Source: an uncultured Planctomycetota bacterium
Lineage (GTDB): Bacteria > Planctomycetota > Planctomycetia > Isosphaerales > Isosphaeraceae
NCBI GenBank assembly: GCA_963823665.1
Contig: CAWGMQ010000008.1
Location: forward strand, 480,001 to 544,000
Reading direction: 5' to 3'
Length of the DNA stretch: 64,000 bases
The notes under the pieces were generated by a model. The model was not told where the DNA came from. It saw nothing but the letters and a program-made list of their open reading frames with translations, and made no database searches. Below, one piece after another: positions 1 to 64,000 of this stretch. A program made the translations under genes and the position numbers. Every line of letters starts with the position of its first letter. Positions within the stretch are counted from its first letter, which is position 1.

Positions 1-328
1 AACCAGAAAGCTGACCCACGCCGACCTGGGCCAGATGAAGCTCTATGTGAACTTCTATGACCGGGAAGTGGCTGGCGATGGCGACAATCCCACGCTGGGA
101 CTGATCCTCTGCACGGACAAGAACGACGCAGTTGTGCGTTACGTTCTCGATAAAGACCAGGAAACGATCTTCGCGAGTCGCTACCAGATGGCTCTGCCGA
201 GCGAGGCCGAGCTGGCCGCCGAGATGCGCCGAGAGATGGCGACGCTGGCCTTGGACGCGCCCCCGCCGGTGCTCGCTGGGAATCGAAAAACGCGTCGCTC
301 CAAAATCGCCCGGAAGAAGACGCAATGA
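1..328 (+). CDS. YhcG/DUF1016-family PD-(D/E)xK nuclease-domain protein, C-terminal part (5' truncated by window)
   Basis: Frame reads KLTHADLGQMKLYVNFYDREV...DNPTLGLILCTDKNDAVVRY...IFASRYQMALPSEAEL, the typical YhcG C-terminus; stop overlaps the res start (ATGA at 325-328). Confidence 0.85.
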   Translation, partial: TRKLTHADLGQMKLYVNFYDREVAGDGDNPTLGLILCTDKNDAVVRYVLDKDQETIFASRYQMALPSEAELAAEMRREMATLALDAPPPVLAGNRKTRRSKIARKKTQ

Positions 329-3297
329 AGCTTCACTTCGAACCCAACCTCGACTATCAGCTCGCCGCCATCGAATCGGTGTGCGACCTGTTCCGTGGGC
401 AGGAAATCTGCCGGTCGGAGTTCACCGTCACCCAAGACTTCGGTGGCCGCCAAGCGGCCCTCGCCGGGCTGGAGAACGACCTCGGCATCGGCAACAGGTT
501 GACGCTGCTCGACGACGAGATCCTCGGCAATCTCAACGATGTACAGCTTCGCAATGGACTGCGGCCGTCCGAATCGATCGACTCGGGCGACTTCACCGTG
601 GAGATGGAGACCGGCACGGGCAAGACGTACGTCTATATACGCACGATCTTCGAGCTGAACCGGCGATTCGGGTTTACCAAGTTCGTGATTGTGGTTCCTT
701 CGGTTGCCATCAAAGAGGGGGTGTACAAGTCCCTGCAAATCACGGAGGAGCACTTTCGAAGCCTCTATGCCAATGCGCCGTTTGAGTATTTCCTCTACGA
801 TTCCGCGAAGCTCGGCCAGGTGCGGAATTTCGCCACGAGTCCGCAGATCCAGATCATGGTGGTGACGGTCGGTGCGATCAACAAGCAGGATGTCAACAAC
901 CTCTACAAGGAGAGTGAGAAGACCGGCGGCGAGAGGCCGATCGACTTGATCCGGGCGACGCGGCCGATCGTGATCGTTGACGAGCCGCAAAGCGTTGACG
1001 GTGGCCTAGCGGGGCGCGGAAAGGAAGCGCTGGGCTTGATGAATCCGCTCTGCACCCTGCGTTACTCGGCGACACACGTTGACAAGCACCACATGGTGTT
1101 CCGGCTCGATGCCGTGGACGCCTACGATCGCAAGCTAGTGAAGCAGATCGAGGTGGCGGCGGCGGGTGTCGAGGGCGATCACAACAAGCCGTTCATCCGG
1201 TTCGTGTCGGCCGCGAATAAACGGGGTGCGATTTCCGCGAAGGTTGAGCTGGATGTTCAGCGCGTGAACCGGGTGAGCCGCGAAGAGAAGAGCGTCCGCG
1301 ACAACGATGACCTTCAGCAGATCACGGGACGCGCGGTTTATGCGAACTGCCGGATTGGCGAGATTCGCGTGGAGAAGGGGAAGGAGCTCTTGGAAATCAA
1401 GGTTCCGGGAACGGAGCACTGGCTGCAACCGGGGCAGGCGTTTGGCGGTGCCGATGAGTCGATCAAGCGCCAGATGATCCGCCGTACGATCAAGGAACAC
1501 CTCGATAAGGAGATGCGGCTGGCAACGCATAATACTAAGGTGTTGAGCCTGTTCTTTGTTGATAGGGTCGATCGCTATCGCAAGTACGATGACGAAGGCA
1601 ACCCGCAGAAGGGCGACTATGCGGTCTGGTTCGAGGAAGAATATCGCCGGCTGGCGCGGCATCCGGATTATCGAAGTCTGTTCAAGCAGGTCGATGTGCA
1701 GACCGACGCGGCCCAGGTGCACGACGGGTATTTCTCGCTGGATAAGAAGGGGACGTGGTCGGACACAGCGGAAAACAACCAGGGCAACCGCGATAATGCC
1801 GAGCGTGCGTACAACCTGATCATGAAAGACAAGGAAAGGCTGCTGAGCTTCGAGACCAGGCTGAAATTCATTTTTTCGCACTCGGCGCTGCGAGAGGGCT
1901 GGGATAATCCGAATGTCTTTCAGATCTGCGCGCTGCGGGAGATGGGAACCGAGCGGGAGCGCCGACAGACGATTGGCCGCGGGTTGCGGCTCTGCGTGAA
2001 CCAGGAGGGCGCGCGGCTGAGGGGCTTTGACGTGAACACGCTGACGGTCATCGCCACCGAGAGCTACGAGAAGTTCGCCGAGAGCCATCAGAAAGAAATC
2101 GAGCAGGACACGGGGATCCACTTCGGAATCGTTGAGAAGCACCAGTTTGCCGCCATCCCGGTGACCGATGTGTCGGGTCGCACGGTCGCGGTGGGGGTGA
2201 GCCAGTCCGAAGCGATCTGGAACTACTTGAAAGAGACCGGGATGGTCGACGCGAGGGGCAAGGTGCAAGACCGGCTAAGACAGGCGCTCAAGGACGACAG
2301 TTTCACGCTGCCGGACTCGTTTACCGCGCCGCTGGGGCAGGTCAAGGAAGTGCTTCGGAAACTGGCTGGGAAGCTCGAGATCAAAAATGCCGACGAACGA
2401 GTTCAGGTCAAGACGCGTCAGGCGATCCTGCATAGTGAGGAGTTCAAGGCGCTGTGGGACCGCATCAAGCACAAGACGACATACCGCGTGGAGTTTGACA
2501 ACGAGCGGCTGGTCCGAGATTGCGTCAGGGCGATCAGAAATGCTCCGCCGATCACGAAGACGCGTCTGACATGGCGAAGCGCCGATCTGGCGATCGGCAG
2601 GGCGGGCGTCGAGGCGACGGAGACCTCGGTGTCGGCCCCGATCATCATCGAGGAGCACGACCTGGAGCTTCCGGACTTGCTGACGGACCTCCAGGACAAG
2701 ACGCAGCTCACGCGGAGGAGCATCGTGCGGATCTTGACCGCAAGCGAACGGCTTGAAGATTTCAAGAAGAACCCGCAGGAGTTCATCGAGATCGCGGCCG
2801 AGGCCATCAACCGCGCCAAGCGGCTGGCGATCGTGGACGGCATCAAGTATCAGCGCATCGGCGACGCGGAATACTACGCGCAGGAGTTATTCGAGCAGGA
2901 GGAGTTGAGCGGTTACTTGAAGAACGTGCTCGCCGTCACGAGATCGGTCCACGAATACGTGATTCACGATTCGGACGTCGAGAGATCTTTCGCGGATCAG
3001 ATGGAAATTAGCGAGGCGGTGAAGGTCTATGCCAAGCTCCCAGGCTGGTTCACGGTGTCCACGCCATTGGGCCCGTACAATCCCGACTGGGCAGTGCTCG
3101 TTGAAAAGGACGGGGCCGAGCGACTTTATCTGGTGGTGGAGACGAAGGGCAGCCTGTTTGCGGATGATCTTCGGGACCGGGAGAGTGCGAAGATCAAGTG
3201 CGGGGAAGAGCACTTCAGGGCGTTGGCTGTTGGGGAGAATCCGGCTCGGTTTCTGAAGGCAACGAAGCTGGATGACCTGTTCTCGCAGTCACCGTAG
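325..3297 (+). CDS. res: Type III restriction enzyme Res subunit (SF2 helicase + PD-(D/E)xK nuclease)
   Basis: 990 aa; METGTGKT (Walker A), DEPQ (motif II), SALREGWDNPNVFQIC, QTIGRGLRL, C-terminal YNPDWA...VETKG nuclease motif. Confidence 0.95.
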   Translation: MKLHFEPNLDYQLAAIESVCDLFRGQEICRSEFTVTQDFGGRQAALAGLENDLGIGNRLTLLDDEILGNLNDVQLRNGLRPSESIDSGDFTVEMETGTGKTYVYIRTIFELNRRFGFTKFVIVVPSVAIKEGVYKSLQITEEHFRSLYANAPFEYFLYDSAKLGQVRNFATSPQIQIMVVTVGAINKQDVNNLYKESEKTGGERPIDLIRATRPIVIVDEPQSVDGGLAGRGKEALGLMNPLCTLRYSATHVDKHHMVFRLDAVDAYDRKLVKQIEVAAAGVEGDHNKPFIRFVSAANKRGAISAKVELDVQRVNRVSREEKSVRDNDDLQQITGRAVYANCRIGEIRVEKGKELLEIKVPGTEHWLQPGQAFGGADESIKRQMIRRTIKEHLDKEMRLATHNTKVLSLFFVDRVDRYRKYDDEGNPQKGDYAVWFEEEYRRLARHPDYRSLFKQVDVQTDAAQVHDGYFSLDKKGTWSDTAENNQGNRDNAERAYNLIMKDKERLLSFETRLKFIFSHSALREGWDNPNVFQICALREMGTERERRQTIGRGLRLCVNQEGARLRGFDVNTLTVIATESYEKFAESHQKEIEQDTGIHFGIVEKHQFAAIPVTDVSGRTVAVGVSQSEAIWNYLKETGMVDARGKVQDRLRQALKDDSFTLPDSFTAPLGQVKEVLRKLAGKLEIKNADERVQVKTRQAILHSEEFKALWDRIKHKTTYRVEFDNERLVRDCVRAIRNAPPITKTRLTWRSADLAIGRAGVEATETSVSAPIIIEEHDLELPDLLTDLQDKTQLTRRSIVRILTASERLEDFKKNPQEFIEIAAEAINRAKRLAIVDGIKYQRIGDAEYYAQELFEQEELSGYLKNVLAVTRSVHEYVIHDSDVERSFADQMEISEAVKVYAKLPGWFTVSTPLGPYNPDWAVLVEKDGAERLYLVVETKGSLFADDLRDRESAKIKCGEEHFRALAVGENPARFLKATKLDDLFSQSP

Positions 3298-3380
3298 CCA
3301 TTTGCGACAGCCTTGCTCGCGCGGAAGCGCGCTTCGAAGTCGTCGAATGACCGATGAAATGGGCGACTGGACCAATTCCG

Positions 3381-5612
3381 ATGAGATTCGCACACGTTAC
3401 TATCGAGAACTACAAAGGCCTGCGCAGCGTCTCAATCCCATTCTCGCAATTTGTCTGCCTTATTGGCCAAAACAACGCGGGCAAGTCTTCGCTCCTTCAG
3501 GCTGTGCTGCTGCTCATTGAAGGGAAGAAGATTCCCCTCGCATCCTTCTACGACCAGAACTGCGATGTCGTAATTCGGGCCGATCTGGAGGGCATCAGCG
3601 AAGACGACCTATCTCTGGTTGTGAACTTTGAGCACCGGGCGCGGGTTCGCGACGTCGTTGTCGATGGACGACTTTCGCTCGTACGGCGCTATTCTAGCGA
3701 CGGTACTGTACGGCTCCGTTGGATCACCCATGAGCCGAACGAACCGCGATTCGCCGCCGCGGCGCGCGAGGAATTGACCAAAAGCCAACGACCAGGCAAT
3801 GCGTTCGTGGCGAGGGTGATAACAGCGTTTCCGGAACTCGCCGAAAAGCTCAGTGCCACGACGACCGTTGCCGGAGCGCGGAAACTGATCGATGAGCTTG
3901 CAAAGTCACTCCCGGCGGATCAAAAGAAAGAGGTCGAGTCCGACGTAGGCACCGGCATCGATGGCAGCGTCCGCTCGATCCTCCCCGAGCCGATCTACAT
4001 CCCGGCGGTCAAGGACTTTCTCGACGACATCAAAACCAGAGAAGGAACGTCGTTTGGCAAATTGCTCGGCATGCTTCTGGGCGCGATTGGCCCCGAACTT
4101 AGCGAAACGGAGCAGACATTTCAAACATTGAACGAGCGGCTGAATATCACGTTCGACGCGAGTGGGTCACCGGTCGACAATCGCCTCGATCCGGTCCGCC
4201 GGGTTGAGATGTCCATCCACGCATACGTTCAAGAACAATTCCCGCTCGTTGACATCAAACTGAAAATTCCCCCGCCCGAGCTCAAGACGATTCTGTCGAG
4301 CGCAAAAATCGTCGTTGACGACGGCGTCGCGGGCGACCTCGAAACGAAGGGCGATGGCCTCAAGCGCTCGGTCACTTTCGCAATTCTTCGAGCTTACGCC
4401 AGTCTTAAGCGCGACCCAGGCATCGCCCAGGGTAAAAGATCCTCCGGCTACATTCTCATTTTTGAGGAGCCAGAACTCTACCTGCACCCAACCGCGCAGC
4501 AGATCCTCTTCGACGCGCTGTACACCATCTCGCGGACGGATCAAGTCGTGATCAGCACGCACTCACCTCTGTTTTTCTCGCCCGATGCCACGGGGACCTT
4601 CGTCAAGATCGTGAAACAGCCAGGCGAGACGGCGACATCGCGTCCTTTCTCGACTGCGTTCCCAATCGACTTAACCGAAGTCGACCAGCGATCCCGCTTT
4701 CACATAATCAGCTACGACACGAGCAACCAAGCCTTCTTTTTCTCCACGGTTCTCCTAGTTGAGGGCATGAGCGACCACCTCCTTTTTCCGCACCTGGCGC
4801 GCTCGATGAATCCCGACTGGTGCGTGAACAAGCATGGGGTTGCGTTATGCAGAGTGAACGGAAAGGGAAGCATCCGCCGTTACCGTTCGTTTTTCTCGAA
4901 GTTCGACGTCCGGATTGTGGTCTTGGCCGATTTGGACTGTCTGATCGACGGTTTCGATCATCTAGGGGCCAATGTCTCGTGTGTCGAAAAACGAGCGCGG
5001 CTTCTCGAGGCCATCGATTCCGTTCTCAAACCGGAGTGGGCTCGCGCGCGAGGGTCGGCCAGGGAATCAGCCGGTTTGCCGCCATTTACTGAGGGATACC
5101 GAGAGATGATTCGGAGCGGTGTTCTCAAACCCATAAGCAATGATACTATCCGGGAGATATACGACTCTGCCCACAAGAGGGAATCGTGGATAGAACTCGT
5201 CGCTCTTTACGATCAATGTCTCGCGGGCGGCTGCACGCTCGCGGACTTCAAGCAAGCCGGAGATGCGTTCTTCTCGCGGCAGGTTTCGAAGGATCGTCGC
5301 ACTGTGCTGGAAGGTCATGCCACGCCGGAGATCGATCGTCTGAAGCACGAACTTCTGATCATGCTGCGTCAGTCCGACATACTACTTCTGAGCAGGGGAC
5401 CGATCGAAGCGTACCTGCCCGAGGATTGCAAAAGCGCCGACAAGCCGACGCAGGCCTTACGGGTTCGGGAAGTTCTTCGGGACGCCCAATCCATTCGGGC
5501 ACTTTGGGGCGAGGTGCCGATCGCAGGTGACGGGGCTCGGCAAAATGAGCTGGAGCACATCTGCGAGTTAGTTTTTGAAGCTGAGGGCCGTCGAAACACT
5601 CCCTCTTGTTGA
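3381..5612 (+). CDS. OLD-family ATP-dependent endonuclease (ABC ATPase + TOPRIM)
   Basis: MRFAHVTIENYKGL start; GQNNAGKS Walker A, KGDGLKR signature region, FEEPELYLHP Walker B, ISTHSP H-loop, LVEGMSD and ADLD TOPRIM motifs. Confidence 0.9.
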   Translation: MRFAHVTIENYKGLRSVSIPFSQFVCLIGQNNAGKSSLLQAVLLLIEGKKIPLASFYDQNCDVVIRADLEGISEDDLSLVVNFEHRARVRDVVVDGRLSLVRRYSSDGTVRLRWITHEPNEPRFAAAAREELTKSQRPGNAFVARVITAFPELAEKLSATTTVAGARKLIDELAKSLPADQKKEVESDVGTGIDGSVRSILPEPIYIPAVKDFLDDIKTREGTSFGKLLGMLLGAIGPELSETEQTFQTLNERLNITFDASGSPVDNRLDPVRRVEMSIHAYVQEQFPLVDIKLKIPPPELKTILSSAKIVVDDGVAGDLETKGDGLKRSVTFAILRAYASLKRDPGIAQGKRSSGYILIFEEPELYLHPTAQQILFDALYTISRTDQVVISTHSPLFFSPDATGTFVKIVKQPGETATSRPFSTAFPIDLTEVDQRSRFHIISYDTSNQAFFFSTVLLVEGMSDHLLFPHLARSMNPDWCVNKHGVALCRVNGKGSIRRYRSFFSKFDVRIVVLADLDCLIDGFDHLGANVSCVEKRARLLEAIDSVLKPEWARARGSARESAGLPPFTEGYREMIRSGVLKPISNDTIREIYDSAHKRESWIELVALYDQCLAGGCTLADFKQAGDAFFSRQVSKDRRTVLEGHATPEIDRLKHELLIMLRQSDILLLSRGPIEAYLPEDCKSADKPTQALRVREVLRDAQSIRALWGEVPIAGDGARQNELEHICELVFEAEGRRNTPSC

Positions 5613-5906
5613 GGCATGGCGCCGACGATGGGACGCGATAGGTTAGGCGGCGATCCCCGAAACCAGTGCGCCCGTTCCGTGCCTTTGCCCAGGTTCGTCC
5701 GCATCCGGAGGTCAGCTAGCTCGTCGTCAACGCCGAGCGTACGCCCCTCTCGCTGTCGCACGTGCCGAACACAGGTGCAATGGGGTTCATCCATTTGGAT
5801 GGAGCTTCCGTTTTAAGCGGCGATAGAGCATGAGACCGGTAGCCTTTCGCGATGCGGGACGCGCGATGTTAAAGCGTGTGTGCGGATTGCGGTCGTGTCC
5901 GGAGGG

Positions 5907-5968
5907 ACCCTCACCCCGGCTCTCTGCCGGATGGGACCTCACCCCGGCCCTCTCCCGGTGGGAGAGGA
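5907..5968. repeat. REP-like palindrome (CCCTCACCCCGGCCCTCTCCC...GGGAGAGG family), partly tandem
   Basis: Two CCTCACCCCGGC(T/C)CTCT units, the second closing a CCTCTCCC/GGGAGAGG hairpin; a related inverted copy is at about 33925-33961. Confidence 0.6.
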
Positions 5969-6045
5969 AGAGCGAGCGGTTGGTCGTCGCCGGATTCCTC
6001 AACAGGTCCTGGATTTTGCGGCACGTTGGATTCGCAGACACGCTC

Positions 6046-6495
6046 TCAGGAATTTCGCCGGTCGCCCCTCATCTGATTCGCAGTCGCGTACTCCTCCGCA
6101 AGGTCGAATCCAATGTCGGCGGTTGGATCGGTGATCTTGAACGCCGCATGCATGAGGCAGACCATGTGCAAGCCGCTAAAGCGTCCTGGCACGCTTCTGA
6201 GCTCGTATTTCTGAGTTGAGTCGTTGACGTCGAAGCCTTTCATTCCCCGCGTTGCGACCTCAAAGCCGATCTTCTTGACGTCTTGCTTTGACATTCCCGC
6301 AAAATTGTCGATCGCTCCGACGAGGTACATGACGGCGTCCATGCGCTCGGCGCAAGGGGTTTTGCTGCGGAATGTTTTCTGTATGTCCAGCACAGCCATG
6401 TTCTTGACGGACGAATCCTGGACGACCTGAACGGGACAGCCCGTCAGGGATTCGACTTCGTCGACAGTTCGCTTGACGGCGGTTTGTGGGTCCAT
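6046..6495 (-). pseudogene. Probably internally deleted hypothetical protein (N-terminus shared with 7838-8137 fused to a distinct C-terminal domain)
   Basis: First ~37 aa nearly identical to ORF 7838-8137, then diverges to ...MDAVMYLVGA...FSGLHMVCLMHAAFKITDPTADIGFDLAEEY. Confidence 0.5.
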
Positions 6496-6556
6496 ATTGG
6501 CATTATCCTCGGGGCGCGGGGTTTTTCCCAGACGGGGCTATGAATGGGGTGGTCTG
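6383..6556. repeat. ~170-bp direct repeat, copy 1 (copy 2 at 8025-8198)
   Basis: Near-identical sequence at offset 1642, e.g. GGCGGTTTGTGGGTCCATATTGGCATTATCCTCGGGGCGCGGGGTTTTTCCCAGAC in both. Confidence 0.9.
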
Positions 6557-6845
6557 GGCTGTTGAAAAGTGGGACTCGCTGACGAACTTCGCGCTGAGCG
6601 ATTCGGCGCTTTCTGTTGCGCCGCGGTTTTGTGAAGACGGCCGCCAGCACGGACCCCCCCTGGCCCTGGTGTGATGAAAAGAGGGCCAAATTGGCGAATT
6701 TCGGGGTCGACGAATCCGCGTTTTCTGTTGCGCGACGGTTTGGTGATTGCGGCCGCCGCTGGTCACCGATCCTCTCGGTCAGGAATTCTCGCAAGGTGAT
6801 CGTCAGCCTTGCCTTCGACTTACATCCTGCTTCAAGGTCCGGGGC

Positions 6846-7247
6846 TCAGGGCGTGAGCCAATCCTCCAGCCTGAGACCGGGGATGTTCTGGAAATCGGCC
6901 GTGTTGTGCGTCACGAGTGTAAGATCATAAACGAGTGCCACGGAACCAATCATCAGATCCACGGACGGCACCTCGATGCCAATTCGCCTGAGCTGGATCC
7001 GGACTCGTCCAAACTCGTTCGCACAATCCCGGTCGAAGTCCAGAACGCTCACCTCCTGGGAAAGCAATTCATCAATAGCGTTCAGAACCTTCGTCGGATC
7101 AGACCGGTTGTACGCCCAAACGAACAATTCGCCCAAGACGACGCTCGCCGTAAACAAACGGCCGGAATACTGGAAGAATCGGTGGGCCAAGGCCGAGGGA
7201 CGGCGCAAGTGAGCGGAGAGAATATTGGTGTCCCGGAGAAAGCTCAT
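6846..7247 (-). CDS. vapC: VapC-family PIN-domain toxin
   Basis: 133 aa; DTN, xx[17 protein letters not shown]...GLRLEDW PIN motifs; start overlaps the upstream antitoxin stop. Confidence 0.93.
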
Positions 7248-7552
7248 TCAGGGACCTCGCGCCGAGTTTCTCGCTTGCGGTCCCGATAGATCTCTTCCAG
7301 AATACGGTCATCCTCCTCCGTCCACGAATCCGCCAACATCCCTGCGGCCGTTCGCGTGGAACCAGGCTGCCACCCGGGAGGTGGTGGCGGAAGCCTTTTG
7401 GGTGCTTTGCCCGGCCTGATCTCCTCAGCGCACGGACCTGACACCGGCGAAGCCGTGACAATGAGTTCCACAGCTTGGCCGTCCAGCATGCCGAGATCCT
7501 CGCTGATCTCGATGGTTTTCCCATGGACCACCCCATGCACTACGCGGGTCAT
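7244..7552 (-). CDS. Putative antitoxin (DUF104/AF2212-like beta-rich N-terminus)
   Basis: [32 protein letters not shown]...[24 protein letters not shown]; directly upstream of and overlapping vapC. Confidence 0.75.
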
Positions 7553-7761
7553 GGCTTGCCTCCTTTGCGTTGTCGGTGAATCTGCTCCATGGTCGAATCC
7601 CATTCGGTGTCGTCGGCGAGCGCGCCGGCCGTCCGTAGAATGCCATCGCCCCATTTTCGTGCCGGTCGGGCGATCGTTACCTGGACCTCGACCTCCAAGC
7701 CCTCGGCCACACCGAGGTCTTCATCGAGTTCGATGGTCTTGCCGTGGATCGTTTTCGTCAT
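7549..7761 (-). CDS. Second putative antitoxin, paralogue of 7244-7552
   Basis: MTKTIHGKTIELDEDLGVAEGLEVEV...TAGALADDTEWDSTMEQIHRQR; preceded by AGGAGG Shine-Dalgarno; stop overlaps next start. Confidence 0.7.
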   Translation of the reverse strand: MTKTIHGKTIELDEDLGVAEGLEVEVQVTIARPARKWGDGILRTAGALADDTEWDSTMEQIHRQRKGGKP

Positions 7762-7837
7762 GGTCGGTTCCTCCTATTCGTCGTCGTCGGGTACGATTTT
7801 GCGCTGACGCTTCTTCGGTTTGGCCTCTTGGACGATG

Positions 7838-8137
7838 TCACGCAGGATGCAGATCCGATAGTCGTCCTCGGCTTCGATCTGCTGCTCGTCGGTCAAATCG
7901 CTGTTGTGGTGGAACGCCGAACGTCCGAAGAATGACCCCGCATTTGAAACATGTGAGGTAGGCAGCCGGCTCGGCGAAATTCGGATGGATTCGGATTCGG
8001 TGCAAGCGCATGGGGCCGCGAGAAATGTCCAGACGCGCCATGTTCTTGACGGATGAATCCTGGACGAGCTGAACGGGACAGCCTGTCAGGGATTCGACTT
8101 CATCGACAGATCGCTTGACGGCGGTTTGTGGGTCCAT
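7838..8137 (-). pseudogene. Truncated hypothetical protein, N-terminal paralogue of 6046-6495
   Basis: [38 protein letters not shown]... shared start and upstream DNA; degenerates after ~80 aa. Confidence 0.45.
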
Positions 8138-8198
8138 ATTGGCATTATCCTCGGGGCGCGGGGTTTTTCCCAGACTGCCATCTGAACGGGGTGGTCTC
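8025..8198. repeat. ~170-bp direct repeat, copy 2
   Basis: Matches 6383-6556. Confidence 0.9.
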
Positions 8199-8523
8199 AG
8201 GCCGCTTTCACTGGGATTTTTTGATGGCGCCACGGCGCGGGTCGTCAGCGCAGTCGTCATCGTGTGCGATTAATCAGGGAACTGGGATGACCCGTCGCGG
8301 AGCGAAGGGCGACAATGGGGGATGTCAGATACCCACCGTTTGCCGAGCGTCGGGCACTTGCCTTCTGAGTTTCCGAAATCGTCAGAGGCCGTGGTTTCGC
8401 GCCGAACTTGCGAACCGCGAATGAATGGGTGCGGTGGACCGTGACAAGAGGATCACCCTTCTCGCGGCGGGCCAGAGTAAGAGTACCGAGTACGGGCGCT
8501 AGTGCGAGTAAGGATACGATTGG

Positions 8524-8593
8524 GATTATGATTATGATTATAATTATGAGTAAGATTAAGATTAAGATTATGATTAAGAGCAAGAGTCGGAGT
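8524..8593. repeat. AT-rich hexamer microsatellite (GATTAT/GATTAA/GAGTAA)n
   Basis: gattatgattatgattataattatgagtaagattaagattaagattatgattaagagcaagagtc: about 11 degenerate 6-mers in otherwise GC-rich DNA. Confidence 0.85.
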
Positions 8594-8633
8594 GGTGCGG
8601 TCGAGCGACCCTCAGTACGCGGCGGCTTGGACA

Positions 8634-8668
8634 CACCCCCCTGGCCCCCCCTTTGCAAGGGGGGGAAA
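8634..8668. repeat. REP-like palindrome CCCCCCTGGCCCCCCCTTTGCAAGGGGGGG
   Basis: C-run/G-run hairpin; related copies at about 6653-6668 and 21806-21842. Confidence 0.65.
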
Positions 8669-9105
8669 GGGCTGGGCGGGGGATGTCTGACACTCGCCGT
8701 TTGCCGAGCGTCGGGCGGTCGCGTGCGGCGTGTTCTTGATGACCAGAGCCCGTTGTTTTGCACCGTAGGTGTGAACTTGCGATCTGTTTCTGATCAATCC
8801 TGAATATGCAATAAGCTCGAAACGGTGCGCGCATCCGGTGCCCTATCGACATGTATTTCCGGAAGGATCGTCACGATCCGATCGCGTTCCCGGAAATGTC
8901 TTTCTTGAAGAACCGGAATTAGTTGCGTAGGCGAGAATCGTGCACCATATTGTGGTGGACGGGCGACCGGTCCGGGATGCCACGTCGTTCGGCGCGGGTG
9001 TTCGCGCTGCGGCATTCGGCGATTGGTCGTCTTTTCGGAGGGCACCGGCCGTGGCGGCAGCTCGCTGCTCGGGGTGCGCGCGATACATAGGGTTATGGTG
9101 ATGCG

Positions 9106-10941
9106 ATGAGTGATCAAGGTGCGGCTGTGGGCGGAACGGATAATGAGGTTCCTTCGCTCCCCATTGGCGGTCGACTCAACGCCGTCAAGCACGGGCTCAC
9201 GGCGAAGACTCCGGTTTTGCCGGGTGAGGACCCGGATGCTCTTCAGGCTCTGATCGATGGGTTCAAGGCGAATGCTCAGGCGAAGAACTTGATCGAAGAG
9301 AGCTTGCTCGAGATGGCGGCGAGGTGTTTCTGGCGGGCCGGGCGTGCTGAACGGCTCGAAGCGAATCGAGGGACCATCGACATCGTGCGGCGAGCGGAGA
9401 CTGATGCGGCTCGCGCGGCGCAGGAGGTCGCGGCGCTCGGGAGTCGCCTGTACTTTGACTGCCGCGGGCCGTGGCAACTGTGGCCCTGGCGAGACTATTA
9501 CTGCAATCCGCCACGGAAGTCGTCGGCGGGTGATGCCGAAGACCCAGATGGGCCGCGCAAGGTGGTTGATCAGCTTGAAGCGACCCGAGAGGGGGTGAAT
9601 TGGCTGCTGCGCGAGTGGTATGAGATCCGGAAACCGCTCGAGGCTGGAGGCGAGTGGCTGCCGTGCCAGAAATTCAAGGCCATCCGCTTGCTGGGAAAAC
9701 AGCCGCTCGATGCCATTCATGATGACGAGGTCGCCCTGGTATTCCTCGCAAACCACGCCATCGCGCCGGATTTCTTCTCCGCCTTCGACGAGCTCAGGTG
9801 CGAGATCGACGAAGATCGGCTCGAACTCCACATGGCTCAGCTCGAGCGAGAGGAGCGGAAAGCCATCACACCGGCGGATGAGGAGGGGGGACGCGCGGCA
9901 CTGCTGGCGATCGTGGATAAGGCCATCGAGCGGCTGTGGACGCTCGGAGCCGAGCGCGGGGAGGTCGCCGATTTCCTCGAACAGCTTCAAAGTCAAACAC
10001 CGAGCGACGCGGGGACGAAGGCGGTCGCTCCCGTTCAGCGGCATCTTGGAGATTGCAACCGGCTGATGCTAAGGAACATCGACGCGTTTCACCGGCTACG
10101 CCGGAATGAAGTCGAAGGGTGGGGAGAGGTCCGGCAAGAGCGAGAACAGAAGAAAGAGGAAGCACGACGCAAGCGAGCTAGGGGGCCTGATCCGCGGCTG
10201 ATTGTGGACGCGCGCGGGACTGTGCGTCAGGCCGAGGGCTACAGGTGGAGGCTTCAAGAAGGCCTGGCACGGTACGAAGCCGTGATTGGGCGGCAACCTT
10301 GCGAATTGGACGAGGGTTGGAGCGAGTCTCCGTGGAACGATGCGCGGACTGGGAAGGATCTCGACGGTACGCCGACGCAGGGAGGGGCCCTGTGCGTCGA
10401 GGAAGGCGTGCGGGCAGGGGTGACGGATGATGGCGCACGGGCGACTGCGGAGGTTGGGACGCAGGCGGGTTTTCAGGGTGAATCGGCGGGTGGGGGGGTG
10501 ATCGATTGCGTTCCCGTGCAGTTTGCGGGGAAAGGAGATGCGGCGAGTCTACAAAACGAAAATGACGGGTCGGGGGTGGAGGGAGATCGCGTGATTGGGC
10601 AGGGGGCAGATGATGATTTGAGTGTGCGGGGGTTGGAAGACCCGCGCCGGGCGGAGGAGACCTTCAGTCGGGGGGACAGCGGCGACCCTCCGGGTGCGCA
10701 AGACTCGCGACGATCAGAGATACGCAGGCACGGCAGGGTGACTGAGGACGGCGGATGGTCGACTCTGGTGGTTGGGGCGCGGGTTGATTTTCGAGGTGGA
10801 TCGGCGAGTGTGGGGCAGAACGATTGCGTTCCTGTGGAGCTTACTGGGAAAGCAGATTGGGCGAATCTACAAGACGAGATCGGGGCCTGGTTCAACGGAT
10901 GTGACGGTGAGGTTGCAATGCTGATGGACCCCGGCCCGTAG
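9106..10941 (+). CDS. Hypothetical protein, NAxKHG family (paralogue of 33327-36035)
   Basis: 611 aa; NAVKHGLTAKTPVLPGED, ALGSRLYF, LEAT, FKAIRLLGKQPLDA, LLAIVDKAIERL motifs match the second copy; low-complexity tail with an internal ~60-bp duplication (10503 vs 10821). Confidence 0.75.
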   Translation: MSDQGAAVGGTDNEVPSLPIGGRLNAVKHGLTAKTPVLPGEDPDALQALIDGFKANAQAKNLIEESLLEMAARCFWRAGRAERLEANRGTIDIVRRAETDAARAAQEVAALGSRLYFDCRGPWQLWPWRDYYCNPPRKSSAGDAEDPDGPRKVVDQLEATREGVNWLLREWYEIRKPLEAGGEWLPCQKFKAIRLLGKQPLDAIHDDEVALVFLANHAIAPDFFSAFDELRCEIDEDRLELHMAQLEREERKAITPADEEGGRAALLAIVDKAIERLWTLGAERGEVADFLEQLQSQTPSDAGTKAVAPVQRHLGDCNRLMLRNIDAFHRLRRNEVEGWGEVRQEREQKKEEARRKRARGPDPRLIVDARGTVRQAEGYRWRLQEGLARYEAVIGRQPCELDEGWSESPWNDARTGKDLDGTPTQGGALCVEEGVRAGVTDDGARATAEVGTQAGFQGESAGGGVIDCVPVQFAGKGDAASLQNENDGSGVEGDRVIGQGADDDLSVRGLEDPRRAEETFSRGDSGDPPGAQDSRRSEIRRHGRVTEDGGWSTLVVGARVDFRGGSASVGQNDCVPVELTGKADWANLQDEIGAWFNGCDGEVAMLMDPGP

Positions 10942-11214
10942 GGTGTGTGAAGCCCGCCTGGCGTTACAGTAGATGGGATCGTGGGTTGCACCCACCCAAC
11001 GAAGTGGGGTCGCCGTTTGAAACTGGCCGATGATCGGGGTATCCTGAAAGACGTTCGCTTCGGCCGCTCTGGTGCTGGCGGCATCGCAGCGGCGACCCAC
11101 CGACATGAAGCTTCGGCCCGCTATGGCCTGGCAGCCTTGGAATGGCTGCTCTCACCGACGCTCACCCGCTCAAGGATTGGCTCGGCCCGATTAGAGACCA
11201 CTGAGGTGCTGCCG

Positions 11215-13561
11215 ATGCGACGACTGGTACGTCTGGCCACGTGGTTTGTTTCCGGGGTGATTCTGCTCGTGCTCTCGCGACGGGCTGGGCTGGCGACACG
11301 GCCGGACGCGTGGATTTCAACCGGCAAATTCGGCCGATCCTCTCGGAGACGTGCTATCAGTGCCATGGGCCGGATCAGAACAAGCGCAAGGCGGAGCTGC
11401 GGCTCGATGCTCGGGACGGGCTGTTTCGATCGAAGGACGGGACGACGATCGTCGTCCCCGGGAAGCCGGAGGAAAGCGAGCTGCTGGCGCGGATTTCCTC
11501 AGAGGATACCGAGCTGCGGATGCCGCCGCCGAAACACGGAGCGGGGCTCAAGCCTACGCAAATTGAGCTGATCAAACGGTGGATTGCGGAAGGGGCCCAG
11601 TGGAAGGGGCACTGGGCGTATCTTCCACCCTCTCGACAGCGGGCACCGGAAGCCAAGCCGGGTGGGCGCGATCGTGGGGAAATCGATCGGTTCATTCGGG
11701 CGGAGGTTGCAGCGAACGGGCTTGAGCCGGCGCCCCTGGCGGACCGGCGAACGCTGATCCGGCGCCTCAGCTTCGACCTGGTTGGGCTGCCACCGGAGCC
11801 CGGGGACGTTGAACAGTTCGAGAAGGACAGGAGCGTCTACGCGTACGAACGGCTGGTCGACCGGCTGCTCGGGTCGCCTCATTTCGGTGAGCGGATGGCG
11901 ATCTTCTGGCTTGATCTGGTGCGATTCGCCGACACAACCGGGTACCACGGGGACAATCACGTTGATGTTTATCTGTTTCGCGACTATGTGATCCGCTCGT
12001 TCAACGCGAACAAGCCTTTTGACCGGTTCACGATCGAGCAGCTCGCGGGGGACCTGGTCGAGACTCCGACCGATGAGACGCGGATTGCCTCGGGGTACAA
12101 CCGATTGCTGCTTACCACGCAAGAAGGGGGAGCGCAGGCGAAGGAATACATGGCCAAGTATTCAGCGGACCGGGTGCGGAATGTCTCGGCGGTGTGGCTG
12201 GGCAGCACGATGGGCTGCTGCGAGTGCCACGACCACAAGTACGACCCGTTCAAAACCCGCGAATTTTACAGCATGGCGGCATTCTTCGCGGACATCAAGG
12301 AGACCGTGATCGGGGTGCAAGAGCCGACCGAGTTCCCGAATGCCGAACAAGCGCGCGAGAAGAAACGTCTGAGTGAGGAGATCGCGCCGCTCAAGGCGAT
12401 CAAGAAGCCGTCGGAAGCAGAGAAGAGCAAGCTGGCGGAGCTGGAGAAGCAGCTTGGAGAGGTTCAGAAGCGAATTCCGACGACATTGGTCGCGAGCAGC
12501 GCCGTGCCGAGGGTCATGCGGGTGCTGCCGCGTGGGAACTGGCTGAACGAGACGGGCGAGGTGGTGCAGCCGGGCGTTCCGGCGGCACTTCCCGGCCTGG
12601 CTGCGAAGAAGGATCGCGCGACGCGACTGGACCTGGCCCGGTGGCTGGTTTCGGGACAGAACCCGTTGCCGGCGAGGGTGATGGTGAACCGGCTGTGGAG
12701 GCTCTTTTTCGGGCAAGGGCTGGTGACGACGATGGATGATTTCGGGTCGCAGGGGGCGACACCGAGCCATCCGGAGCTGCTGGACTGGCTGGCGAACGAG
12801 TTCACCGAGAGCGGCTGGGACGTCAAGGGGATGATCCGGAAGATGGTGACGTCGGAGGCGTATCGCCAGAGCTCGAACGTTTCCGAAGAGAAGCGGCTGC
12901 GCGACCCTGGGAACCGCTGGCTGGCGCGGCAGAGCCGGTTCCGGCTGGACGCGGAGCTGGTGCGTGACAACGCGCTTGCGCTTTCGGGACTGCTGTGCGA
13001 GAGGATCGGCGGGCCGAGCGTGAAGCCATATCAGCCGCCCGGCTACTGGATCTTTCTGAATTTCCCCAAGCGCGACTGGGAGGCGGACAGAGGGCCGGAC
13101 CGGTACCGGCGGGGGATGTACACGTACTGGCAGCGGATGTTCTTGCATCCGAGTCTACTGGCATTCGACGCGTCGACTCGGGAGGAGTGCGTGGTGGAAC
13201 GTCCGCGGTCAAACACGCCTTTGCAGGCGCTTGTGCTGCTCAACGATCCTTCGTATGTCGAAGCGGCCAGGGCGTTTGCGGTGCGGATGATTCGCGAAGG
13301 GGGAACGGACGCGAAGTCGCGGATCGAGCGAGGATTTCAACTGGCGCTTTCGCGGCGCCGGGCGCTCGCGAAATGCCGGTGCTGGTCGCGCTCTTCGAGC
13401 ACCATTACGACCAGTACCGGGCCGATCCGACGGCGGCGGCGGCATTCCTGGCCGCCGGGCTTGCGCCTGCTCCGCTGGATATCGATCCGGTCGAGATGGC
13501 AGCGTGGACGTCGGTCGCGCGCGTGCTGCTCAATCTGCAAGAGACCCTGTCACGGAGCTGA
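11215..13561 (+). CDS. Planctomycete cytochrome c + DUF1549 (PSCyt2) + DUF1553 (PSD1) protein; apparent frameshifts near 11278 and 13358
   Basis: VDFNRQIRPILSETCYQCHG (CxxCH), LIRRLSFDLVGLPP, WLDLVRFADT, CCECHDHKYDP, RVMVNRLW, PSHPELLDWLA, TPLQAL; C-terminal AAWTSVARVLLNLQE lies in another frame. Confidence 0.9.
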
Positions 13562-15025
<1,464 letters not shown>

Positions 15026-15057
15026 GGAGCCGATAGGAGGTCGGCGTCGGCAGCGGA

Positions 15058-15127
15058 TCCTCCGTGGCGCTTCGGGTTCGTTTCAGACAGCGCAAGCAAG
15101 TCCTCGCTGGCGCTTCGGGTTGGTGTG
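15058..15127. repeat. Tandem REP-like units (CCTCGCTGGCGCTTCGGGTT)
   Basis: Two copies, tcctccgtggcgcttcgggttcg and tcctcgctggcgcttcgggttgg, just after the DUF1501 stop. Confidence 0.7.
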
Positions 15128-15163
15128 GGAAGCGATGCGACGGCGGGATAGGTAGAAAGAAAA

Positions 15164-15200
15164 TGAGCCTGTTCCGGGCGTGAGGCCGAAAACAGGCTCA
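15164..15200. repeat. Perfect 10-bp inverted repeat TGAGCCTGTT...AACAGGCTCA (hairpin or miniature element end)
   Basis: Arms at 15164-15173 and 15191-15200. Confidence 0.55.
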
Positions 15201-15914
15201 GTTTGGACGTGTGTTCGTATTTGGCTGCCGGTTATCTTTCTGCCGAGGCGAAGAGTCGACGGCGGCCAGGCGAGTGACGACAATCAGGACCGCTCGCCGC
15301 CGGTCCGATCTGTGTTTCGTGATCCGCGGCTCGAATTCACATAAGCCGCGGTCAGCATTCCGAGAAGTGCCGCACGACGGCCGGAACGGCTCGAATGGGC
15401 ACCGCGCCGCACACGGGCGACAGCTCCGGCCCATTCAAACCCAGCATGCAAAGGTGCGTTTTTCTTAGGTTTCGGTTCGTTCATCTAACAAGACCCCCCA
15501 GAGTAGAAACGCGACCTAAACAACAGGTCCACGCTCCACCATTCCATTGGGCCGAGAGGAACCCGAATTCCACCCGGCGCAGCCATCCTGGCATCACCCA
15601 CCATCCGATCCGCCGGAAGACAAACTGTGCATTCCGCAGATCGGGTCGCGAGGAAACCTGGCCAAGTAAAGACCAGTCTCGCGATTGCACGCCCAAGTCA
15701 GCGATTAGAACAATCGCTAGAAGCCGTTTAACGATCGCCAAACCAAGTCTCTATGTCATCGGATAACTCGTTATTCAACTTTGATCCGCGACAATTTGGC
15801 GACTCAGGCATCACGACGAAATTCGAAGGGACCGCGTCCACGATGCAGTTTGGATCAGACCCACCGATATTCAGGCACGACCATGAGAACTTTAGCAGGC
15901 CAGCCGCGCAGAGT

Positions 15915-17360
15915 CTACAAAAATCGCCTTGTGGTTTCTCGTTTTCCGCAGTGAATGCACGCACAGTCGCGAGCGTTGGAATTTTCGGAAACTGCGGCGG
16001 TTTTTTTGATCTTTGGAAGCTCGGGATGCTGGGCAGACTGCGGCACGAGCAGGGAGCTCAAGAGGAGGAAAGTGCTGAGTCCATTGAATGCGGCGTGCAT
16101 GCAAATGGCCGCGATCAGGCTACCGGTTCGTTCGTACACGAATCCGATCGCTGCGGCGAGGAGGAAGAGTGCGATGGGCGCAGGCCACTGGTCGAAGTGA
16201 AGGGCGGCAAAGACGAGGGAAGTGAGGCTCACGCCCACAAAGGCGGCGGCGCGCCGTTGGAGGCGAGAATTCGACGGTGACGGCTCGTTGGGCTGCGGGG
16301 AGAGGTGGACCGATGCCGCCATGTCTGGCGGGAGTTTTGGCGGCTCAGAGCTCGCGTCGATCGTTTCGGGTGGCGGGGCGTGTGTCGCGGCCGAGGGAGC
16401 AAGGTTCTCGGGCGAGTGGGGCTCGGGCCCGGAGGAACGAGGTTGAGACGGGCTGACGGGCGAGTTTGGGGTGACGCCTGCGGATTTCGACGAGCTCATG
16501 CCGTTCAAGGCCGATGCGGCCCGGTCGACGAGCCAGCTCTGGATCACGCCTCGGAATATCAATTCCTCTGCGATCGGTGCGACGACGACCGCCAGGAGGA
16601 TTGCCAGTTGCGGCACACCCGGAGAAAACTCGTCGGTGACCATCTTGAGCAGAGGATGTTGGCGGCTCTCCCAGATTCTCGTCATGGCGGCCTGGGTTGC
16701 CATCAGTGCCGGCTGGATTGCGAGGAAGGCGATGAGGCCGACTCCGGCCTGGAGCCACCATCGGTTCAAGCTCAGCCCGAGATCGCGGAACGGCGAGCGG
16801 CTGGTGATTCTCAGTACGAGAGAGGCAAAGAAGAGCAGGCCAACGCTGCTGACGGCCTGGAGGGCCAGCAGCTCCGTGAGCGAGAGGTGCAGGCCGTTTG
16901 ATGGTGAAAGTTCGTCGGACGGCTCGGCGGGTTGCTCCTTCGGTTGCGTTTGGGCCGGGTTCGGTTTCTCGGCGGGCGGCGAATGAGCGGGCGCGATCTT
17001 CGACTCAGGCGACTTCGTTTCGGGCGCAGGGGGACGACCTTGCTGCGGCGGCTTTTCGGCGTGTGCAGTCACTCTGTGAACCGTGGGGCGCGAGCGATTG
17101 CGGAGCAGTCCATTCTGGATCGCGTAGGCAATGAAAACGCACTGGGGAAGAACGAGATTCAACACAAACAGCAGGAGAACGGTCCAGGCTCCCCACGGAA
17201 CCGACTGTCGGGGGACGAGCGGGGAAGGCGGGAGAACCGGGCGGCCGGTGACCAGCCGGTAGAGCACCCAACCGTCGACGGTGAGCATCGCCGCGACGAG
17301 ATAGATAAAGACGAGCCCCAGTACCGCCAGGAGAATCGCGTTCGCGTCGATCGGTTGCAT
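15915..17360 (-). CDS. CPBP (CAAX/Abi) family intramembrane metalloprotease
   Basis: Several hydrophobic helices; EELIFRG, FAALH and HAAFN motifs; two Pro-rich insertions. Confidence 0.9.
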   Translation of the reverse strand: MQPIDANAILLAVLGLVFIYLVAAMLTVDGWVLYRLVTGRPVLPPSPLVPRQSVPWGAWTVLLLFVLNLVLPQCVFIAYAIQNGLLRNRSRPTVHRVTAHAEKPPQQGRPPAPETKSPESKIAPAHSPPAEKPNPAQTQPKEQPAEPSDELSPSNGLHLSLTELLALQAVSSVGLLFFASLVLRITSRSPFRDLGLSLNRWWLQAGVGLIAFLAIQPALMATQAAMTRIWESRQHPLLKMVTDEFSPGVPQLAILLAVVVAPIAEELIFRGVIQSWLVDRAASALNGMSSSKSAGVTPNSPVSPSQPRSSGPEPHSPENLAPSAATHAPPPETIDASSEPPKLPPDMAASVHLSPQPNEPSPSNSRLQRRAAAFVGVSLTSLVFAALHFDQWPAPIALFLLAAAIGFVYERTGSLIAAICMHAAFNGLSTFLLLSSLLVPQSAQHPELPKIKKTAAVSENSNARDCACIHCGKRETTRRFL

Positions 17361-17461
17361 GTTTCTGCCGTGTTCCCGGGTGCGCAAGCTGCCAAGACGA
17401 GATGCTATCCTACTCGGACCGCGGGAAGTCGACCACCGACGTTGCAGATCGGGGGGGATCC

Positions 17462-18283
17462 ATGGACGATATCGTGACGCATTACAGCGAAGGGACAGAA
17501 TCAGAGCGGCTCACCGGCGGCATCGGTCTGCTGGAACGCGAGCGAATGCTCGAAGTCCTGCGCCGGTTTCTGCCCGAACCGCCGGCGACGATCTTCGACG
17601 TGGGTGGCGGACCTGGCGTGTATGCGTTTCCCCTCGCCGAGCGAGGGTATCGCGTTCACCTATTCGATCTGACGCCCTTGCACGTCGAGCAGGTAAGGCA
17701 ACGCATGCCGAATGCCGCTCGCCCCCTGGCGGAAGCTCGTCTGGGCGATGCCAGGAATCTCGACTGTGCCGGGGAGACAGCCGATGGGTACCTGCTGCTG
17801 GGCCCGCTGTATCATTTGACCGACCGGGACGACCGAATCACCGCGCTCGGCGAAGCGTACCGGATTCTCAAACCGGGTGGAACGGTCGTGGCCGCAGCCA
17901 TCACGCGGTTTGCCTCGTTGCTCGATGGTCTGGCGCGGGGCTTCGTCGATGACCCGCAGTTCCTCGATCTCCTCATGAATGACCTGTCTAGCGGCCAGCA
18001 TCGAAACCCGACGGGGAACCCGAATTATTTCACAACGGCCTATTTTCATCGGCCGGAGGAGCTCGAGGATGAGATGGCGGCGGCTGGATTTCGTGACGCG
18101 CGGATCATGGCGGTGCAGGGGCCGGGATGGTTGCGCAAGGACTTTGACCAATGCTGGGGGAACCTTCAGGAACGTGACACGATCTTGTCGTTGATCCGAG
18201 CGGTTGAAAGCGAGCGAAGCCTGATGGCGGTCAGTCCGCATGTCGTTGGGGTTGGGAGGAAGGAGGCGTCCCGCTGCGGGTGA
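17462..18283 (+). CDS. Class I SAM-dependent methyltransferase
   Basis: IFDVGGGPGVYA motif I, GDAR, LLGPLYHL, RILKPGG. Confidence 0.9.
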   Translation: MDDIVTHYSEGTESERLTGGIGLLERERMLEVLRRFLPEPPATIFDVGGGPGVYAFPLAERGYRVHLFDLTPLHVEQVRQRMPNAARPLAEARLGDARNLDCAGETADGYLLLGPLYHLTDRDDRITALGEAYRILKPGGTVVAAAITRFASLLDGLARGFVDDPQFLDLLMNDLSSGQHRNPTGNPNYFTTAYFHRPEELEDEMAAAGFRDARIMAVQGPGWLRKDFDQCWGNLQERDTILSLIRAVESERSLMAVSPHVVGVGRKEASRCG

Positions 18284-18306
18284 GCTTGGTGCATGGATGT
18301 CTTGGT

Positions 18307-18336
18307 TTGGCGTGGAGGCGTGTAAAACGGTATAAC
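18307..18336 (+). promoter_or_regulatory. Possible sigma70 promoter upstream of tyrS
   Basis: TTGGCG-18 nt-TATAAC, about 130 nt before the tyrS start; pattern match only. Confidence 0.3.
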
Positions 18337-18464
18337 AGCGGGGGACGTATGCTCGCGGAGTTGATCGGGATTTCTCGGCGGCTTTCGGTGATGCGATCCG
18401 TGTCGCTTCGGATTTAAGTTGGGGAGAATCGTCAGGCCAAAGCCTGACCTACGGGGTGTTTCGC

Positions 18465-19689
18465 ATGAGGGATGTGGGGGAGCAGCTCTCGATCTTGAAG
18501 CGTGGCGTCGAGGCTATTGTGCCCGAGGCCGAATTCGTCAGGAAGCTGGAACGCTCGGTCCGCGACAATCGGCCGTTGCGGGTGAAGTACGGAATCGACC
18601 CGACCGGCATCGACGTCCATCTCGGGCACACGGTTCCGCTGCGCAAGCTGCGCCAGTTTCAGGACCTGGGCCATACGGCGGTGATCATCATCGGCAACTA
18701 CACGGCGCTCGTCGGCGACCCTTCGGGCCGAGATGAAACGCGCGCCAAGCTCAGCGAGAGCCAGGTGGCGGCCAATGCCCGCGACTACCTCGTGCAGGTC
18801 GGGCGGCTGATCGACATGAGCCGGGCCGAGGTCCATCACAACGGCGACTGGTTTTCGCGATGGAGCTTCCTGGACGTGCTCGAGCTCACCCGAAAGATGA
18901 CCGTGGGCCAGATGACGGCTCGCGAGGATTTCGCCAAGCGGATCGCCGCGGAGAAGCCGGTTTATCTTCACGAATGTCTTTATCCTTGATGCAAGGATGG
19001 GATTCGGTGGAAATCCGGGCCGACGTCGAGCTGGGGGGGACCGAGCAGCTCTTCAGCTTGCTGGTTGCGCGCGACCTGCAACAGGGGCAGGGACAGGAGC
19101 CGCAGGTGGCCCTGACGATGCCGATCCTGGTGGGGACCGACGGGGTGCGGCGGATGGGAAAGAGCCTGGGGAATTATATCGGCGTGGGCGAATCGGCCGA
19201 GAATCAGTTCGGCAAGATCATGAGCGTGCCGGACGAGCCGATGAGGCAGTATTTCACGCTGCTGACCGAGGTTCCGTTCGACGGAGAGTCGACCGGCTGC
19301 TGGCGCAGGGGGTCAATCCCAGAGACGCGAAGGAAGCTCTGGGCAAGGCCATCGTCGCGCAGTACCACGGGGACGCTGCGGCCGACCAGGCGGCGGAACA
19401 GTTTCGGCGGCGGGCCGCCGGGGAAGACCCGGACGAGATTCCCGAAGTCGCGATCGACGCGGGAAAGCTCGATGCGGAGGGGCGGTTGCCGGCCTTCATT
19501 CTGGTCAAGGAGCTGGGGCTGGAGGCGAGCACGTCGAATGCTCGGCGGGTGATCGAGCAGGGGGGGGTGAGCATCAGTCTCGATTCGAGGCGCGAGCCGG
19601 TGACTGACCCCAAGCTTTTGGTCTTCGTTCGTAACGGCTTGATCGTGCGCGTCGGCAAGCGCAAGATCGCGTGCGTCCGTCTGGTGTGA
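18465..19689 (+). CDS. tyrS: Tyrosine--tRNA ligase; apparent frameshifts near 18985 and 19280 (likely sequencing errors)
   Basis: [12 protein letters not shown] (HIGH), [21 protein letters not shown] (KMSKS), C-terminal S4-like [14 protein letters not shown]...RVGKRK, spread over three frames. Confidence 0.92.
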
Positions 19690-19731
19690 TCGGTTGACCG
19701 ACTGCGAGCTGATCAACTTCGTGGAACGACG

Positions 19732-20797
19732 ATGAAACAGCACGGCTTTGGCATTGTTGGCTGTGGAATGATCGCGGAGTTTCATACGCGTGCGATCAAC
19801 GAGATCGCGAACGCGCGGGTGGTCGGGGCAAGGAGCCGCAACCCGGCCAACGGCGCCAAGATCGCCGGTCTGGCGGAAGGCGGGTGCGAGGTTTTTGGTG
19901 ATCTGGATGGGCTGCTGGCGGCAGCCCGGGCTTGATGTCGTTTGCATCTGTACGCCCAGCGGTGCCCATATGGAGCCGGCTGTGCGTGCGGCCGCGGCAG
20001 GCAAGCACGTGGTTGTCGAGAAGCCGCTCGAGATCACGCTGGCGCGATGCGACGCCATCATCGACGCCTGCGATCGAGCCGGCGTGCGGCTCTGCACGAT
20101 TTTTCCGTCGCGGTTCACGGCGGCCAACCGGCGGCTGAAAGAGGCGATCTGCGCTGGGGCGATTCGGGCGAATCACGCTGGGCGACACGCACGTGAAATG
20201 GTGGCGAAGCCAGGAGTATTACGACTCCGGCGGCTGGCGCGGAACGTGGCAGCTCGACGGCGGCGGCGCGCTCATGAACCAGGCCATTCACAACGTCGAT
20301 CTGCTGTACTGGCTGATGGGCGATGTCGAGTCGATCACCGCGCATGACCGCGACGCTGGCGCACGCTCGGATCGAGGTGGAGGACACGGCGGTCGCCTCG
20401 GTGCGTTTCAAGAACGGTGCGCTCGGGCGTGATCGAGGCGGCGACTAGTGCTTATCCGGGTTTGCTCAAGCGCACGGAGATCCACGGCGACCGCGGGTCG
20501 GCCCGGGTCGAACAGGACGATATCACGCTCTGGGAGTTCCAGGAAAAAGTGCCGAGCGACAATGAGGTCTTTGCGGCGATGGCCGCCGGGTCCGGCTTCA
20601 AGGCCGGCGCGAGTGATCCGCGGGGGATCACCCACATCGGCCATCGCGACCAGCTCATCGACTTTCTCGAGGCGATCGACGCGGGTCGCGACCCGGCCGT
20701 CGACGGCCGGGAAGGGCGAAAATCGGTGGAGATCATCCGGGCGATCTATCGCTCGGGGGGCTCCGGGCAGGTGGTCACATTGCCGCTTGCCGAGTGA
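19732..20797 (+). CDS. Gfo/Idh/MocA-family oxidoreductase; several apparent frameshifts
   Basis: [61 protein letters not shown] distributed over frames. Confidence 0.88.
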
Positions 20798-20817
20798 CAT
20801 GACAAGGGCGCAGCGAA

Positions 20818-21786
20818 ATGGCGAGGCTCAAGGTTCGACGCCCCTGGCTTGATTATCTTGTGTATCTCGTCGTACGCACTCTCGTGGCCTTTGCCCAGAT
20901 GCTCTCGATCGAGCAATCGTATGAGCTGGCCAGATTCCTGGGCTCTCTGCTCTACCACGCTGACAAGCGGCACAGGCAGGTCGGCCTGGACAATTTGAAG
21001 CATGCCTACGGCGATGCGATGTCGGAACAGGAGCGCGACCAGGTTGTGCGCGGCGTTTATCGTCACTTTTGCACGATGCTCATGGAGATTGTTCATCTTC
21101 CGAGGAAGCTGCACTGGACCAACTGGCGTGACCTGTTCGTGCTCGAAGGGCACGGACCGCTCCTGGACATGTTCATGAGCGGGAATCGACCGCTGATCTT
21201 CTTGACCGGACATTACGGAAACTGGGAGATGGCGGGATATGTGTTCGGCATGTTCGGGTTCCCGACCGTTGCGGTGGCGCGCACGCTCGACAACCCCTAT
21301 CTCGAGCGATTCCTCCGGTCGTTCCGCGAGCGGACCGGCCAGGAGCTGATTCCCAAGACGGGTGGATATGACAGAATGGTCGAGGTGTTGCAGAACAATC
21401 GTGCGCTGTCGTTCCTGGCCGATCAGGACGCGGGGCAAAGGGGACTCTACGTCGACTTCTTCGGTCGACCTGCGTCGACGCACAAGGCGATCGCGCTCCT
21501 GGCGATCGAGCATCAAGCGCCGGTGATCGTCGGCGTGGCGCGGCGGATCGGGCCCGGGTTCCGATACGAGTTTTTCTGCGCGGATGTGATCGATCCTGCG
21601 GAACTCGAGGAGGAGCGCGGATGACGTGCGGGTGCTTACTCAGCGTTACACAACGGCGCTGGAGCGGTTGATTCGACAGGACCCGACGCAATACCTGTGG
21701 CTGCACCGGCGGTGGAAGCATCAACCGCAGGCCTCGCGCAAGAAGGCAGCGGCCGGGGAACTCACCGCGCCTGACCAGGGCTTGTG
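20818..21786 (+). CDS. Lipid A biosynthesis (LpxL/HtrB-like) acyltransferase; apparent frameshift near 21615
   Basis: GHYGNWE (HxxxxE), LADQ, FFGRPA; C-terminal PTQYLWLHRRWK in the shifted frame, ending TGA 21786. Confidence 0.88.
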
Positions 21787-21899
21787 ATTGCGGCCGACGC
21801 ACTCGACCCCCCCCCTGGCCCCCCCTGCAAATGGCGGGGAAAGTTGGCGGCCCCCCATCAATGGGGGGGAAAGTTGGGGCAACATTCGCGGCGGGAGGT

Positions 21900-22988
21900 T
21901 CAGCGTGACTCGAACGTTCTTTTCGGGCCGCTCTCACCGAGCTGTATGGTGAACTTCGTGCCGTCGGGCGTCACTTGCACGCGAATCAGCTCTCCGCCTG
22001 CGGTGTCTTTGTTGGCGATCAAATCGGCTGCGGCGTTCTCGTCGGCACTTGTCGCGGCGTTCTTGTGAAGCTGGTAGGCCGCCTGGATCGAGGGAATCGA
22101 TTTGAGCAGTTTCACCGTCGCGGGCGAGCCTCCCTTCTTCGGGCCGTTGTTCATGATCGCGACTGTGGGCGCCACAGTCCGCACCAGGGTGGGATGATTG
22201 GAAATGTCCATTCCGTGATGCGTTACCTGATAGAGATCGACCGGGCCGATCAGGTCGATCGGGCACACCAGTCTCTTCTCGACGTTCCAGGTCAGGTCGC
22301 CGGCGTCGAAAAACTCGAACCGGCCCAGAGAGAACAGGATCGCCAGACTGCGGGCGTTATCCGAGGTATCGACGGGCGCATCCGGCGGCGATGTATCGCA
22401 CAACGGGTTGGCGGCCTCGATCGCCGCACCGCCACGGAACCGGCTCGCGGCCTCGCGAGGGGCGAGAATGCCGCCGGATGCGAGGACCAGGGCCTTGAGC
22501 CCCTTGAATGGGAGCGTATCACCGGCTTTCAGGCTGCGGCGCTTGCCCGCGCTCGCCTTGCGATAGGCCTTGCCCAGGGGATCGCCGGCGGAGGGACCAT
22601 CGGGAAACTCACCCCGGGCATCCGGGTCCTCGGGCAGTCCGCGGTCCCAGAACCGGTCAATCCGCACAAGGCTGTCGAGCCCCGCGACTCCGCCGTAGTG
22701 GTCCATGTGCCAGTGCGTGGTGATGAGGTGATCGAGGTGGTCGCATCCTGCCAGGTCCTTGAGGGCGTGGATGATTCGCTTGGGATCACGGTCTCCCAGG
22801 CCAGGCCATCCTGAGTCGACCAGGATCGACTCGCGGTCGGGAGTGACGATCAGTGTCGCCGCGCCTCCCTGCACGTCGATGAAGAAGATCTCCAGACCAC
22901 GCCCCTCCTGCGAGCCGCCCGCCCGCAGGCTGTTTCCCAATCCCAACAGGATGACGACAAAAAGCAACACTTGTTTGCTCAGGCGCAT
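21900..22988 (-). CDS. Secreted MBL-fold metallo-hydrolase (ComEC/Rec2-like)
   Basis: Signal peptide MRLSKQVLLFVVILLGLG; IDVQGGAATL, THWHMDHYGG (HxHxDH), DNARS, GDL, THHG. Confidence 0.88.
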   Translation of the reverse strand: MRLSKQVLLFVVILLGLGNSLRAGGSQEGRGLEIFFIDVQGGAATLIVTPDRESILVDSGWPGLGDRDPKRIIHALKDLAGCDHLDHLITTHWHMDHYGGVAGLDSLVRIDRFWDRGLPEDPDARGEFPDGPSAGDPLGKAYRKASAGKRRSLKAGDTLPFKGLKALVLASGGILAPREAASRFRGGAAIEAANPLCDTSPPDAPVDTSDNARSLAILFSLGRFEFFDAGDLTWNVEKRLVCPIDLIGPVDLYQVTHHGMDISNHPTLVRTVAPTVAIMNNGPKKGGSPATVKLLKSIPSIQAAYQLHKNAATSADENAAADLIANKDTAGGELIRVQVTPDGTKFTIQLGESGPKRTFESR

Positions 22989-23423
22989 GTTGACCAGCTC
23001 CTCGTCTCGGAAAAGAGACCAATTACCGCGGAATGTCCTAGTTTGCTTCATGAACGGCCGTTTTTTCCGGGAATACTCGAGAACTCGAAGTCCCGTGATT
23101 AGCATGGCATAGAGAATGCACTTGAGAAGTTCTAGAGAATGGAACTGAGAAGTTACAAGAAAGGGAGGGTTCCCGGAAACAGAATATTGTGTATAATGGT
23201 TTTTGATTATAGATGGGATCCGGCGGACAAATCGCTTAAAGACTGCCGGAACATTGTCGTGCGTTGTGTGATTTTTCGTTTTTCATCTGTACGACAAGAC
23301 TACTTGCGGGTCTACTTACGCGCTAGCAGCGACGGCAGGCGGGTCACGCCGTCGCGCAATCCTCTTCGCATCCCTGTTGGAATGCATGGATCAGCGCTCC
23401 TCGAGCACAGGGAGATTGAGCAC
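22989..23423. promoter_or_regulatory. AT-rich divergent promoter region
   Basis: Low-GC intergenic stretch between divergent genes, with a perfect TATAAT at 23192-23197. Confidence 0.4.
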
Positions 23424-23897
23424 ATGTCAACTATTCCAATTCTTGCGATCACGAATGACGAGACGTTACTGGGTTCGCTCCGGTCGACGGTTCGCGACGA
23501 GCTCGGCCAGAAAGGCCGGATCGTTGTCGCCGCGTCGATCGATCTAGCGTGCCCCCTTTTGAGAACAGCTCGCCCGCGACTCATTGTGGTCCATTTCACG
23601 GGAGAGAGTGCACGGTACGAACAACTCGACCAACTGCTATGGGCCACGTCGGTCGTCTCGCGGCCGACGCCCATCGTGGTGATCGCCGAGCGATATCGTA
23701 TCGATCAGGCAACCATGATGTATCGCATGGGCGTATCCGAGTACATCAGTCGGAAGCATCATCTGGACGGGCTTGCCGGCGTCCTGGCCGCTTACCTGCG
23801 TCCGGCGACGGTTCACGCGGGACTGGACGACGGGAGTGCTAGTGGTGCCTGGGCGGGCCGTAACGGCGCCTTGGCACCAGCCGCACGGGTTGTCTGA
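23424..23897 (+). CDS. Stand-alone atypical receiver (REC-like) domain protein
   Basis: ILAITND...PRLIVVH...PIVVI...MGVSEYISR pattern of a CheY fold; GGAGA SD upstream; lacks the phospho-Asp and the conserved Lys. Confidence 0.65.
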   Translation: MSTIPILAITNDETLLGSLRSTVRDELGQKGRIVVAASIDLACPLLRTARPRLIVVHFTGESARYEQLDQLLWATSVVSRPTPIVVIAERYRIDQATMMYRMGVSEYISRKHHLDGLAGVLAAYLRPATVHAGLDDGSASGAWAGRNGALAPAARVV

Positions 23898-23968
23898 GAG
23901 ACTGAGGAACGAGTCGGAAACAACTTCCGCTGATTTACGTCAAGCACGCGGCGGGGCGGCACGAATAC

Positions 23969-23993
23969 CGTTCCGACGCAGAGCGTCGGAACG
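23969..23993. terminator. Perfect hairpin between convergent genes (REP-like, possible bidirectional terminator)
   Basis: CGTTCCGACGC-AGA-GCGTCGGAACG; similar copy at 29031-29056. Confidence 0.6.
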
Positions 23994-24021
23994 AGGGTTT
24001 TCGTTAATGCCCGCCGGTTGT

Positions 24022-27000
24022 TTACTGGCGCTCGGCTCCGGTTGTCGTGGTCGTCGTCGGGGAGGATACTCCTGCGCCGGAGAGCTTGGTGGGCGCTTCG
24101 TCGATGCCGAGACGTGCGCGGCCGGCTCGGACCTCATCCAGCCTGTGGCGGAACTTGGCGTAAAGCTGGGTGTGGCGGCTCTCGGGGCGTACGGGTTCAC
24201 CATCGATGAAGAGGGCGAGCACGGGCGTTGTCGGCTCGAGCAGGTGGCCGGCTGTCACGACGACGTTGGCTCGTTTGCCGGTTTCCAGCGACCCGACCTG
24301 GTCTGCCACCCCGAGAATCTGGGACGGCGTGACCGTGACGGCTCTCAAGGCAACATCCTCGGGCAACCCGAACGCGATGGCCGTGGCCGCCTCGAACGGG
24401 AGGTTGCGCGCGGCGGTTTCGCCGCCACCAGAGCTGCCGGCCCGAGACGTGATGGCGATCTTCACGCCGGCTGCGTGCAGCTTGGCGGGGTTGGTGTAGG
24501 GGGCGTCATACGGGTCGTAAGCATGCCGCGGCAGGTTGAGCGTGCCGGCGACCAATACCGGCACGTCGGCCTTCTTGATGGCATCGGCCACTTTCCACGC
24601 TTCGGCTCCGCCGGAGATCACGGCTTTGAGCTTCAACTCGCGGGCAAGGTCCAGCGCATCGAGGATTTCGACGGGCTGGTCGGCGTGCAGGAGCACCGGC
24701 TTCTCGCCCCGGGCAAATGGAAGCAGCGCTTCCAGGCGCAGGTCGGGGGCAGGGGGAGCATCGCCGCGCTCTCGCGACTTTTTCAGGACCGTGTCATAGG
24801 AAATCGCCCTGCGAAACAGGTCCTTGATCTTTTCGAGACGCTCGGTTCGCATCGCCGCGGCTGCATCGGCGCCTCCCCCACCTTGCCCCCCTGGACCGGG
24901 ACGCTCGATGTTGGGCCCAGGCCCCGGGCGACGGTCTTCGGGCGAGCGCGACACGTAGGCCGGGATATGGACGTTGAGTGCAACGGAATCGGCAATCACC
25001 ATCTCGCGGGGAACCCACCCGTTCAAGTCGACCATGCAGCCTTGTCCCGAGATCACGCCGCCGGTGGGCTTGATGAACGAGGTGAGAATGCCGTTGGCCC
25101 GGGTCACGGGTATGTGCTCGCTGTCGGGGTGAATCGCCGTGCTCGAGCGCAGCTCCGGCTGATACTGGGCGGAATCGCTCGAATCCTGGGTCTCTGCCAG
25201 GCTGCCGATCTCGAACAGGCCGATTGTCGAGCTGGCGTCAACCATGCCCGGCCAGACGTCCAGTCCGCTCATCTCGATGGTCTGAGCTTCGGGCGGGACG
25301 GGTGTCCCCGCGGGGCCGATCGCGGCGATCTTGCCGCCGGCGATGACCAGCGTTCCGCCCTTGATCTCGGCACCGGCCAACGGGTGCAGATTGGCACCGA
25401 CAAGCGCGAACAGGTTCTTGGGCTGTGCGGCGATTTCAACCGTCCGATTGCGCACCGATTCCGCGGCCGCGGGCATCGCCGTGTGGTTGCCCGAGCGCAC
25501 GCCCAGCCCGCCCCCTGGCTCATACCGCTGGAAGAAAACCTCGCCGTCAATCAGTGCCATCTCACAACGCGAGAAGGCGTCGAAGGGGTGGCCGTTGTAG
25601 AGGACGATGTCGGCGTCTTTGCCGGCTTCGATCGAGCCCAGCCGGCTGTCCAGTCCGAGCTGCCGCGCCGCGTTGATTGTGATCATTGCGAGCGCCTGAG
25701 CCTCGGACACACCGCCGTACTTTACCATCTTGGCGGCTTCAAGATTCAAATGGCGCATGAGCTCCGCGTCGTCGCTCTTGATACACACGCTCGCGCCGGC
25801 CTCGGTGAGGAGGGCGGCGTTGTACGGGATGGCGTCGTAGGCTTCGATCTTGTAGGCCCACCAGTCCGAAAAGGTCGACGAGCTGGCGCCGTGGGCCGCG
25901 ATCTCGGCGGCAACCTTGTAACCCTCCAGCACGTGCTGAAGCGACTGCACCCGCACGCCGTTTCGCGCCGCCGTCCGCAAAAGCATCAAGATCTCGTCGC
26001 TGCGGTAGCAGTGGCAGTGCACCTTGATCGAGCCGTCCAGGATGCCTGCCAAGGCCTCCAGCCGGAGGTCGACCCGCGGCGGCGGGCCCAGGTCTTGGGC
26101 ACGCTTCGTCTTCTGCGCTTTGCGGTACTGATCCCACTGGGCGCGATAGGCCCGGCCCTCCTCGAAGGCCCGTTCGATGACCGATTCGACACCCATCCGG
26201 GTGTTGGGAAAACGACCGCGAGACCGCGTGACGTTCTCCCCCAGCGCGAACTTCACGCCTTGCGGGCCGTCGCGGACGATCAGATCGCGCCCGGCCTTGC
26301 CATACTTCAGCTTGATCACGGCGTCCTGGCCGCCGATCGTATCCGCGGAGCCGTGCAACAAGCGTGCGGTCGTCGTTCCGCCGGCCAGGGCCCGGTAGAT
26401 CGCGATGTCGTCACCGGTGACAACGTCCTTGACCCGCACCTCGGGAACGATGGAAAGGCTTCCCTCATTCACGTTCCCCTGCACGGCGATATGCGAGTGG
26501 GTGTCGATGATGCCGGGCATGGCGACCATCCCGGCAGCGTTAATCACCTTCACGCCTTCGGGAGCCGTGAGGCCTGCACCGACGGCCTTGATCTTGCCAC
26601 CCTTGACGAGAATCGACCCGTTGGCGATTGTCCCATGCGTCACAGTCAGAATGGTGGCATCCTTGATGAACACGTCGCCGCCGGTTTGAAGGGCAGGCTT
26701 ACGGTCTTCGTCGAGCTCGACGGCCGCATCGGGAATGGGAACCGCTTCGGGTTTGGCCGGCTGTGCCTTTTGTGTCGCGGCTTTCGACTCCGCCGGTTTG
26801 TCGGTCGTGCTCCTGGCTCGATCGGCGGCAGCGGTCTGGACTGCCGCGGGTGCTGGCTGACTCGCGGCCTTCTTCTCTTGCGAACCACCGGGCTTCTTGT
26901 CGTCGGCTGTCTCGGTCTGGGCTGCTGCGGGCGCTGGCTGGCCCGCCGCCTTCTTCTCTGGCGGCCCACCGGGCTTCCTGTCGTCGGCTGTTTCGGTGTT

Positions 27001-28845
27001 GACCTCAGCCGGTCGATTCGGCATCCGGTCGCGTTTGCCGGCGCGAGTCGCGGCGGCCAATGTCGAACGATCGCTCGACTTGCCGGCTTCGGGCGCCTTC
27101 TTCTTTTCCGGGGCGCTCTTCTTGGCACTCTCGGGGGCGGATGGCTCCTGGTCCGTCACCTCGCCTCGGGGCCGACGGCCTCCGAATCCACCGCGGCCGC
27201 CGGGTCCGGTGCGGTCAGCGACGTCACCATCAGGCCCCGCGCCGTCACCACCGCCGAAGCGGCCCTGGCCCTTGGTGCGAGCGCGATCCTCGGGTTTGAT
27301 CTCGAACTTTAATCCGTCGACGAGCACGAAGCGGACTCGGGATCGCTCCTCGGAGAACGGACTGCTCATGGCAATCAAGTGTCCGAGCTTGCCCTTTTCG
27401 AGCGTGCCCAGCCGGCGGCCGACATTGCCGATTTCCGCGGCGTTCCTGGTGAGGCCGGCCAGGGCGAGGTCGGCCGACAGTCCGGCGGCAATGAGCTGCC
27501 GCACCGCGCCGGGGAACGAATCGATCCGGTCGATCCCTTCGGCAGAAAACGCGAACGGAACTCCGGCTTTCGCCAGCTCGGCTGCCGTGGCGACCTGCTT
27601 TTTCCATTCGGATTTGCGATGGGTGAGAAGCCGTAGCGGCTCGTCGCGCTCGGCTCGCGCCTTCTTCTGGTATTCTTCGTCCGTCGGAACCCTGGGCTCG
27701 ACGGGAAAGTTCAGCCGCAGCACGACGGGAACCTTCGATGCCTTGAGTCGATCCACGACCTTTCCGGCTTCGCGGCCGCCGACGATCACCGCAGTCGTCC
27801 CGAACTCTTCTGCGAGATCGAGCGCTCGGTGAATCTCGTCGCGGGTGTTTGCTTCCCACCAGACCGGCAGTTTCTTGGCCCGTGCGGCCTGAAGTACCTC
27901 GAGCGCCGGATCAACCGGAGGATGAGCGCCGCCGTGCGACTCGTAATAGGCATCGAGCTTCTTCAAGTGCTCGCTGTCGAGCATCGCCTGGCGGAGGTGC
28001 GCGATCGAGCCCATCAGCACGCGCGGATAGGGGTTCTCACCGGCCTCGCCGCCGCCAGGGCCTCCGCGGCGCCGGAATTGACCCGGACCTGGCGTCTGCC
28101 CGGGGGGGGTGCCGACCGGGGGCTGCCCGGGGGTGGGCGTGGTCACAGGACCCGGAGTAGCGGGGGTGGCGGATGAACCCGACTCGGTGGGCGGCGCCAG
28201 GTTCACGTGCAACGCGACCGGAGCGGAAACGATGACCTCGCGGCGGGGCAGGCCGCTCAGGCTGACGAGCGCGCTCTGGCCGGTCGCGATCGCACCACCG
28301 GGGGCCGACAGCATATCGGTGAAGCCCAATCGGCGCCTGGGCTCGGCCAGCGAGTCGGGAAGCTCCAGGGCACCCGCCACCGAGAATTCCGGCGTCAAGC
28401 CCCGACGATTATCGGGCGGTGTCGACGATAGAGGCGCTTCGGCCAGGTCAACCGGCCGGCCCTTGCCGGTGCCGGACCGCTCCACGCCGGCCCGCTGCCC
28501 GGCCGTCGAATAAAGGTCGATGAATCCGGGATAAACCACCAGACCCTTGCCGTCGATCGTCTCGGCGTCGTATGGAACCGTCACGTCTTTCGCCAGGCCG
28601 ACGGCCTCGATCACACCCCGCCGCACGACGACGGTGCCCGGATCGAATACCTTGCCAGGAGCGGCCACAACCTTCGCCCCCGTGATGGCATACGCGACCG
28701 GGTACAACCCGGAGCCGAGGCTCGACTGGTCGTCCCGAGCGGCTGTTGACCACGCCGCCGGAACGCTCAGGCCCACGACCGCGAGCATTCCCAACAGAAG
28801 GGCCAGGCCGCGCCAACGGATGCTCGATCGCTCTCCAGGTTTCAT
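24022..28845 (-). CDS. Secreted triple-domain amidohydrolase-family protein
   Basis: Signal peptide after MKPGERSS; three PG(F/I/M)(I/V)D and G(T/S)(L/I)ExGK modules; only the middle one has the DTHSH metal motif. Confidence 0.9.
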   Translation of the reverse strand: MKPGERSSIRWRGLALLLGMLAVVGLSVPAAWSTAARDDQSSLGSGLYPVAYAITGAKVVAAPGKVFDPGTVVVRRGVIEAVGLAKDVTVPYDAETIDGKGLVVYPGFIDLYSTAGQRAGVERSGTGKGRPVDLAEAPLSSTPPDNRRGLTPEFSVAGALELPDSLAEPRRRLGFTDMLSAPGGAIATGQSALVSLSGLPRREVIVSAPVALHVNLAPPTESGSSATPATPGPVTTPTPGQPPVGTPPGQTPGPGQFRRRGGPGGGEAGENPYPRVLMGSIAHLRQAMLDSEHLKKLDAYYESHGGAHPPVDPALEVLQAARAKKLPVWWEANTRDEIHRALDLAEEFGTTAVIVGGREAGKVVDRLKASKVPVVLRLNFPVEPRVPTDEEYQKKARAERDEPLRLLTHRKSEWKKQVATAAELAKAGVPFAFSAEGIDRIDSFPGAVRQLIAAGLSADLALAGLTRNAAEIGNVGRRLGTLEKGKLGHLIAMSSPFSEERSRVRFVLVDGLKFEIKPEDRARTKGQGRFGGGDGAGPDGDVADRTGPGGRGGFGGRRPRGEVTDQEPSAPESAKKSAPEKKKAPEAGKSSDRSTLAAATRAGKRDRMPNRPAEVNTETADDRKPGGPPEKKAAGQPAPAAAQTETADDKKPGGSQEKKAASQPAPAAVQTAAADRARSTTDKPAESKAATQKAQPAKPEAVPIPDAAVELDEDRKPALQTGGDVFIKDATILTVTHGTIANGSILVKGGKIKAVGAGLTAPEGVKVINAAGMVAMPGIIDTHSHIAVQGNVNEGSLSIVPEVRVKDVVTGDDIAIYRALAGGTTTARLLHGSADTIGGQDAVIKLKYGKAGRDLIVRDGPQGVKFALGENVTRSRGRFPNTRMGVESVIERAFEEGRAYRAQWDQYRKAQKTKRAQDLGPPPRVDLRLEALAGILDGSIKVHCHCYRSDEILMLLRTAARNGVRVQSLQHVLEGYKVAAEIAAHGASSSTFSDWWAYKIEAYDAIPYNAALLTEAGASVCIKSDDAELMRHLNLEAAKMVKYGGVSEAQALAMITINAARQLGLDSRLGSIEAGKDADIVLYNGHPFDAFSRCEMALIDGEVFFQRYEPGGGLGVRSGNHTAMPAAAESVRNRTVEIAAQPKNLFALVGANLHPLAGAEIKGGTLVIAGGKIAAIGPAGTPVPPEAQTIEMSGLDVWPGMVDASSTIGLFEIGSLAETQDSSDSAQYQPELRSSTAIHPDSEHIPVTRANGILTSFIKPTGGVISGQGCMVDLNGWVPREMVIADSVALNVHIPAYVSRSPEDRRPGPGPNIERPGPGGQGGGGADAAAAMRTERLEKIKDLFRRAISYDTVLKKSRERGDAPPAPDLRLEALLPFARGEKPVLLHADQPVEILDALDLARELKLKAVISGGAEAWKVADAIKKADVPVLVAGTLNLPRHAYDPYDAPYTNPAKLHAAGVKIAITSRAGSSGGGETAARNLPFEAATAIAFGLPEDVALRAVTVTPSQILGVADQVGSLETGKRANVVVTAGHLLEPTTPVLALFIDGEPVRPESRHTQLYAKFRHRLDEVRAGRARLGIDEAPTKLSGAGVSSPTTTTTTGAERQ

Positions 28846-29135
28846 GGATGTGCTTCCTCGGATGGTCGTCAAGGGGGTGGACGGTGTATTTGGGGGCTCG
28901 ATGATTATAAAAGCGTCAACGCTAGAAAGCACGGACCTAGATCTCCGTGGTTCGCGTGATTCAAGAACGGTTCGGAAAGAACTTGCGCTGATTCGAGTCA
29001 AGCTCGCCGCAGAGCGGCACAAAACACCGATCCGACGCACAGCGTCGGAACGAGGGCGTTTGTTCGTTGTCGGGCGGATACCGAAATCGGGAAGTTAGTT
29101 CCGGCGTGTTGCTTGACTCACCTCTCGCAAAAGCG

Positions 29136-31970
29136 TCACGACGGTTTTGCGTTGGATTGACGCATCTCGTCGAGCAGCGATTTGAATGCGCTTTCGTTGC
29201 GGATCGGCTCGAGGTCGGTGTCAACCTCGAGGCTCGCGACGTCGGCCCACCCTTCTTCCTTCGCCTCGCGCAGGCAATCGATGGCCTTGGCGGTGTATCG
29301 CTTGACGAGATCGGCGTCGCTCCCGGCTGCGGCGGCGGCGAGAGAGTAGCCACAGGCGGCCTGGACACACAGCTCTGCATCCTTGGGCGATTTCGCCAGC
29401 AGCTCGTCAGCGATCTTCGCGGCCGCGGCATGATCACCGCAGCGGGCCCGGGCGAGCATCTCCAGCGTCTTCGCCTGCTTGGCCTTGGGCTCGACCGCTA
29501 GCGCTTGGCAAATTTTCAGGCATTCTCGGAAACCGGCGGCGGCCCCGTCTTTGTCGCCCGCGTGCAGGGCGCACGTGGCCTCGTAATAGAGGGTCTGGGC
29601 GAGGACCTGCTTGTTCTCGAAGTCAGACGGGTCGGCGGTGGCCCGTTTCTTGAAGACATCCAGGGCTTTCTGGTGGAGCTTTCGCGCACCGGCCGGGTCG
29701 CGTCCTTGCGGAAAAAGCATGGACGCATGCTGGTTGTACGACAGGCCGAGATCGTTCTGGGCCGGCCAGAGACCCGGCCGCTCGTCCGCGATCCGTTTTC
29801 GCAGTGCAACGGATTGGTCGTAGCGGCGATGGGCTTCGTCCCGCTGGCCCATCCTCAGGTGCAATGTCGCGAGCTGAGCGTAGAGACCCGCAAGCTCGCG
29901 TCGGCTGTCCAATCCGCCCTTGAGCGCTTGCGAGAAAGACTCGCGGACCTCGATCTCTTCTCGATACAGCTCGCCCGCCTCTTTGAGATGACCGAGCGTC
30001 AGCTCTGCACCTGCGAGCAGGCCCAACGAATTGGCCAGCTCACTCTTGTGAACATCATCGTCGGACTTGTCCTTCAGCAACGCCCTGCTCACCGCGAGTG
30101 CCTTGCGGAAGTACGGCTCGGCCTTCTTGGAGTCGAGCACTCGGTACATGTACGTATGCCCGACCTCGCGCTGGACCCGAAGCAACATGACCTGGAGATC
30201 CCGATTGGTGGGGTTAGCCGCGGCGAGCTTGCGGACGATTGCCTCCATTTCCTCGAGGTGCCTCATCGCGTCATCGATCTGGTTGCGCCGCAGGCTCACT
30301 TTGGCCTGCGCCTGGTGCGCCCTGGCCAGGGACAGCCAGTTGCGCTCCTCGTACTCGGAGGGCCATTCAACGACGCGGCGCAGGTCGGTCATCGCCGTCG
30401 CCGCGGCCGCGAGTCGCGCGATCGCCTTGTCGATGATGTGCTCGCGCTCATCCCGGATCGCGGGTGCGTCGCGTAAATTACCATCCAGCAGTCGAAGGAA
30501 CTCGACCTGGGCTTCCACCAGGCTTCGGTTCTGTTCGTTGGCCGCCCGCGCGGCGGCGACGGCCTCCTTTCGCTTGCCCTCGGCCGTGGTGTATGCCCTG
30601 CCAAGCGTCACGGCGGCGATCACTGAGCCGACGAGCACGATCACGAGCAGCGCCGCGACCGCGGCGCTCAAGGACGCGACCCGCTTGTTGCGGAGGCACC
30701 ACCGCCAGACCCGCTCGGTATCGGAAATCGGACGCGCCAGGATGGGTTCTCCCGCCCGGAACTTCCGCAGGTCTTGGGCCAGGGCGAGGACATCGAGATA
30801 GCGGCGTCCGATGTCTTTCTCGAGGCATTTGAGACAGATCGTTTCCAGGTCGCGGGGGATATCCGGCCGCAATTGCCGCGGAGAAACGGGCTGGGCGGAG
30901 CAGACCAGTCGCACCGTCTCGATCGGCGTATCACCCAGAAATGGCGGGCGGCCCGTGAGCGCTTCGTAGAGGATGGCCCCCAAGGCATAGATGTCGGCAG
31001 CGGGACCGACATCCTTCGAATGGCCCGCCGCCTGCTCCGGCGCCATGTAACTGGGCGTTCCGACGACCTGACCGGACTCGGTGCGTCCCGAATCACTCTC
31101 GAGCAACTTCGCCAGGCCAAAGTCGGCGACCTTGGGAACACCGGCGGCGGTGAGGAGGATGTTGCTGGGCTTCAGGTCTCGGTGCACGATGCCGGCTTTA
31201 TGGGCTGCATGAACGGCGGAGGAAAGGGTCTCCAGGAGCTCGGCGGCGTCGCGTGGGGACATTGGCTTTTCGGCGAGACGCTTCTTGAGATCCAGACCAT
31301 CGACGAACTCGAGCGCGAAGTAGGGCCGTCCTTCGTGCTCGCCGATCTCATGCACGGTCACGATGTTCGGATGCTGAAGCCGGGCCGCCACCCGCGCTTC
31401 GTCCAGGAACCTGCCTAGCTGGTTCGGCCCCGCGGCCTCGACATCGGTGATGGTCTTGATCGCGACAACGCGACCGAGTCTCGTGTCCCACGCCTTGTAC
31501 ACCACTCCCATTCCGCCCCGCCCAATCACGGCGAGGAGATCGTATCCGGGGAAGATGCGGGGCAAGACGGTCTGAGGGGCTCCAACGCCGTCGGTGACGG
31601 AGGACGAGCCGCCCCGATGGGTCTGCGAAGTGCCATCGCCCGAATTCCTGGGCAGTTCTTGCGTCTCCTCGGAAAGCTGCATCATCTGATCAACGGCAAA
31701 CTGCCGGGTCAAATGATCCGAGAGGAAGGGAAATCGACGGATGTACTCTTCAAGCTTGGGCCGCTCTCCCAACCCTCGTCGCAGGAGGAGCTCCTGGTAG
31801 ATCACGTCCAGGGCTGCATCGGGCGCATCGTGGAGAGCCGGAAATCGCTCGAGAAACTCCTCGGCGAGCGGGCGCTCGCCGCGGCCCCAGCACGCACTCT
31901 GCTGGTCGAGAACATCTTCCAGAGTGGACCGGCGTTGCCGAATCTGCCCAACGTTCGTATCCATGAGCAT
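29136..31970 (-). CDS. Hanks-type Ser/Thr protein kinase with TM helix and TPR-like C-terminus
   Basis: GRGGMGVVY, VAIK, HRDLKPSN, DFG, GTPSYMAPEQ, DIYALG; TM segment VASLSAAVAALLVIVLV; helical repeats. Confidence 0.95.
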   Translation of the reverse strand: MLMDTNVGQIRQRRSTLEDVLDQQSACWGRGERPLAEEFLERFPALHDAPDAALDVIYQELLLRRGLGERPKLEEYIRRFPFLSDHLTRQFAVDQMMQLSEETQELPRNSGDGTSQTHRGGSSSVTDGVGAPQTVLPRIFPGYDLLAVIGRGGMGVVYKAWDTRLGRVVAIKTITDVEAAGPNQLGRFLDEARVAARLQHPNIVTVHEIGEHEGRPYFALEFVDGLDLKKRLAEKPMSPRDAAELLETLSSAVHAAHKAGIVHRDLKPSNILLTAAGVPKVADFGLAKLLESDSGRTESGQVVGTPSYMAPEQAAGHSKDVGPAADIYALGAILYEALTGRPPFLGDTPIETVRLVCSAQPVSPRQLRPDIPRDLETICLKCLEKDIGRRYLDVLALAQDLRKFRAGEPILARPISDTERVWRWCLRNKRVASLSAAVAALLVIVLVGSVIAAVTLGRAYTTAEGKRKEAVAAARAANEQNRSLVEAQVEFLRLLDGNLRDAPAIRDEREHIIDKAIARLAAAATAMTDLRRVVEWPSEYEERNWLSLARAHQAQAKVSLRRNQIDDAMRHLEEMEAIVRKLAAANPTNRDLQVMLLRVQREVGHTYMYRVLDSKKAEPYFRKALAVSRALLKDKSDDDVHKSELANSLGLLAGAELTLGHLKEAGELYREEIEVRESFSQALKGGLDSRRELAGLYAQLATLHLRMGQRDEAHRRYDQSVALRKRIADERPGLWPAQNDLGLSYNQHASMLFPQGRDPAGARKLHQKALDVFKKRATADPSDFENKQVLAQTLYYEATCALHAGDKDGAAAGFRECLKICQALAVEPKAKQAKTLEMLARARCGDHAAAAKIADELLAKSPKDAELCVQAACGYSLAAAAAGSDADLVKRYTAKAIDCLREAKEEGWADVASLEVDTDLEPIRNESAFKSLLDEMRQSNAKPS

Positions 31971-32002
31971 CCCTCCGGGGACGCGGGGCCTGTTCGATCA
32001 AT

Positions 32003-32596
32003 TCAATTCTGAAACGCGGCGCGGAGCGCGGGCATGCTCTTCACGCGATCGATCGCGCGCGCGAGCCTTCTGCGCAAGGCCTCGGCGCCTTCGCCGAGCT
32101 GGTCTGCGATCGCCGGCCACGTGTGGCCGTCGAGCCTTCGTTGCAGAATATCCAGCTCGGAATCCGTGAAGTAATTGACGACGGTTTCCACCAGGTCCTT
32201 GTCATCCACGGTCTTTTCGGGGCCGGGCCCGGAGTCGGCTTGATCGAGCGGGGCGTCTCCGTCGAAGAGCTCCCGGAGGATGACGCTGAGCCGCCGGCTC
32301 TCCGCGCCGATCTTGAACCGGCTCATCACACGTAAGAGCCTTTCGACCTGATCAGGACGCCTGAGCTCGAACCGGCCGTCGCGAAGCCCAAGGAAGAGGC
32401 TGGCGAGCACCGACTGGCAGACGTCTGAAGACCCCATACGCGCACGAATCACCGGGAAATTGCGGCGCTTGCGCATGGCGAATCGGACGTAGCGAAGGAT
32501 GAACGGCTCGAACATCCGCGCCAGCTCGTCGGCGGCATCCTGGTTGCCGGCGCGGACCCGGTCAACGAGATCTTCGAACGGATCTTCCGGTGGCAT
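32003..32596 (-). CDS. ECF-type RNA polymerase sigma factor (planctomycete kinase-associated type)
   Basis: LVDRVRAGNQDAADEL, SSDVCQSV...F, region 4 GHTWPAIADQLG...RRRLAR; directly upstream of the kinase. Confidence 0.85.
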   Translation of the reverse strand: MPPEDPFEDLVDRVRAGNQDAADELARMFEPFILRYVRFAMRKRRNFPVIRARMGSSDVCQSVLASLFLGLRDGRFELRRPDQVERLLRVMSRFKIGAESRRLSVILRELFDGDAPLDQADSGPGPEKTVDDKDLVETVVNYFTDSELDILQRRLDGHTWPAIADQLGEGAEALRRRLARAIDRVKSMPALRAAFQN

Positions 32597-33326
32597 CGAC
32601 GACTCCACGACGAGGTGCGTTCGTGCTGAGCGGATCGGGTGTCTCAGCGTTCCAAACAGCGGCTAACCGAACAGCGGAACGAACCCGCACCAACGCGCTA
32701 TTGGAACGCGTGTTGAGATGCCGGGTCAAGAGGCTTGAAGGGATGGGCGGAGGCTCTGCGCCCAAGCCTGCCCAAGGCCATCTTTCGCTTCAACGCCGAA
32801 GGGGGAAGCTTCCCGATGTGGCAGCCGACCCATCCGCCGCCGAAACCGGCACATCCCCCACGGAGGGTGGCGGGGCCGGGGGGGTGCATTCCGGTCGCCA
32901 TCGGCACAAAGCCATCGCACAACACGAAACGCCGAGAGGATTTCTTATCTTCCATCTCGGAATCCACTTCACGCATCACTCAGGTCCACCTCGGTTAAAT
33001 ATAGTGAACAAAACCCGCGAGCCACCACGGTGGTTTGGTGCGTACAGCGCCACGATGGAGTGAAAGAGCCGGAACGCCCGGGGTCGAATTCCGAACCACC
33101 TGTGGCGTTCGGATTTGCGGAACGACCGCCTCGCCCTTGAACAGCCGGTGCCCACTTCGAAGCGTGGCGGAAAGTGGCGGATTCTGAAGCTTTTTCAAGC
33201 ATCTGTGCAGTAGTGTAAATCCCGCCCTACTCGCGGAGGAGGAAGTGCCACGGCAGGCGACGCTGGATGTCGAGCCATGGGCCGAACTCGAAGCCGAAAA
33301 CTCGCCCGCGCGCACCTGCCGTTGGC

Positions 33327-36035
33327 TCAGAAACCCCACCGCGCGGCCCTTGACCTGTCCCACGCCGAATCCCAGTCGGCCGCGCCCCGCAAGAGCCAAG
33401 GCAAGCTCGGCTTCGGCAGATCGATCTGCATTTCGCATTGGATTGCGCTCCCTGAGTTAATTGTGAACACGCGGCAGCATTCCTCCCCCCTCGTCGGGGG
33501 GTGCCGCGTCCGGCGGCGGAGGGGGGTTCGCGCACTGGAACGGCTCCGCCGCAGCCCCGTCCGGCGGTGGAGGGCGGTTCGCGCAAGGTGCAGCCTCCGC
33601 CGCAGGTTCCCGCGCACTGCTGACTTGCGCCAGAGATTCCACGGTAGCCGGTGAAGATGGATCCGCGCACCCCGTCGACTCCACGGCACCCGCCAGTTTG
33701 TCGACCTCCGCCCGGACGCTGATTTCCTCCGGCCCTCGCCTGATCGCGCACCCTCAGGCTCTTGCTGCTGCCTGGATCTGATCCACGCTTGCCGGATCAC
33801 CTCCCAGCGCGCAGCCTCCTCCAGATTCCTCCCCAATCGTCGTGGAGGCGCCGCCGCAGACGGCGGCGGGGGATTCGCACGCGGCCGACATCCCGCCACC
33901 GCCGCCGCAGGGTCCTCCGAACCTCTCCCCCTCTCCCCGCGGGAGACGGCCGGGGTGAGGGTCTCCGCCGAAGCCGTGCGACTCAACATATCGGCGCGCT
34001 CCGCGCCCAACGAGCGCTGTTCGTCCCCGATCTCACCGAGATCTCGATCTTGGTCGGACCTCAAATCTGGACCTTCCTCTCCTTCCCTCCCGCACGCCGG
34101 CCTTGGGTTCGTTCGTAACGTGTCAAGTCCCGAAATCGCGTCCGAATTCGCCACAACCTCAACATTCTCTTCATTTTGTGTTGTGGTCACATCTCGACCC
34201 GGTTTAGGTTCGTTCGTCAGGAATTCCTCCCCCCTTGCAGCGGAGGTGCCATCGCAGGCGGCGGTGGGGGGCAGCCGCACAGGACCGCCATCCCCGACTA
34301 CTGCAGCGACTCCGTACAACCCATCACTGGCAACTCCGACGTCCCCGCGTCGGGCGTCACCTTCAACGCCAGTGTCCCCGTCCTGGGCGTCAACTTCGAC
34401 ACCGGCGTCCCAATCTTGGGTCTCACCGCCAGCACCAACGTGCCTTTCCGGCAGCAACCCCAGACACGCCACAACGTCCGAGTCCTCGACCTCGACCAGC
34501 TTCCACCCTCTCTCCGCCCCGCCCAGAGTAGCAGGCTCACTCCCAGAGCCGCCCGCCGCCAGCGCCGTCGCCCCTTGATGCTGGTCCGCACCGGTCCCAA
34601 AAGTAGCAGGCTCACTCCGTGAGCCGCCCGCCGCCACCGCGGTCGCCCCCCGATTCTCGTCGGCCTCAGTCCCAACCGTAGCAGGCTCACTCCACAAGCC
34701 GCCCGCCGCCAGCGCTGCCGCCCCCCGACTATCGCCCGCCTCGGTCACAATCGTAGCAGGCTCACTCCGTGAGCCGCCCGCCGACAACCCTGTCGCCCCC
34801 CGACTCTCGTCCGCACCAGTCACAACAGTAACACGCTCACGCCGTGAGCCGCTCGCCGCCGAGCTCGGCGCCGGCGGAGACTCGTTCTTCGATCCACCCC
34901 CGTAACCATCGCTCAAACTCCGCTCTCGCCCCGCCGCCTTGCCCGCCGGTCCCATGCAATACTGATCAGTTTTCGTGCCGTAAGGCGGCGGCCTCCACGG
35001 CTCGATAGGCGCAGCCGTGGGTCGCCCACCCGTCAGCTTGTCGTACGCGGCGAGCCCTTGGCGAAGCGCGCGATCATATTTCAGTTCGTAGTCGTTCAGT
35101 TGTTTACCCTGCGGGCCCGTATCAAATCCCTCCCGGGCGACAACTCGCTCAGCTTCGGTGTCCGCGTTCGCTTCGTGCGTCTTCAAGATCTCTTCCAGCC
35201 TTTCGATATTCCGATCGACGATGTCGAGCAAGAGCTGTCGGCACTCCGCTTTATCCTCGAGCGCCGCCAGTTTGGGATTCCGTCCGGCCACCTCCTTGCA
35301 AAACACCGGGAGCTGAACCACGTCGAGATCGCTGTGCAACTCTCGGAACGGCTCCGGCTTCCCTGGCTCGAGCTTGGCGCTGGCATAGAAAATCGCGGCG
35401 CACGCTTCATCGAACCGCGCGTCAATCGGCTGATGCCCCAGCAGGCGAATGGCCTGGAACCGATCGGGAGCCTGCCAGAACTTCCCCGGCGCAAGCCCCG
35501 CGCGCAGCCCGTCCCAGGTCTCGAGCAGAAACGTCGTCCCCAGCTCTGTTGCTTCCAGTTCCCCGAGAATCTCCTGTGGCTTATCCGGCTCGACTGGCTG
35601 CCCGCTAAAGGAAGTCTTGACCTTGAGTTTAAAGTCCGGCTTCAGTCCATAGGTCTCCATGGATCCGCAGCGATTGAAAAAGAGGCGACTCCCCAGCGCG
35701 AGAACTTTCTCATGTTCTTTTTCGTCGGCTTGCTCGATGGCGCTGCGAAATCTTTCCGCGTCCGCACGCTCGATGCGTTCGATTTTCGATGCCACCGAGG
35801 CGCACCGCGAGATGAGAAATTCCTCCACATCATTCCGGGCATCTTTGCTGGCCATCCACTTGCGCCGGCGTTCCTCGTACGAGTAAGAAATGTCGTCCAT
35901 CAGAGCGATCCGCCTGGATCGTCTACCATGCTTGAGTGCATTCATGGATGCTCTAGCCCGCCCGGCAGGAGTGACTGGTCCCCGAGATTTCCGCCCATTC
36001 GCCTGGCTCGCTGCAATTCTCGCTTCGGAAGTCAT
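33327..36035 (-). CDS. Hypothetical protein, NAxKHG family, with long repeat/REP-derived tail
   Basis: MTSEARIAASQANGRKSRGPVTPAGRARASMNALKHG; conserved ~330-aa core homologous to 9106-10941; true C-terminal end uncertain. Confidence 0.7.
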   Translation of the reverse strand: MTSEARIAASQANGRKSRGPVTPAGRARASMNALKHGRRSRRIALMDDISYSYEERRRKWMASKDARNDVEEFLISRCASVASKIERIERADAERFRSAIEQADEKEHEKVLALGSRLFFNRCGSMETYGLKPDFKLKVKTSFSGQPVEPDKPQEILGELEATELGTTFLLETWDGLRAGLAPGKFWQAPDRFQAIRLLGHQPIDARFDEACAAIFYASAKLEPGKPEPFRELHSDLDVVQLPVFCKEVAGRNPKLAALEDKAECRQLLLDIVDRNIERLEEILKTHEANADTEAERVVAREGFDTGPQGKQLNDYELKYDRALRQGLAAYDKLTGGRPTAAPIEPWRPPPYGTKTDQYCMGPAGKAAGRERSLSDGYGGGSKNESPPAPSSAASGSRRERVTVVTGADESRGATGLSAGGSRSEPATIVTEAGDSRGAAALAAGGLWSEPATVGTEADENRGATAVAAGGSRSEPATFGTGADQHQGATALAAGGSGSEPATLGGAERGWKLVEVEDSDVVACLGLLPERHVGAGGETQDWDAGVEVDAQDGDTGVEGDARRGDVGVASDGLYGVAAVVGDGGPVRLPPTAACDGTSAARGEEFLTNEPKPGRDVTTTQNEENVEVVANSDAISGLDTLRTNPRPACGREGEEGPDLRSDQDRDLGEIGDEQRSLGAERADMLSRTASAETLTPAVSRGERGRGSEDPAAAVAGCRPRANPPPPSAAAPPRRLGRNLEEAARWEVIRQAWIRSRQQQEPEGARSGEGRRKSASGRRSTNWRVPWSRRGARIHLHRLPWNLWRKSAVRGNLRRRLHLARTALHRRTGLRRSRSSARTPLRRRTRHPPTRGEECCRVFTINSGSAIQCEMQIDLPKPSLPWLLRGAADWDSAWDRSRAARWGF
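33481..33525. repeat. REP-like element (TCCTCCCCCC...GGTGCCG...GGCGGCGGAGGGG)
   Basis: Related copies at about 34224-34270 and, inverted, at the ISAs1 target site (41709-41749 joined to 43037-43039). Confidence 0.6.
34528..34860. repeat. Five 75-bp tandem repeats with GTAGCAGGCTCACTCCGTGAGCCG core
   Basis: GTA starts at 34528, 34603, 34678, 34753, 34828; in frame in the minus-strand ORF (25-aa GSRSEPAT... units). Confidence 0.9.
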
Positions 36036-36564
36036 GATCGTTTCCTCTTGGTCTTCGGGATGATCAAGCCTTGCCCGAGATCCCTCGCCAGCCCACGACT
36101 GACGACCGAGCAAGTCTCTTTAAACAGGACGATCTACAAAACGGTCAAATTTTTTGCGCCCGTTTCCCAAATTCGCAGAGTTTGTCCTGGGGTGGTCGCC
36201 GGATGCGCGGGTTGTGACGATGGCGGGAAATAATCGGTCAACCATGCTGCGAAAATTCCGCGTTCGCGAGCAACGCACCTGGCAGATTCAGACCGATTGG
36301 CGACGTCGCGCCGGCGTCGGAGGTCGCACAGCGCCGGCCTTTGACCAGCAGTATTTGGGCATGGTTCAAAGTAGGGCAGGCTTCAGCCTGACGATTTGCC
36401 CGCGCCGCGCAAACGAAAATGCCGCTCAGGGGACTGCGAAGCTCCAGCGGAGGGTCACACACGATTGTTGGGCGCGGGTCTCCCGACCCCGCCCTCCTCA
36501 CCAACCGCAGGTCTCCAGCGGGCAGATCCGCCAATCGAAGATCGTCGCAGCAGGTGCACAGGTA

Positions 36565-36713
36565 AAGATTTCAAGACACCCAGCGATTTGGCGAGATTGA
36601 GACAGGCATGGACGGATCACTCGGAGAGAATGGGTGTCTGGATGCGCCTCTTTCTGGCTGCGCCCTTCCCCGCACAGTTTCATCGTTGATTCCCGACGAA
36701 AAGGCGGGTGTCC
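36565..36713. repeat. ~130-145-bp dispersed repeat, copy 1 (GACACCC...GGGTGTC ends)
   Basis: TCAAGACACCCAGCG...CACTCGGAGAGAATGGGTGTC...GCTGCGCCCTTCCCCGCAC...CCCGACGAAAAGGCGGGTGTC; other copies at 37026-37152 and 41382-41510. Confidence 0.85.
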
Positions 36714-36744
36714 TGCCGCCCACGCCGCCATCGCCAAACCATCC

Positions 36745-37022
36745 GAGCCCCGCAGGGGCGAAATCTTAAAGCCCGGCGTGTCAACGCCGGGAATGATGGG
36801 TCCCCACGAAAGAAGCCCAGCCACGCAAGGGGCGACATCATAAAGCCCGGCGTGTTCAACTGCGGGGATGATGGGCCCCAATCAAAGAAGCCCAGCCCCG
36901 CAAGGGGCGAAATCATAAAGCCCGGCGTGTCAACGCCGGGAATGATGGGTCCCCACGAAAGAAGCCCAGCCACGCAAGGGGCGACATCATAAAGCCCGGC
37001 GTGTCAACGCCGGGGATGATGG
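36745..37022. repeat. Four ~74-bp tandem REP-like units with palindrome CCCGGCGTGTCAACGCCGGG
   Basis: AAAGCCCGGCGTG at 36768, 36842, 36917, 36991; each unit also has AGCC(C/A)CGCA(A)GGGGCGA. Confidence 0.9.
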
Positions 37023-37025
37023 ACG

Positions 37026-37152
37026 AAGATTCAAGACACCCAGCGTTTTGGCGAGTTTGAGGCAGCCATGGATGGACCACTCGGAGAGAATGTGTGTCCG
37101 GCTGCGCCCTTCCCCGCACGGTTTCATCTTTGATTCCCGACGAAAGGGTGGG
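37026..37152. repeat. Dispersed repeat copy 2, ending at the 3' end of the outer group II intron
   Basis: Matches 36565-36713 and 41382-41510. Confidence 0.85.
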
Positions 37153-37185
37153 GCCGGGTCGCCTTGGGGGATCGCTCCCCCAAGG

Positions 37186-39605
37186 GCCGGGTAAGGAGGT
37201 GACGTTACCGCCACCCCCTCCCCTCAGAACTGCACGTGAAAGTTTCCCTTCATGCAGCTCAAGCCTTCACGAACGCCCCTCGCAGGACGCGGCCGCTTTC
37301 GTCAGTCGTTCTTGGACATGGATCTGCCGATGACAGTTGGCATGCAACAACTCCAGGTTGTCGGCTGTGCCAGAACCGCCCCGGCTGCGCCAGATGCGAT
37401 GGTGGAGATGCAAGTCTTCCTCTGCGATCCGCAGCGGTTGACCACAGACCACGCATCGTCCCTCTTGTTCCTTCCATAAGTATTCGATCCGACCCCGACC
37501 TGCCAGCGTTTGGCTCAGTTGCCAACCCAGTCGTGCTTCCAGGTACAGTTCCCACTTCGGATCGTAGGGATTCACGTCGCTCCGGATCTTCACATAACGA
37601 ATGATCTTCACTTTGGCTGCTTCCATCAACTGGATCGGCCGGCCTTGGCCTTTCTGGTCAAACAGCGTACCGGTGAAGACCCAGTGGCGGTAACCGTCTT
37701 GCTGGAAGTATTTCTCCTTGATCCACCTCCGGCCTTTGTTCTGGTGCCGTCGTCGACACCAACGCCACAATTTCTGGAAAATCCGGTGATCCACGTACGT
37801 AAAAGTGCGCTTGCTCGCCGCGTAACGGTGGTACATGGTCCAGCCCTTGATCTGCTGATTCAAACGCCAGATCATCTCTCCTGCCGTTAGGCTGCCCGAG
37901 CCGTCGATCGTTTCCTGTATCTTGTTCAAGAACGTCTTCACGTTTCGCAAGGACGGCTTGGTGAACACCTTGCCGCAGCGATAGCGTCGCACATTCTGCC
38001 CCAAGAAATCGAAGCCATCCTCCACATGCGTGATCTGGGTTTTCTCGTGGGAAAGTTCCAAGCCGCGTTCCTTCAAGAAATGAGCCACGAGAGGTTGCAC
38101 TTGGTCACGGAGGAGTTCCTTTGAGATGCCCGTGATCAAGAAGTCATCCGCATAGCGGACCAGGTGGACTTTAAACTTCCGTTGTCGCCCGTGCTTCTCG
38201 GCGAACTGTTCCGCCAACAGCCGTTGCAGTCCATCCAGAGTCCAATTCGCCAGGACGGGTGAAATGATCCCGCCTTGAGGTGTTCCTTCCGTGGTGGCGA
38301 ACCAGGCGTGCTTCTCCAGGAAACCCACTTTCAGCCATTGCCCGAGCAACTGCCGGTCCATGGGGACGTGCGTCAAGAGCCAGTCATGACTGATGCGATC
38401 AAAGCAAGCTTTGATGTCCCCTTCGAGAATCCATGCTGGACCGCTCCGATTACCCAAGACAATATGAGATTGTTCCAGGGCGTCGGCACAACGACGTTCC
38501 AGCCGAAAGCCATAGGAATGGCCGTCGGCTCGAGATTCCGCAATGGGATCGAGGCCTAGCAAGTATAATGCCTGCATGGCTCGATCTGACATGGTGGGAA
38601 TTCCGAGAGGACGTCGCTTGCCGTTGCTTTTGGGAATGTACACCCGGCGGAGCGGTTGCGGTTGGTAACCGTGCCGACGCAGAGTGCTGAAAGCAGCCGA
38701 CTTGGCTTCCGGTGTGTTCCAGAGAACTCCGTCCACACCGGGAGTCTTCGCACCCGAATTACTGATGACTCGCAAAATGGCCAGGGCCCGGCCACTGAAC
38801 GAGTGCGTGAGCAGATAAACCAGAGCCTTGACCTTATTCCATCTGCCCTCCGCAACAGCCTTCACGATACGCGCCTGGAGCCGACGGACTGTGCGCCAGA
38901 CTTTCTTCCATTCGATGGAGTGCCAGTCGGGCGTAAGCTCGGGAGCCGCACCAGCAAGCATTTCTGCCGCCGACATATCTGCTTGTCTCCCTGAGTCGGT
39001 TGGCCAAGGTTCTCTCGTGACGGAACACCTGAGGGAAGTCGGCACCGCTTTCGCGGTGAGGGGATGTCGTCCGTGGGAGGACTCACCCTCTATCCGATCG
39101 ACTACCGAACGGCATTGGCTTGCTCCCTCATCCTCCACCCGCCGCCCCATCGGCGACGCCTTACGACGGTCCTACCCCGAAGGGAGGGCGACGGGCTTAC
39201 CACGTTCCACGGATGAATCACGGATGGTTTAGGCTCTGCCTCTCCGCCGGTGGCTCGGATGACGACGACAGGGGATGGGAAATCCCACTGTACCTGGCCA
39301 CGTACCTTTTTGGTTCAAGCCTCTCAGCGCCTTTGGCTTGTTGGATCTCACGACGTTTATCGGCAGTTCACCTGGATTAGCCATGCCATCCACCCCTGGC
39401 CCCCGACCGCATTGGCGTTCGCAGTCGCCGGATTCCCTCACGGGATATCCAACCACCCGAAGGTGAGGTTACGTTGTCCCAAGAGCTTCGCACGGTCGGA
39501 TTGCTCCGGCCGCACGTCCTGGTAGGGTTCCGGTGGTCGTACATCGGGTTATGTCCTGGTTGCAAATCCAGTCATAACAGACTCATCCGCAGCTTCGTTT
39601 CGCGA
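37186..39605 (-). mobile_element. RT-encoding group II intron (IIB, chloroplast-like class), inner intron
   Basis: 5' TCGCGAAACGAAGC; GGAACGTGGTAAGCCC; domain V GAGCTGCATGAAGGGAAACTTTCACGTGCAGTTC directly after the RT stop; domain VI ending CCTTACCCGGC. Confidence 0.92.
37267..38976 (-). CDS. ltrA: Group II intron reverse transcriptase/maturase with HNH endonuclease
   Basis: WHSIEW...RRLQARI N-terminal domain, [32 protein letters not shown], domain X GWTMYH, C-terminal CxxC...HH...[10 protein letters not shown]. Confidence 0.96.
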
Positions 39606-40379
39606 TTCCCACAGATCCGGACTTGCCCGTCGAAGAGGCATCCGGCTCGTCACGTTGGGGAATCACTGTCCCTCACACGACTAGGTCGTTTCGCGGTGAC
39701 ACGCTGGTGAGGCACGGTGTCCTAGCGTGGTTCCAACTTCCCATCCACAAGGCGGTGCCCCCTTCGCTCCACAGGGTCCGGAGGGCCGTTCCCCCGCTTC
39801 AACACTACTATGGGGCACTCCGACTCCTTGCCGTCCATCTCGCCGCACTTCGTTTCCTTCGCTTGGCGATACCATCGTTCGTCCCCTGTTCGTCCCCACC
39901 AGCTCGGGACAGAGCTGTGGATCAACCTGGAGTTGGTAAGCCGGTGCGCCAGCCGGCCGTCACGATGGAGACGCCAAGGTCTCCCAAGTTCCCGGGGAAC
40001 CCTTGTGATCATCCGCCATGTTCCTCCGACCCCGGCGTGACCAAGCAGGCTTGAGTGGACCAAGAGTTAGTTGCCTGGCGCGGCCCCCGCGGGCGTCCAA
40101 GACGAGGGCTCACAACGACGAAATTTCGGGGCTCAATCACACAGCGTTTGATCTCGCTGTCTACGCTTCGCAGTGGAGGTCACCCGCCACCACGCAAGAC
40201 TCGCTGCCGGCTGCTGGTCCAGCTTTGCCGGACGGGATTGGTTACCCGCAGAGTTCCGATAAAAGGTTTCACATTTGAGGTGATCCTCCTTTTCCGAGCT
40301 TCTTGGCGCAAGGACGCAGCTAGTTTGGCTACAAGCCTGAGAGTGCTCGGAGACAATCTCCGCCGAGCCGACAAGCGCA

Positions 40380-41267
40380 TCAAGACGTGAGCTTCTTGCG
40401 AAACGCCGCCAGGCTCCGGCACGTGGCGGCGTGCTCGATCAAGTCCTTCATCCGCGCATCGTCGGCGATCGCCATGATCTCTGTCTCGAGCGCTTCAGCT
40501 TGGGTGCCAAACCGCCGTATCAGAAACGTCATGAGTGATTCGATTTCCCCTTCGCGCTTCCCTTCGCGCTTCCCTTCGCGCTTCCCCTCTTCGGTCCATT
40601 CTTTCTTGAGTTCTTGAAGTAACGGCGATTCGATCATGGCTTGTCGCCCTCCCAGGATCTCGAACAACGCCTCGTCATTATACCGCAAGCGTGCCAGGAA
40701 TTGAGTCACTGCGAGCAGATTTTCCTTCTCGACGCGCGAGCCGACTTTGTCAATGCGAGCTCGGCATTCGCGGATGATCGGCTCAGGTGGTCCATCGAAC
40801 TGCGCCAGCGGCACCCACGGAACCACACCGATATCGCCGGTCGCCAGTAGGTCGCCGGCCGGCACTTCCCACAGCTTGACGATGCGCCATGACGCATCCC
40901 ACGTCGTACAGCCCTGGCGGCTCTTCAACTTGATGGTTTCCGCCGGCAGGACATTTCCCTTGGGGTAGAGAAACAGGACCACGACCTCCGGAAGTACATG
41001 TCGCCCCAGCCATGAGAGCGCGATGTCGTCCATTACCTGACTCGTGACGCGTGCTTCGGGGTAAGTGGCAATTTCCAGGAGATACGTGTCGAGCTCGTCT
41101 TCGCCGAGGTGTAGCACCTCGATCAGCCCATCGGGAAGCCGCCGGTGCTGGACGAGCTCGGCCTGCACCGGCTTCCACGATGAGATGGCCCGCACACGCG
41201 CCATGCGAAGAATCGAGTCGCCGTAGTGCTGGATCTGGTACTTTCCGCACTTGTCATATTCGTGCAT
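40380..41267 (-). CDS. Rpn/YhgA-like PD-(D/E)xK protein (putative recombination-promoting nuclease)
   Basis: YD start, LPDGLIEV...LLEIATY, VKLWEVP, VPWVPL, MIESPLL, (EGKR)3 coiled tail and RRFG C-terminal domain. Confidence 0.65.
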   Translation of the reverse strand: MHEYDKCGKYQIQHYGDSILRMARVRAISSWKPVQAELVQHRRLPDGLIEVLHLGEDELDTYLLEIATYPEARVTSQVMDDIALSWLGRHVLPEVVVLFLYPKGNVLPAETIKLKSRQGCTTWDASWRIVKLWEVPAGDLLATGDIGVVPWVPLAQFDGPPEPIIRECRARIDKVGSRVEKENLLAVTQFLARLRYNDEALFEILGGRQAMIESPLLQELKKEWTEEGKREGKREGKREGEIESLMTFLIRRFGTQAEALETEIMAIADDARMKDLIEHAATCRSLAAFRKKLTS

Positions 41268-41381
41268 GGCAGTTGCAAACGGGTTGCGGACAGTCGTCGG
41301 TTGTTACTGGCAGTCATCGGCTCGTCTATCCTTCAGCGTTTCGAGCCCAGCCGCAATTGGGCCGGACCTACAAAGCCTCGG

Positions 41382-41510
41382 GATTCAAGACACCCAGCGT
41401 TTTGGCGAATTTGAGGCAGCCACGGACGGATCACTCGCAGAGAATGGGTGTCCGGCTGCGCCTTTCCCCGCACGGTCTCATCTTTGGCTCCCGACAAAAG
41501 GGTGGGTATC
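41382..41510. repeat. Dispersed repeat copy 3
   Basis: GATTCAAGACACCCAGCGTTTTGGCGAATTTGAGGCAGCC...AAAGGGTGGGTATC. Confidence 0.85.
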
Positions 41511-41749
41511 TTGCTTCCCATCGCGCCGCGCAGCGCCGCGCGCATTCCCCGACGCTCGACCAGTGCGGCAAAAAATCACAGCCTCGGCGCGAAGGGCGAC
41601 AATGGGCGAAGTGCGGCGCAAGCCAGTTCGACCGAGGCGCCCGGTTTCGGGCGGCAGGGAAACCGGCCGAGCCGGGAAGCTGGGTTGCGCGGTCTGCCCT
41701 GCGCCGAGCCCTCCGCCGCCTGCGGCGGCACCTCCACCACGCGGGGGGA

Positions 41750-43030
41750 CAGGGCTGTTGACTAATTGAGGATACCCAGTTTGGCGAAGAGCGTCCGGAC
41801 TTGGGAAGCATTGCGACGAACGGACTCGGCGATGTTGGTCGCGCCAGTGATTCGAAGGAATCCGATCGCTGCATTACGCAGCGCAGCCATGATTTCCGGA
41901 CCGGACCCCTTGCGGATTCGGCTCTTATCCTCGGCGAACGTGACGTCACGCACGTAGTGGGATCGATTCTCGATGGACCAGTGGCCCCGTCCCCAAGCAA
42001 GCAAATGGCTGGCGTTGCCGAGAGCGCGGGGAACGCTGGTAATGAAATAGCGAGTCTCGTTTGAAACCTCTCCGCCTTGCTCAACCACACTCTCAATCTG
42101 CCCGACCTGAGCCACGCCGGGCCAATCCAGATACTCATTCAATGCTGTCGTTGCCTTCAAGGTGCGGCGTTCACGACGACCATGGCCCTTGTCTATGCTC
42201 GTGGTCGTGTCCTGCGCCTGTTCCCAGATTCGTCGCTGTTTAGGGGGAAAAAGCCGCCTCGGTTGATGCGTCGAAGGCGGCCTTAATATCGTTGAGGAGC
42301 GTCGGCTGGTTGTCCTTCACAAACCAAAAGTAGTGGCCGCGTGCATCGATGACCTGCTGGGAAAGATCACGCTGGCAGAACATGGCGTCGCCGGTTACCA
42401 CTCGCCCCTCCAGAACGATACCTCGGAGCAACTGAAGAGCTGTCTTGTGCTCGTTGGTCTTGTTTTCGCCGCCGTTGGGGACCTGTGTCTGAGCCAACGT
42501 TAATCCCGACTCGTGCGCTACCAAGGAGAGCAGGTGGACCGCCTTCTCGAGGCCGTCGAAGCTGCCACGAGCTGTCTTGCCATCGAGAGCAAAAGCTTCC
42601 GGCGGCGAAGGCTCGCTTGAGACTGGACGGTCCAGCAACGATTCGGCCCACCGGCTCAGAGCGTCCTCGAAGGCCTTTGGGTCTAATGCGATCAGAACCT
42701 TGCGAATGCCGCCCATCTTCGGAGGTCTGCGAGTGAAGCCAAGTCGATGCATCAGCCCGATGTCTTGGTCCCGTGCCCATTGCGCAATGGCAGAATAGCT
42801 CTTCGCACCACACATGACGGCACAACACACCAACGCAAGAATGGCCGACAGCGGATGTTGTCGGCCATGCCGACTGCGAGGATCGGGAACAACGGCAAGA
42901 AAGGAAAGAAGACTGCCGGTGGTTTGGGCTTCCATGCGATGCCTCCATGCCGAAAATCCTTGGTGTGGGCGGTTTCCATACCGATAGAACCTTTCCTATC
43001 TGCCTCAGGCTCAATCTGTCAACAGCCGTG
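41750..43030 (-). mobile_element. ISAs1-family insertion sequence (1281 bp)
   Basis: 13-bp terminal IRs CAGGGCTGTTGAC (41750-41762) and GTCAACAGCCGTG (43018-43030, 1 mismatch); 6-bp direct repeat GGGGGA at 41744-41749 and 43031-43036. Confidence 0.92.
41762..42935 (-). CDS. ISAs1 DDE transposase split into two frames at a T5C5 site (42243-42252)
   Basis: DPRSRHGRQHPL, ALDGKTARGS, NE, TGDAMFCQR, VKDNQPTL in ORF1; KGHGRRERR, RGHWSIENRSHYVRDVTFAED, LRNAAI in the +1 frame. Confidence 0.9.
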
Positions 43031-43546
43031 GGGGGAGGAACGCGTTGCTTTTCGATAACTTTTAGTTACATTGTTAGTTCAAGTTTTGTCTGTAACCGCG
43101 CGATTGCGGTTGCGGAGACAAGGCTTCGATCACGATCGTTGGAGCAGGGCCGGCCGTCTCGTTACGTCGAGTGTATGTTGAACGCCGAACAGACCGGGCC
43201 GAAGGCGGCGGAGCCGCTTCGACGCGCTCCAGGTCATCCGCTGTGAAGCGCAGGGAATTGTGGTCGCCCGCGTGAGCGCGACCGAGGAGATCGTGGAAGA
43301 GATCTTTTGGCGGCATCGCCGGCTGGTCAAAGGAAATCGGGCGATTCTGGAATGATTTTGTCCGGATTGCGGGCGCCGGCGCTGTATGGACATAGAGGCT
43401 CCGTCGAGAACGGAAGCGAACTGCGCCAGGAATTGGCTTGAACGGCCGGTATCGGGCCGCGTCCAGGGCGCTCCGACCTTGGACAAAATGCAACATCCAC
43501 GCTGAAGACTTGTGGTCAGAGATTCTTGAGCCGCGAGGCATGCACC

Positions 43547-46500
43547 ATGGATAAAAGTCGTCGTTCGGATTCCCGGCGCACGAAGGTTCCCGCGAAAAGT
43601 AAGAACCGGCGCGTGCTGGTGATCGAGATTCTTGAAAAGCGATTGCTGCGCTCGGTGTTCCCCGTCACCACGAACGATGACAACGGCACCGGGTCACTGC
43701 GCTCCGAGATCGCTCTGGCCAATGCGGATCCGATCGCGAATGGGCGGGACATGATCGAGACCAGTTCGTCGAGCTTGGGGACGATCTACCTCCTGTCGAC
43801 TCTGCCGCCGGTGACCCGTCCCGACGTGACGATCGAAGGCCTCAACATCGACGGGAGCAACATCAGCAGTAGCAACGGCCCGGGAGTCTACAACGGACTG
43901 ACCATCCAGGGCACCGGCAACGCGGTCATGGATCTTGACGTCTCCGGCTTCAGCGGGACGGGGATCCTGGTGATGGCGGGCTCGGTTCAGATCACGCAAA
44001 GTCAGATCGTCGACAATGGGGCAGATGGGGTCGATGTGGACGGAAGCTCGGCCGTCGTCAGTGACAATGTGATTTCAGGAAATAAGGGCAACGGACTCAC
44101 GGTGAGCGGCCCGGGCGGATCGAACTCCTTGATTGTCGGCAACATGGTCGGGCTGAACGCCGCGGGCAACGCGGCTGACGCGAACGGCGGATCCGGTGTC
44201 GTGATCAGCGGATCAAGCGGCAACACGATTGGCGGCACGGCGGCCGGAGCGGGCAACGTCATCAGCGGAAACAGCCAGTTCGGGATTGAGATTAATGGAT
44301 CATCGAGCAACTTGATGATCAACAATATCATCGGGCTGACGGCCGATTCTTCCGCCGCGCTCGGTAACGGCATCAATGGAATCAACATCGAGAACGGTTC
44401 GACTTCCAACACGATTGGTGGCACCGGGCAGGATGACGGCAATCGGATCGTTTGCACTGATCCGGGATTCTCTGCCATCGGGATCGGCAATGACGGTGAT
44501 GGATCGAACGACAATTTGATCGAGGGGAACACAATTAATCTCAGCGCCGATGGCAACTCCTCGCTGGGTGTCGGCAACGGGATCTACATCGGGTCCGATC
44601 ACAACACTGTCGGGGGGACTGCGGCGGGGGCGCGGAACGTCGTCGTGGGCGCGGGGGGATACACGGCAATCTGGCTGAACTCATCCGGGTCGTTCGATAA
44701 TCTGATCGAAGGGAACTATGTCGGCACGACCGCCGACGGAACTGGCTCCGCCGACGGCGGCACCGGATTCTCGATCGACTTCGCCTACGACAATACGATC
44801 GGCGGGAACGTTTCTGGTGCTGGTAACGTGATCTCTGGAAACGCCGGAGACGGTATCGATTTCCAGAACGCAGATGGAAACATCGTCGCTGGGAACTTGA
44901 TCGGGACCGGGGCGACCGGGACGTCCGCGGTTCCAAACGATTCCGGTGGAATCGTCCTCGAGCAGGGCTCCTCAAACAACACGATCGGCGGATCAGTCGC
45001 GGGTTCTGGAAACGTCATCGCAGGTAACGGTGGTTACGGCGTGATCGACAACGCCCAGGGCACGCAGTCAAACTATCTGACCGGGAACCACATCGGCGGC
45101 AACGCCTCGACGAGCAGTGCGCTCCGTAATGCCAGCGGAGGGGTTCTCGCATCGGGCGGCGCTGCTCTGTCCATCGGTTCCGGATCGGTGATTTCCGGCG
45201 GAATCATGGTCTCACAGGGCGCCGTCATGGAGGTTCGCGGATCGGGCGATCACATCAGCGGAAAACTAAAGATCGAGTCGAGTCAAGGTTCTCAACGTCT
45301 TCGGCTCGAGCAACTCGTTCTCAGGTGGAGTGACAGCCAAGAGCGGCGGCCCGCTGAGCGTTTTCGGCACGAATAACCGCATCAGCGGTGGAATTCTCAT
45401 CAGCGGGGGCAACATCACGGTCTTTGGCAGCGACAATTCTGTCTCAGGCTCGGTGGAGCTGAATGGGAGCGGGCTGCTGAAGCTGACCGGTACGAGCGAC
45501 AAGTATTCGGGTAGCGCCTCGGAGAACGGCGATGCCGCCGTGCAGATTTACGGCAAGGACAACGCGATGTACGGCAGCCTCGCGATCAACGGGGGCGCGT
45601 CGCTCGCCGTGGGCTCAAACGCGCTGCTTGCGGGCATTGTGACGGTCAACGATTCCGGCCACGTCGACATCACCGGCTCCAACAACCGGATCGCTGGGGG
45701 AATCGTACTCGACAACAGCAAAAGGATGACCGTCGCCGGGTCTGGCAACGCGGTGTCAGGCGACCTGACGGATGCCGGAGGCGCGCCCATTCATATTTCC
45801 GGCAGCCTGCTCATCAGTCGTGGTGTGCTGACACTCGAATCGAATGCCGTCATCACGGGAAGCCTGACGGTCAATAGAGCCGGAGCTGTGCACATCTCGG
45901 GGTCAAATAACGTGATCTCGGGCAACGTCGGGCTCGGCACGGCTCAGCAGGGTTCGGGTCACGGCTCCACCATTAGCAGAGGCATTCTCACGGCCTCCGG
46001 CTCGTCGAACAGGATTACCGGTAGCCTGTTAGTCAAGGCGGGCGCTTTGACCATCTCCGGCACGGGCGCGTCGCTCGCGGTCGACGGCGCCACGACCTTC
46101 GCGAGTGCGTCGTTCTTTGGGGGAGGAAGCCTGCTGGTCCAGGACGGGGCTTCGTTCACCGCGAGTGGGTCTGTGATGGTCTCCAGCGGCACACTGTCGG
46201 TCGCGAGCGGCGGCACGATCAGTCTTCCGGGACTGACATCAGTCCCGGCGGAGAGTTTCGACGTCGACTTCAGCGCTCAGGGCACCAACAGCGAGATCAA
46301 TCTCTCGAATCTGACGAGCTTTGCGGGCTCCAGCAACAGTATCGAGGACACCAATGGCGCCACGGTGCTGCTCAACAACGCGCTGACCAGCATCGACGGC
46401 GCGATTATCACGGTGGACGCCACAGCACACATCAATCTCGGTCAACTCGTCAAGTTGACAAACGGCGGCCTGACGGTCGACGGGGGCTCGTACACGCTGT

Positions 46501-49500
46501 CAAACCTGTCTGATGTTGACGGATCGATCTTCGAGGTACAGGACGGCGGCAGCCTGGATTTGCCTGCCGTGGATGACATCGCGTACGGAACCTCAGCGGG
46601 TTTTCCCGCTACGACGTTCGATGCTGGGAATTATGTCTATCCAGGCAACCTCATCTCAGCGGGCGTCATCAGCCTGCCAAACCTGGAGTCGATCAGCGTT
46701 CCCTTTTACGGCGTGAATATCGGCTCTCTGGGCTCAGGGAGCCAGGTGGCTGTTCCGAAACTGACCACAATCAACGGGGGCAGCCTCAGCGTCACGAGCG
46801 ACGGCAGCGTCCTGGACGGCAGCCTGACGAGCTTGAACGCTGTGGTGGTGAACCTCGATGGGACGGGTACGATCCAGACGAGCCAGTGGGTGAGCCTGAC
46901 AAACGGCACCTTGAGCGTCAGTGGAGACTATTCATCGACGACGTCGCCGCCCTTTGCAAGCCTCTCGAACATCGACGGGTCGACCATCTCCGTGGGAGGA
47001 ACAGCAGGTGATCTGACGCTTCCCGGCGTCACCAGCATCTCGATTGACTCGCCTGATTACGGCTCCACGACCCTCCAGGCCGGCGATTACGAAGACGGCA
47101 CCCTGCTTTCGACCGGCGCGCTGAGTTTGCCTGATCTGACCACGATCTCAACGGACGGGAATTATGTGCAGATCTCGGCTGAGGGGGATGGGAGCGAAGT
47201 GATTCTCCCGGAATTGACGAGCGTCACCGCGGCAGGTGGAGATAGCGTCGTCAATATCCAGGCCCAGGTGGGTGGCCAGATTCTACTTCCCGCGCTGACC
47301 CAGGTTAATGCCAACGGCCCGAACTTTGGTGAGTTCGGAGTCGCAATCGAGTCGACCGGCGCTGGCAGCATCATCGACCTCACCTCGCTGACCACCATCT
47401 CGGCCGGAGGCTCCGGAGCCACACTTAACTCCACGAGCGGCGGCGCCATCAGTCATCCCGAGCTCACGTCGCTCGACGGTGTGACCATCGTCACCGATCC
47501 GACCGCCACGCTTGCGGTGCAAGATGAAGCCACCTATTCATTCACCGGCGGGGCAAACATTGTCCAGACCGGAACTTTCGAGATCGAGGGCGCTCTCAGC
47601 GTCCAGAATACGGCCACACTCAACGTCAAGGGCTCGATCACGGTCGACAGCGAGGGCGCGATCGCGACGTCACCGGGAAGTACCATCGATGTCAGCGGCA
47701 ATTTGCTGGGCGCTACCCTGAACTCGGATGCCTTCGCACCGCAAGGAAACGTCGTGTTCGACGGTGCCGGAGGCACCAGCAACCCACCACAACGCCTCGA
47801 AGCCATGTCGGAGGACATGGGGAACGTCACGGCCGGTTACACCAACAACTTCGATTACGGCACGCTCAAGCTGACCGCCAACACGTACGTCGAGCTGGTT
47901 GACCAGTCCGCCAACTCCCCGGGTAATGCGCCCAACGCCGTGTACGTGAACAACCTGATCGTGCCGTCCGGTGCCACCCTCAACCTGAATGGCCTGCACC
48001 TTTACGCCGTCAGCGCGACGGTCGCGGGAACCATCACCGGCGGTGTGATCTCAACGCTCACCGACGAATGGATTTCGACGGCCAGTGGGAACTGGAATGT
48101 CGGCAGCAACTGGAGCACGGGGGCCGTTCCCACAGCGAATGAACCTGTGATCATCAACGTGCCGGGGGCGAGCCCGACCATCACGATCAGCTCGGGGTCT
48201 TACTCTGTCTATTCCATCGCGGCGAGCGATCCGTTATCGATTACCGGCGGCTCGCTGACCGTCGCGGCGAACTCGACGATCAGCGGCGGCTTGTCGATGA
48301 CGGGAGGGTCGCTTGAAGCCAACGGATTGGGCGTTTCCCTCACGGTCACTGGTGCTGTGACAGTTTCGAGCGCGAGCCTCTACGCCGAAGGCGGCGCGAC
48401 GCTCGCGATTCCCGGATTGAACAATTACGCAGCCCCTGGTTTTACCACCCTCGAAGCGACTGGCAGCGGAAGCGTTCTGGACCTATCGGGCCTGACCAGC
48501 ATCTCGGATGGCTCTTACCAAGACACGGTTGAAGCGATTTCCGGCGGAACCGTCAACTTGAACAGTCTCGCCACCCTCGCCGCCAACCTGACGCTCGAGG
48601 CTGAGTACAGCGGAAGCGTTCTCAACCTCCCTGACCTCACAAGCTTCACCGTTGGCAGCGCGTTCGCCGTCGGCGGCGCCGATCTGCTCGCCGAGAATGG
48701 CGCTGCGGTTGACTGCCCACAACTCGAAGCACTCAACACTGTCTCCTTGACAGTCAGCGACACCGCCAGCGTTTCGCTCGGAAGCGTCACGAACATTGAC
48801 GGATCGAGCGTGACCGCGGAGAACGGCGCCACCGTTTCGCTACCGGGAGTTACCAGCTATTCATCGCCCGGGCTCACCACGCTCGAAGCGACCGGCACCA
48901 ATAGCGTCCTGAACCTTTCGAAGCTGAGCACGATTTCTGACACAGGCTATCAAACCGACATCGAATCGCTCTCCGGCGGGACGGTAAACCTCAACCTGCT
49001 CAGCACTCTGGTCGCCAACGTGTCACTCGAGTCACAGTCGAGCGGGAGCGTGCTCAACATTCCGGATCTAATGAGTTTCACCGTCGGCAGTGCGTTCGCC
49101 GTCGGCGGCGCGGCGCGTGCGCTCTAAGCGGGGCAACGGTCAGCTCGCCTCAACTTGCGACGCTCAACGGAGTATCCCTGACAATCACTGGCGGCGGCAC
49201 CCTCGTTGATCCAGATCTATCTACGATTATAAATAGCACGGTCACAACTGACCCAACGGGCACATTCCCGGTGCCCGCCAATGAAACCTTCTCATTTCCG
49301 AGCGGCACGACGACGATCAACACCGGAACCGTGCTTGACCAGGGCACTCTGAACGTCGACGGCACTGCCACGGTCAACATCTCGGGCGGTCTGACGATCA
49401 ACGGCCAAGGAGCCCTATCATCTTCATCGGGCACAACCCTCGATGTCACCGGCAGCCTCCTCGGAGACACCACTAACGTCGCCGGTTTCAATCCACAGGG

Positions 49501-52500
49501 CAGCGTTGTGCTCGACGGCAACGATACGAGCAGCTCGCCTCAACTCCTGGAGGCGATGTCGGAGGACCTTGGGAACGTCACGGCCGGATTCAACAACAAC
49601 TTCGCTTACGGCACGCTGAAGCTGACCTCGAACACCTACGTCGAGCTGGTAGACGAAGCCGCCAACGCGCCTGGCACTGCACCCAACGCCGTTTACGTCA
49701 ACACGCTCGTCGTGCCGTCCGGGGCAACCCTCAACCTGAATGGTCTGCACGTTTACGCCCTCAACACGACGATCGCGGGAACCATCACCGGTGGCGTGAT
49801 CTCACCGGTCACGGTCAACTGGATTTCGACGGCGAGCGGGAACTGGAATGTCGGCAGCAACTGGAGCACGGGCGTCGTTCCCACCTCGAATGAAGCGGTG
49901 GTCATCAACGTAGCGGGGGCCACTCCGACCATCACGATCAGCTCGGGCTCTGAGTCCGTGTATTCCATCGCAGCCAGCGACCCGTTATCGATCACCGGCG
50001 GTTCGTTGACGGTCACTTCCGCCTCGACGATCAGTGGTGGCTTGTCGATGACGGGCGGGTCGCTCGTCGCGAGCGGCGCGGGGACGTCGCTCACGGTCAC
50101 AGGGACCACGACGGTTTCCGTGGCGAGCCTTTATGCCGAGGGAGGGGCAACGCTGGCTCTTCCGGATCTGACCAGCTATTCCGGCGGTGGCGACTCCTCG
50201 ACGTCGACCCTGCAGGCGTCGGGCACCGGCAGCCTCCTCTCGTTGCCCAACCTGGCTAGCATCGCCGGCATCTTTGCTTCCGACTCGTCCGTTCAGGTCG
50301 GGCCCGTGTCGGGAGGGGACGTCGAGCTGCCCCTGCTAACACAAAGCACCGGGCCGGTTGTCCTGTCCAGCGCGAGCGGAAGCGGCACGCTCGACGTGGC
50401 CGAGCTGAGCACGTTCACCAGCGGGACGATCTCGGACTCAGGCGGCACACTCAGCCTTCCCTCGCTGACAAACGCGAGCTCGACCACGTTTCAGATCAGC
50501 GGCGGAGTCGCATTGTCGCTGCCGACGGTCACCAACGCCAACTATGCGAACTTCGAGGTGAGCGGCGGGGCCTCGCTCACGCTGGCGGGCCTCACCGGCT
50601 ACACGGGCGGCAGTGACTCGACGACTTCGACCGTAAGGGCGTCGGGCACCAGCAGCCTCCTGTCGTTCCCGAACCTGGCCACCATCACCGCCATCGCCGC
50701 GTCCGACTCGTTCGTGCAAATCGGGACGTCGTCGGGAGGGGACGTCGAACTGCCGCTGTTGACACAGATGACCGGGCCGGCTGTGTTGTCGAGCGCGGGC
50801 GGGAGCGGAACGCTCGACGTGCCCGAGCTGAGCACATTCATCGGCGGGACGATCTCCGACGCTGGTGGCACGCTGAGCCTGCCCTCGCTCTCAAACGCGG
50901 GCTCGACCACGTTTCAGATCAGCGGCGGAACAGCCATGTCGCTGCCCTTGGTCACCGACGCCGATTATGCGAACTTCGAGGTGAGCGGCGGTGCCTCGCT
51001 GACGCTTGCGGGCCTGATGAGCTACACCGGCGGTGGGGATTCCCACACTTCGACCCTTCAGGCGTCGGGCACCGGCAGCCGGCTTTCGCTGCCCAAGCTG
51101 GCCACCTTCACCGGCATCAGCGCCTCTGACTCCTCCGTCGATGTCAACGCACTGTCGACAGGGGACGTGGAGCTGCCCCTGTTAACACAAAGCACCGGGC
51201 CGGTCGTGTTGTCGACCAACAGCGGCAGCACGCTCGACGCGGCCGAGTTGAGCACGTTCACGGGGGGGACAGTCTCCGACTCCGGCGGCACGCTCAACCT
51301 GGCCTCGCTGACGAACGCGGGCTCGACCACGTTTCAGATCAGCGGCGGAGTCGTGATGTCGCTGCCCTTGGTCACCAGCGCCGATTATGCGAACTTCGAA
51401 GTGAGTGGCGGCGCCTCGCTGACGCTGGCAGTCCTGGCCAGCTACGCGGGCGGCGGCGGCTTCGCGTCCACGACTCTCCAGGCGTCGGGGACGGGCAGCC
51501 TCCTCTCATTGCCTGACCTGGCGACGCTCACCGCGAGCACGGCATTCGACTCCTCGGTACCGATCAATGCACTGGCATCAGGGGACGTGGAACTGCCTTT
51601 GTTAACACAGATGACCGGACCGGCTGTGTTGTCAAGCACCACCGGCAGCACGCTCGACACGGCCAAGCTGAGCACATTCAACGGGGGGACGATCAACGAC
51701 TCCGGCGGGACGATCAACCTGGCGTCGCTGACGAACGCAAGCTCAACTACTTTTCAGATCAGCGGCGGGGTCATGATGTCGCTGCCGACGGTCACCGAAG
51801 CCGACTATGCTAACTTCGAGGTGAGCAGCGGCGCCTCGCTGACGCTGGCGGGGCTGACGAGCTACACGGGCGGGGGTGGCTTCGCGACCTCGACCCTCCA
51901 CGCGACAGGGACGGGCAGCCTTCTCTCGCTGCCCAAACTCCAAACGCTCGGTGCGAGCACGGCATTCGACTCCGCGGTGCAGGTAGACGCACTGTCGTCA
52001 GGAGACGTGGAGCTGCCTCTGGTGACGCAGATTTCCGGGCCGGTTTCGCTGGAGAGCAACGGCACGGGAAGCGTGCTCGATTTGTCGGACCTGCCGAGTC
52101 TGACCGGCAACGGGGCAGCCGAGTCGCTCACGATCACCCAGGGTGGAACGGTCACGGACCCCGATCTCACGACGTTCGCCAACGTGACGATCACGTTGGA
52201 TCCGACAGCCACATTCACCGTGCCCGCGAGCGAGACCTTCACGTTCCCGAACAGCACGACGGGGATCAAGACCGGCACGGTCCTCGATCAAGGCGATCTG
52301 AATCTCCAGAATAGTGCGGTGCTCAACATCAACGGCGGCCTGACCATCAACGGGCAGGGAGGGCTTTCCACTTCCTCGAGCTCAGCTCTCGAAGTTAGCG
52401 GCAACCTGCTGGGGACCACCATCAACGCAGCCGCTTTCAATCCACTCGGAACCGTGATCCTGGATGGCGCCACAGGCACGAGCAATCCGCCACAACTCGT

Positions 52501-55500
52501 CGAAGCCATGTCGGAAGATCTGGGGAACGTCGCGGCCGGGTACAACAGCAACTTCGCATACGGTACTCTTGAGCTCTCTGCCAATACTTATGCCGAGCTG
52601 GTAGACAACTCCGCCAACGCGCCCGGCAACGCTCCCAACGCCATCTATGTCAACACGCTGATCGTACCGTCCGGGGCGACTCTTAACCTGAACGGTCTGC
52701 ATCTCTACGCGCAGACGAAGCAAGTCAGCGGAACCATCACCGGCGGCGTGGTATCACCGACGACGGTCGAGTGGACGTCGACGACGAGCGGTAGCTGGAA
52801 TGTCGGCAGCAACTGGAGCACGGGGGCGGTGCCGACGTCGAATGAGGCTGTGATCATCAAAGTACAAGGAGCCACGCCGACCATCACGATCAGCTCGGGC
52901 TCTGAGTCCGTCCTTTCGATCACGGCCAGTGATCCGCTCTCGATCAGCGGCGGGTCGCTGACCGTCGCGGCGAATTCGACGATCGGCGGCGGTTTGTCGA
53001 TGACCGGGGGGTCACTGACGGCCAGCGGTTCAGGTGTCGCGCTGACGGTAACTGGCTCGACCACGGTGACTGGGGCGAGCATCTACGCGGAGAACGCTGC
53101 GACACTGGCCCTTTCGGACCTGACCAGCTACGCGGGCTCCGGCGCCGGCTACACCACGACCCTGGAGGCCACCGGCGCCGGCAGCGTCCTGTCGCTCCCC
53201 GAGCTGGCCTCGCTCTCGAATCCGAACTCCTGCTGCGCCTACACCCAGGTCCAGGCCCTGGCTGGCGGCGACGTCGAACTGCCGGCCCTGACCCAAGTCG
53301 GCGGCGGGCCGGTCCTGCTCGAGGGCGATGGATCCGGCAGCAAGCTCAACATGTCGGCACTGACCAGCTTCACCGGCGATGGCGACGCCAATCACCTGTC
53401 CATCCTCCAGGATAGCGACGGCGCCACGGTGATGGATGCGAGCCTCGCCTCGATCAGCGGCGTGCAGATCCCGGTAACGGGTGGTACGCTGAGTTTCCCG
53501 GCGCTGACCAACGTCGTCAGCTCCGACCTGCTAGTCAGCGGCGGAGCCTCGCTCACCTTGCCCGTCCTGACCGGCTACGCGGGCTCCGGCGCCGGCTACA
53601 CCACCACCCTGGAGGCCACCGGCGTCGGCAGCGTCCTGTCGCTCCCCGAGCTGGCCTCGCTCTCGAATCCGGACTCCTGCTGCTCCTACACCCAGGTCCA
53701 GGCCCTGGCTGGCGGCGACGTCGAACTGCCGGCCCTGACGCAAGTCAGCGGCGGGCCGGTCCTGCTCGAGGCCGACGGGTCAGGCACCACGCTCAACCTG
53801 TCTGCACTGACCACCTTCACCGGCGATGGGGACGCCAATCACCTGTCCATCCTCCAGGACAGCGACGGCGCCACGGTCATGGATGCCGACCTCGCCTCGA
53901 TCAGCGGCGTGTCCATCCAGGTATCGAGCGGCACGTTCAGTTACCCGGCGCTGACCAGCGTCGTCAGCTCCGACCTGCTAGTCAGCGACGGGGCCTCGCT
54001 CACTTTGCCCGTCCTGACCGGCTACGCGGGCTCCGGCGCCAGCTACACCACGACCCTGGAGGCCACCGGCGCCGGCAGCATCCTTTCGCTCCCCAAGCTG
54101 GCCTCGCTCTCGAATCCGGACTCCTGCTGCTTCTACACCCAGGTCGAGGCCCTGGCTGGCGGCGACGTCGAACTGCCGGCCCTGACGCAAGTCAGCGGCG
54201 GGCCGGTCCTGCTCGAGGCCGACGGGTCAGGCACCACGCTCAACCTGTCGGCACTGACCAGCTTCACCGGCGATGGGGACGCCAATCACCTGTCCATCCT
54301 CCAGGACAGCAACGACGCCACGGTGATGGATGCCGACCTCGCCTCGATCAGCGGCGTGTCCATCCAGGTATCGAGCGGCACGTTCAGTTACCCGGCGCTG
54401 ACCAGCGTCGTCAGCTCCGACCTGCTAGTCAGCGACGGGGCCTCGCTCACTTTGCCCGTCCTGACCGGCTACGCGGGCTCCGGCGCCAGCTACACCACGA
54501 CCCTGGAGGCCACCGGCGCCGGCAGCATCCTTTCGCTCCCCAAGCTGGCCTCGCTCTCGAATCCGGACTCCTGCTGCTTCTACACCCAGGTCGAGGCCCT
54601 GGCTGGCGGCGACGTCGAACTGCCGGCCCTGACGCAAGTCAGCGGCGGGCCGGTCCTGCTCGAGGCCGACGGGTCAGGCACCACGCTCAACCTGTCGGCA
54701 CTGACCAGCTTCACCGGCGATGGGGACGCCAATCACCTGTCCATCCTCCAGGACAGCAACGACGCCACGGTGATGGATGCCGACCTCGCCTCGATCAGCG
54801 GCGTGTCCATCCAGGTATCGAGCGGCACGTTCAGTTACCCGGCGCTGACCAGCGTCGTCAGCTCCGACCTGCTAGTCAGCGACGGGGCCTCGCTCACTTT
54901 GCCCGTCCTGACCGGCTACGCGGGCTCCGGCGCCAGCTACACCACGACCCTGGAGGCCACCGGCGCCGGCAGCATCCTTTCGCTCCCCAAGCTGGCCTCG
55001 CTCTCGAATCCGGACTCCTGCTGCTTCTACACCCAGGTCGAGGCCCTGGCTGGCGGCGACGTCGAACTGCCGGCCCTGACGCAAGTCAGCGGCGGGCCGG
55101 TCCTGCTCGAGGGCGATGGATCCGGCAGCAAGCTCGACATGTCGGCACTGACCAGCTTCACCGGCGATGGGGACGCCAATCACCTGTCCATCCTCCAGGA
55201 CAGCGACGGCGCCACGGTCATGGATGCCGACCTCGCCTCGATCAGCGGCGTGTCCATCCAGGTATCGAGCGGCACGTTCAGTTACCCGGCGCTGACCAGC
55301 GTCGTCAGCTCCGACCTGCTAGTCAGCGACGGGGCCTCGCTCACTTTGCCCGTCCTGACCGGCTACGCGGGCTCCGGCGCCAGCTACACCACGACCCTGG
55401 AGGCCACCGGCGCCGGCAGCATCCTTTCGCTCCCCAAGCTGGCCTCGCTCTCGAATCCGGACTCCTGCTGCTTCTACACCCAAGTCGAGGCCCTGGCTGG

Positions 55501-58500
55501 CGGCGACGTCGAACTGCCGGCCCTGACGCAAGTCAGCGGCGGGCCGGTCCTGCTCGAGGCCGACGGGTCAGGCACCACGCTCAACCTGTCGGCACTGACC
55601 GCCTTCACCGGCGATGGGGACGCCAATCACCTGTCCATCCTCCAGGACAGCAACGGCGCCAAGGTGCTTGATGCGAGCCTCGCGTCGATCAGCGGCGTGC
55701 AGATCCCGGTAACAAGTGGTGCGCTGAGTTTCCCGGCGCTGACTAGCGTCGTCAGCTCCGACCTGCTAGTCAGCGACGGGGCCTCGCTCACTTTGCCCGT
55801 CCTGACCGGCTACGCGGGCTCCGCCTACACCACGACTCTTCAGGCCACGGGTTCCGGCAGCGAGCTGTCCTTGCCCGAGCTGGCCTCGATCACCGAGTCG
55901 AACTCTTGCTGCTCATACACCGTCGTCCAGGCGCTGGCCGGGGGCGATGTCGAGCTTCCGGTCCTGACGCAGGTCGGTGGTGGGCCCGTGCAACTGGAGG
56001 GCGACGGGTCCGGCAGCAAGCTCGACGTGCCGGCGCTCGTGAGTCTCACAGGCGACGGGGACGTCAATCACCTGTCCATTCTCCAGGCCACCAACACCGG
56101 CATGGTGATCGATCCCGACCTGACGACGCTCAATACGGTCAAGCTCATCGCGGACTCGACCGGCACGCTCAGCTTGCCGGCTAACCAGACGTTTTCCTTC
56201 ACCGGCGGCACGAACATCGTTCAGGCTGGCACATTCCTCGTGCAAGGCGCGCTCAATGTTCAGAACAGTGCGACACTCGAGGTGGAGGGCGGGCTGACGA
56301 TCAATGGCGCGGGTAGTCTCTCGACCTCCTCGAATTCGACCCTCGATGTGAGCGGCAACCTCGTGGGGAACACCACGAACGCGGCGGCTTTCAATCCGCT
56401 GGGCACCGTCATCCTGGACAGTGCTCAGGGCACGGTCAACCCGCCGCAGCTCCTCGAAGCCATGTCGCAGGACCTGGGCAACGTCTCGGCCGGGTTTAAC
56501 AGCAACTTCGCCTACAGCACGCTCGAGCTGACCGCGAATACGTACGTCGAGCTGGTGGACAACTCGGCGAACTCGCCCGGCAACGCGCCGGAGGCTGTCT
56601 ACGTCAATGACTTGATCGTCCCCGCCGGGGCGACTCTCGATCTCGATGGCCTTCAAGTCTATGCCCATACAAAACAAATCAACGGGACCATCGTGAACGG
56701 CGGGGCGGTCGTGTCCGGCGAGGTTTACGACGACGCCAACGACAACGGATCGCTCGATACCGGCGAAACCGGATTATCGGGCTGGACGGTCGATCTGACG
56801 AGTACTTCGACGAGTTTGACTTACTCGGCGACCACCAATTCGAGCGGCCTGTTCTCCTTGGTCGGCATCACCGCCGGAACCTACACACTCTCGGAGGTCG
56901 TCCAGTCCGGGTTCGTTCAAACTGCGCCCACGTCTCCGGCCACATTCACCATCACGGTCGCGTCGGGCCAGACAGTCAGCAACGAGGATTTCGGGGACTA
57001 CTTGTCGCAACAAGGCCCGATGGTCTATATGGTGACGAGCAACGCCGACTCGGGCGCCGGCTCGCTGCGCGAGGCGATTGAATCCGCCGACATGCTTGGC
57101 AGTGCCAGCACGATCGACATCGCCATCGGCACGGGCGAGCAGACGATCGATCTTCTCTCGGCCCTGCCGGCGATCACCGCTCCGGTGACCATCGACGGCA
57201 CGACGCAACCTGGATATTCCGGCAAGCCGTTGATCGAGCTTGATGGTGCCGGCGCAGGACCTGGCGCGAACGGATTGACGATCACGGGCGATGGCATCAC
57301 GGTCAAGGGCCTGATCATCAGCGAGTTCAGCGGCGACGGGATCGAGGTCACCGGCAACGACGCACTGATCCAGAGCAGCTATATCGGCACCGATTTCACC
57401 GGAAGCAAGCCGCTTGGCAATGGGGGGGCCGGCATCGCGGTCACGGGTGGCGGCACGCACAACACGATCGGCGGCACGACCGCCGGTGCGGGGAACGTGA
57501 TTGCGGGCAACGCCGGCGATGGCATCGACGACATCGACGCCAACTCGAATCTCATCGCCAGCAACTGGATCGGCACGAGCGCGGACGGTACCGTGGCGCT
57601 CGCAAACGCCGGGTCCGGCGTGGTCGTCACGATGAGCTCGTCCGTCTTGATCGGCGGAACGTCGCTCGGTGCGGGCAACCTGATCTCCGGCAACGACTCG
57701 AGCGGGGTGGAGATCAACGATTCGACGGGCACCCTCGTCCAGGGCAATCTGATCGGGCTCGATCAGACCGGAACGCGCGCCATTGGCAACACCGGGGCCG
57801 GCGTTCTGATCGACAACGGATCGATATCGAGCACCGTTGGCGGAGTGGTGGCCGGGGCGCGCAACTTCATTTCGGGGAACGCGGAAGGCGTGATGGTGAC
57901 GGGCTCGTCCACGGCAGGGACCTTGGTGGCGGGCAACCTGATCGGCACCAATATCGAAGGCACGGCCGCGGTGGGCAACCTGGCTGGCGGCATCGTCATC
58001 GCGGGGGGTTCGGGCGCCTTGATCGGTGGGGCGGCCGCTCTGGCTCGCAACGTGGTCTCCGGAAACACGGGCGACGGCGTCGACATCGGCGCCCTTGCAG
58101 TGAGCACCGTGATCCAGGGCAATTTCATCGGCACGGATCAGACGGGAATCAAGGCGATTGCGAATTCCGGATCTGGGATATCGCTCGACGCCACAGGGGT
58201 CACGATCGGCGGGACGGCGCAGGGCGCGGGCAACGTGATCTCGGGCAACGCATCGGCGGGAGTGTTGATCTCAGGAGCCACCACGACAGGCGTTGTCATC
58301 TTGGGGAACCGCATCGGCACCGACTCAGCCGGCACGGCGGCCCTGGGGAACGGGACCTTCGGCGTGCTCGTGAGCGGCGCCCCCGGGGTCACGATCGGCG
58401 GGACGGCGACCGGGGACGGGAACATCGTCTCGGCCAATCAAACGGCGGGCATTGGACTGTACGCAGACACTACCGGCGCGGTGGTGCAGGGCAACCTGAT

Positions 58501-61500
58501 CGGCACCGATACCACCGGCTCGCAGCCGCTGGGCAACGGCAGCGGCATCGTGATCGACGGCGGCTCCTCGAGTAACACCATCGGCGGCATCGCCAAGGGT
58601 GCGGGCAACACCATCGCGTTCTCCGCGAGCACCGGCGTCGACGTCGACGCGACGGCCGGTAGCGGTAATGAGATCCGACTCAACTCTATTTTTTCCAACA
58701 CCGGGTTAGGAATCGACCTGGGGGGCAACGGCGTCACCCCGAACAATTCGGCCGGGCACGTCGGGCCGAACAACTATCAGAACTTCCCGGTGATCACCGC
58801 GGTCACGAGCGCGGGTGGCGTGACGACCGTGACGGGCACGCTCAACAGCACGCCTGACACGACCTTCGCAGTCGATTTCTACACGATTTCATCGCTGAAT
58901 GCATCTGGCTACGGCGAGGGACGATACGTCCTCGGCTCGGAACCCGTCACGACGGATGGCATGGGCGCCGCCGGGTTCGTCTTCCAGTTCCCGAACCCCA
59001 ACGGGGCATCGCGATTCGTGGCGGCGACCGCCACCGACCCGGGCGGCAACACCTCGGAATTCTCCCAGGCGTTTGGTTTCGACATTCCGCCGACGGCCGT
59101 CATCGGATTCACGAGCATCACGGTCAACGTGGGGGCCGCGATTCCGTTCAGCGGCCTGCAGTCGGCCGACCCCAGCGGCCTGCCGCTGACCTACGCCTGG
59201 CAGTTCGGTGACGGCGCGACAGCGACGGGGCCGGCGCCGACGCATACTTACACGGCGCTGGGAACCGATACCTTGACGCTCACCGTCAGCGACGGCTTCG
59301 GTGGAATGAGCACGGCGACCGCCCAGGTCACGGTTGTCGACGTGGCGCCGGTGTTCACTCCAAACTCATACGCACCGCCACTCTCATTCACGACTCCTTT
59401 GCCGGGCAGCGGGTTCGGCGAGTCGGTCGCCTCGGTCGACGGCAACGTCGCGATCGGCGCCCCGCTTGCGAACGGCACGGGCGCGGTGTACTTCTTTGAC
59501 GGCATCACGCCCGCGAGCGAGTCCATTTCAACCTACAGCTACGGCGGGCTCGTCCACGTTTTCGCCGACCCGAATCCCGAAGCAGGCGATGAATTCGGCG
59601 CATCGCTGGCGGTGGTCGGCAACGAGCTGGTGGTCGGTGCGCCCGGCAGCTCGCTCTCGGGACCAGGCGACGGCGTGGTCTACGTGTTCGACGCCAATGA
59701 CGAGGGCACGACGTTTGGCGATTTGCTGGCGACCTTGACGATTCCCGATCCCGGGGCCTTGGACGAAGCACATTTCGGCGCGGCGGTCGGCGCCACCGAC
59801 ACGAATATCGTCGTCGGAGCGCCCGGCAACAACGGCGGCACGGGCGAGGCCTACGAGTTCGAGGGCGATACAACGCAGCCGAGTTTCGGCATGCTGCTGC
59901 GTAAAATGCTGAATCCAAGTTCGCAAACCGACTCTGATTTCGGTGCAGCGATCGCGGGGGACGGCAACGATGTGATCGTCGGGGCGCCGACGGTGAACCT
60001 GAGCGGCGCGGTGGGGGGCGTCTATCTGCTGGACGGCACGACCGGGGATCTGATCACGAAGATCGCCAACCCGGACGCCTCAACGACGACCGGCTTCGGC
60101 TCGGCGGTGGCGGCTGTCGGGGGAAACATCCTGATCGGGTCGCCGGACGATAACAACGGTGCGGGGGCGGCGTTCCTCTATACCCCGCCTGCAACCAGCG
60201 GGCCTGCGACGTTCCAGACGACGTTTGTTCAGCCCGACGGCGGAGGCGGAAACTTTGGTGCCTCGGTGGCCGCGACGCAGAACACGGCGCTCATCGGCGC
60301 TCCGGGGGCCAACCTGGGAACGACCGACGCCGGGGCCGAATACCTGTTCGACGCGAATCCGGCGAGCCCGACGTTCGGTCGGGCGATCGGCGCCGTGCAA
60401 GAGCCGACACCCGCTTCGGGTGATGCGCTCGGGACCGCGGTCGGGTTTGACGACGGGGCCGTGATCGCGGCTGCGGAGGGCTCCGGGGCCGCAATGCTCT
60501 ATCAGCCTACTGCCATCCTTTCGCTCTCGTCCTCGACGACCTTCGCGACAGCCCTTTACAACTCGGTCATCGTGAGCGGCACATTCGTGGATGCGAACCC
60601 GTCGGTACCTCTGCAAGCCTCGATCAACTGGGGTGACGGCTCGGCGGCAACTGTCATCGATCTCCCGGTCGGCTCCTACGCCTTTTCGGCACCTCATGAC
60701 TACACGACCAACCCGGCGTCCGGGACTTACACGATTGGCGTGACCCTGACCGACCCGTACAACGAGTCGACCTTCGCGGAGACGACCCTCGACATCAGCA
60801 GCCCGGGCTCTTACTTCGCACCGCCGGGCCTCGAGCTCTCGACTTCGAGCATCGTCGAGGGGGGCACGGTCAACCTGAGCGGAACGATCAAGACCCCCGT
60901 CGGGACCGACACCAATACGGTCACGCTCAACTGGGGCGACGGATCCGCGCCGACTTCGATCGCCCTTGCTGCGGGCCAGGACACGTTCTCGACAACCCAT
61001 GCGTACTTGAACAATCCAGCGGGGGTTGGATCCGAGGATTACACGATCGTCGGCTCGGTGACCAACGAGAATGGCCAGGTTGGCTATGCGTCGGCGAGCG
61101 TCACCGTGAGCAAAGTCGCCCCGCAGCTCGCGGCGGCCGACCTGAGCTTGTCGGAGACAACAGCCAACGAGGGAGACACGATCACGCTGGGCGGCCAGTT
61201 CACCGACCCGGACGCGCTCAGCTCGTACACGGTGACGATCGACTGGGGCGACGGCTCGACTGCGACCGAGCTGGTCGAGGTTCTTGGCCAGGTTGTCCCG
61301 TCGCCCACGCCGGGGCTCTACACCTTCTCGGCCCCGCATCAGTATCTGCACAATCCAGCCGGCGAGCTGACCGGGGGCAGCTACGACATCGACGTTTCTG
61401 TGTCGGACGGCGTGAACACGATTTCGGCCGGCACGTCGATCGTGGTGCAAAACGTGCTGCCGGCCGTACAGATCAAGAGCTCGGTGGATCCGGTCGCGGA

Positions 61501-64000
61501 GACGATCACGGTGACGGCCGACGTGACCGACCCGGACCCGCTCGCCACCGACACGGTGGCCTGGACGCTCGTCCAGAATGGAATGAATATCGGAATGGCC
61601 GCGGGCACGAGCTACACTTTCTCGATACCGAGCCCGCTCGGGCTGCTGGTCGCGACCGCGACTGCGACAAGTAGCGACGGCTCGGTGGGCAGCGAAAACG
61701 CGCAGATCGAGCTCATCGAGCAGATGAGTGCTTCGGTGGTGATCGACGCGAGCGGGACCACGGTCTCGATGGGCGGAATGCCGGTCTCGACCATCGCGCC
61801 GGCGGGGGCTGGCGAGGTGATCGCGCTCGTGACGGGCTCAGACGACTTGATCGACGCCAGTACCGACACGAACTCGGTCGAGATCGTCAGCTCGGGGTCG
61901 GACGTGACCATGAAGGGCGGCGCGGGTGATGACCTGCTGGTGGCCGGCACGGGAGCCAACAGCCTGGTCGGCGGGTCGGGCGATGACACGCTGGTCTCGA
62001 CTGGCGGCGACGACACGCTCCGGGGCGGAACGGGGGACACTTCGTTCCAGATCAACCCCGGGCCGGACCCACTCGTGATTGGTGGCAGTGGCACCAACAC
62101 GCTTGACTTCTCGACTGCCGCCCAGGCGATCACGATCAACCTGGGCCTCGAGTCAGGCCAGATGCAGCTCGTTGACTCGAGCAACGATGAGGTGACCCTC
62201 CAGGGCATATTCAACGCGTACTTCGCCTCGCACAACGGCGACAACGTCACGCTGAACGATGACGGCGACCTGGCGTACGCGACCAGCGGCAACACCACCA
62301 TCACCGCCGGATCGGGTCATGATTCCATCGTCGGCGGGTCGGGAAATGACATCATCTATGCCACCACCGGCAACACCACCATCACCGCTGGATCGGGACA
62401 CGATTCCATCGTCGGCGGGTCGGGAAATGACATCATCTATGCCACCACCGGCAACACCACCATCACCGCCGGATCGGGACACGATTCGATTGTCGGCGGG
62501 TCGGGAAATGACATCATCTATGCCACCACCGGCAACACCACCATCAGCGCTGGTTCGGGGCACGATTCCATCGTCGGTGGGTCGGGAAATGACATCATCT
62601 ATGCCACCACCGGCAACACGACGATCTCCGCCGGATCGGGGCACGATTCCATCGTCGGCGGGTCGGGAAATGACATTATCTATGCCACGACCGGCAACAC
62701 GACGATCTCCGCCGGATCGGGGCACGATTCGATTGTCGGCGGGTCCGGCAACGACATCATCTACGCCACCACCGGCAACACGACCATCACCGCTGGATCG
62801 GGGCACGATTCCATCGTCGGCGGATCTGGAAACGACATCATCTATACCACCACGGGCAACTCGACGATCACCGGTGGCTCGGGCAAGGACTCGATCACCG
62901 GCGGGTCGGGCAACGATATCATCTATTTGACCACAGGCAATGCGACCGTCACCGGCGGCTCGGGCCATGACACGATCGTCGGCGGGTCAGGCAACGACAT
63001 CATCTATACCACCACGGGCAACTCGACGATCACCGGTGGCTCGGGCAAGGACTCGGTCTTCGGCGGCTCGGGCAACGACATCATCTATTTGACGACCGGG
63101 ACCGCGACCATCGCCGCCGGGACGGGCGGCGATTCGATCTTCGGCGGATCGGGCCAAGACATCATCTACGGCAACACGGCCGCCGCATTCATCGTCGGCG
63201 GCTCGGGCAACATCTCGATCACGGGCGGATCGGGCGACGAAACGATTGTCGGCGGCTCGGGCAACGACTCGATCTCGGGCGGGTCAGGGAACGTCTCGAT
63301 CCTGGGGGGCACAGGGAATGACTGGATCGACGGCGGCACCGGCCTAGACACGATCACCGGCGGCTCGGGCGACGACACGATCACCGGCGGCGCCGGCAAC
63401 GACATCATCGTGGGCGGCTCGGGCAACGATTCGATCGTGGGCGGCAGCGGGGGCGACTTGATCCTGGGCGGCGCGGGCAACGACATCATCTACGGCGGCG
63501 TTCTGTCGAGCACGATCACCGGCGGGTTCGGCAACGACACGATCGTGGGCGGTAACGGCAACGATATCATCTACGGCGGAACCGGCAACGATTCGATCGA
63601 AGGCGGGTACGGCGCCGAGTCGATTGTTGGCGGGTCGGGCAATGATGTTTTGATCGCCGGCAACCTGTCGAGCACGATCACCGGGGGGAGCGGCAACGAT
63701 CTGATCGTGGGCAGCTACGGCAACGACAGCATTTACGGCGGCAGCGGCGACAACACGATCGCGGCCGGCACCGGGAAAGATTCGATCACGGGCGGCTCGG
63801 GCAACGACATCATCTACGGCGGCGCTGGCGACAGCATGATCGCGGCGGGGACAGGCAACGCGACGATCACCGCCGGCGGCGGCAGCGACGTTCTGACCGG
63901 CGGCGGGTTCGACTCCTGGCTGATGTTCTACGGCTCGACGAACATGACGCTCACGAACACGAGCTTCGCGACTTCGGGCGGGAGCTTGCCCAACTCGGTC
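43547..64000 (+). CDS. Giant secreted/surface repeat protein (>6800 aa, 3' truncated): beta-helix, LPxL solenoid repeats, SdrD B-like, PKD, FG-GAP and RTX-like repeats; apparent frameshifts near 45290 and 49115
   Basis: IEILEKRLL (LEPRxLL-like), VTTNDDNGTGSLRSEI, N(T)IGG...GNVISGN beta-helix, SGEVYDDANDNG...SGWTVDL (~56710), VTSNADSGAGSLREAI (~57030), WQFGDG PKD (~59200), FGxSxA...VGAP repeats (59400-60480), GGSGNDxI nonapeptides (>61900). The frame at 49121 matches spot checks through 63962 and no stop-terminated + ORF is listed there. Confidence 0.85.
50110..52090 (+). repeat. About five 420-423-bp in-frame tandem repeats (140-141 aa)
   Basis: GTxSxLSLP units at 50221, 50644, 51067, 51487, 51907. 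Confidence 0.85.
53100..56140 (+). repeat. Seven 447-bp in-frame tandem repeats (149 aa) with vicinal Cys-Cys
   Basis: TGCTGC at 53231, 53678, 54125, 54572, 55019, 55466, 55907; central copies nearly identical. Confidence 0.92.
62275..63170 (+). repeat. About eleven 81-bp in-frame repeats (27 aa, YATTGNTTITAGSGHDSIVGGSGNDII)
   Basis: GACATCATCTAT at 62348, 62429, 62510, 62591 and onward at 81-bp spacing. Confidence 0.9.

What the first reader, a model, noticed from the sequence alone, without database searches (positions are those of the whole stretch)
37153..40311. Group II twintron: an RT intron inserted exactly at the domain V/VI junction of an ORF-less intron
Seen: two domain V hairpins (about 37226-37260 and 39614-39648) and two ACCCGGC 3' ends only 33 nt apart (37186 and 37153). 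Removing 39605-37186 rebuilds an intact outer core, ...GTCCGGATCTGTGGGAA|CCTTGGGGGAGCGATCCCCCAAGGCGACCCGGC, in a ~740-nt intron with no ORF. Established: domains V and VI are needed for catalysis and branching, and twintrons are known. Inference: the outer intron cannot splice until the inner one is removed (obligate ordered splicing), and the ORF-less host may get an RT in cis from its parasite, possibly moving as a composite unit.
Basis: partly seen in the sequence, partly recalled or inferred. Interest (0 to 1): 0.85.

Follow-up and report, generated by a model that had tools for sequence, protein, structure and literature searches.

The report
Intron targeting other introns' branch helix
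A mobile self-splicing intron in a soil bacterium has its targeting loops tuned to the catalytic tail of a second intron family, so every intact copy in the genome sits inside the branch-point hairpin of another intron; introns within introns are known, but I found no paper describing a bacterial lineage aimed at this spot.

Summary
The twintron is real. A 2,420-nt RT/endonuclease group II intron (39605-37186, minus strand) splits a 739-nt ORF-less intron. The cut is not at the DV/DVI junction: it lies 6 nt inside domain VI, opposite the branch A, and host DV is intact. All 7 full genomic copies are identical and occupy this site in seven different host copies; 4 of the 7 hosts carry their own RT ORF. 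The inner EBS2/EBS1 pair with the host DV 3' strand and DVI base, and EBS2 does not pair with the intron's own equivalent site. Seven other assemblies show the same site, including an intron with a much more distant RT but the same domain I. This is a lineage that homes into other introns. 'RT supplied in cis' and composite mobility are poorly supported: intact host-type RT genes exist elsewhere in the genome and insertions look independent. Ordered splicing is plausible but unshown. This window's host is probably a recombinant of two loci. Twintrons, homing into other introns and a DV-interrupting twintron (Euglena psbF) are published. The scan noted similar DVI-homing introns earlier in other genomes. 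Verdict: new variant of a known kind.

The parts
39606..40311 (-). Outer (host) group II intron, 5' part: DI-DV plus first 6 nt of DVI; ORF-less, starts TTGCG
   Evidence: Rfam D1D4-6 40241-40020; about 25 paralogues in the genome; length 706
40093..40098 (-). Host EBS1 (GGACGC)
   Evidence: Loop of the Rfam Id3 hairpin; pairs 6 of 6 with the last six exon bases 40317-40312; other host types carry other EBS1/IBS1 pairs
40312..40317 (-). Host IBS1 (end of 5' exon; intergenic, 68 nt after the stop of a 295-aa ORF without Pfam hit)
39614..39648 (-). Host domain V, intact; AGC triad with a G.A opposition in place of the usual G.U
   Evidence: fold; Rfam alignment of uninterrupted paralogues
39613..39618 (-). 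Inner IBS2 (GGATCT) = 3' strand of the host DV basal helix plus one linker base
   Evidence: 6 of 6 pairs with EBS2
39606..39611 (-). Inner IBS1 (TGGGAA) = 5' strand of the host DVI basal helix
   Evidence: complementary to EBS1 at all six positions
37186..39605 (-). Inner group II intron, 2,420 nt, TCGCG...ACCCGGC
   Evidence: 7 identical full copies; Rfam D1D4-7 and Intron_gpII
39343..39348 (-). Inner EBS2 (AGATCC)
   Evidence: position validated by covariation over 21 relatives, 107 of 126 pairs against 57 shuffled
39276..39281 (-). Inner EBS1 (TTCCCA) in the Id3 loop
   Evidence: fold; covariation 114 of 126 pairs against 57 shuffled
37267..38976 (-). Inner intron-encoded protein, 569 aa: RVT_N, RVT_1 (YADD), GIIM, HNH
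   Evidence: Pfam; best solved relative 6ME0 chain C, E 7e-181, full length
37186..37262 (-). Inner DV (37260-37227) and DVI with bulged A at 37192
   Evidence: RF00029 63.4 bits; fold
37153..37185 (-). Host 3' part: upper DVI hairpin, bulged A at 37159, 3' end
   Evidence: identical to the DVI of the uninterrupted host at G000:C7:960451; fold
37028..37152 (-). 3' exon: a dispersed ~125-nt intergenic repeat, normally preceded by AAGACA, the target of B-type hosts
   Evidence: 21 matches in the genome; flanks of 15 of them; 3 copies in the window

Best explanation
The inner element is an active, endonuclease-bearing chloroplast-like (CL1-type) group II intron whose homing site is the conserved DV-3'-strand/DVI-base of a second group II intron family, the one whose DV ends GGATC. 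SHOWN in sequence: (1) its EBS2 and EBS1 pair with 12 of the last 13 host bases before the insertion; (2) all full copies here and most relatives with these EBS sit at this site; (3) EBS2 does not pair with the intron's own DV end, and no self-insertion is seen; (4) the targeting domain I occurs with two distant RT ORFs. INFERRED: (5) it spreads by ordinary retrohoming with its own protein, each twintron mostly being an independent insertion, and uses the abundant intergenic host introns as a renewable landing site; (6) on a transcript, inner splicing needs EBS2 to invade the host DV basal helix, so the two folds exclude each other; the inner intron leaves first and the host DVI with its branch A then re-forms; (7) hosts, ORF-less ones included, depend on host-type RT in trans, not on the inner RT; (8) invasion taxes the host's mobility because its lariat now needs prior inner splicing.
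For: 7 of 7 full copies, 0 differences, same site, in hosts of three kinds. EBS/IBS positions validated by covariation over 21 relatives, 0 of 5000 shuffles reaching the observed sums. EBS2 duplex -6.7 kcal/mol on the host site against -0.2 on the intron's own site. Same site in G102 (6 of 7 copies seen), L097, L202, G069 (1 of 2), G092, and 3' ends in L123, L144, L154. Relatives with other EBS sit elsewhere. Domain I 80-89% but ORF 55-66% identical to the G102 intron, and the reverse (domain I 42-77%, ORF 80-89%) for sister introns with other targets; the two trees disagree. Freeing the DV basal strand costs 6.6 kcal/mol, about what EBS2-IBS2 gains. Independent insertion: invaded RT-bearing hosts differ by 3-11 nt, one is 1 nt from an empty copy; G102 inner copies differ by 0-6 of 1200 nt in hosts differing at about 40% of aligned columns in 5 of 6 pairs. 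Two intact host-type RT ORFs in the genome.
Against: No splicing or mobility was observed: only assembled contigs of four runs were available and none showed either spliced junction. Two exact EBS-matching host sites in G000 are empty, and 11 host sites in G069 are empty though a related intron is present there. One G102 copy and one G069 copy sit at non-intron look-alike sites, so targeting is not exclusive. EBS3/IBS3 could not be assigned, and the +1 base varies (C, G, A). The 5' end TCGCG departs from the consensus at two positions. Perfect identity of the seven copies could be inflated by assembly polishing.
Confidence: 0.85

Rival explanations
1. Composite, mutualistic unit: the ORF-less host gains the inner RT in cis and the twintron moves as one element.
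For: L097 holds the same pairing (ORF-less B-type host 97.5%, inner 98.3% identical to G000:C6:913070, same DVI tail) in a record titled as another phylum. Two pairs of invaded hosts are close: 3 differences in 2 kb in G000, 3 in 1500 nt in G102. Mohr et al. name composite retromobility as a possibility.
Against: 4 of 7 invaded hosts have their own ORF; no two invaded hosts are identical; invaded and empty copies interleave. Intact host-type RTs exist in trans. The most numerous ORF-less host (13 copies) spread without any inner intron. Composite reverse splicing would need the host to branch with DVI split. L097 may be mis-binned.
Confidence: 0.12
2. The order is not obligate, or the host is dead. 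Host DI-DV is complete, so it could cleave its 5' site by hydrolysis and use either 3' end, or its DI-DIV could use the inner DV-DVI (as C.te.I1 uses alternative DV/VI cassettes), leaving the 33-nt tail in the exon. In an intergenic site nothing selects for full splicing.
For: Host DV is uninterrupted. The host 5' DVI strand pairs as well with the inner 3' end as with its own (-5.3 kcal/mol each). 'Zombie' twintrons without prior inner splicing and the C.te.I1 case are published. This window's host has two mismatches beside the branch A and looks chimeric.
Against: The inner intron's own DV-DVI forms a strong local fold (z -5.1) that should sequester its 3' strand. Sequential splicing is the rule in tested twintrons. 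All 7 invaded hosts keep a foldable DVI tail.
Confidence: 0.3
3. Assembly artefact: repeats were mis-joined, creating false nesting.
For: The window's two exons belong to different empty-site families. Its DVI tail is identical to that of another host subtype. Single-base indels in host ORFs suggest residual read errors.
Against: Seven loci on four contigs with different flanks share the junction. Seven other assemblies show it. EBS pairing predicts it independently. A contig of run X1 matching 100% ends exactly at 39605. A mis-join could explain only the chimeric pairing of this window's two halves.
Confidence: 0.03

Closest known systems
Group II introns that home into the RYADD codons of other introns' RT genes (M.a.I5, UA.I3, P.l.I2, B.th.I3; PMC2504315 passages; Methanosarcina nests in PMC4424553 passages)
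   Same: Site-specific homing into a conserved motif of other group II introns, read by IBS1/IBS2; builds twintrons; gives a perpetual landing site.
   Different: Their target is protein-coding sequence and they lack an endonuclease. Here the target is the ribozyme core (DV/DVI), available in ORF-less hosts too, and the invader has an HNH domain.
Thermosynechococcus elongatus twintrons, TeI3 (F3) in TeI4 (F1) (Mohr et al. 2010, PMC2882425 passages)
   Same: Identical inner copies in diverged outer copies, read as recent independent insertions; the inner RT here is a full-length close relative of the protein in PDB 6ME0 (that this is the TeI4h RT is recalled).
   Different: There an ORF-less intron enters DIV of close ORF-bearing relatives and one protein serves both. 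Here an ORF-bearing intron enters DVI of a distantly related family (RTs 34-37% alike).
Euglena gracilis psbF twintron (Copertino and Hallick 1991; seen only as cited in PMC8393795)
   Same: Inner group II intron interrupts the catalytic 3' end of the outer one (domain V), the textbook case for ordered splicing.
   Different: A single, fixed chloroplast locus in a gene; not a mobile lineage with a programmed target, and domain V rather than VI.
Trichodesmium Tr.e.I7/I8 twintron (PMC4649490 passages)
   Same: Bacterial twintron of two distantly related introns; sequential splicing shown in vivo.
   Different: Inner intron lies in domain I; single locus in a protein gene.

Membership tests
Group II intron (inner) | DV-DVI with AGC triad and bulged A | tested here: met
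   RF00029 63.4 bits, full model; fold
Group II intron (inner) | Domain I with EBS1/EBS2 pairing to the 5' exon | tested here: met
   RF02012; 6+6 complementary positions; family covariation
Group II intron (inner) | RT-X-En protein with YADD | tested here: met
Group II intron (inner) | GUGYG...AY ends | tested here: not met
   TCGCG...GC; but first and penultimate bases covary in the family (G..A 8, T/C..G 9, G..G 1 of 18), fitting the known interaction between them (PMC4238363 passage)
Chloroplast-like class CL1 / IIB1 (inner) | RT falls in the CL1 clade | tested here: inconclusive
   Best solved relative 6ME0 at E 7e-181 against 1e-38 for the next; no tree with class references was built; class label recalled
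Group II intron (outer) | Domain I model, EBS1-IBS1 pairing | tested here: met
   RF02005 105 bits; EBS1 pairs 6 of 6; IBS2 pairing in this copy is poor
Group II intron (outer) | DV-DVI restored on removal of the inner intron | tested here: met
   Folds as DV + DVI; uninterrupted paralogues exist and 2 of 4 loci score RF00029 32-33 bits, under the cut-off
Group II intron (outer) | Assignment to a bacterial class | not tested
   RT-bearing paralogue has RVT_1 only, no HNH; no class reference set at hand
Twintron | One intron precisely nested in another | tested here: met
Twintron | Sequential splicing, inner first | not testable with these tools
   Only assembled contigs were served; no spliced joint
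YADD-homing introns (M.a.I5 group) | IBS1/IBS2 = RYADD codons; no endonuclease | tested here: not met
   Target is DV/DVI; HNH present

The most novel reading that the evidence does not exclude
A dedicated intron-on-intron parasite locked in a conflict with its host family. A portable domain I module, passed between RT lineages, reads the G.A signature of the host's catalytic domain V, which spares itself and canonical introns. Its pairing shuts the host's catalytic helix until the invader has left, so invaded hosts lose mobility. Host variants that avoid invasion then take over, such as the ORF-less variant with 13 full copies here, none invaded, against 7 of 9 exact-match host sites invaded.
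Probability: 0.3. Interest if true: 0.75.

Novelty: new variant of a known kind. Interest (0 to 1): 0.55.

Why it matters
It adds a landing strategy to the short list known for group II introns: the catalytic core of another intron family, a target that the host cannot easily change and that multiplies by itself. It offers a natural, clonable system to test whether an EBS2-IBS2 pairing can act as a switch that orders two splicing reactions, and whether introns limit one another's spread inside a genome. It also shows a blind spot: surveys based on RF00029 miss both the split hosts (stated for twintrons in PMC8919778) and most intact members of this host family, about 25 copies of which score under the cut-off here.

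Tried and rejected
Escape by a single EBS2 mismatch: the 13 full ORF-less A-type hosts (plus one fragment) carry T>A at -8 and are all empty, against 7 of 9 exact-match host sites filled (7/2 against 0/19, Fisher p 3e-5; copies are not independent). I do not accept -8 as the cause: the duplex changes by only 0.1 kcal/mol, 9 of 21 relatives have a mismatch at that position at their natural sites, and a relic in G092 sits after this very variant. Position +7 separates filled from these empty sites equally well; cause open. Reads: 20 of 24 listed runs hold part of the stretch, none half of it; four were laid, contigs only, no spliced joint, which is no evidence either way. Viral contigs: no junction and no EBS2 motif. 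Plasmids: only distant partial matches. Phylum sample of 400 other genomes: one chance match to the EBS2 motif. 200 relatives of G062: no match. Metagenome scan on the DVI motif: 7 loci, only 1 of them a close relative, and that one is at the DVI site. No sigma-70-like promoter upstream. EBS3 could not be located. A DIVa-like hairpin in ORF-less hosts appeared in only 1 of 5 folds and is not used as evidence. Simon et al. 2008 and Hafez and Hausner 2015 were not held; they, the Zimmerly database entries and unread supplements may describe such a site.

Full report
Observation. On the minus strand, 40311-37153 holds two group II introns, one inside the other. Rfam finds two different domain I models (40241-40020, 39548-39399) and one DV-DVI (37262-37186). 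The inner intron is 2,420 nt (39605-37186) and encodes a 569-aa RT-maturase-HNH protein, whose best solved relative is 6ME0. The outer intron is 706 + 33 nt without an RT ORF. Its EBS1 pairs 6 of 6 with its 5' exon, and its DV and DVI fold once the inner intron is removed in silico. Uninterrupted paralogues show where the cut lies: 6 nt inside DVI, after the 5' strand of the basal helix and opposite the bulged A, with DV untouched.

The site is a programmed target. The genome holds 7 full inner copies with no differences, on four contigs, all at this site, plus one 3' remnant followed by a DVI tail. Their hosts are of three kinds: two ORF-less B-type, one ORF-less A-type and four RT-bearing A-type. 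The inner EBS1 (39281-39276) and EBS2 (39348-39343) are complementary to the host DVI basal strand and the DV 3' strand. These positions are real EBS: across 21 relatives aligned (2 rows left out for lacking a usable 5' end), EBS1 pairs at 114 of 126 and EBS2 at 107 of 126 positions with each intron's own exon, against about 57 in shuffles, 0 of 5000 reaching the observed values (relatives are not independent). EBS2 reads the G.A opposition that marks the host family's DV. On the inner intron's own DV end the duplex falls from -6.7 to -0.2 kcal/mol, and four other introns of the genome with full Rfam DV-DVI matches are uninterrupted.

Other genomes. The same site is used by a 98% relative (L097), a 96% relative in a metagenome contig with a more distant host (L202), 3' ends in L123, L144 and L154, and, among 120 genomes of the same family, by G102, G069 and G092. 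In G102, 6 of 7 copies seen are at the DVI site and one at a non-intron look-alike; only five candidates per genome were scored, so these are lower bounds. The G102 intron shares 80-89% of domain I but only 55-66% of the ORF with the inner intron, while sister introns share 80-89% of the ORF but 42-77% of domain I, carry other EBS and sit elsewhere. Trees of the two parts disagree (20 rows each, four short, duplicate or misaligned rows dropped per tree). The targeting module has thus been combined with at least two RT lineages. Domain I relatives with other EBS also exist (L250), so the site follows the EBS, not the clade.

How it most likely works. Homing: inferred to be ordinary retrohoming by the intron's own endonuclease-bearing protein. 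Insertions look independent. Invaded RT-bearing hosts differ by 3-11 nt and one is 1 nt from the empty copy at C7:958514. In G102, inner copies differing by 0-6 of 1200 nt sit in hosts that differ at about 40% of columns in 5 of 6 pairs. Mohr et al. drew the same conclusion from the same pattern in T. elongatus. The hosts are themselves mobile: about 25 copies, A-type after GTGTCT and B-type after CAGACA, each matching its EBS1, in intergenic repeats. Splicing: the inner IBS2 is the host DV basal strand. Opening it costs 6.6 kcal/mol, about what EBS2 pairing returns, so inner splicing and host catalysis are mutually exclusive folds. Inner-first order is therefore likely for branching (my estimate about 0.65) but unshown; host DI-DV is complete and skip or hydrolytic routes remain open. 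RT supply: two host-type ORFs are intact (450 aa), one of them in an invaded host; trans action on ORF-less relatives is the pattern described in the review. The cis-RT idea is unnecessary. The best hint for composite persistence or transfer is L097, where host (97.5%) and inner (98.3%) match the pair at C6:913070.

This copy is probably a recombinant. Two paralogues of the 5' exon continue with a different sequence, and 10 of 14 paralogues of the 3' exon are directly preceded by AAGACA or a one-base variant of it, not by this window's IBS1. The host's 5' part is B-type, its DVI tail is identical to that of A-type RT-bearing hosts, and the joined DVI has two mismatches beside the branch A, where C6:913070 has a proper pair. 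Recombination through the identical inner copies, or a mis-join, would explain this.

Occupancy. Exact EBS-matching host sites: 7 filled, 2 empty (one a relic); one chance non-intron match is also empty. Host DV sites with any departure: 0 of 19 filled. Thirteen of these are full copies of one ORF-less variant that differ by up to 25 nt, so some predate the inner intron's burst. The contrast is striking, but the obvious cause, a mismatch at -8, is weakly supported (see Tried and rejected), so escape remains a hypothesis.

Known systems. Twintrons, homing into other introns' YADD codons, ORF-less introns entering DIV of relatives, sequential splicing in Trichodesmium and a group II intron inside domain V in Euglena psbF are published. 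I read passages of PMC4424553, PMC2882425, PMC4649490, PMC5572947, PMC7049729, PMC8919778, PMC3534033, PMC8393795, PMC4238363, PMC2504315 and PMC3919590, the abstract and outline of PMC12584367, and no supplements. Searches showed no bacterial lineage targeting DVI; the library lacks most subscription papers, and two key papers were not held. The scan's own notes report similar sites in other genomes; a sequence look-up found no look-alike of this domain I among them, so I could not tell whether they are the same lineage.

Verdict. Real, and more systematic than first read: a group II intron specialised on the branch helix of another intron family. New variant of a known kind; interest 0.55.

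Noticed in passing
G000, e.g. L008, L016, L083, L088, L089: An ORF-less group II intron (732-733 nt) has 13 full copies, some in tandem, far more than its RT-bearing relatives (6); most score below the RF00029 cut-off. Its domain I is 96-99% like the RT-bearing A-type while its DIII-DIV resembles the ORF-less B-type: another module swap.
   Followed up: partly
L003, L004, L007, L008 and others: A-type and B-type hosts target opposite strands of the same short inverted-repeat motif (after GTGTCT; after CAGACA), each with a matching EBS1.
   Followed up: partly
L077:5315-5370 (G000:C3:129320), L230, L254: Truncated host DV ends are preceded by an inverted copy of the same site, giving a GATCCGGATC palindrome; in L230 a whole inverted DVI precedes it. 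Unexplained; may be a repair scar at this target.
   Followed up: no
alignment of 24 CL-like introns: First and penultimate intron bases covary: G..A in 8, T or C..G in 9, G..G in 1 of 18 with both ends.
   Followed up: partly
L123:1835-6150: Three-layer relic: a host with RT ORF, a third intron inserted just after its YADD codons, then the 3' half of a DVI-homing intron; looks like recombination between two YADD insertions.
   Followed up: partly
L243, L245 (G102:C6, C8): Inner copies of 4389 and 4867 nt instead of 2400, suggesting further insertions inside the invader.
   Followed up: no
window 36735-37044: Four ~74-nt tandem units with Rfam Acido-Lenti-1 matches (two above cut-off), next to the ~125-nt dispersed repeat that forms the 3' exon.
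   Followed up: no
window 41762-42935 (-): A DDE_Tnp_1-type transposase gene split into two ORFs; and at 40380-41267 a 295-aa ORF without Pfam hit, with several paralogues sharing the downstream sequence.
   Followed up: no
L127, L131, L132, L137, L145, L151: Distant relatives of the inner intron are followed by sequence that looks like transposase genes or a tRNA 3' half (by eye, not tested).
   Followed up: no

Follow-up and report, generated by a model that had tools for sequence, protein, structure and literature searches.

How did a complete, protein-coding group II intron come to lie inside the ribozyme core of another, unrelated group II intron? The locus that raises this question is found in a window of 64,000 nucleotides, the whole stretch of DNA analysed here, from an uncultured Planctomycetota bacterium (GCA_963823665.1, contig CAWGMQ010000008.1). 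Read along the minus strand, an inner intron (39605..37186) interrupts a host intron (40311..37153) of a different lineage (Table 1). Judged from sequence comparison, this is very probably a bacterial twintron made by site-specific retrohoming. Sequence establishes the anatomy, the exact boundaries, the complementarity between guide and target and its covariation, the presence of identical copies in hosts that have diverged, one empty site, and a clade spread over four genomes whose members share the landing site.

Table 1 Coordinates in the window of the two nested introns and of the elements involved in target recognition
Feature	Position	Strand	Description
Inner intron, group IIB1-like	37186..39605	minus	2420 nt; 5' start UCGCGA, 3' end UUACCCGGC
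Inner intron domains V and VI	37186..37262	minus	Branch A in UUACCC; Rfam RF00029, 63.4 bits, model positions 1-77 (full length)
Inner intron-encoded protein	37267..38976	minus	569 aa; RT, maturase (X) and HNH endonuclease domains; YADD motif
EBS3 candidate, G	39242	minus	Intron position 364; pairs with C (37185), first base of the 3' exon
EBS1, UUCCCA	39276..39281	minus	Hairpin loop between GGGA (39286-39283) and TCCC (39275-39272); pairs with IBS1
EBS2a and EBS2	39343..39349	minus	EBS2a G (39349), invariant A (39348), EBS2 GAUCC (39347-39343); single-stranded stretch 3' of a conserved stem
Inner intron target in host	39606..39619	minus	IBS2a C (39619), IBS2 GGAUC (39618-39614), U (39613), G (39612), IBS1 UGGGAA (39611-39606)
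Host intron 5' segment	39606..40311	minus	DI to DV and 5' basal strand of DVI; starts UUGCG; without ORF
Host domain V	39614..39648	minus	GAGCCGGAU...GUCCGGAUC; middle base of the AGC triad opposite A, not U
Host EBS1, GGACGC	40093..40098	minus	Complementary to own 5' exon GCGUCC (40317-40312)
Host intron 3' segment	37153..37185	minus	Upper DVI hairpin, branch-point strand CGACCC, 3' end GGC; aligns with uninterrupted copies

The inner intron starts at 39605 with TCGCGAAACG in minus-strand reading, and its boundaries were taken from seven genomic copies that are 100% identical across exactly 2420 nt and differ outside. It matches the Rfam model D1D4-7 at 39399-39548 (105.5 bits), and the RF00029 match takes in a domain V with the AGC triad and a domain VI whose bulged A lies close to the 3' end. 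In the encoded protein, Pfam models RVT_N (99.2 bits), RVT_1 (129.2), GIIM (73.2) and HNH (41.5) were matched, and the RT, X (maturase), D and En (HNH) domains were all found, with the YADD motif read in the translation; the score against TIGR04416 was 342.6 bits (cutoff 300). The closest structure in the PDB was 6ME0 chain C (E = 7e-181, residues 3-556), followed by LtrA (9e-39). According to the parts of PMC8643678 drawn on here, 6ME0 represents Th.e.I3/T.el4h of T. elongatus, which is a IIB1 intron and has a CL1 RT. The inner element belongs to the autonomous group IIB1 introns and stands close to T.el4h of T. elongatus and EcI5 of E. coli.

The host is, on the same kind of evidence, a real group II intron of a lineage different from that of the inner intron. 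Its 5' end was placed by aligning it with other copies, and its 5' segment matches a different Rfam D1-D4 model, D1D4-6 (40020-40241, 105.3 bits), which has 44 matches in the genome and gives scores of 97-140 bits across the host family. Among 13 aligned uninterrupted copies, the 11 pairs of domain V are 100% paired (two with compensatory changes) and the 15 pairs of the DVI helix 99.5% paired (seven with compensatory changes), so that overall 99.7% of cells are paired, with nine compensatory pairs vs 3.3 in shuffles. At its gathering score RF00029 has no match on the uninterrupted host copies, and it has none on the interrupted copy of the window at E up to 1; the canonical triad G-U pair is absent in the host, where G faces A in 13/13 aligned copies. 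The host EBS1 covaries with three different 5' exons, the loop reading AGACAC where the exon is GUGUCU (family A) and UGUCUGA where it is UCAGACA (family B), besides the pairing of the window's copy. More than 25 host-family copies are present in the genome, with or without an RT gene of their own; in the long form this encodes 465 aa and scores 326.5 bits against TIGR04416. The host RT has no En domain, is 34% identical to the inner RT over 228 aa and matches IIC and IIA RTs in the PDB equally weakly, and its plasmid relatives (52-57% identical) are annotated only as ltrA. The original prediction that the host belongs to a different intron class is borne out, at the level of lineage, by the RT divergence, the missing En domain and the Rfam models. 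The host introns in turn use a short genomic repeat as their homing site, which makes the arrangement three layers deep: three nested layers of selfish DNA in the 16.5-Mb genome of a soil bacterium.

In the alignment of the host copies, the insertion parts base pair 5 of the branch-point helix DVI from base pair 6; the DV-DVI linker, which had been proposed as the insertion point, lies five base pairs lower. The 5' basal strand of DVI serves as IBS1, IBS2 takes in the final five nucleotides of DV and one base of the linker, and IBS2 and IBS2a lie on the 3' strand of host DV. All seven inner-intron copies that this genome has (7/7) occupy the identical spot of host-family introns, as does a 98%-identical copy in another genome (L049). 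Together with the lineage-wide EBS/IBS covariation described below, this upholds the core of the original prediction: the exon-binding sites are aimed at the DV/DVI end of another intron family, and the intron has turned up only there. The seven hosts belong to three subfamilies, 72-91% identical to the host in the window, while the inner copies are identical. Every 5' flank ends in GGATCTGTGGGA followed by A (three copies) or G (four copies), and every 3' flank begins with C. The corresponding empty site was found in an uninterrupted long-type host (L143), which reads ...GGATCTGTGGGAG|CCTTGGGGG..., exactly both flanks joined, and so pins down the intron's boundaries; joining the flanks restores the DVI helix and reproduces this uninterrupted copy. 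The inner intron's own DV linker was said to differ from the target and thereby to avoid self-insertion; the difference is true by sequence (GCAGTTCTGAGGGGA vs CGGATCTGTGGGAA) and the point is trivial.

Recognition of this site was analysed by aligning the 5' regions of 34 related introns, of which 32 had the full exon and 26 were distinct. In the window the exon hexamers GGATCT (39618-39613) and TGGGAA (39611-39606), read from the minus strand, are perfect complements of AGATCC (39348-39343) and TTCCCA (39281-39276), the 6/6 pairings that had been claimed for IBS2 and IBS1. Placement of the two hexamers at the EBS2 and EBS1 positions also stands, as the EBS1 columns pair at no fewer than five of six positions with their own last six exon bases in 20/26 rows, compared with 6.7% when paired with other rows' exons, and the AGATCC columns pair with their own exon positions -13..-8 in 19/26 rows, compared with 8% in the same control. 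The target rules of IIB1 introns comprise EBS1, a 5-bp EBS2, EBS2a with position -14, and EBS3, as given in the sections of PMC8643678 used here. EBS2a and exon position -14 form a Watson-Crick pair in 23/25 distinct relatives, with three pair types, while neighbouring column/position combinations pair in only 1-14 of 25; the EBS3 column is complementary to +1 in 26/28 relatives with five pair types, the best among all alignment columns. All four pairings (EBS1, EBS2, EBS2a and EBS3) are perfect in the window's inner intron. The first A of AGATCC is invariant among relatives while exon position -8 is variable, so what is conserved of EBS2 is the 5-nt GAUCC together with EBS2a, the sixth pair being a peculiarity of the window's intron.

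A fold that buries the two hexamers in stems had been named beforehand as evidence against these assignments. In the minimum-free-energy fold of the region (176 nt, z = -0.93) UUCCC of EBS1 stays in a hairpin loop, and AUCC of EBS2 is paired with a GGAU that lies upstream. Among relatives this upstream segment shows no covariation with EBS2, which leaves the predicted GGAU/AUCC stem unsupported, and at this z score the fold was set aside as structural evidence for the EBS region.

Relatives for phylogenetic comparison were drawn from 66 loci, with one genome per species. Rows flanked by host DVI (the window, L049, L096, L106 and L075) come from four genomes and form one clade with 99/99 support among 27 rows. 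Most homologues had been expected to have 5' exons ending in GGATCTGTGGGA; this holds only for that one clade (5/27 distinct tree rows), and the other clades of relatives combine changed EBS sequences with other targets. Two further relatives (L098 and L099) with the same EBS2 and the site GGCGGATCAGCTYTGG were considered as insertions inside an intron's DV and rejected, there being no inverted repeat and no extra Rfam match at these loci.

These data can be set against three other explanations of the nested arrangement. In the first, copies spread at the DNA level, through homologous recombination or gene conversion between hosts or through endonuclease-induced double-strand-break repair, and the EBS/IBS match is a relic of one insertion. 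Identical copies of 2.4 kb would offer ample homology for such exchange, and the host in the window is indeed a chimera, in which the 706-nt 5' part shares 91% identity with its counterpart in L046, while the 33-nt DVI remainder is 33/33 identical to the long-type DVI and unlike that of L046. This chimera implies, from the sequence of the flanks, an exchange of flanking sequence that reached at least 27 nt 3' of the insertion. However, hosts of different subfamilies are only 72-91% identical and hence poor substrates, and the A/G split at position -1 (3/7 and 4/7) indicates that the 5' flank was not carried along. Moreover, the clade has kept its landing site across four genomes and its sister clades have switched EBS and target jointly, which is a signature of RNA-guided homing. 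We therefore consider spread at the DNA level improbable. A chimeric host is not predicted by simple reverse splicing and target-primed reverse transcription. A second possible case of co-conversion, in the flanks of L045, is unproven, since family A and the long type are near-identical relatives and the DVI of L045 may be native.

Even less likely, to the point of being hard to sustain, is a twintron that travels only as a whole, with the outer intron retrohoming and the inner one as passenger, so that the seven copies reflect host mobility rather than targeting by the inner intron. Composite retromobility has been put forward as a possible twintron route in the portions of Mohr et al. 2010 consulted (PMC2882425), and four of the seven occupied hosts are of the same long type. 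Against this, the hosts come from three subfamilies and have diverged while the inner copies are identical, the inner intron has a complete EBS set of its own for the site, and a long-type host exists without it (L143). Complementarity by chance after an ectopic insertion is refuted: when the first 620 nt of the inner intron are put through 20000 dinucleotide shuffles, each hexamer by itself is common (11.6% and 22.9%), but only 0.2% of the shuffles contain the two correctly ordered and spaced (EBS2 40-90 nt upstream of EBS1), four contacts covary, and 7/7 copies share the site and are identical.

The four RNA contacts EBS2a (G), EBS2 (GAUCC and the extra A), EBS1 (UUCCCA) and EBS3 (G) spell the target C-GGAUC-U-G-UGGGAR^C, which corresponds to the DV 3' strand, the 2-nt linker and the DVI 5' basal strand of an unrelated, En-less group II family. 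Under site-specific retrohoming, the excised inner lariat RNP would reverse-splice into the DNA's top strand between R(-1) and C(+1), the HNH domain would nick the bottom strand, and the RT would then copy the intron. The insertion splits the branch-point helix of the host, whose ribozyme would be restored only once the inner intron has been spliced out, except where that helix can form with the folded insert in between. Actual splicing, its order, cleavage by the endonuclease and present-day mobility are likewise what we infer from sequence features. In the host RNA the stable DV helix encloses IBS2, a possible hindrance to the inner intron's splicing. The only runs that contain the sequence are soil, peat or rhizosphere metagenome and metatranscriptome contigs, and in four of the 24 listed, cover was patchy and came from relatives of 90-99% identity; no joint from 39606 to 37185 was present in these four, but neither was any contig with at least 31 letters on both sides of a junction.

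Occupancy of the available sites is only partly described by the base pairing. The pattern CCGGATCNGTGGG has 30 matches in the genome vs 0 for a reversed control. Ten of these have N=T, with seven occupied and three empty; the empty ones are L143 and two sites with UGGGGG and G or A at +1, the latter mismatching EBS3; UGGGGG with G at +1 is a variant of family B. A further 15 host copies, of family A, carry GGATCAGTGGGAG|C, differ only at -8 and are all empty (0/15 occupied), although they are fully cognate under the canonical IIB1 rules (5-bp EBS2, EBS2a, EBS1 and EBS3). Base pairing alone is therefore insufficient to explain occupancy, and the emptiness of these sites could reflect the timing of subfamily expansion, protein contacts or the extra A-U pair. 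The occupancy contrast (7/10 with T at -8 vs 0/15 with A) was dropped as a measure of an IBS2 effect because -8 is not a conserved pairing position in the relatives. The IIB1 target rules are testable in this system because 15 apparently cognate sites are empty.

In bacterial model introns retrohoming is recombination-independent. A broader reading of the present locus, which we put forward tentatively and think somewhat unlikely as a whole, is that a clade of autonomous IIB1 introns may be a dedicated hyperparasite of another intron lineage, with its guides kept on DV/DVI across two subclades and at least four soil genomes. The host would splice and move only after excision of the inner intron, which would thereby control it, and the exchange of the 33-nt 3' flank would represent recombination-coupled homing, in contrast to that of the model introns.

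The original prediction regarded the system as poorly described in kind, which does not hold, since published work already covers both homing into other group II introns and the safe-harbour argument (PMC4424553 and PMC2882425, in the passages drawn on here). Introns homing into introns are already described from Methanosarcina acetivorans and Thermosynechococcus elongatus, and DV/DVI is a new landing site for a known habit; nothing known about group II introns is overturned. In both described systems the target lies within the host ORF or domain IV and the host is related to the invader, and neither applies here. The literature searched yielded no case combining a host of a different lineage with a ribozyme-core target, nor a host of unrelated lineage, a target in the host's most conserved RNA structure rather than in its protein gene, or persistence of the trait in a clade across genomes; a PeerJ paper among those consulted is silent on homing into YADD codons.

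The nested group II introns of M. acetivorans (Dai and Zimmerly 2003) are known to us through the parts used of the review by Zimmerly and Semper 2015 (PMC4424553). They belong to an archaeon and form arrays nested up to five deep, whereas one level of inner intron is present here, and their targets are, by the title of the 2003 paper, the ORFs of related introns, in contrast to the RNA-structural, non-coding target of the present intron. Recombination between copies has led to deletions in M. acetivorans, and an analogous deletion was seen here in L075. The twintron of Trichodesmium erythraeum, as covered in the sections drawn on of Pfreundt and Hess 2015 (PMC4649490), is likewise a bacterial group II-in-group II twintron, with IIB-type partners and demonstrated sequential splicing. 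Its inner intron, on that partial account, lies in domain I of the host at a single locus in a gene and does not have the multi-copy homing pattern. For euglenoid plastids, Copertino and Hallick reportedly described in 1991 a psbF intron whose domain V harbours an internal intron. In a euglenoid plastid twintron the internal intron lies 3 nt upstream of the external 3' splice site (PMC5572947, in excerpt). As here, internal introns in or next to DV/DVI are possible in euglenoid twintrons, with the outer intron dependent on prior excision; these are organellar, degenerate and mostly ORF-less, and the material drawn on shows no EBS-programmed multi-copy homing into the DV/DVI of another lineage.

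Two further counterparts are bacterial IIB1 introns. EcI5 and Th.e.I3 have EBS1, a 5-bp EBS2, EBS2a and EBS3 at the places where they are found here with covariation, but they target genes or plasmid sites in the sections of PMC8643678 used, whereas the 15 nt recognised by the present intron are the DV/DVI of another ribozyme. In T. elongatus, as far as the consulted parts of Mohr, Ghanem and Lambowitz 2010 describe it (PMC2882425), ORF-less F3 introns (TeI3a-e) lie inside F1 introns (TeI4a-e). The present intron shares with these the IIB1 type, an RT close to that of TeI4h (E = 7e-181), a 5' U residue and identical inner copies in diverged outer introns, a pattern read there as recent independent insertions; the argument made in the same source for another mobile element as a harmless, multiplying target applies as well. 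Unlike the T. elongatus inner introns, the one described here is autonomous (RT and HNH), its host is of a different lineage (34% RT identity) and its site, spanning the 3' strand of DV and the stem of DVI, lies in the ribozyme core. With it, the small set of bacterial introns aimed at other introns gains a well-documented natural case, which also offers a natural experiment on the way a ribozyme deals with 2.4 kb inserted into its branch-point helix.

The inner element is present in seven copies in the 16.46-Mb genome (12 contigs) to which the window belongs, and these copies are 100% identical across exactly 2420 nt (39605..37186). On the minus strand of the window, Rfam models identify the 5′ parts of two distinct group II introns together with a single DV/DVI, with the 569-aa ORF placed between the D1D4-7 match and DV. 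All seven copies follow a DV-like hairpin and GGATCTGTGGGA (last base A in three and G in four) and are followed by C. A long host copy without the insert (L143), which reads ...GCCCGGATCTGTGGGAG|CCTTGGGGGAGCG..., is the precise join of both flanks from four occupied copies, thereby fixing the insertion point and giving the inner intron a UCGCG start and a CCCGGC end. A 5′ T is also present in TeI4h, according to Mohr et al. (PMC2882425), and the inner RT hits chain C of PDB 6ME0 (E = 7e-181), an entry that PMC8643678 assigns to the IIB1 intron Th.e.I3/T.el4h of T. elongatus, which has a CL1 RT. In all relatives (L049-L108) whose two ends were inspected by eye, the intron's first base is linked to its penultimate one: those starting with GUGCG end in ...CCCGAC, and those starting with UUGCG, UUGUG or UCGCG, together with the window's intron (39605/37187), end in ...CCCGGC, a rule obeyed by host introns too (UUGCG...CCCGGC).

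Features of the inner and host introns and an adjacent ORF
Feature	Position	Strand	Detail
295-aa ORF	40380-41267	minus	ends 68 nt upstream of host intron
D1D4-6 match	40020-40241	minus	Rfam, 105.3 bits
Exon bases GGATCT-G-TGGGAA	39618-39606	minus	read from sequence
D1D4-7 match	39399-39548	minus	Rfam, 105.5 bits
AGATCC	39348-39343	minus	read from sequence
TTCCCA, flanked by GGGA and TCCC	39281-39276	minus	read from sequence
Inner intron ORF, 569 aa	38976..37267	minus	RVT_N, RVT_1, GIIM, HNH domains
RF00029 (DV/DVI)	37186-37262	minus	Rfam, 63.4 bits
Host EBS1 AGACAC			pairs with exon GUGUCU
Host EBS1 UGUCUGA			pairs with exon UCAGACA
Host EBS1 GGACGC (window)			pairs with exon GCGUCC

The original prediction assigned TTCCCA and AGATCC as EBS1 and EBS2, each pairing fully with the exon bases before the insertion; all three motifs lie where it placed them, and the observation is confirmed. 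Scanning one genome per species recovered 66 loci encoding inner-RT relatives, mostly from Planctomycetota MAGs, and 34 intron 5′ regions were aligned, of which 26 were distinct and had the whole exon. In 20 of these 26 rows the TTCCCA columns pair at five or more of six positions with the final exon hexamer of that intron (6.7% when matched to the exons of other rows), and the AGATCC columns pair with exon positions -13 to -8 in 19 of 26 versus 8%. AGATCC begins with an A that never changes among the relatives, while exon -8 varies, and the sixth proposed IBS2 pair is therefore no conserved contact. IIB1 introns should also make EBS3 and EBS2a-IBS2a contacts, and both are present. Intron position 364 (39242, G in the window's intron) complements the opening base of the 3′ exon in 26 of 28 relatives, the top score among all columns. 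Position 257 (39349, G in the window's intron) lies two nucleotides upstream of the 5-nt EBS2 and makes a Watson-Crick match to exon -14 in 23 of 25 rows, adjacent column/position combinations reaching 1-14 of 25. The EBS2a-IBS2a pair has been described for EcI5 and Th.e.I3 (PMC8643678). In a local MFE fold, some of EBS2 is paired to a GGAU that lies upstream. This fold does no better than shuffles (z = -0.93), and no covariation of the GGAU segment with EBS2 was found among relatives.

By sequence criteria the surrounding host element is a real intron. Its repeat family has 44 matches in the genome, most of them uninterrupted, ORF-less copies of about 735 nt, and a longer form encodes a 465-aa RT/maturase without En (TIGR04416, 326.5 bits), intact in two of six long copies examined and frameshifted in four; host and inner RTs are 34% identical over 228 aa. 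An alignment of 13 naturally uninterrupted host DV-DVI segments, from the window's genome and a second genome (G004), supports two helices, with 99.7% of cells paired versus 92.3% when shuffled and 21-54% with partners slid, and compensatory changes at 9 pairs versus 3.3 in shuffles. The host DV is unusual: in all 13 aligned copies the AGC triad has its middle G opposite A (columns 3 and 33, which are 39646 and 39616 in the window), and Rfam RF00029 does not report this domain. Eight G004 copies in the alignment have the triad GAA in place of GAG. The host EBS1 loop covaries with three distinct 5′ exons, which argues that the host is a retrohoming element in its own right. Host families A and long share the homing site GGTGGGTGTCT^GACATCCC (window 40312/40311 and 37153/37152; loci L028, L041, L044, L047, L048), and family B uses the same short genomic repeat on the opposite strand, inserting at GGGATGTCAGACA^CCCACC; unoccupied copies of the repeat are present in L041, L044 and L029. 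For the 295-aa ORF upstream, Pfam gave no match with E of 0.001 or below; its product carries a threefold GKRE repeat close to the C-terminus.

The insertion had been predicted to lie in the DV-DVI linker; the alignment of host segments places it between columns 43 and 44, within the DVI helix, past its fifth base pair and facing the bulged branch A. The 5′ basal strand of DVI serves as IBS1 (UGGGAR), and the end of the DV 3′ strand provides IBS2 (GGAUC) and position -14 (C). The window's host is 91% identical to another copy (L046) in its 5′ part, its 33-nt DVI remainder (37153-37185) is 33/33 identical to the long-type DVI and unlike that of L046, and its 3′ exon (CCCACCC) returns to the type of its own subfamily. 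This mosaic possibly records a conversion tract, 27 nt or longer, that lies 3′ of the inner intron and not 5′ of it. Simple target-primed reverse transcription does not predict such a tract, but recombination-coupled homing would, and so would gene conversion involving the identical 2.4-kb copies.

A copy with 98% identity (L049), from another genome, shares the 5′ flank and is followed by a host DVI, and three 5′-truncated copies in two further genomes (L096, L106, L075) each end before a host-type DVI. In a tree built from the final 556 nt (27 distinct rows out of 33), the five DVI-flanked rows form one clade with 99/99 support, and the remaining 22 have different EBS sequences and different, often repeated, targets. 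Homologues had been expected mostly to share the host target; it was found in this five-row clade, the other 22 of 27 rows targeting elsewhere, which argues that the DV/DVI landing site is a trait of one clade, not of most homologues. In G004 many host copies carry a perfect vacant site, yet no clade member was found there, the best inner-type DI matches being 68-77% identical. A sister clade of eight loci in two other genomes (L056-L058, L067-L070, L077) shares a structured 5′ flank of ~55 nt (...CTCAGAAACTGAG...CCCATCGATTACCTTGGCC) and the 3′ flank ACGCACA, a common flank that resembles the terminus of some further repeated element. Other clades of inner-intron relatives likewise share repeated targets.

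The target pattern CCGGATCNGTGGG has 30 matches in the window's genome (reversed control, 0). Ten sites have N=T, of which seven are occupied, one is perfect but vacant (L143), and two are vacant with mismatches (UGGGGG, and G or A at +1, a mismatch to EBS3). Another 17 have N=A, 15 inside host introns and two outside, with none occupied, and three have N=C or G. As exon -8 is not a conserved pairing position, the 15 N=A host sites look cognate, though vacant; they are nearly identical to one another, which fits a recent expansion. Host copies are not independent, and the contrast in occupancy between T and A is therefore given no probability.

Another genome, G002, contains an intron of a third type (Rfam D1D4-2, 118.9 bits) at L075:2214-4160 and also at L148-L153. 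At L075 its two flanks are unlike: its 5′ exon is a host-type RT ORF immediately past the YADD codons, and its 3′ exon an inner-type RT ORF immediately past that ORF's YADD codons. Two copies of an intron homing into YADD-coding sequence apparently recombined here, with loss of the host 3′ half and the inner intron 5′ half. G002 holds two identical full copies and four ORF-less relatives, three of which lie in RT-like ORFs directly upstream of YADD; a search of the window's genome did not find this type. Directly 3′ of the twintron is a tandem array of four copies with a period of 74-75 nt (36754-37044), three units of which match Acido-Lenti-1 (Rfam; 50.4, 43.0 and 33.5 bits). On either side of the array stands a direct repeat some 125-140 nt long (36570-36708 and 37030-37152; 89-91% identity), and the end of this repeat is similar to the sequence into which the host introns home.

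The interpretation of the inner intron as one aimed at another intron's conserved 3′ region is supported with two corrections, the site being inside DVI and the kind of system already known. It had been considered poorly described, and intron-into-intron homing is already in print: according to Zimmerly and Semper, introns of M. acetivorans have repeatedly homed to specific sites in other group II introns, which gives them 'a perpetual homing site' (PMC4424553), and Mohr et al. report that T. elongatus introns evolved insertion at a conserved site of another intron (PMC2882425). A full-text literature search, with most subscription papers outside it, found no bacterial intron clade aimed at the DV/DVI of a different lineage. 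The inner intron lies in host DI in Trichodesmium (PMC4649490), in DIV in plant mitochondrial cases (PMC7049729) and 3 nt from the outer 3′ splice site in a euglenoid case (PMC5572947), whereas the window's insert is in DVI. In T. elongatus, as in the window's genome, identical inner copies lie in outer copies that have diverged (PMC2882425).
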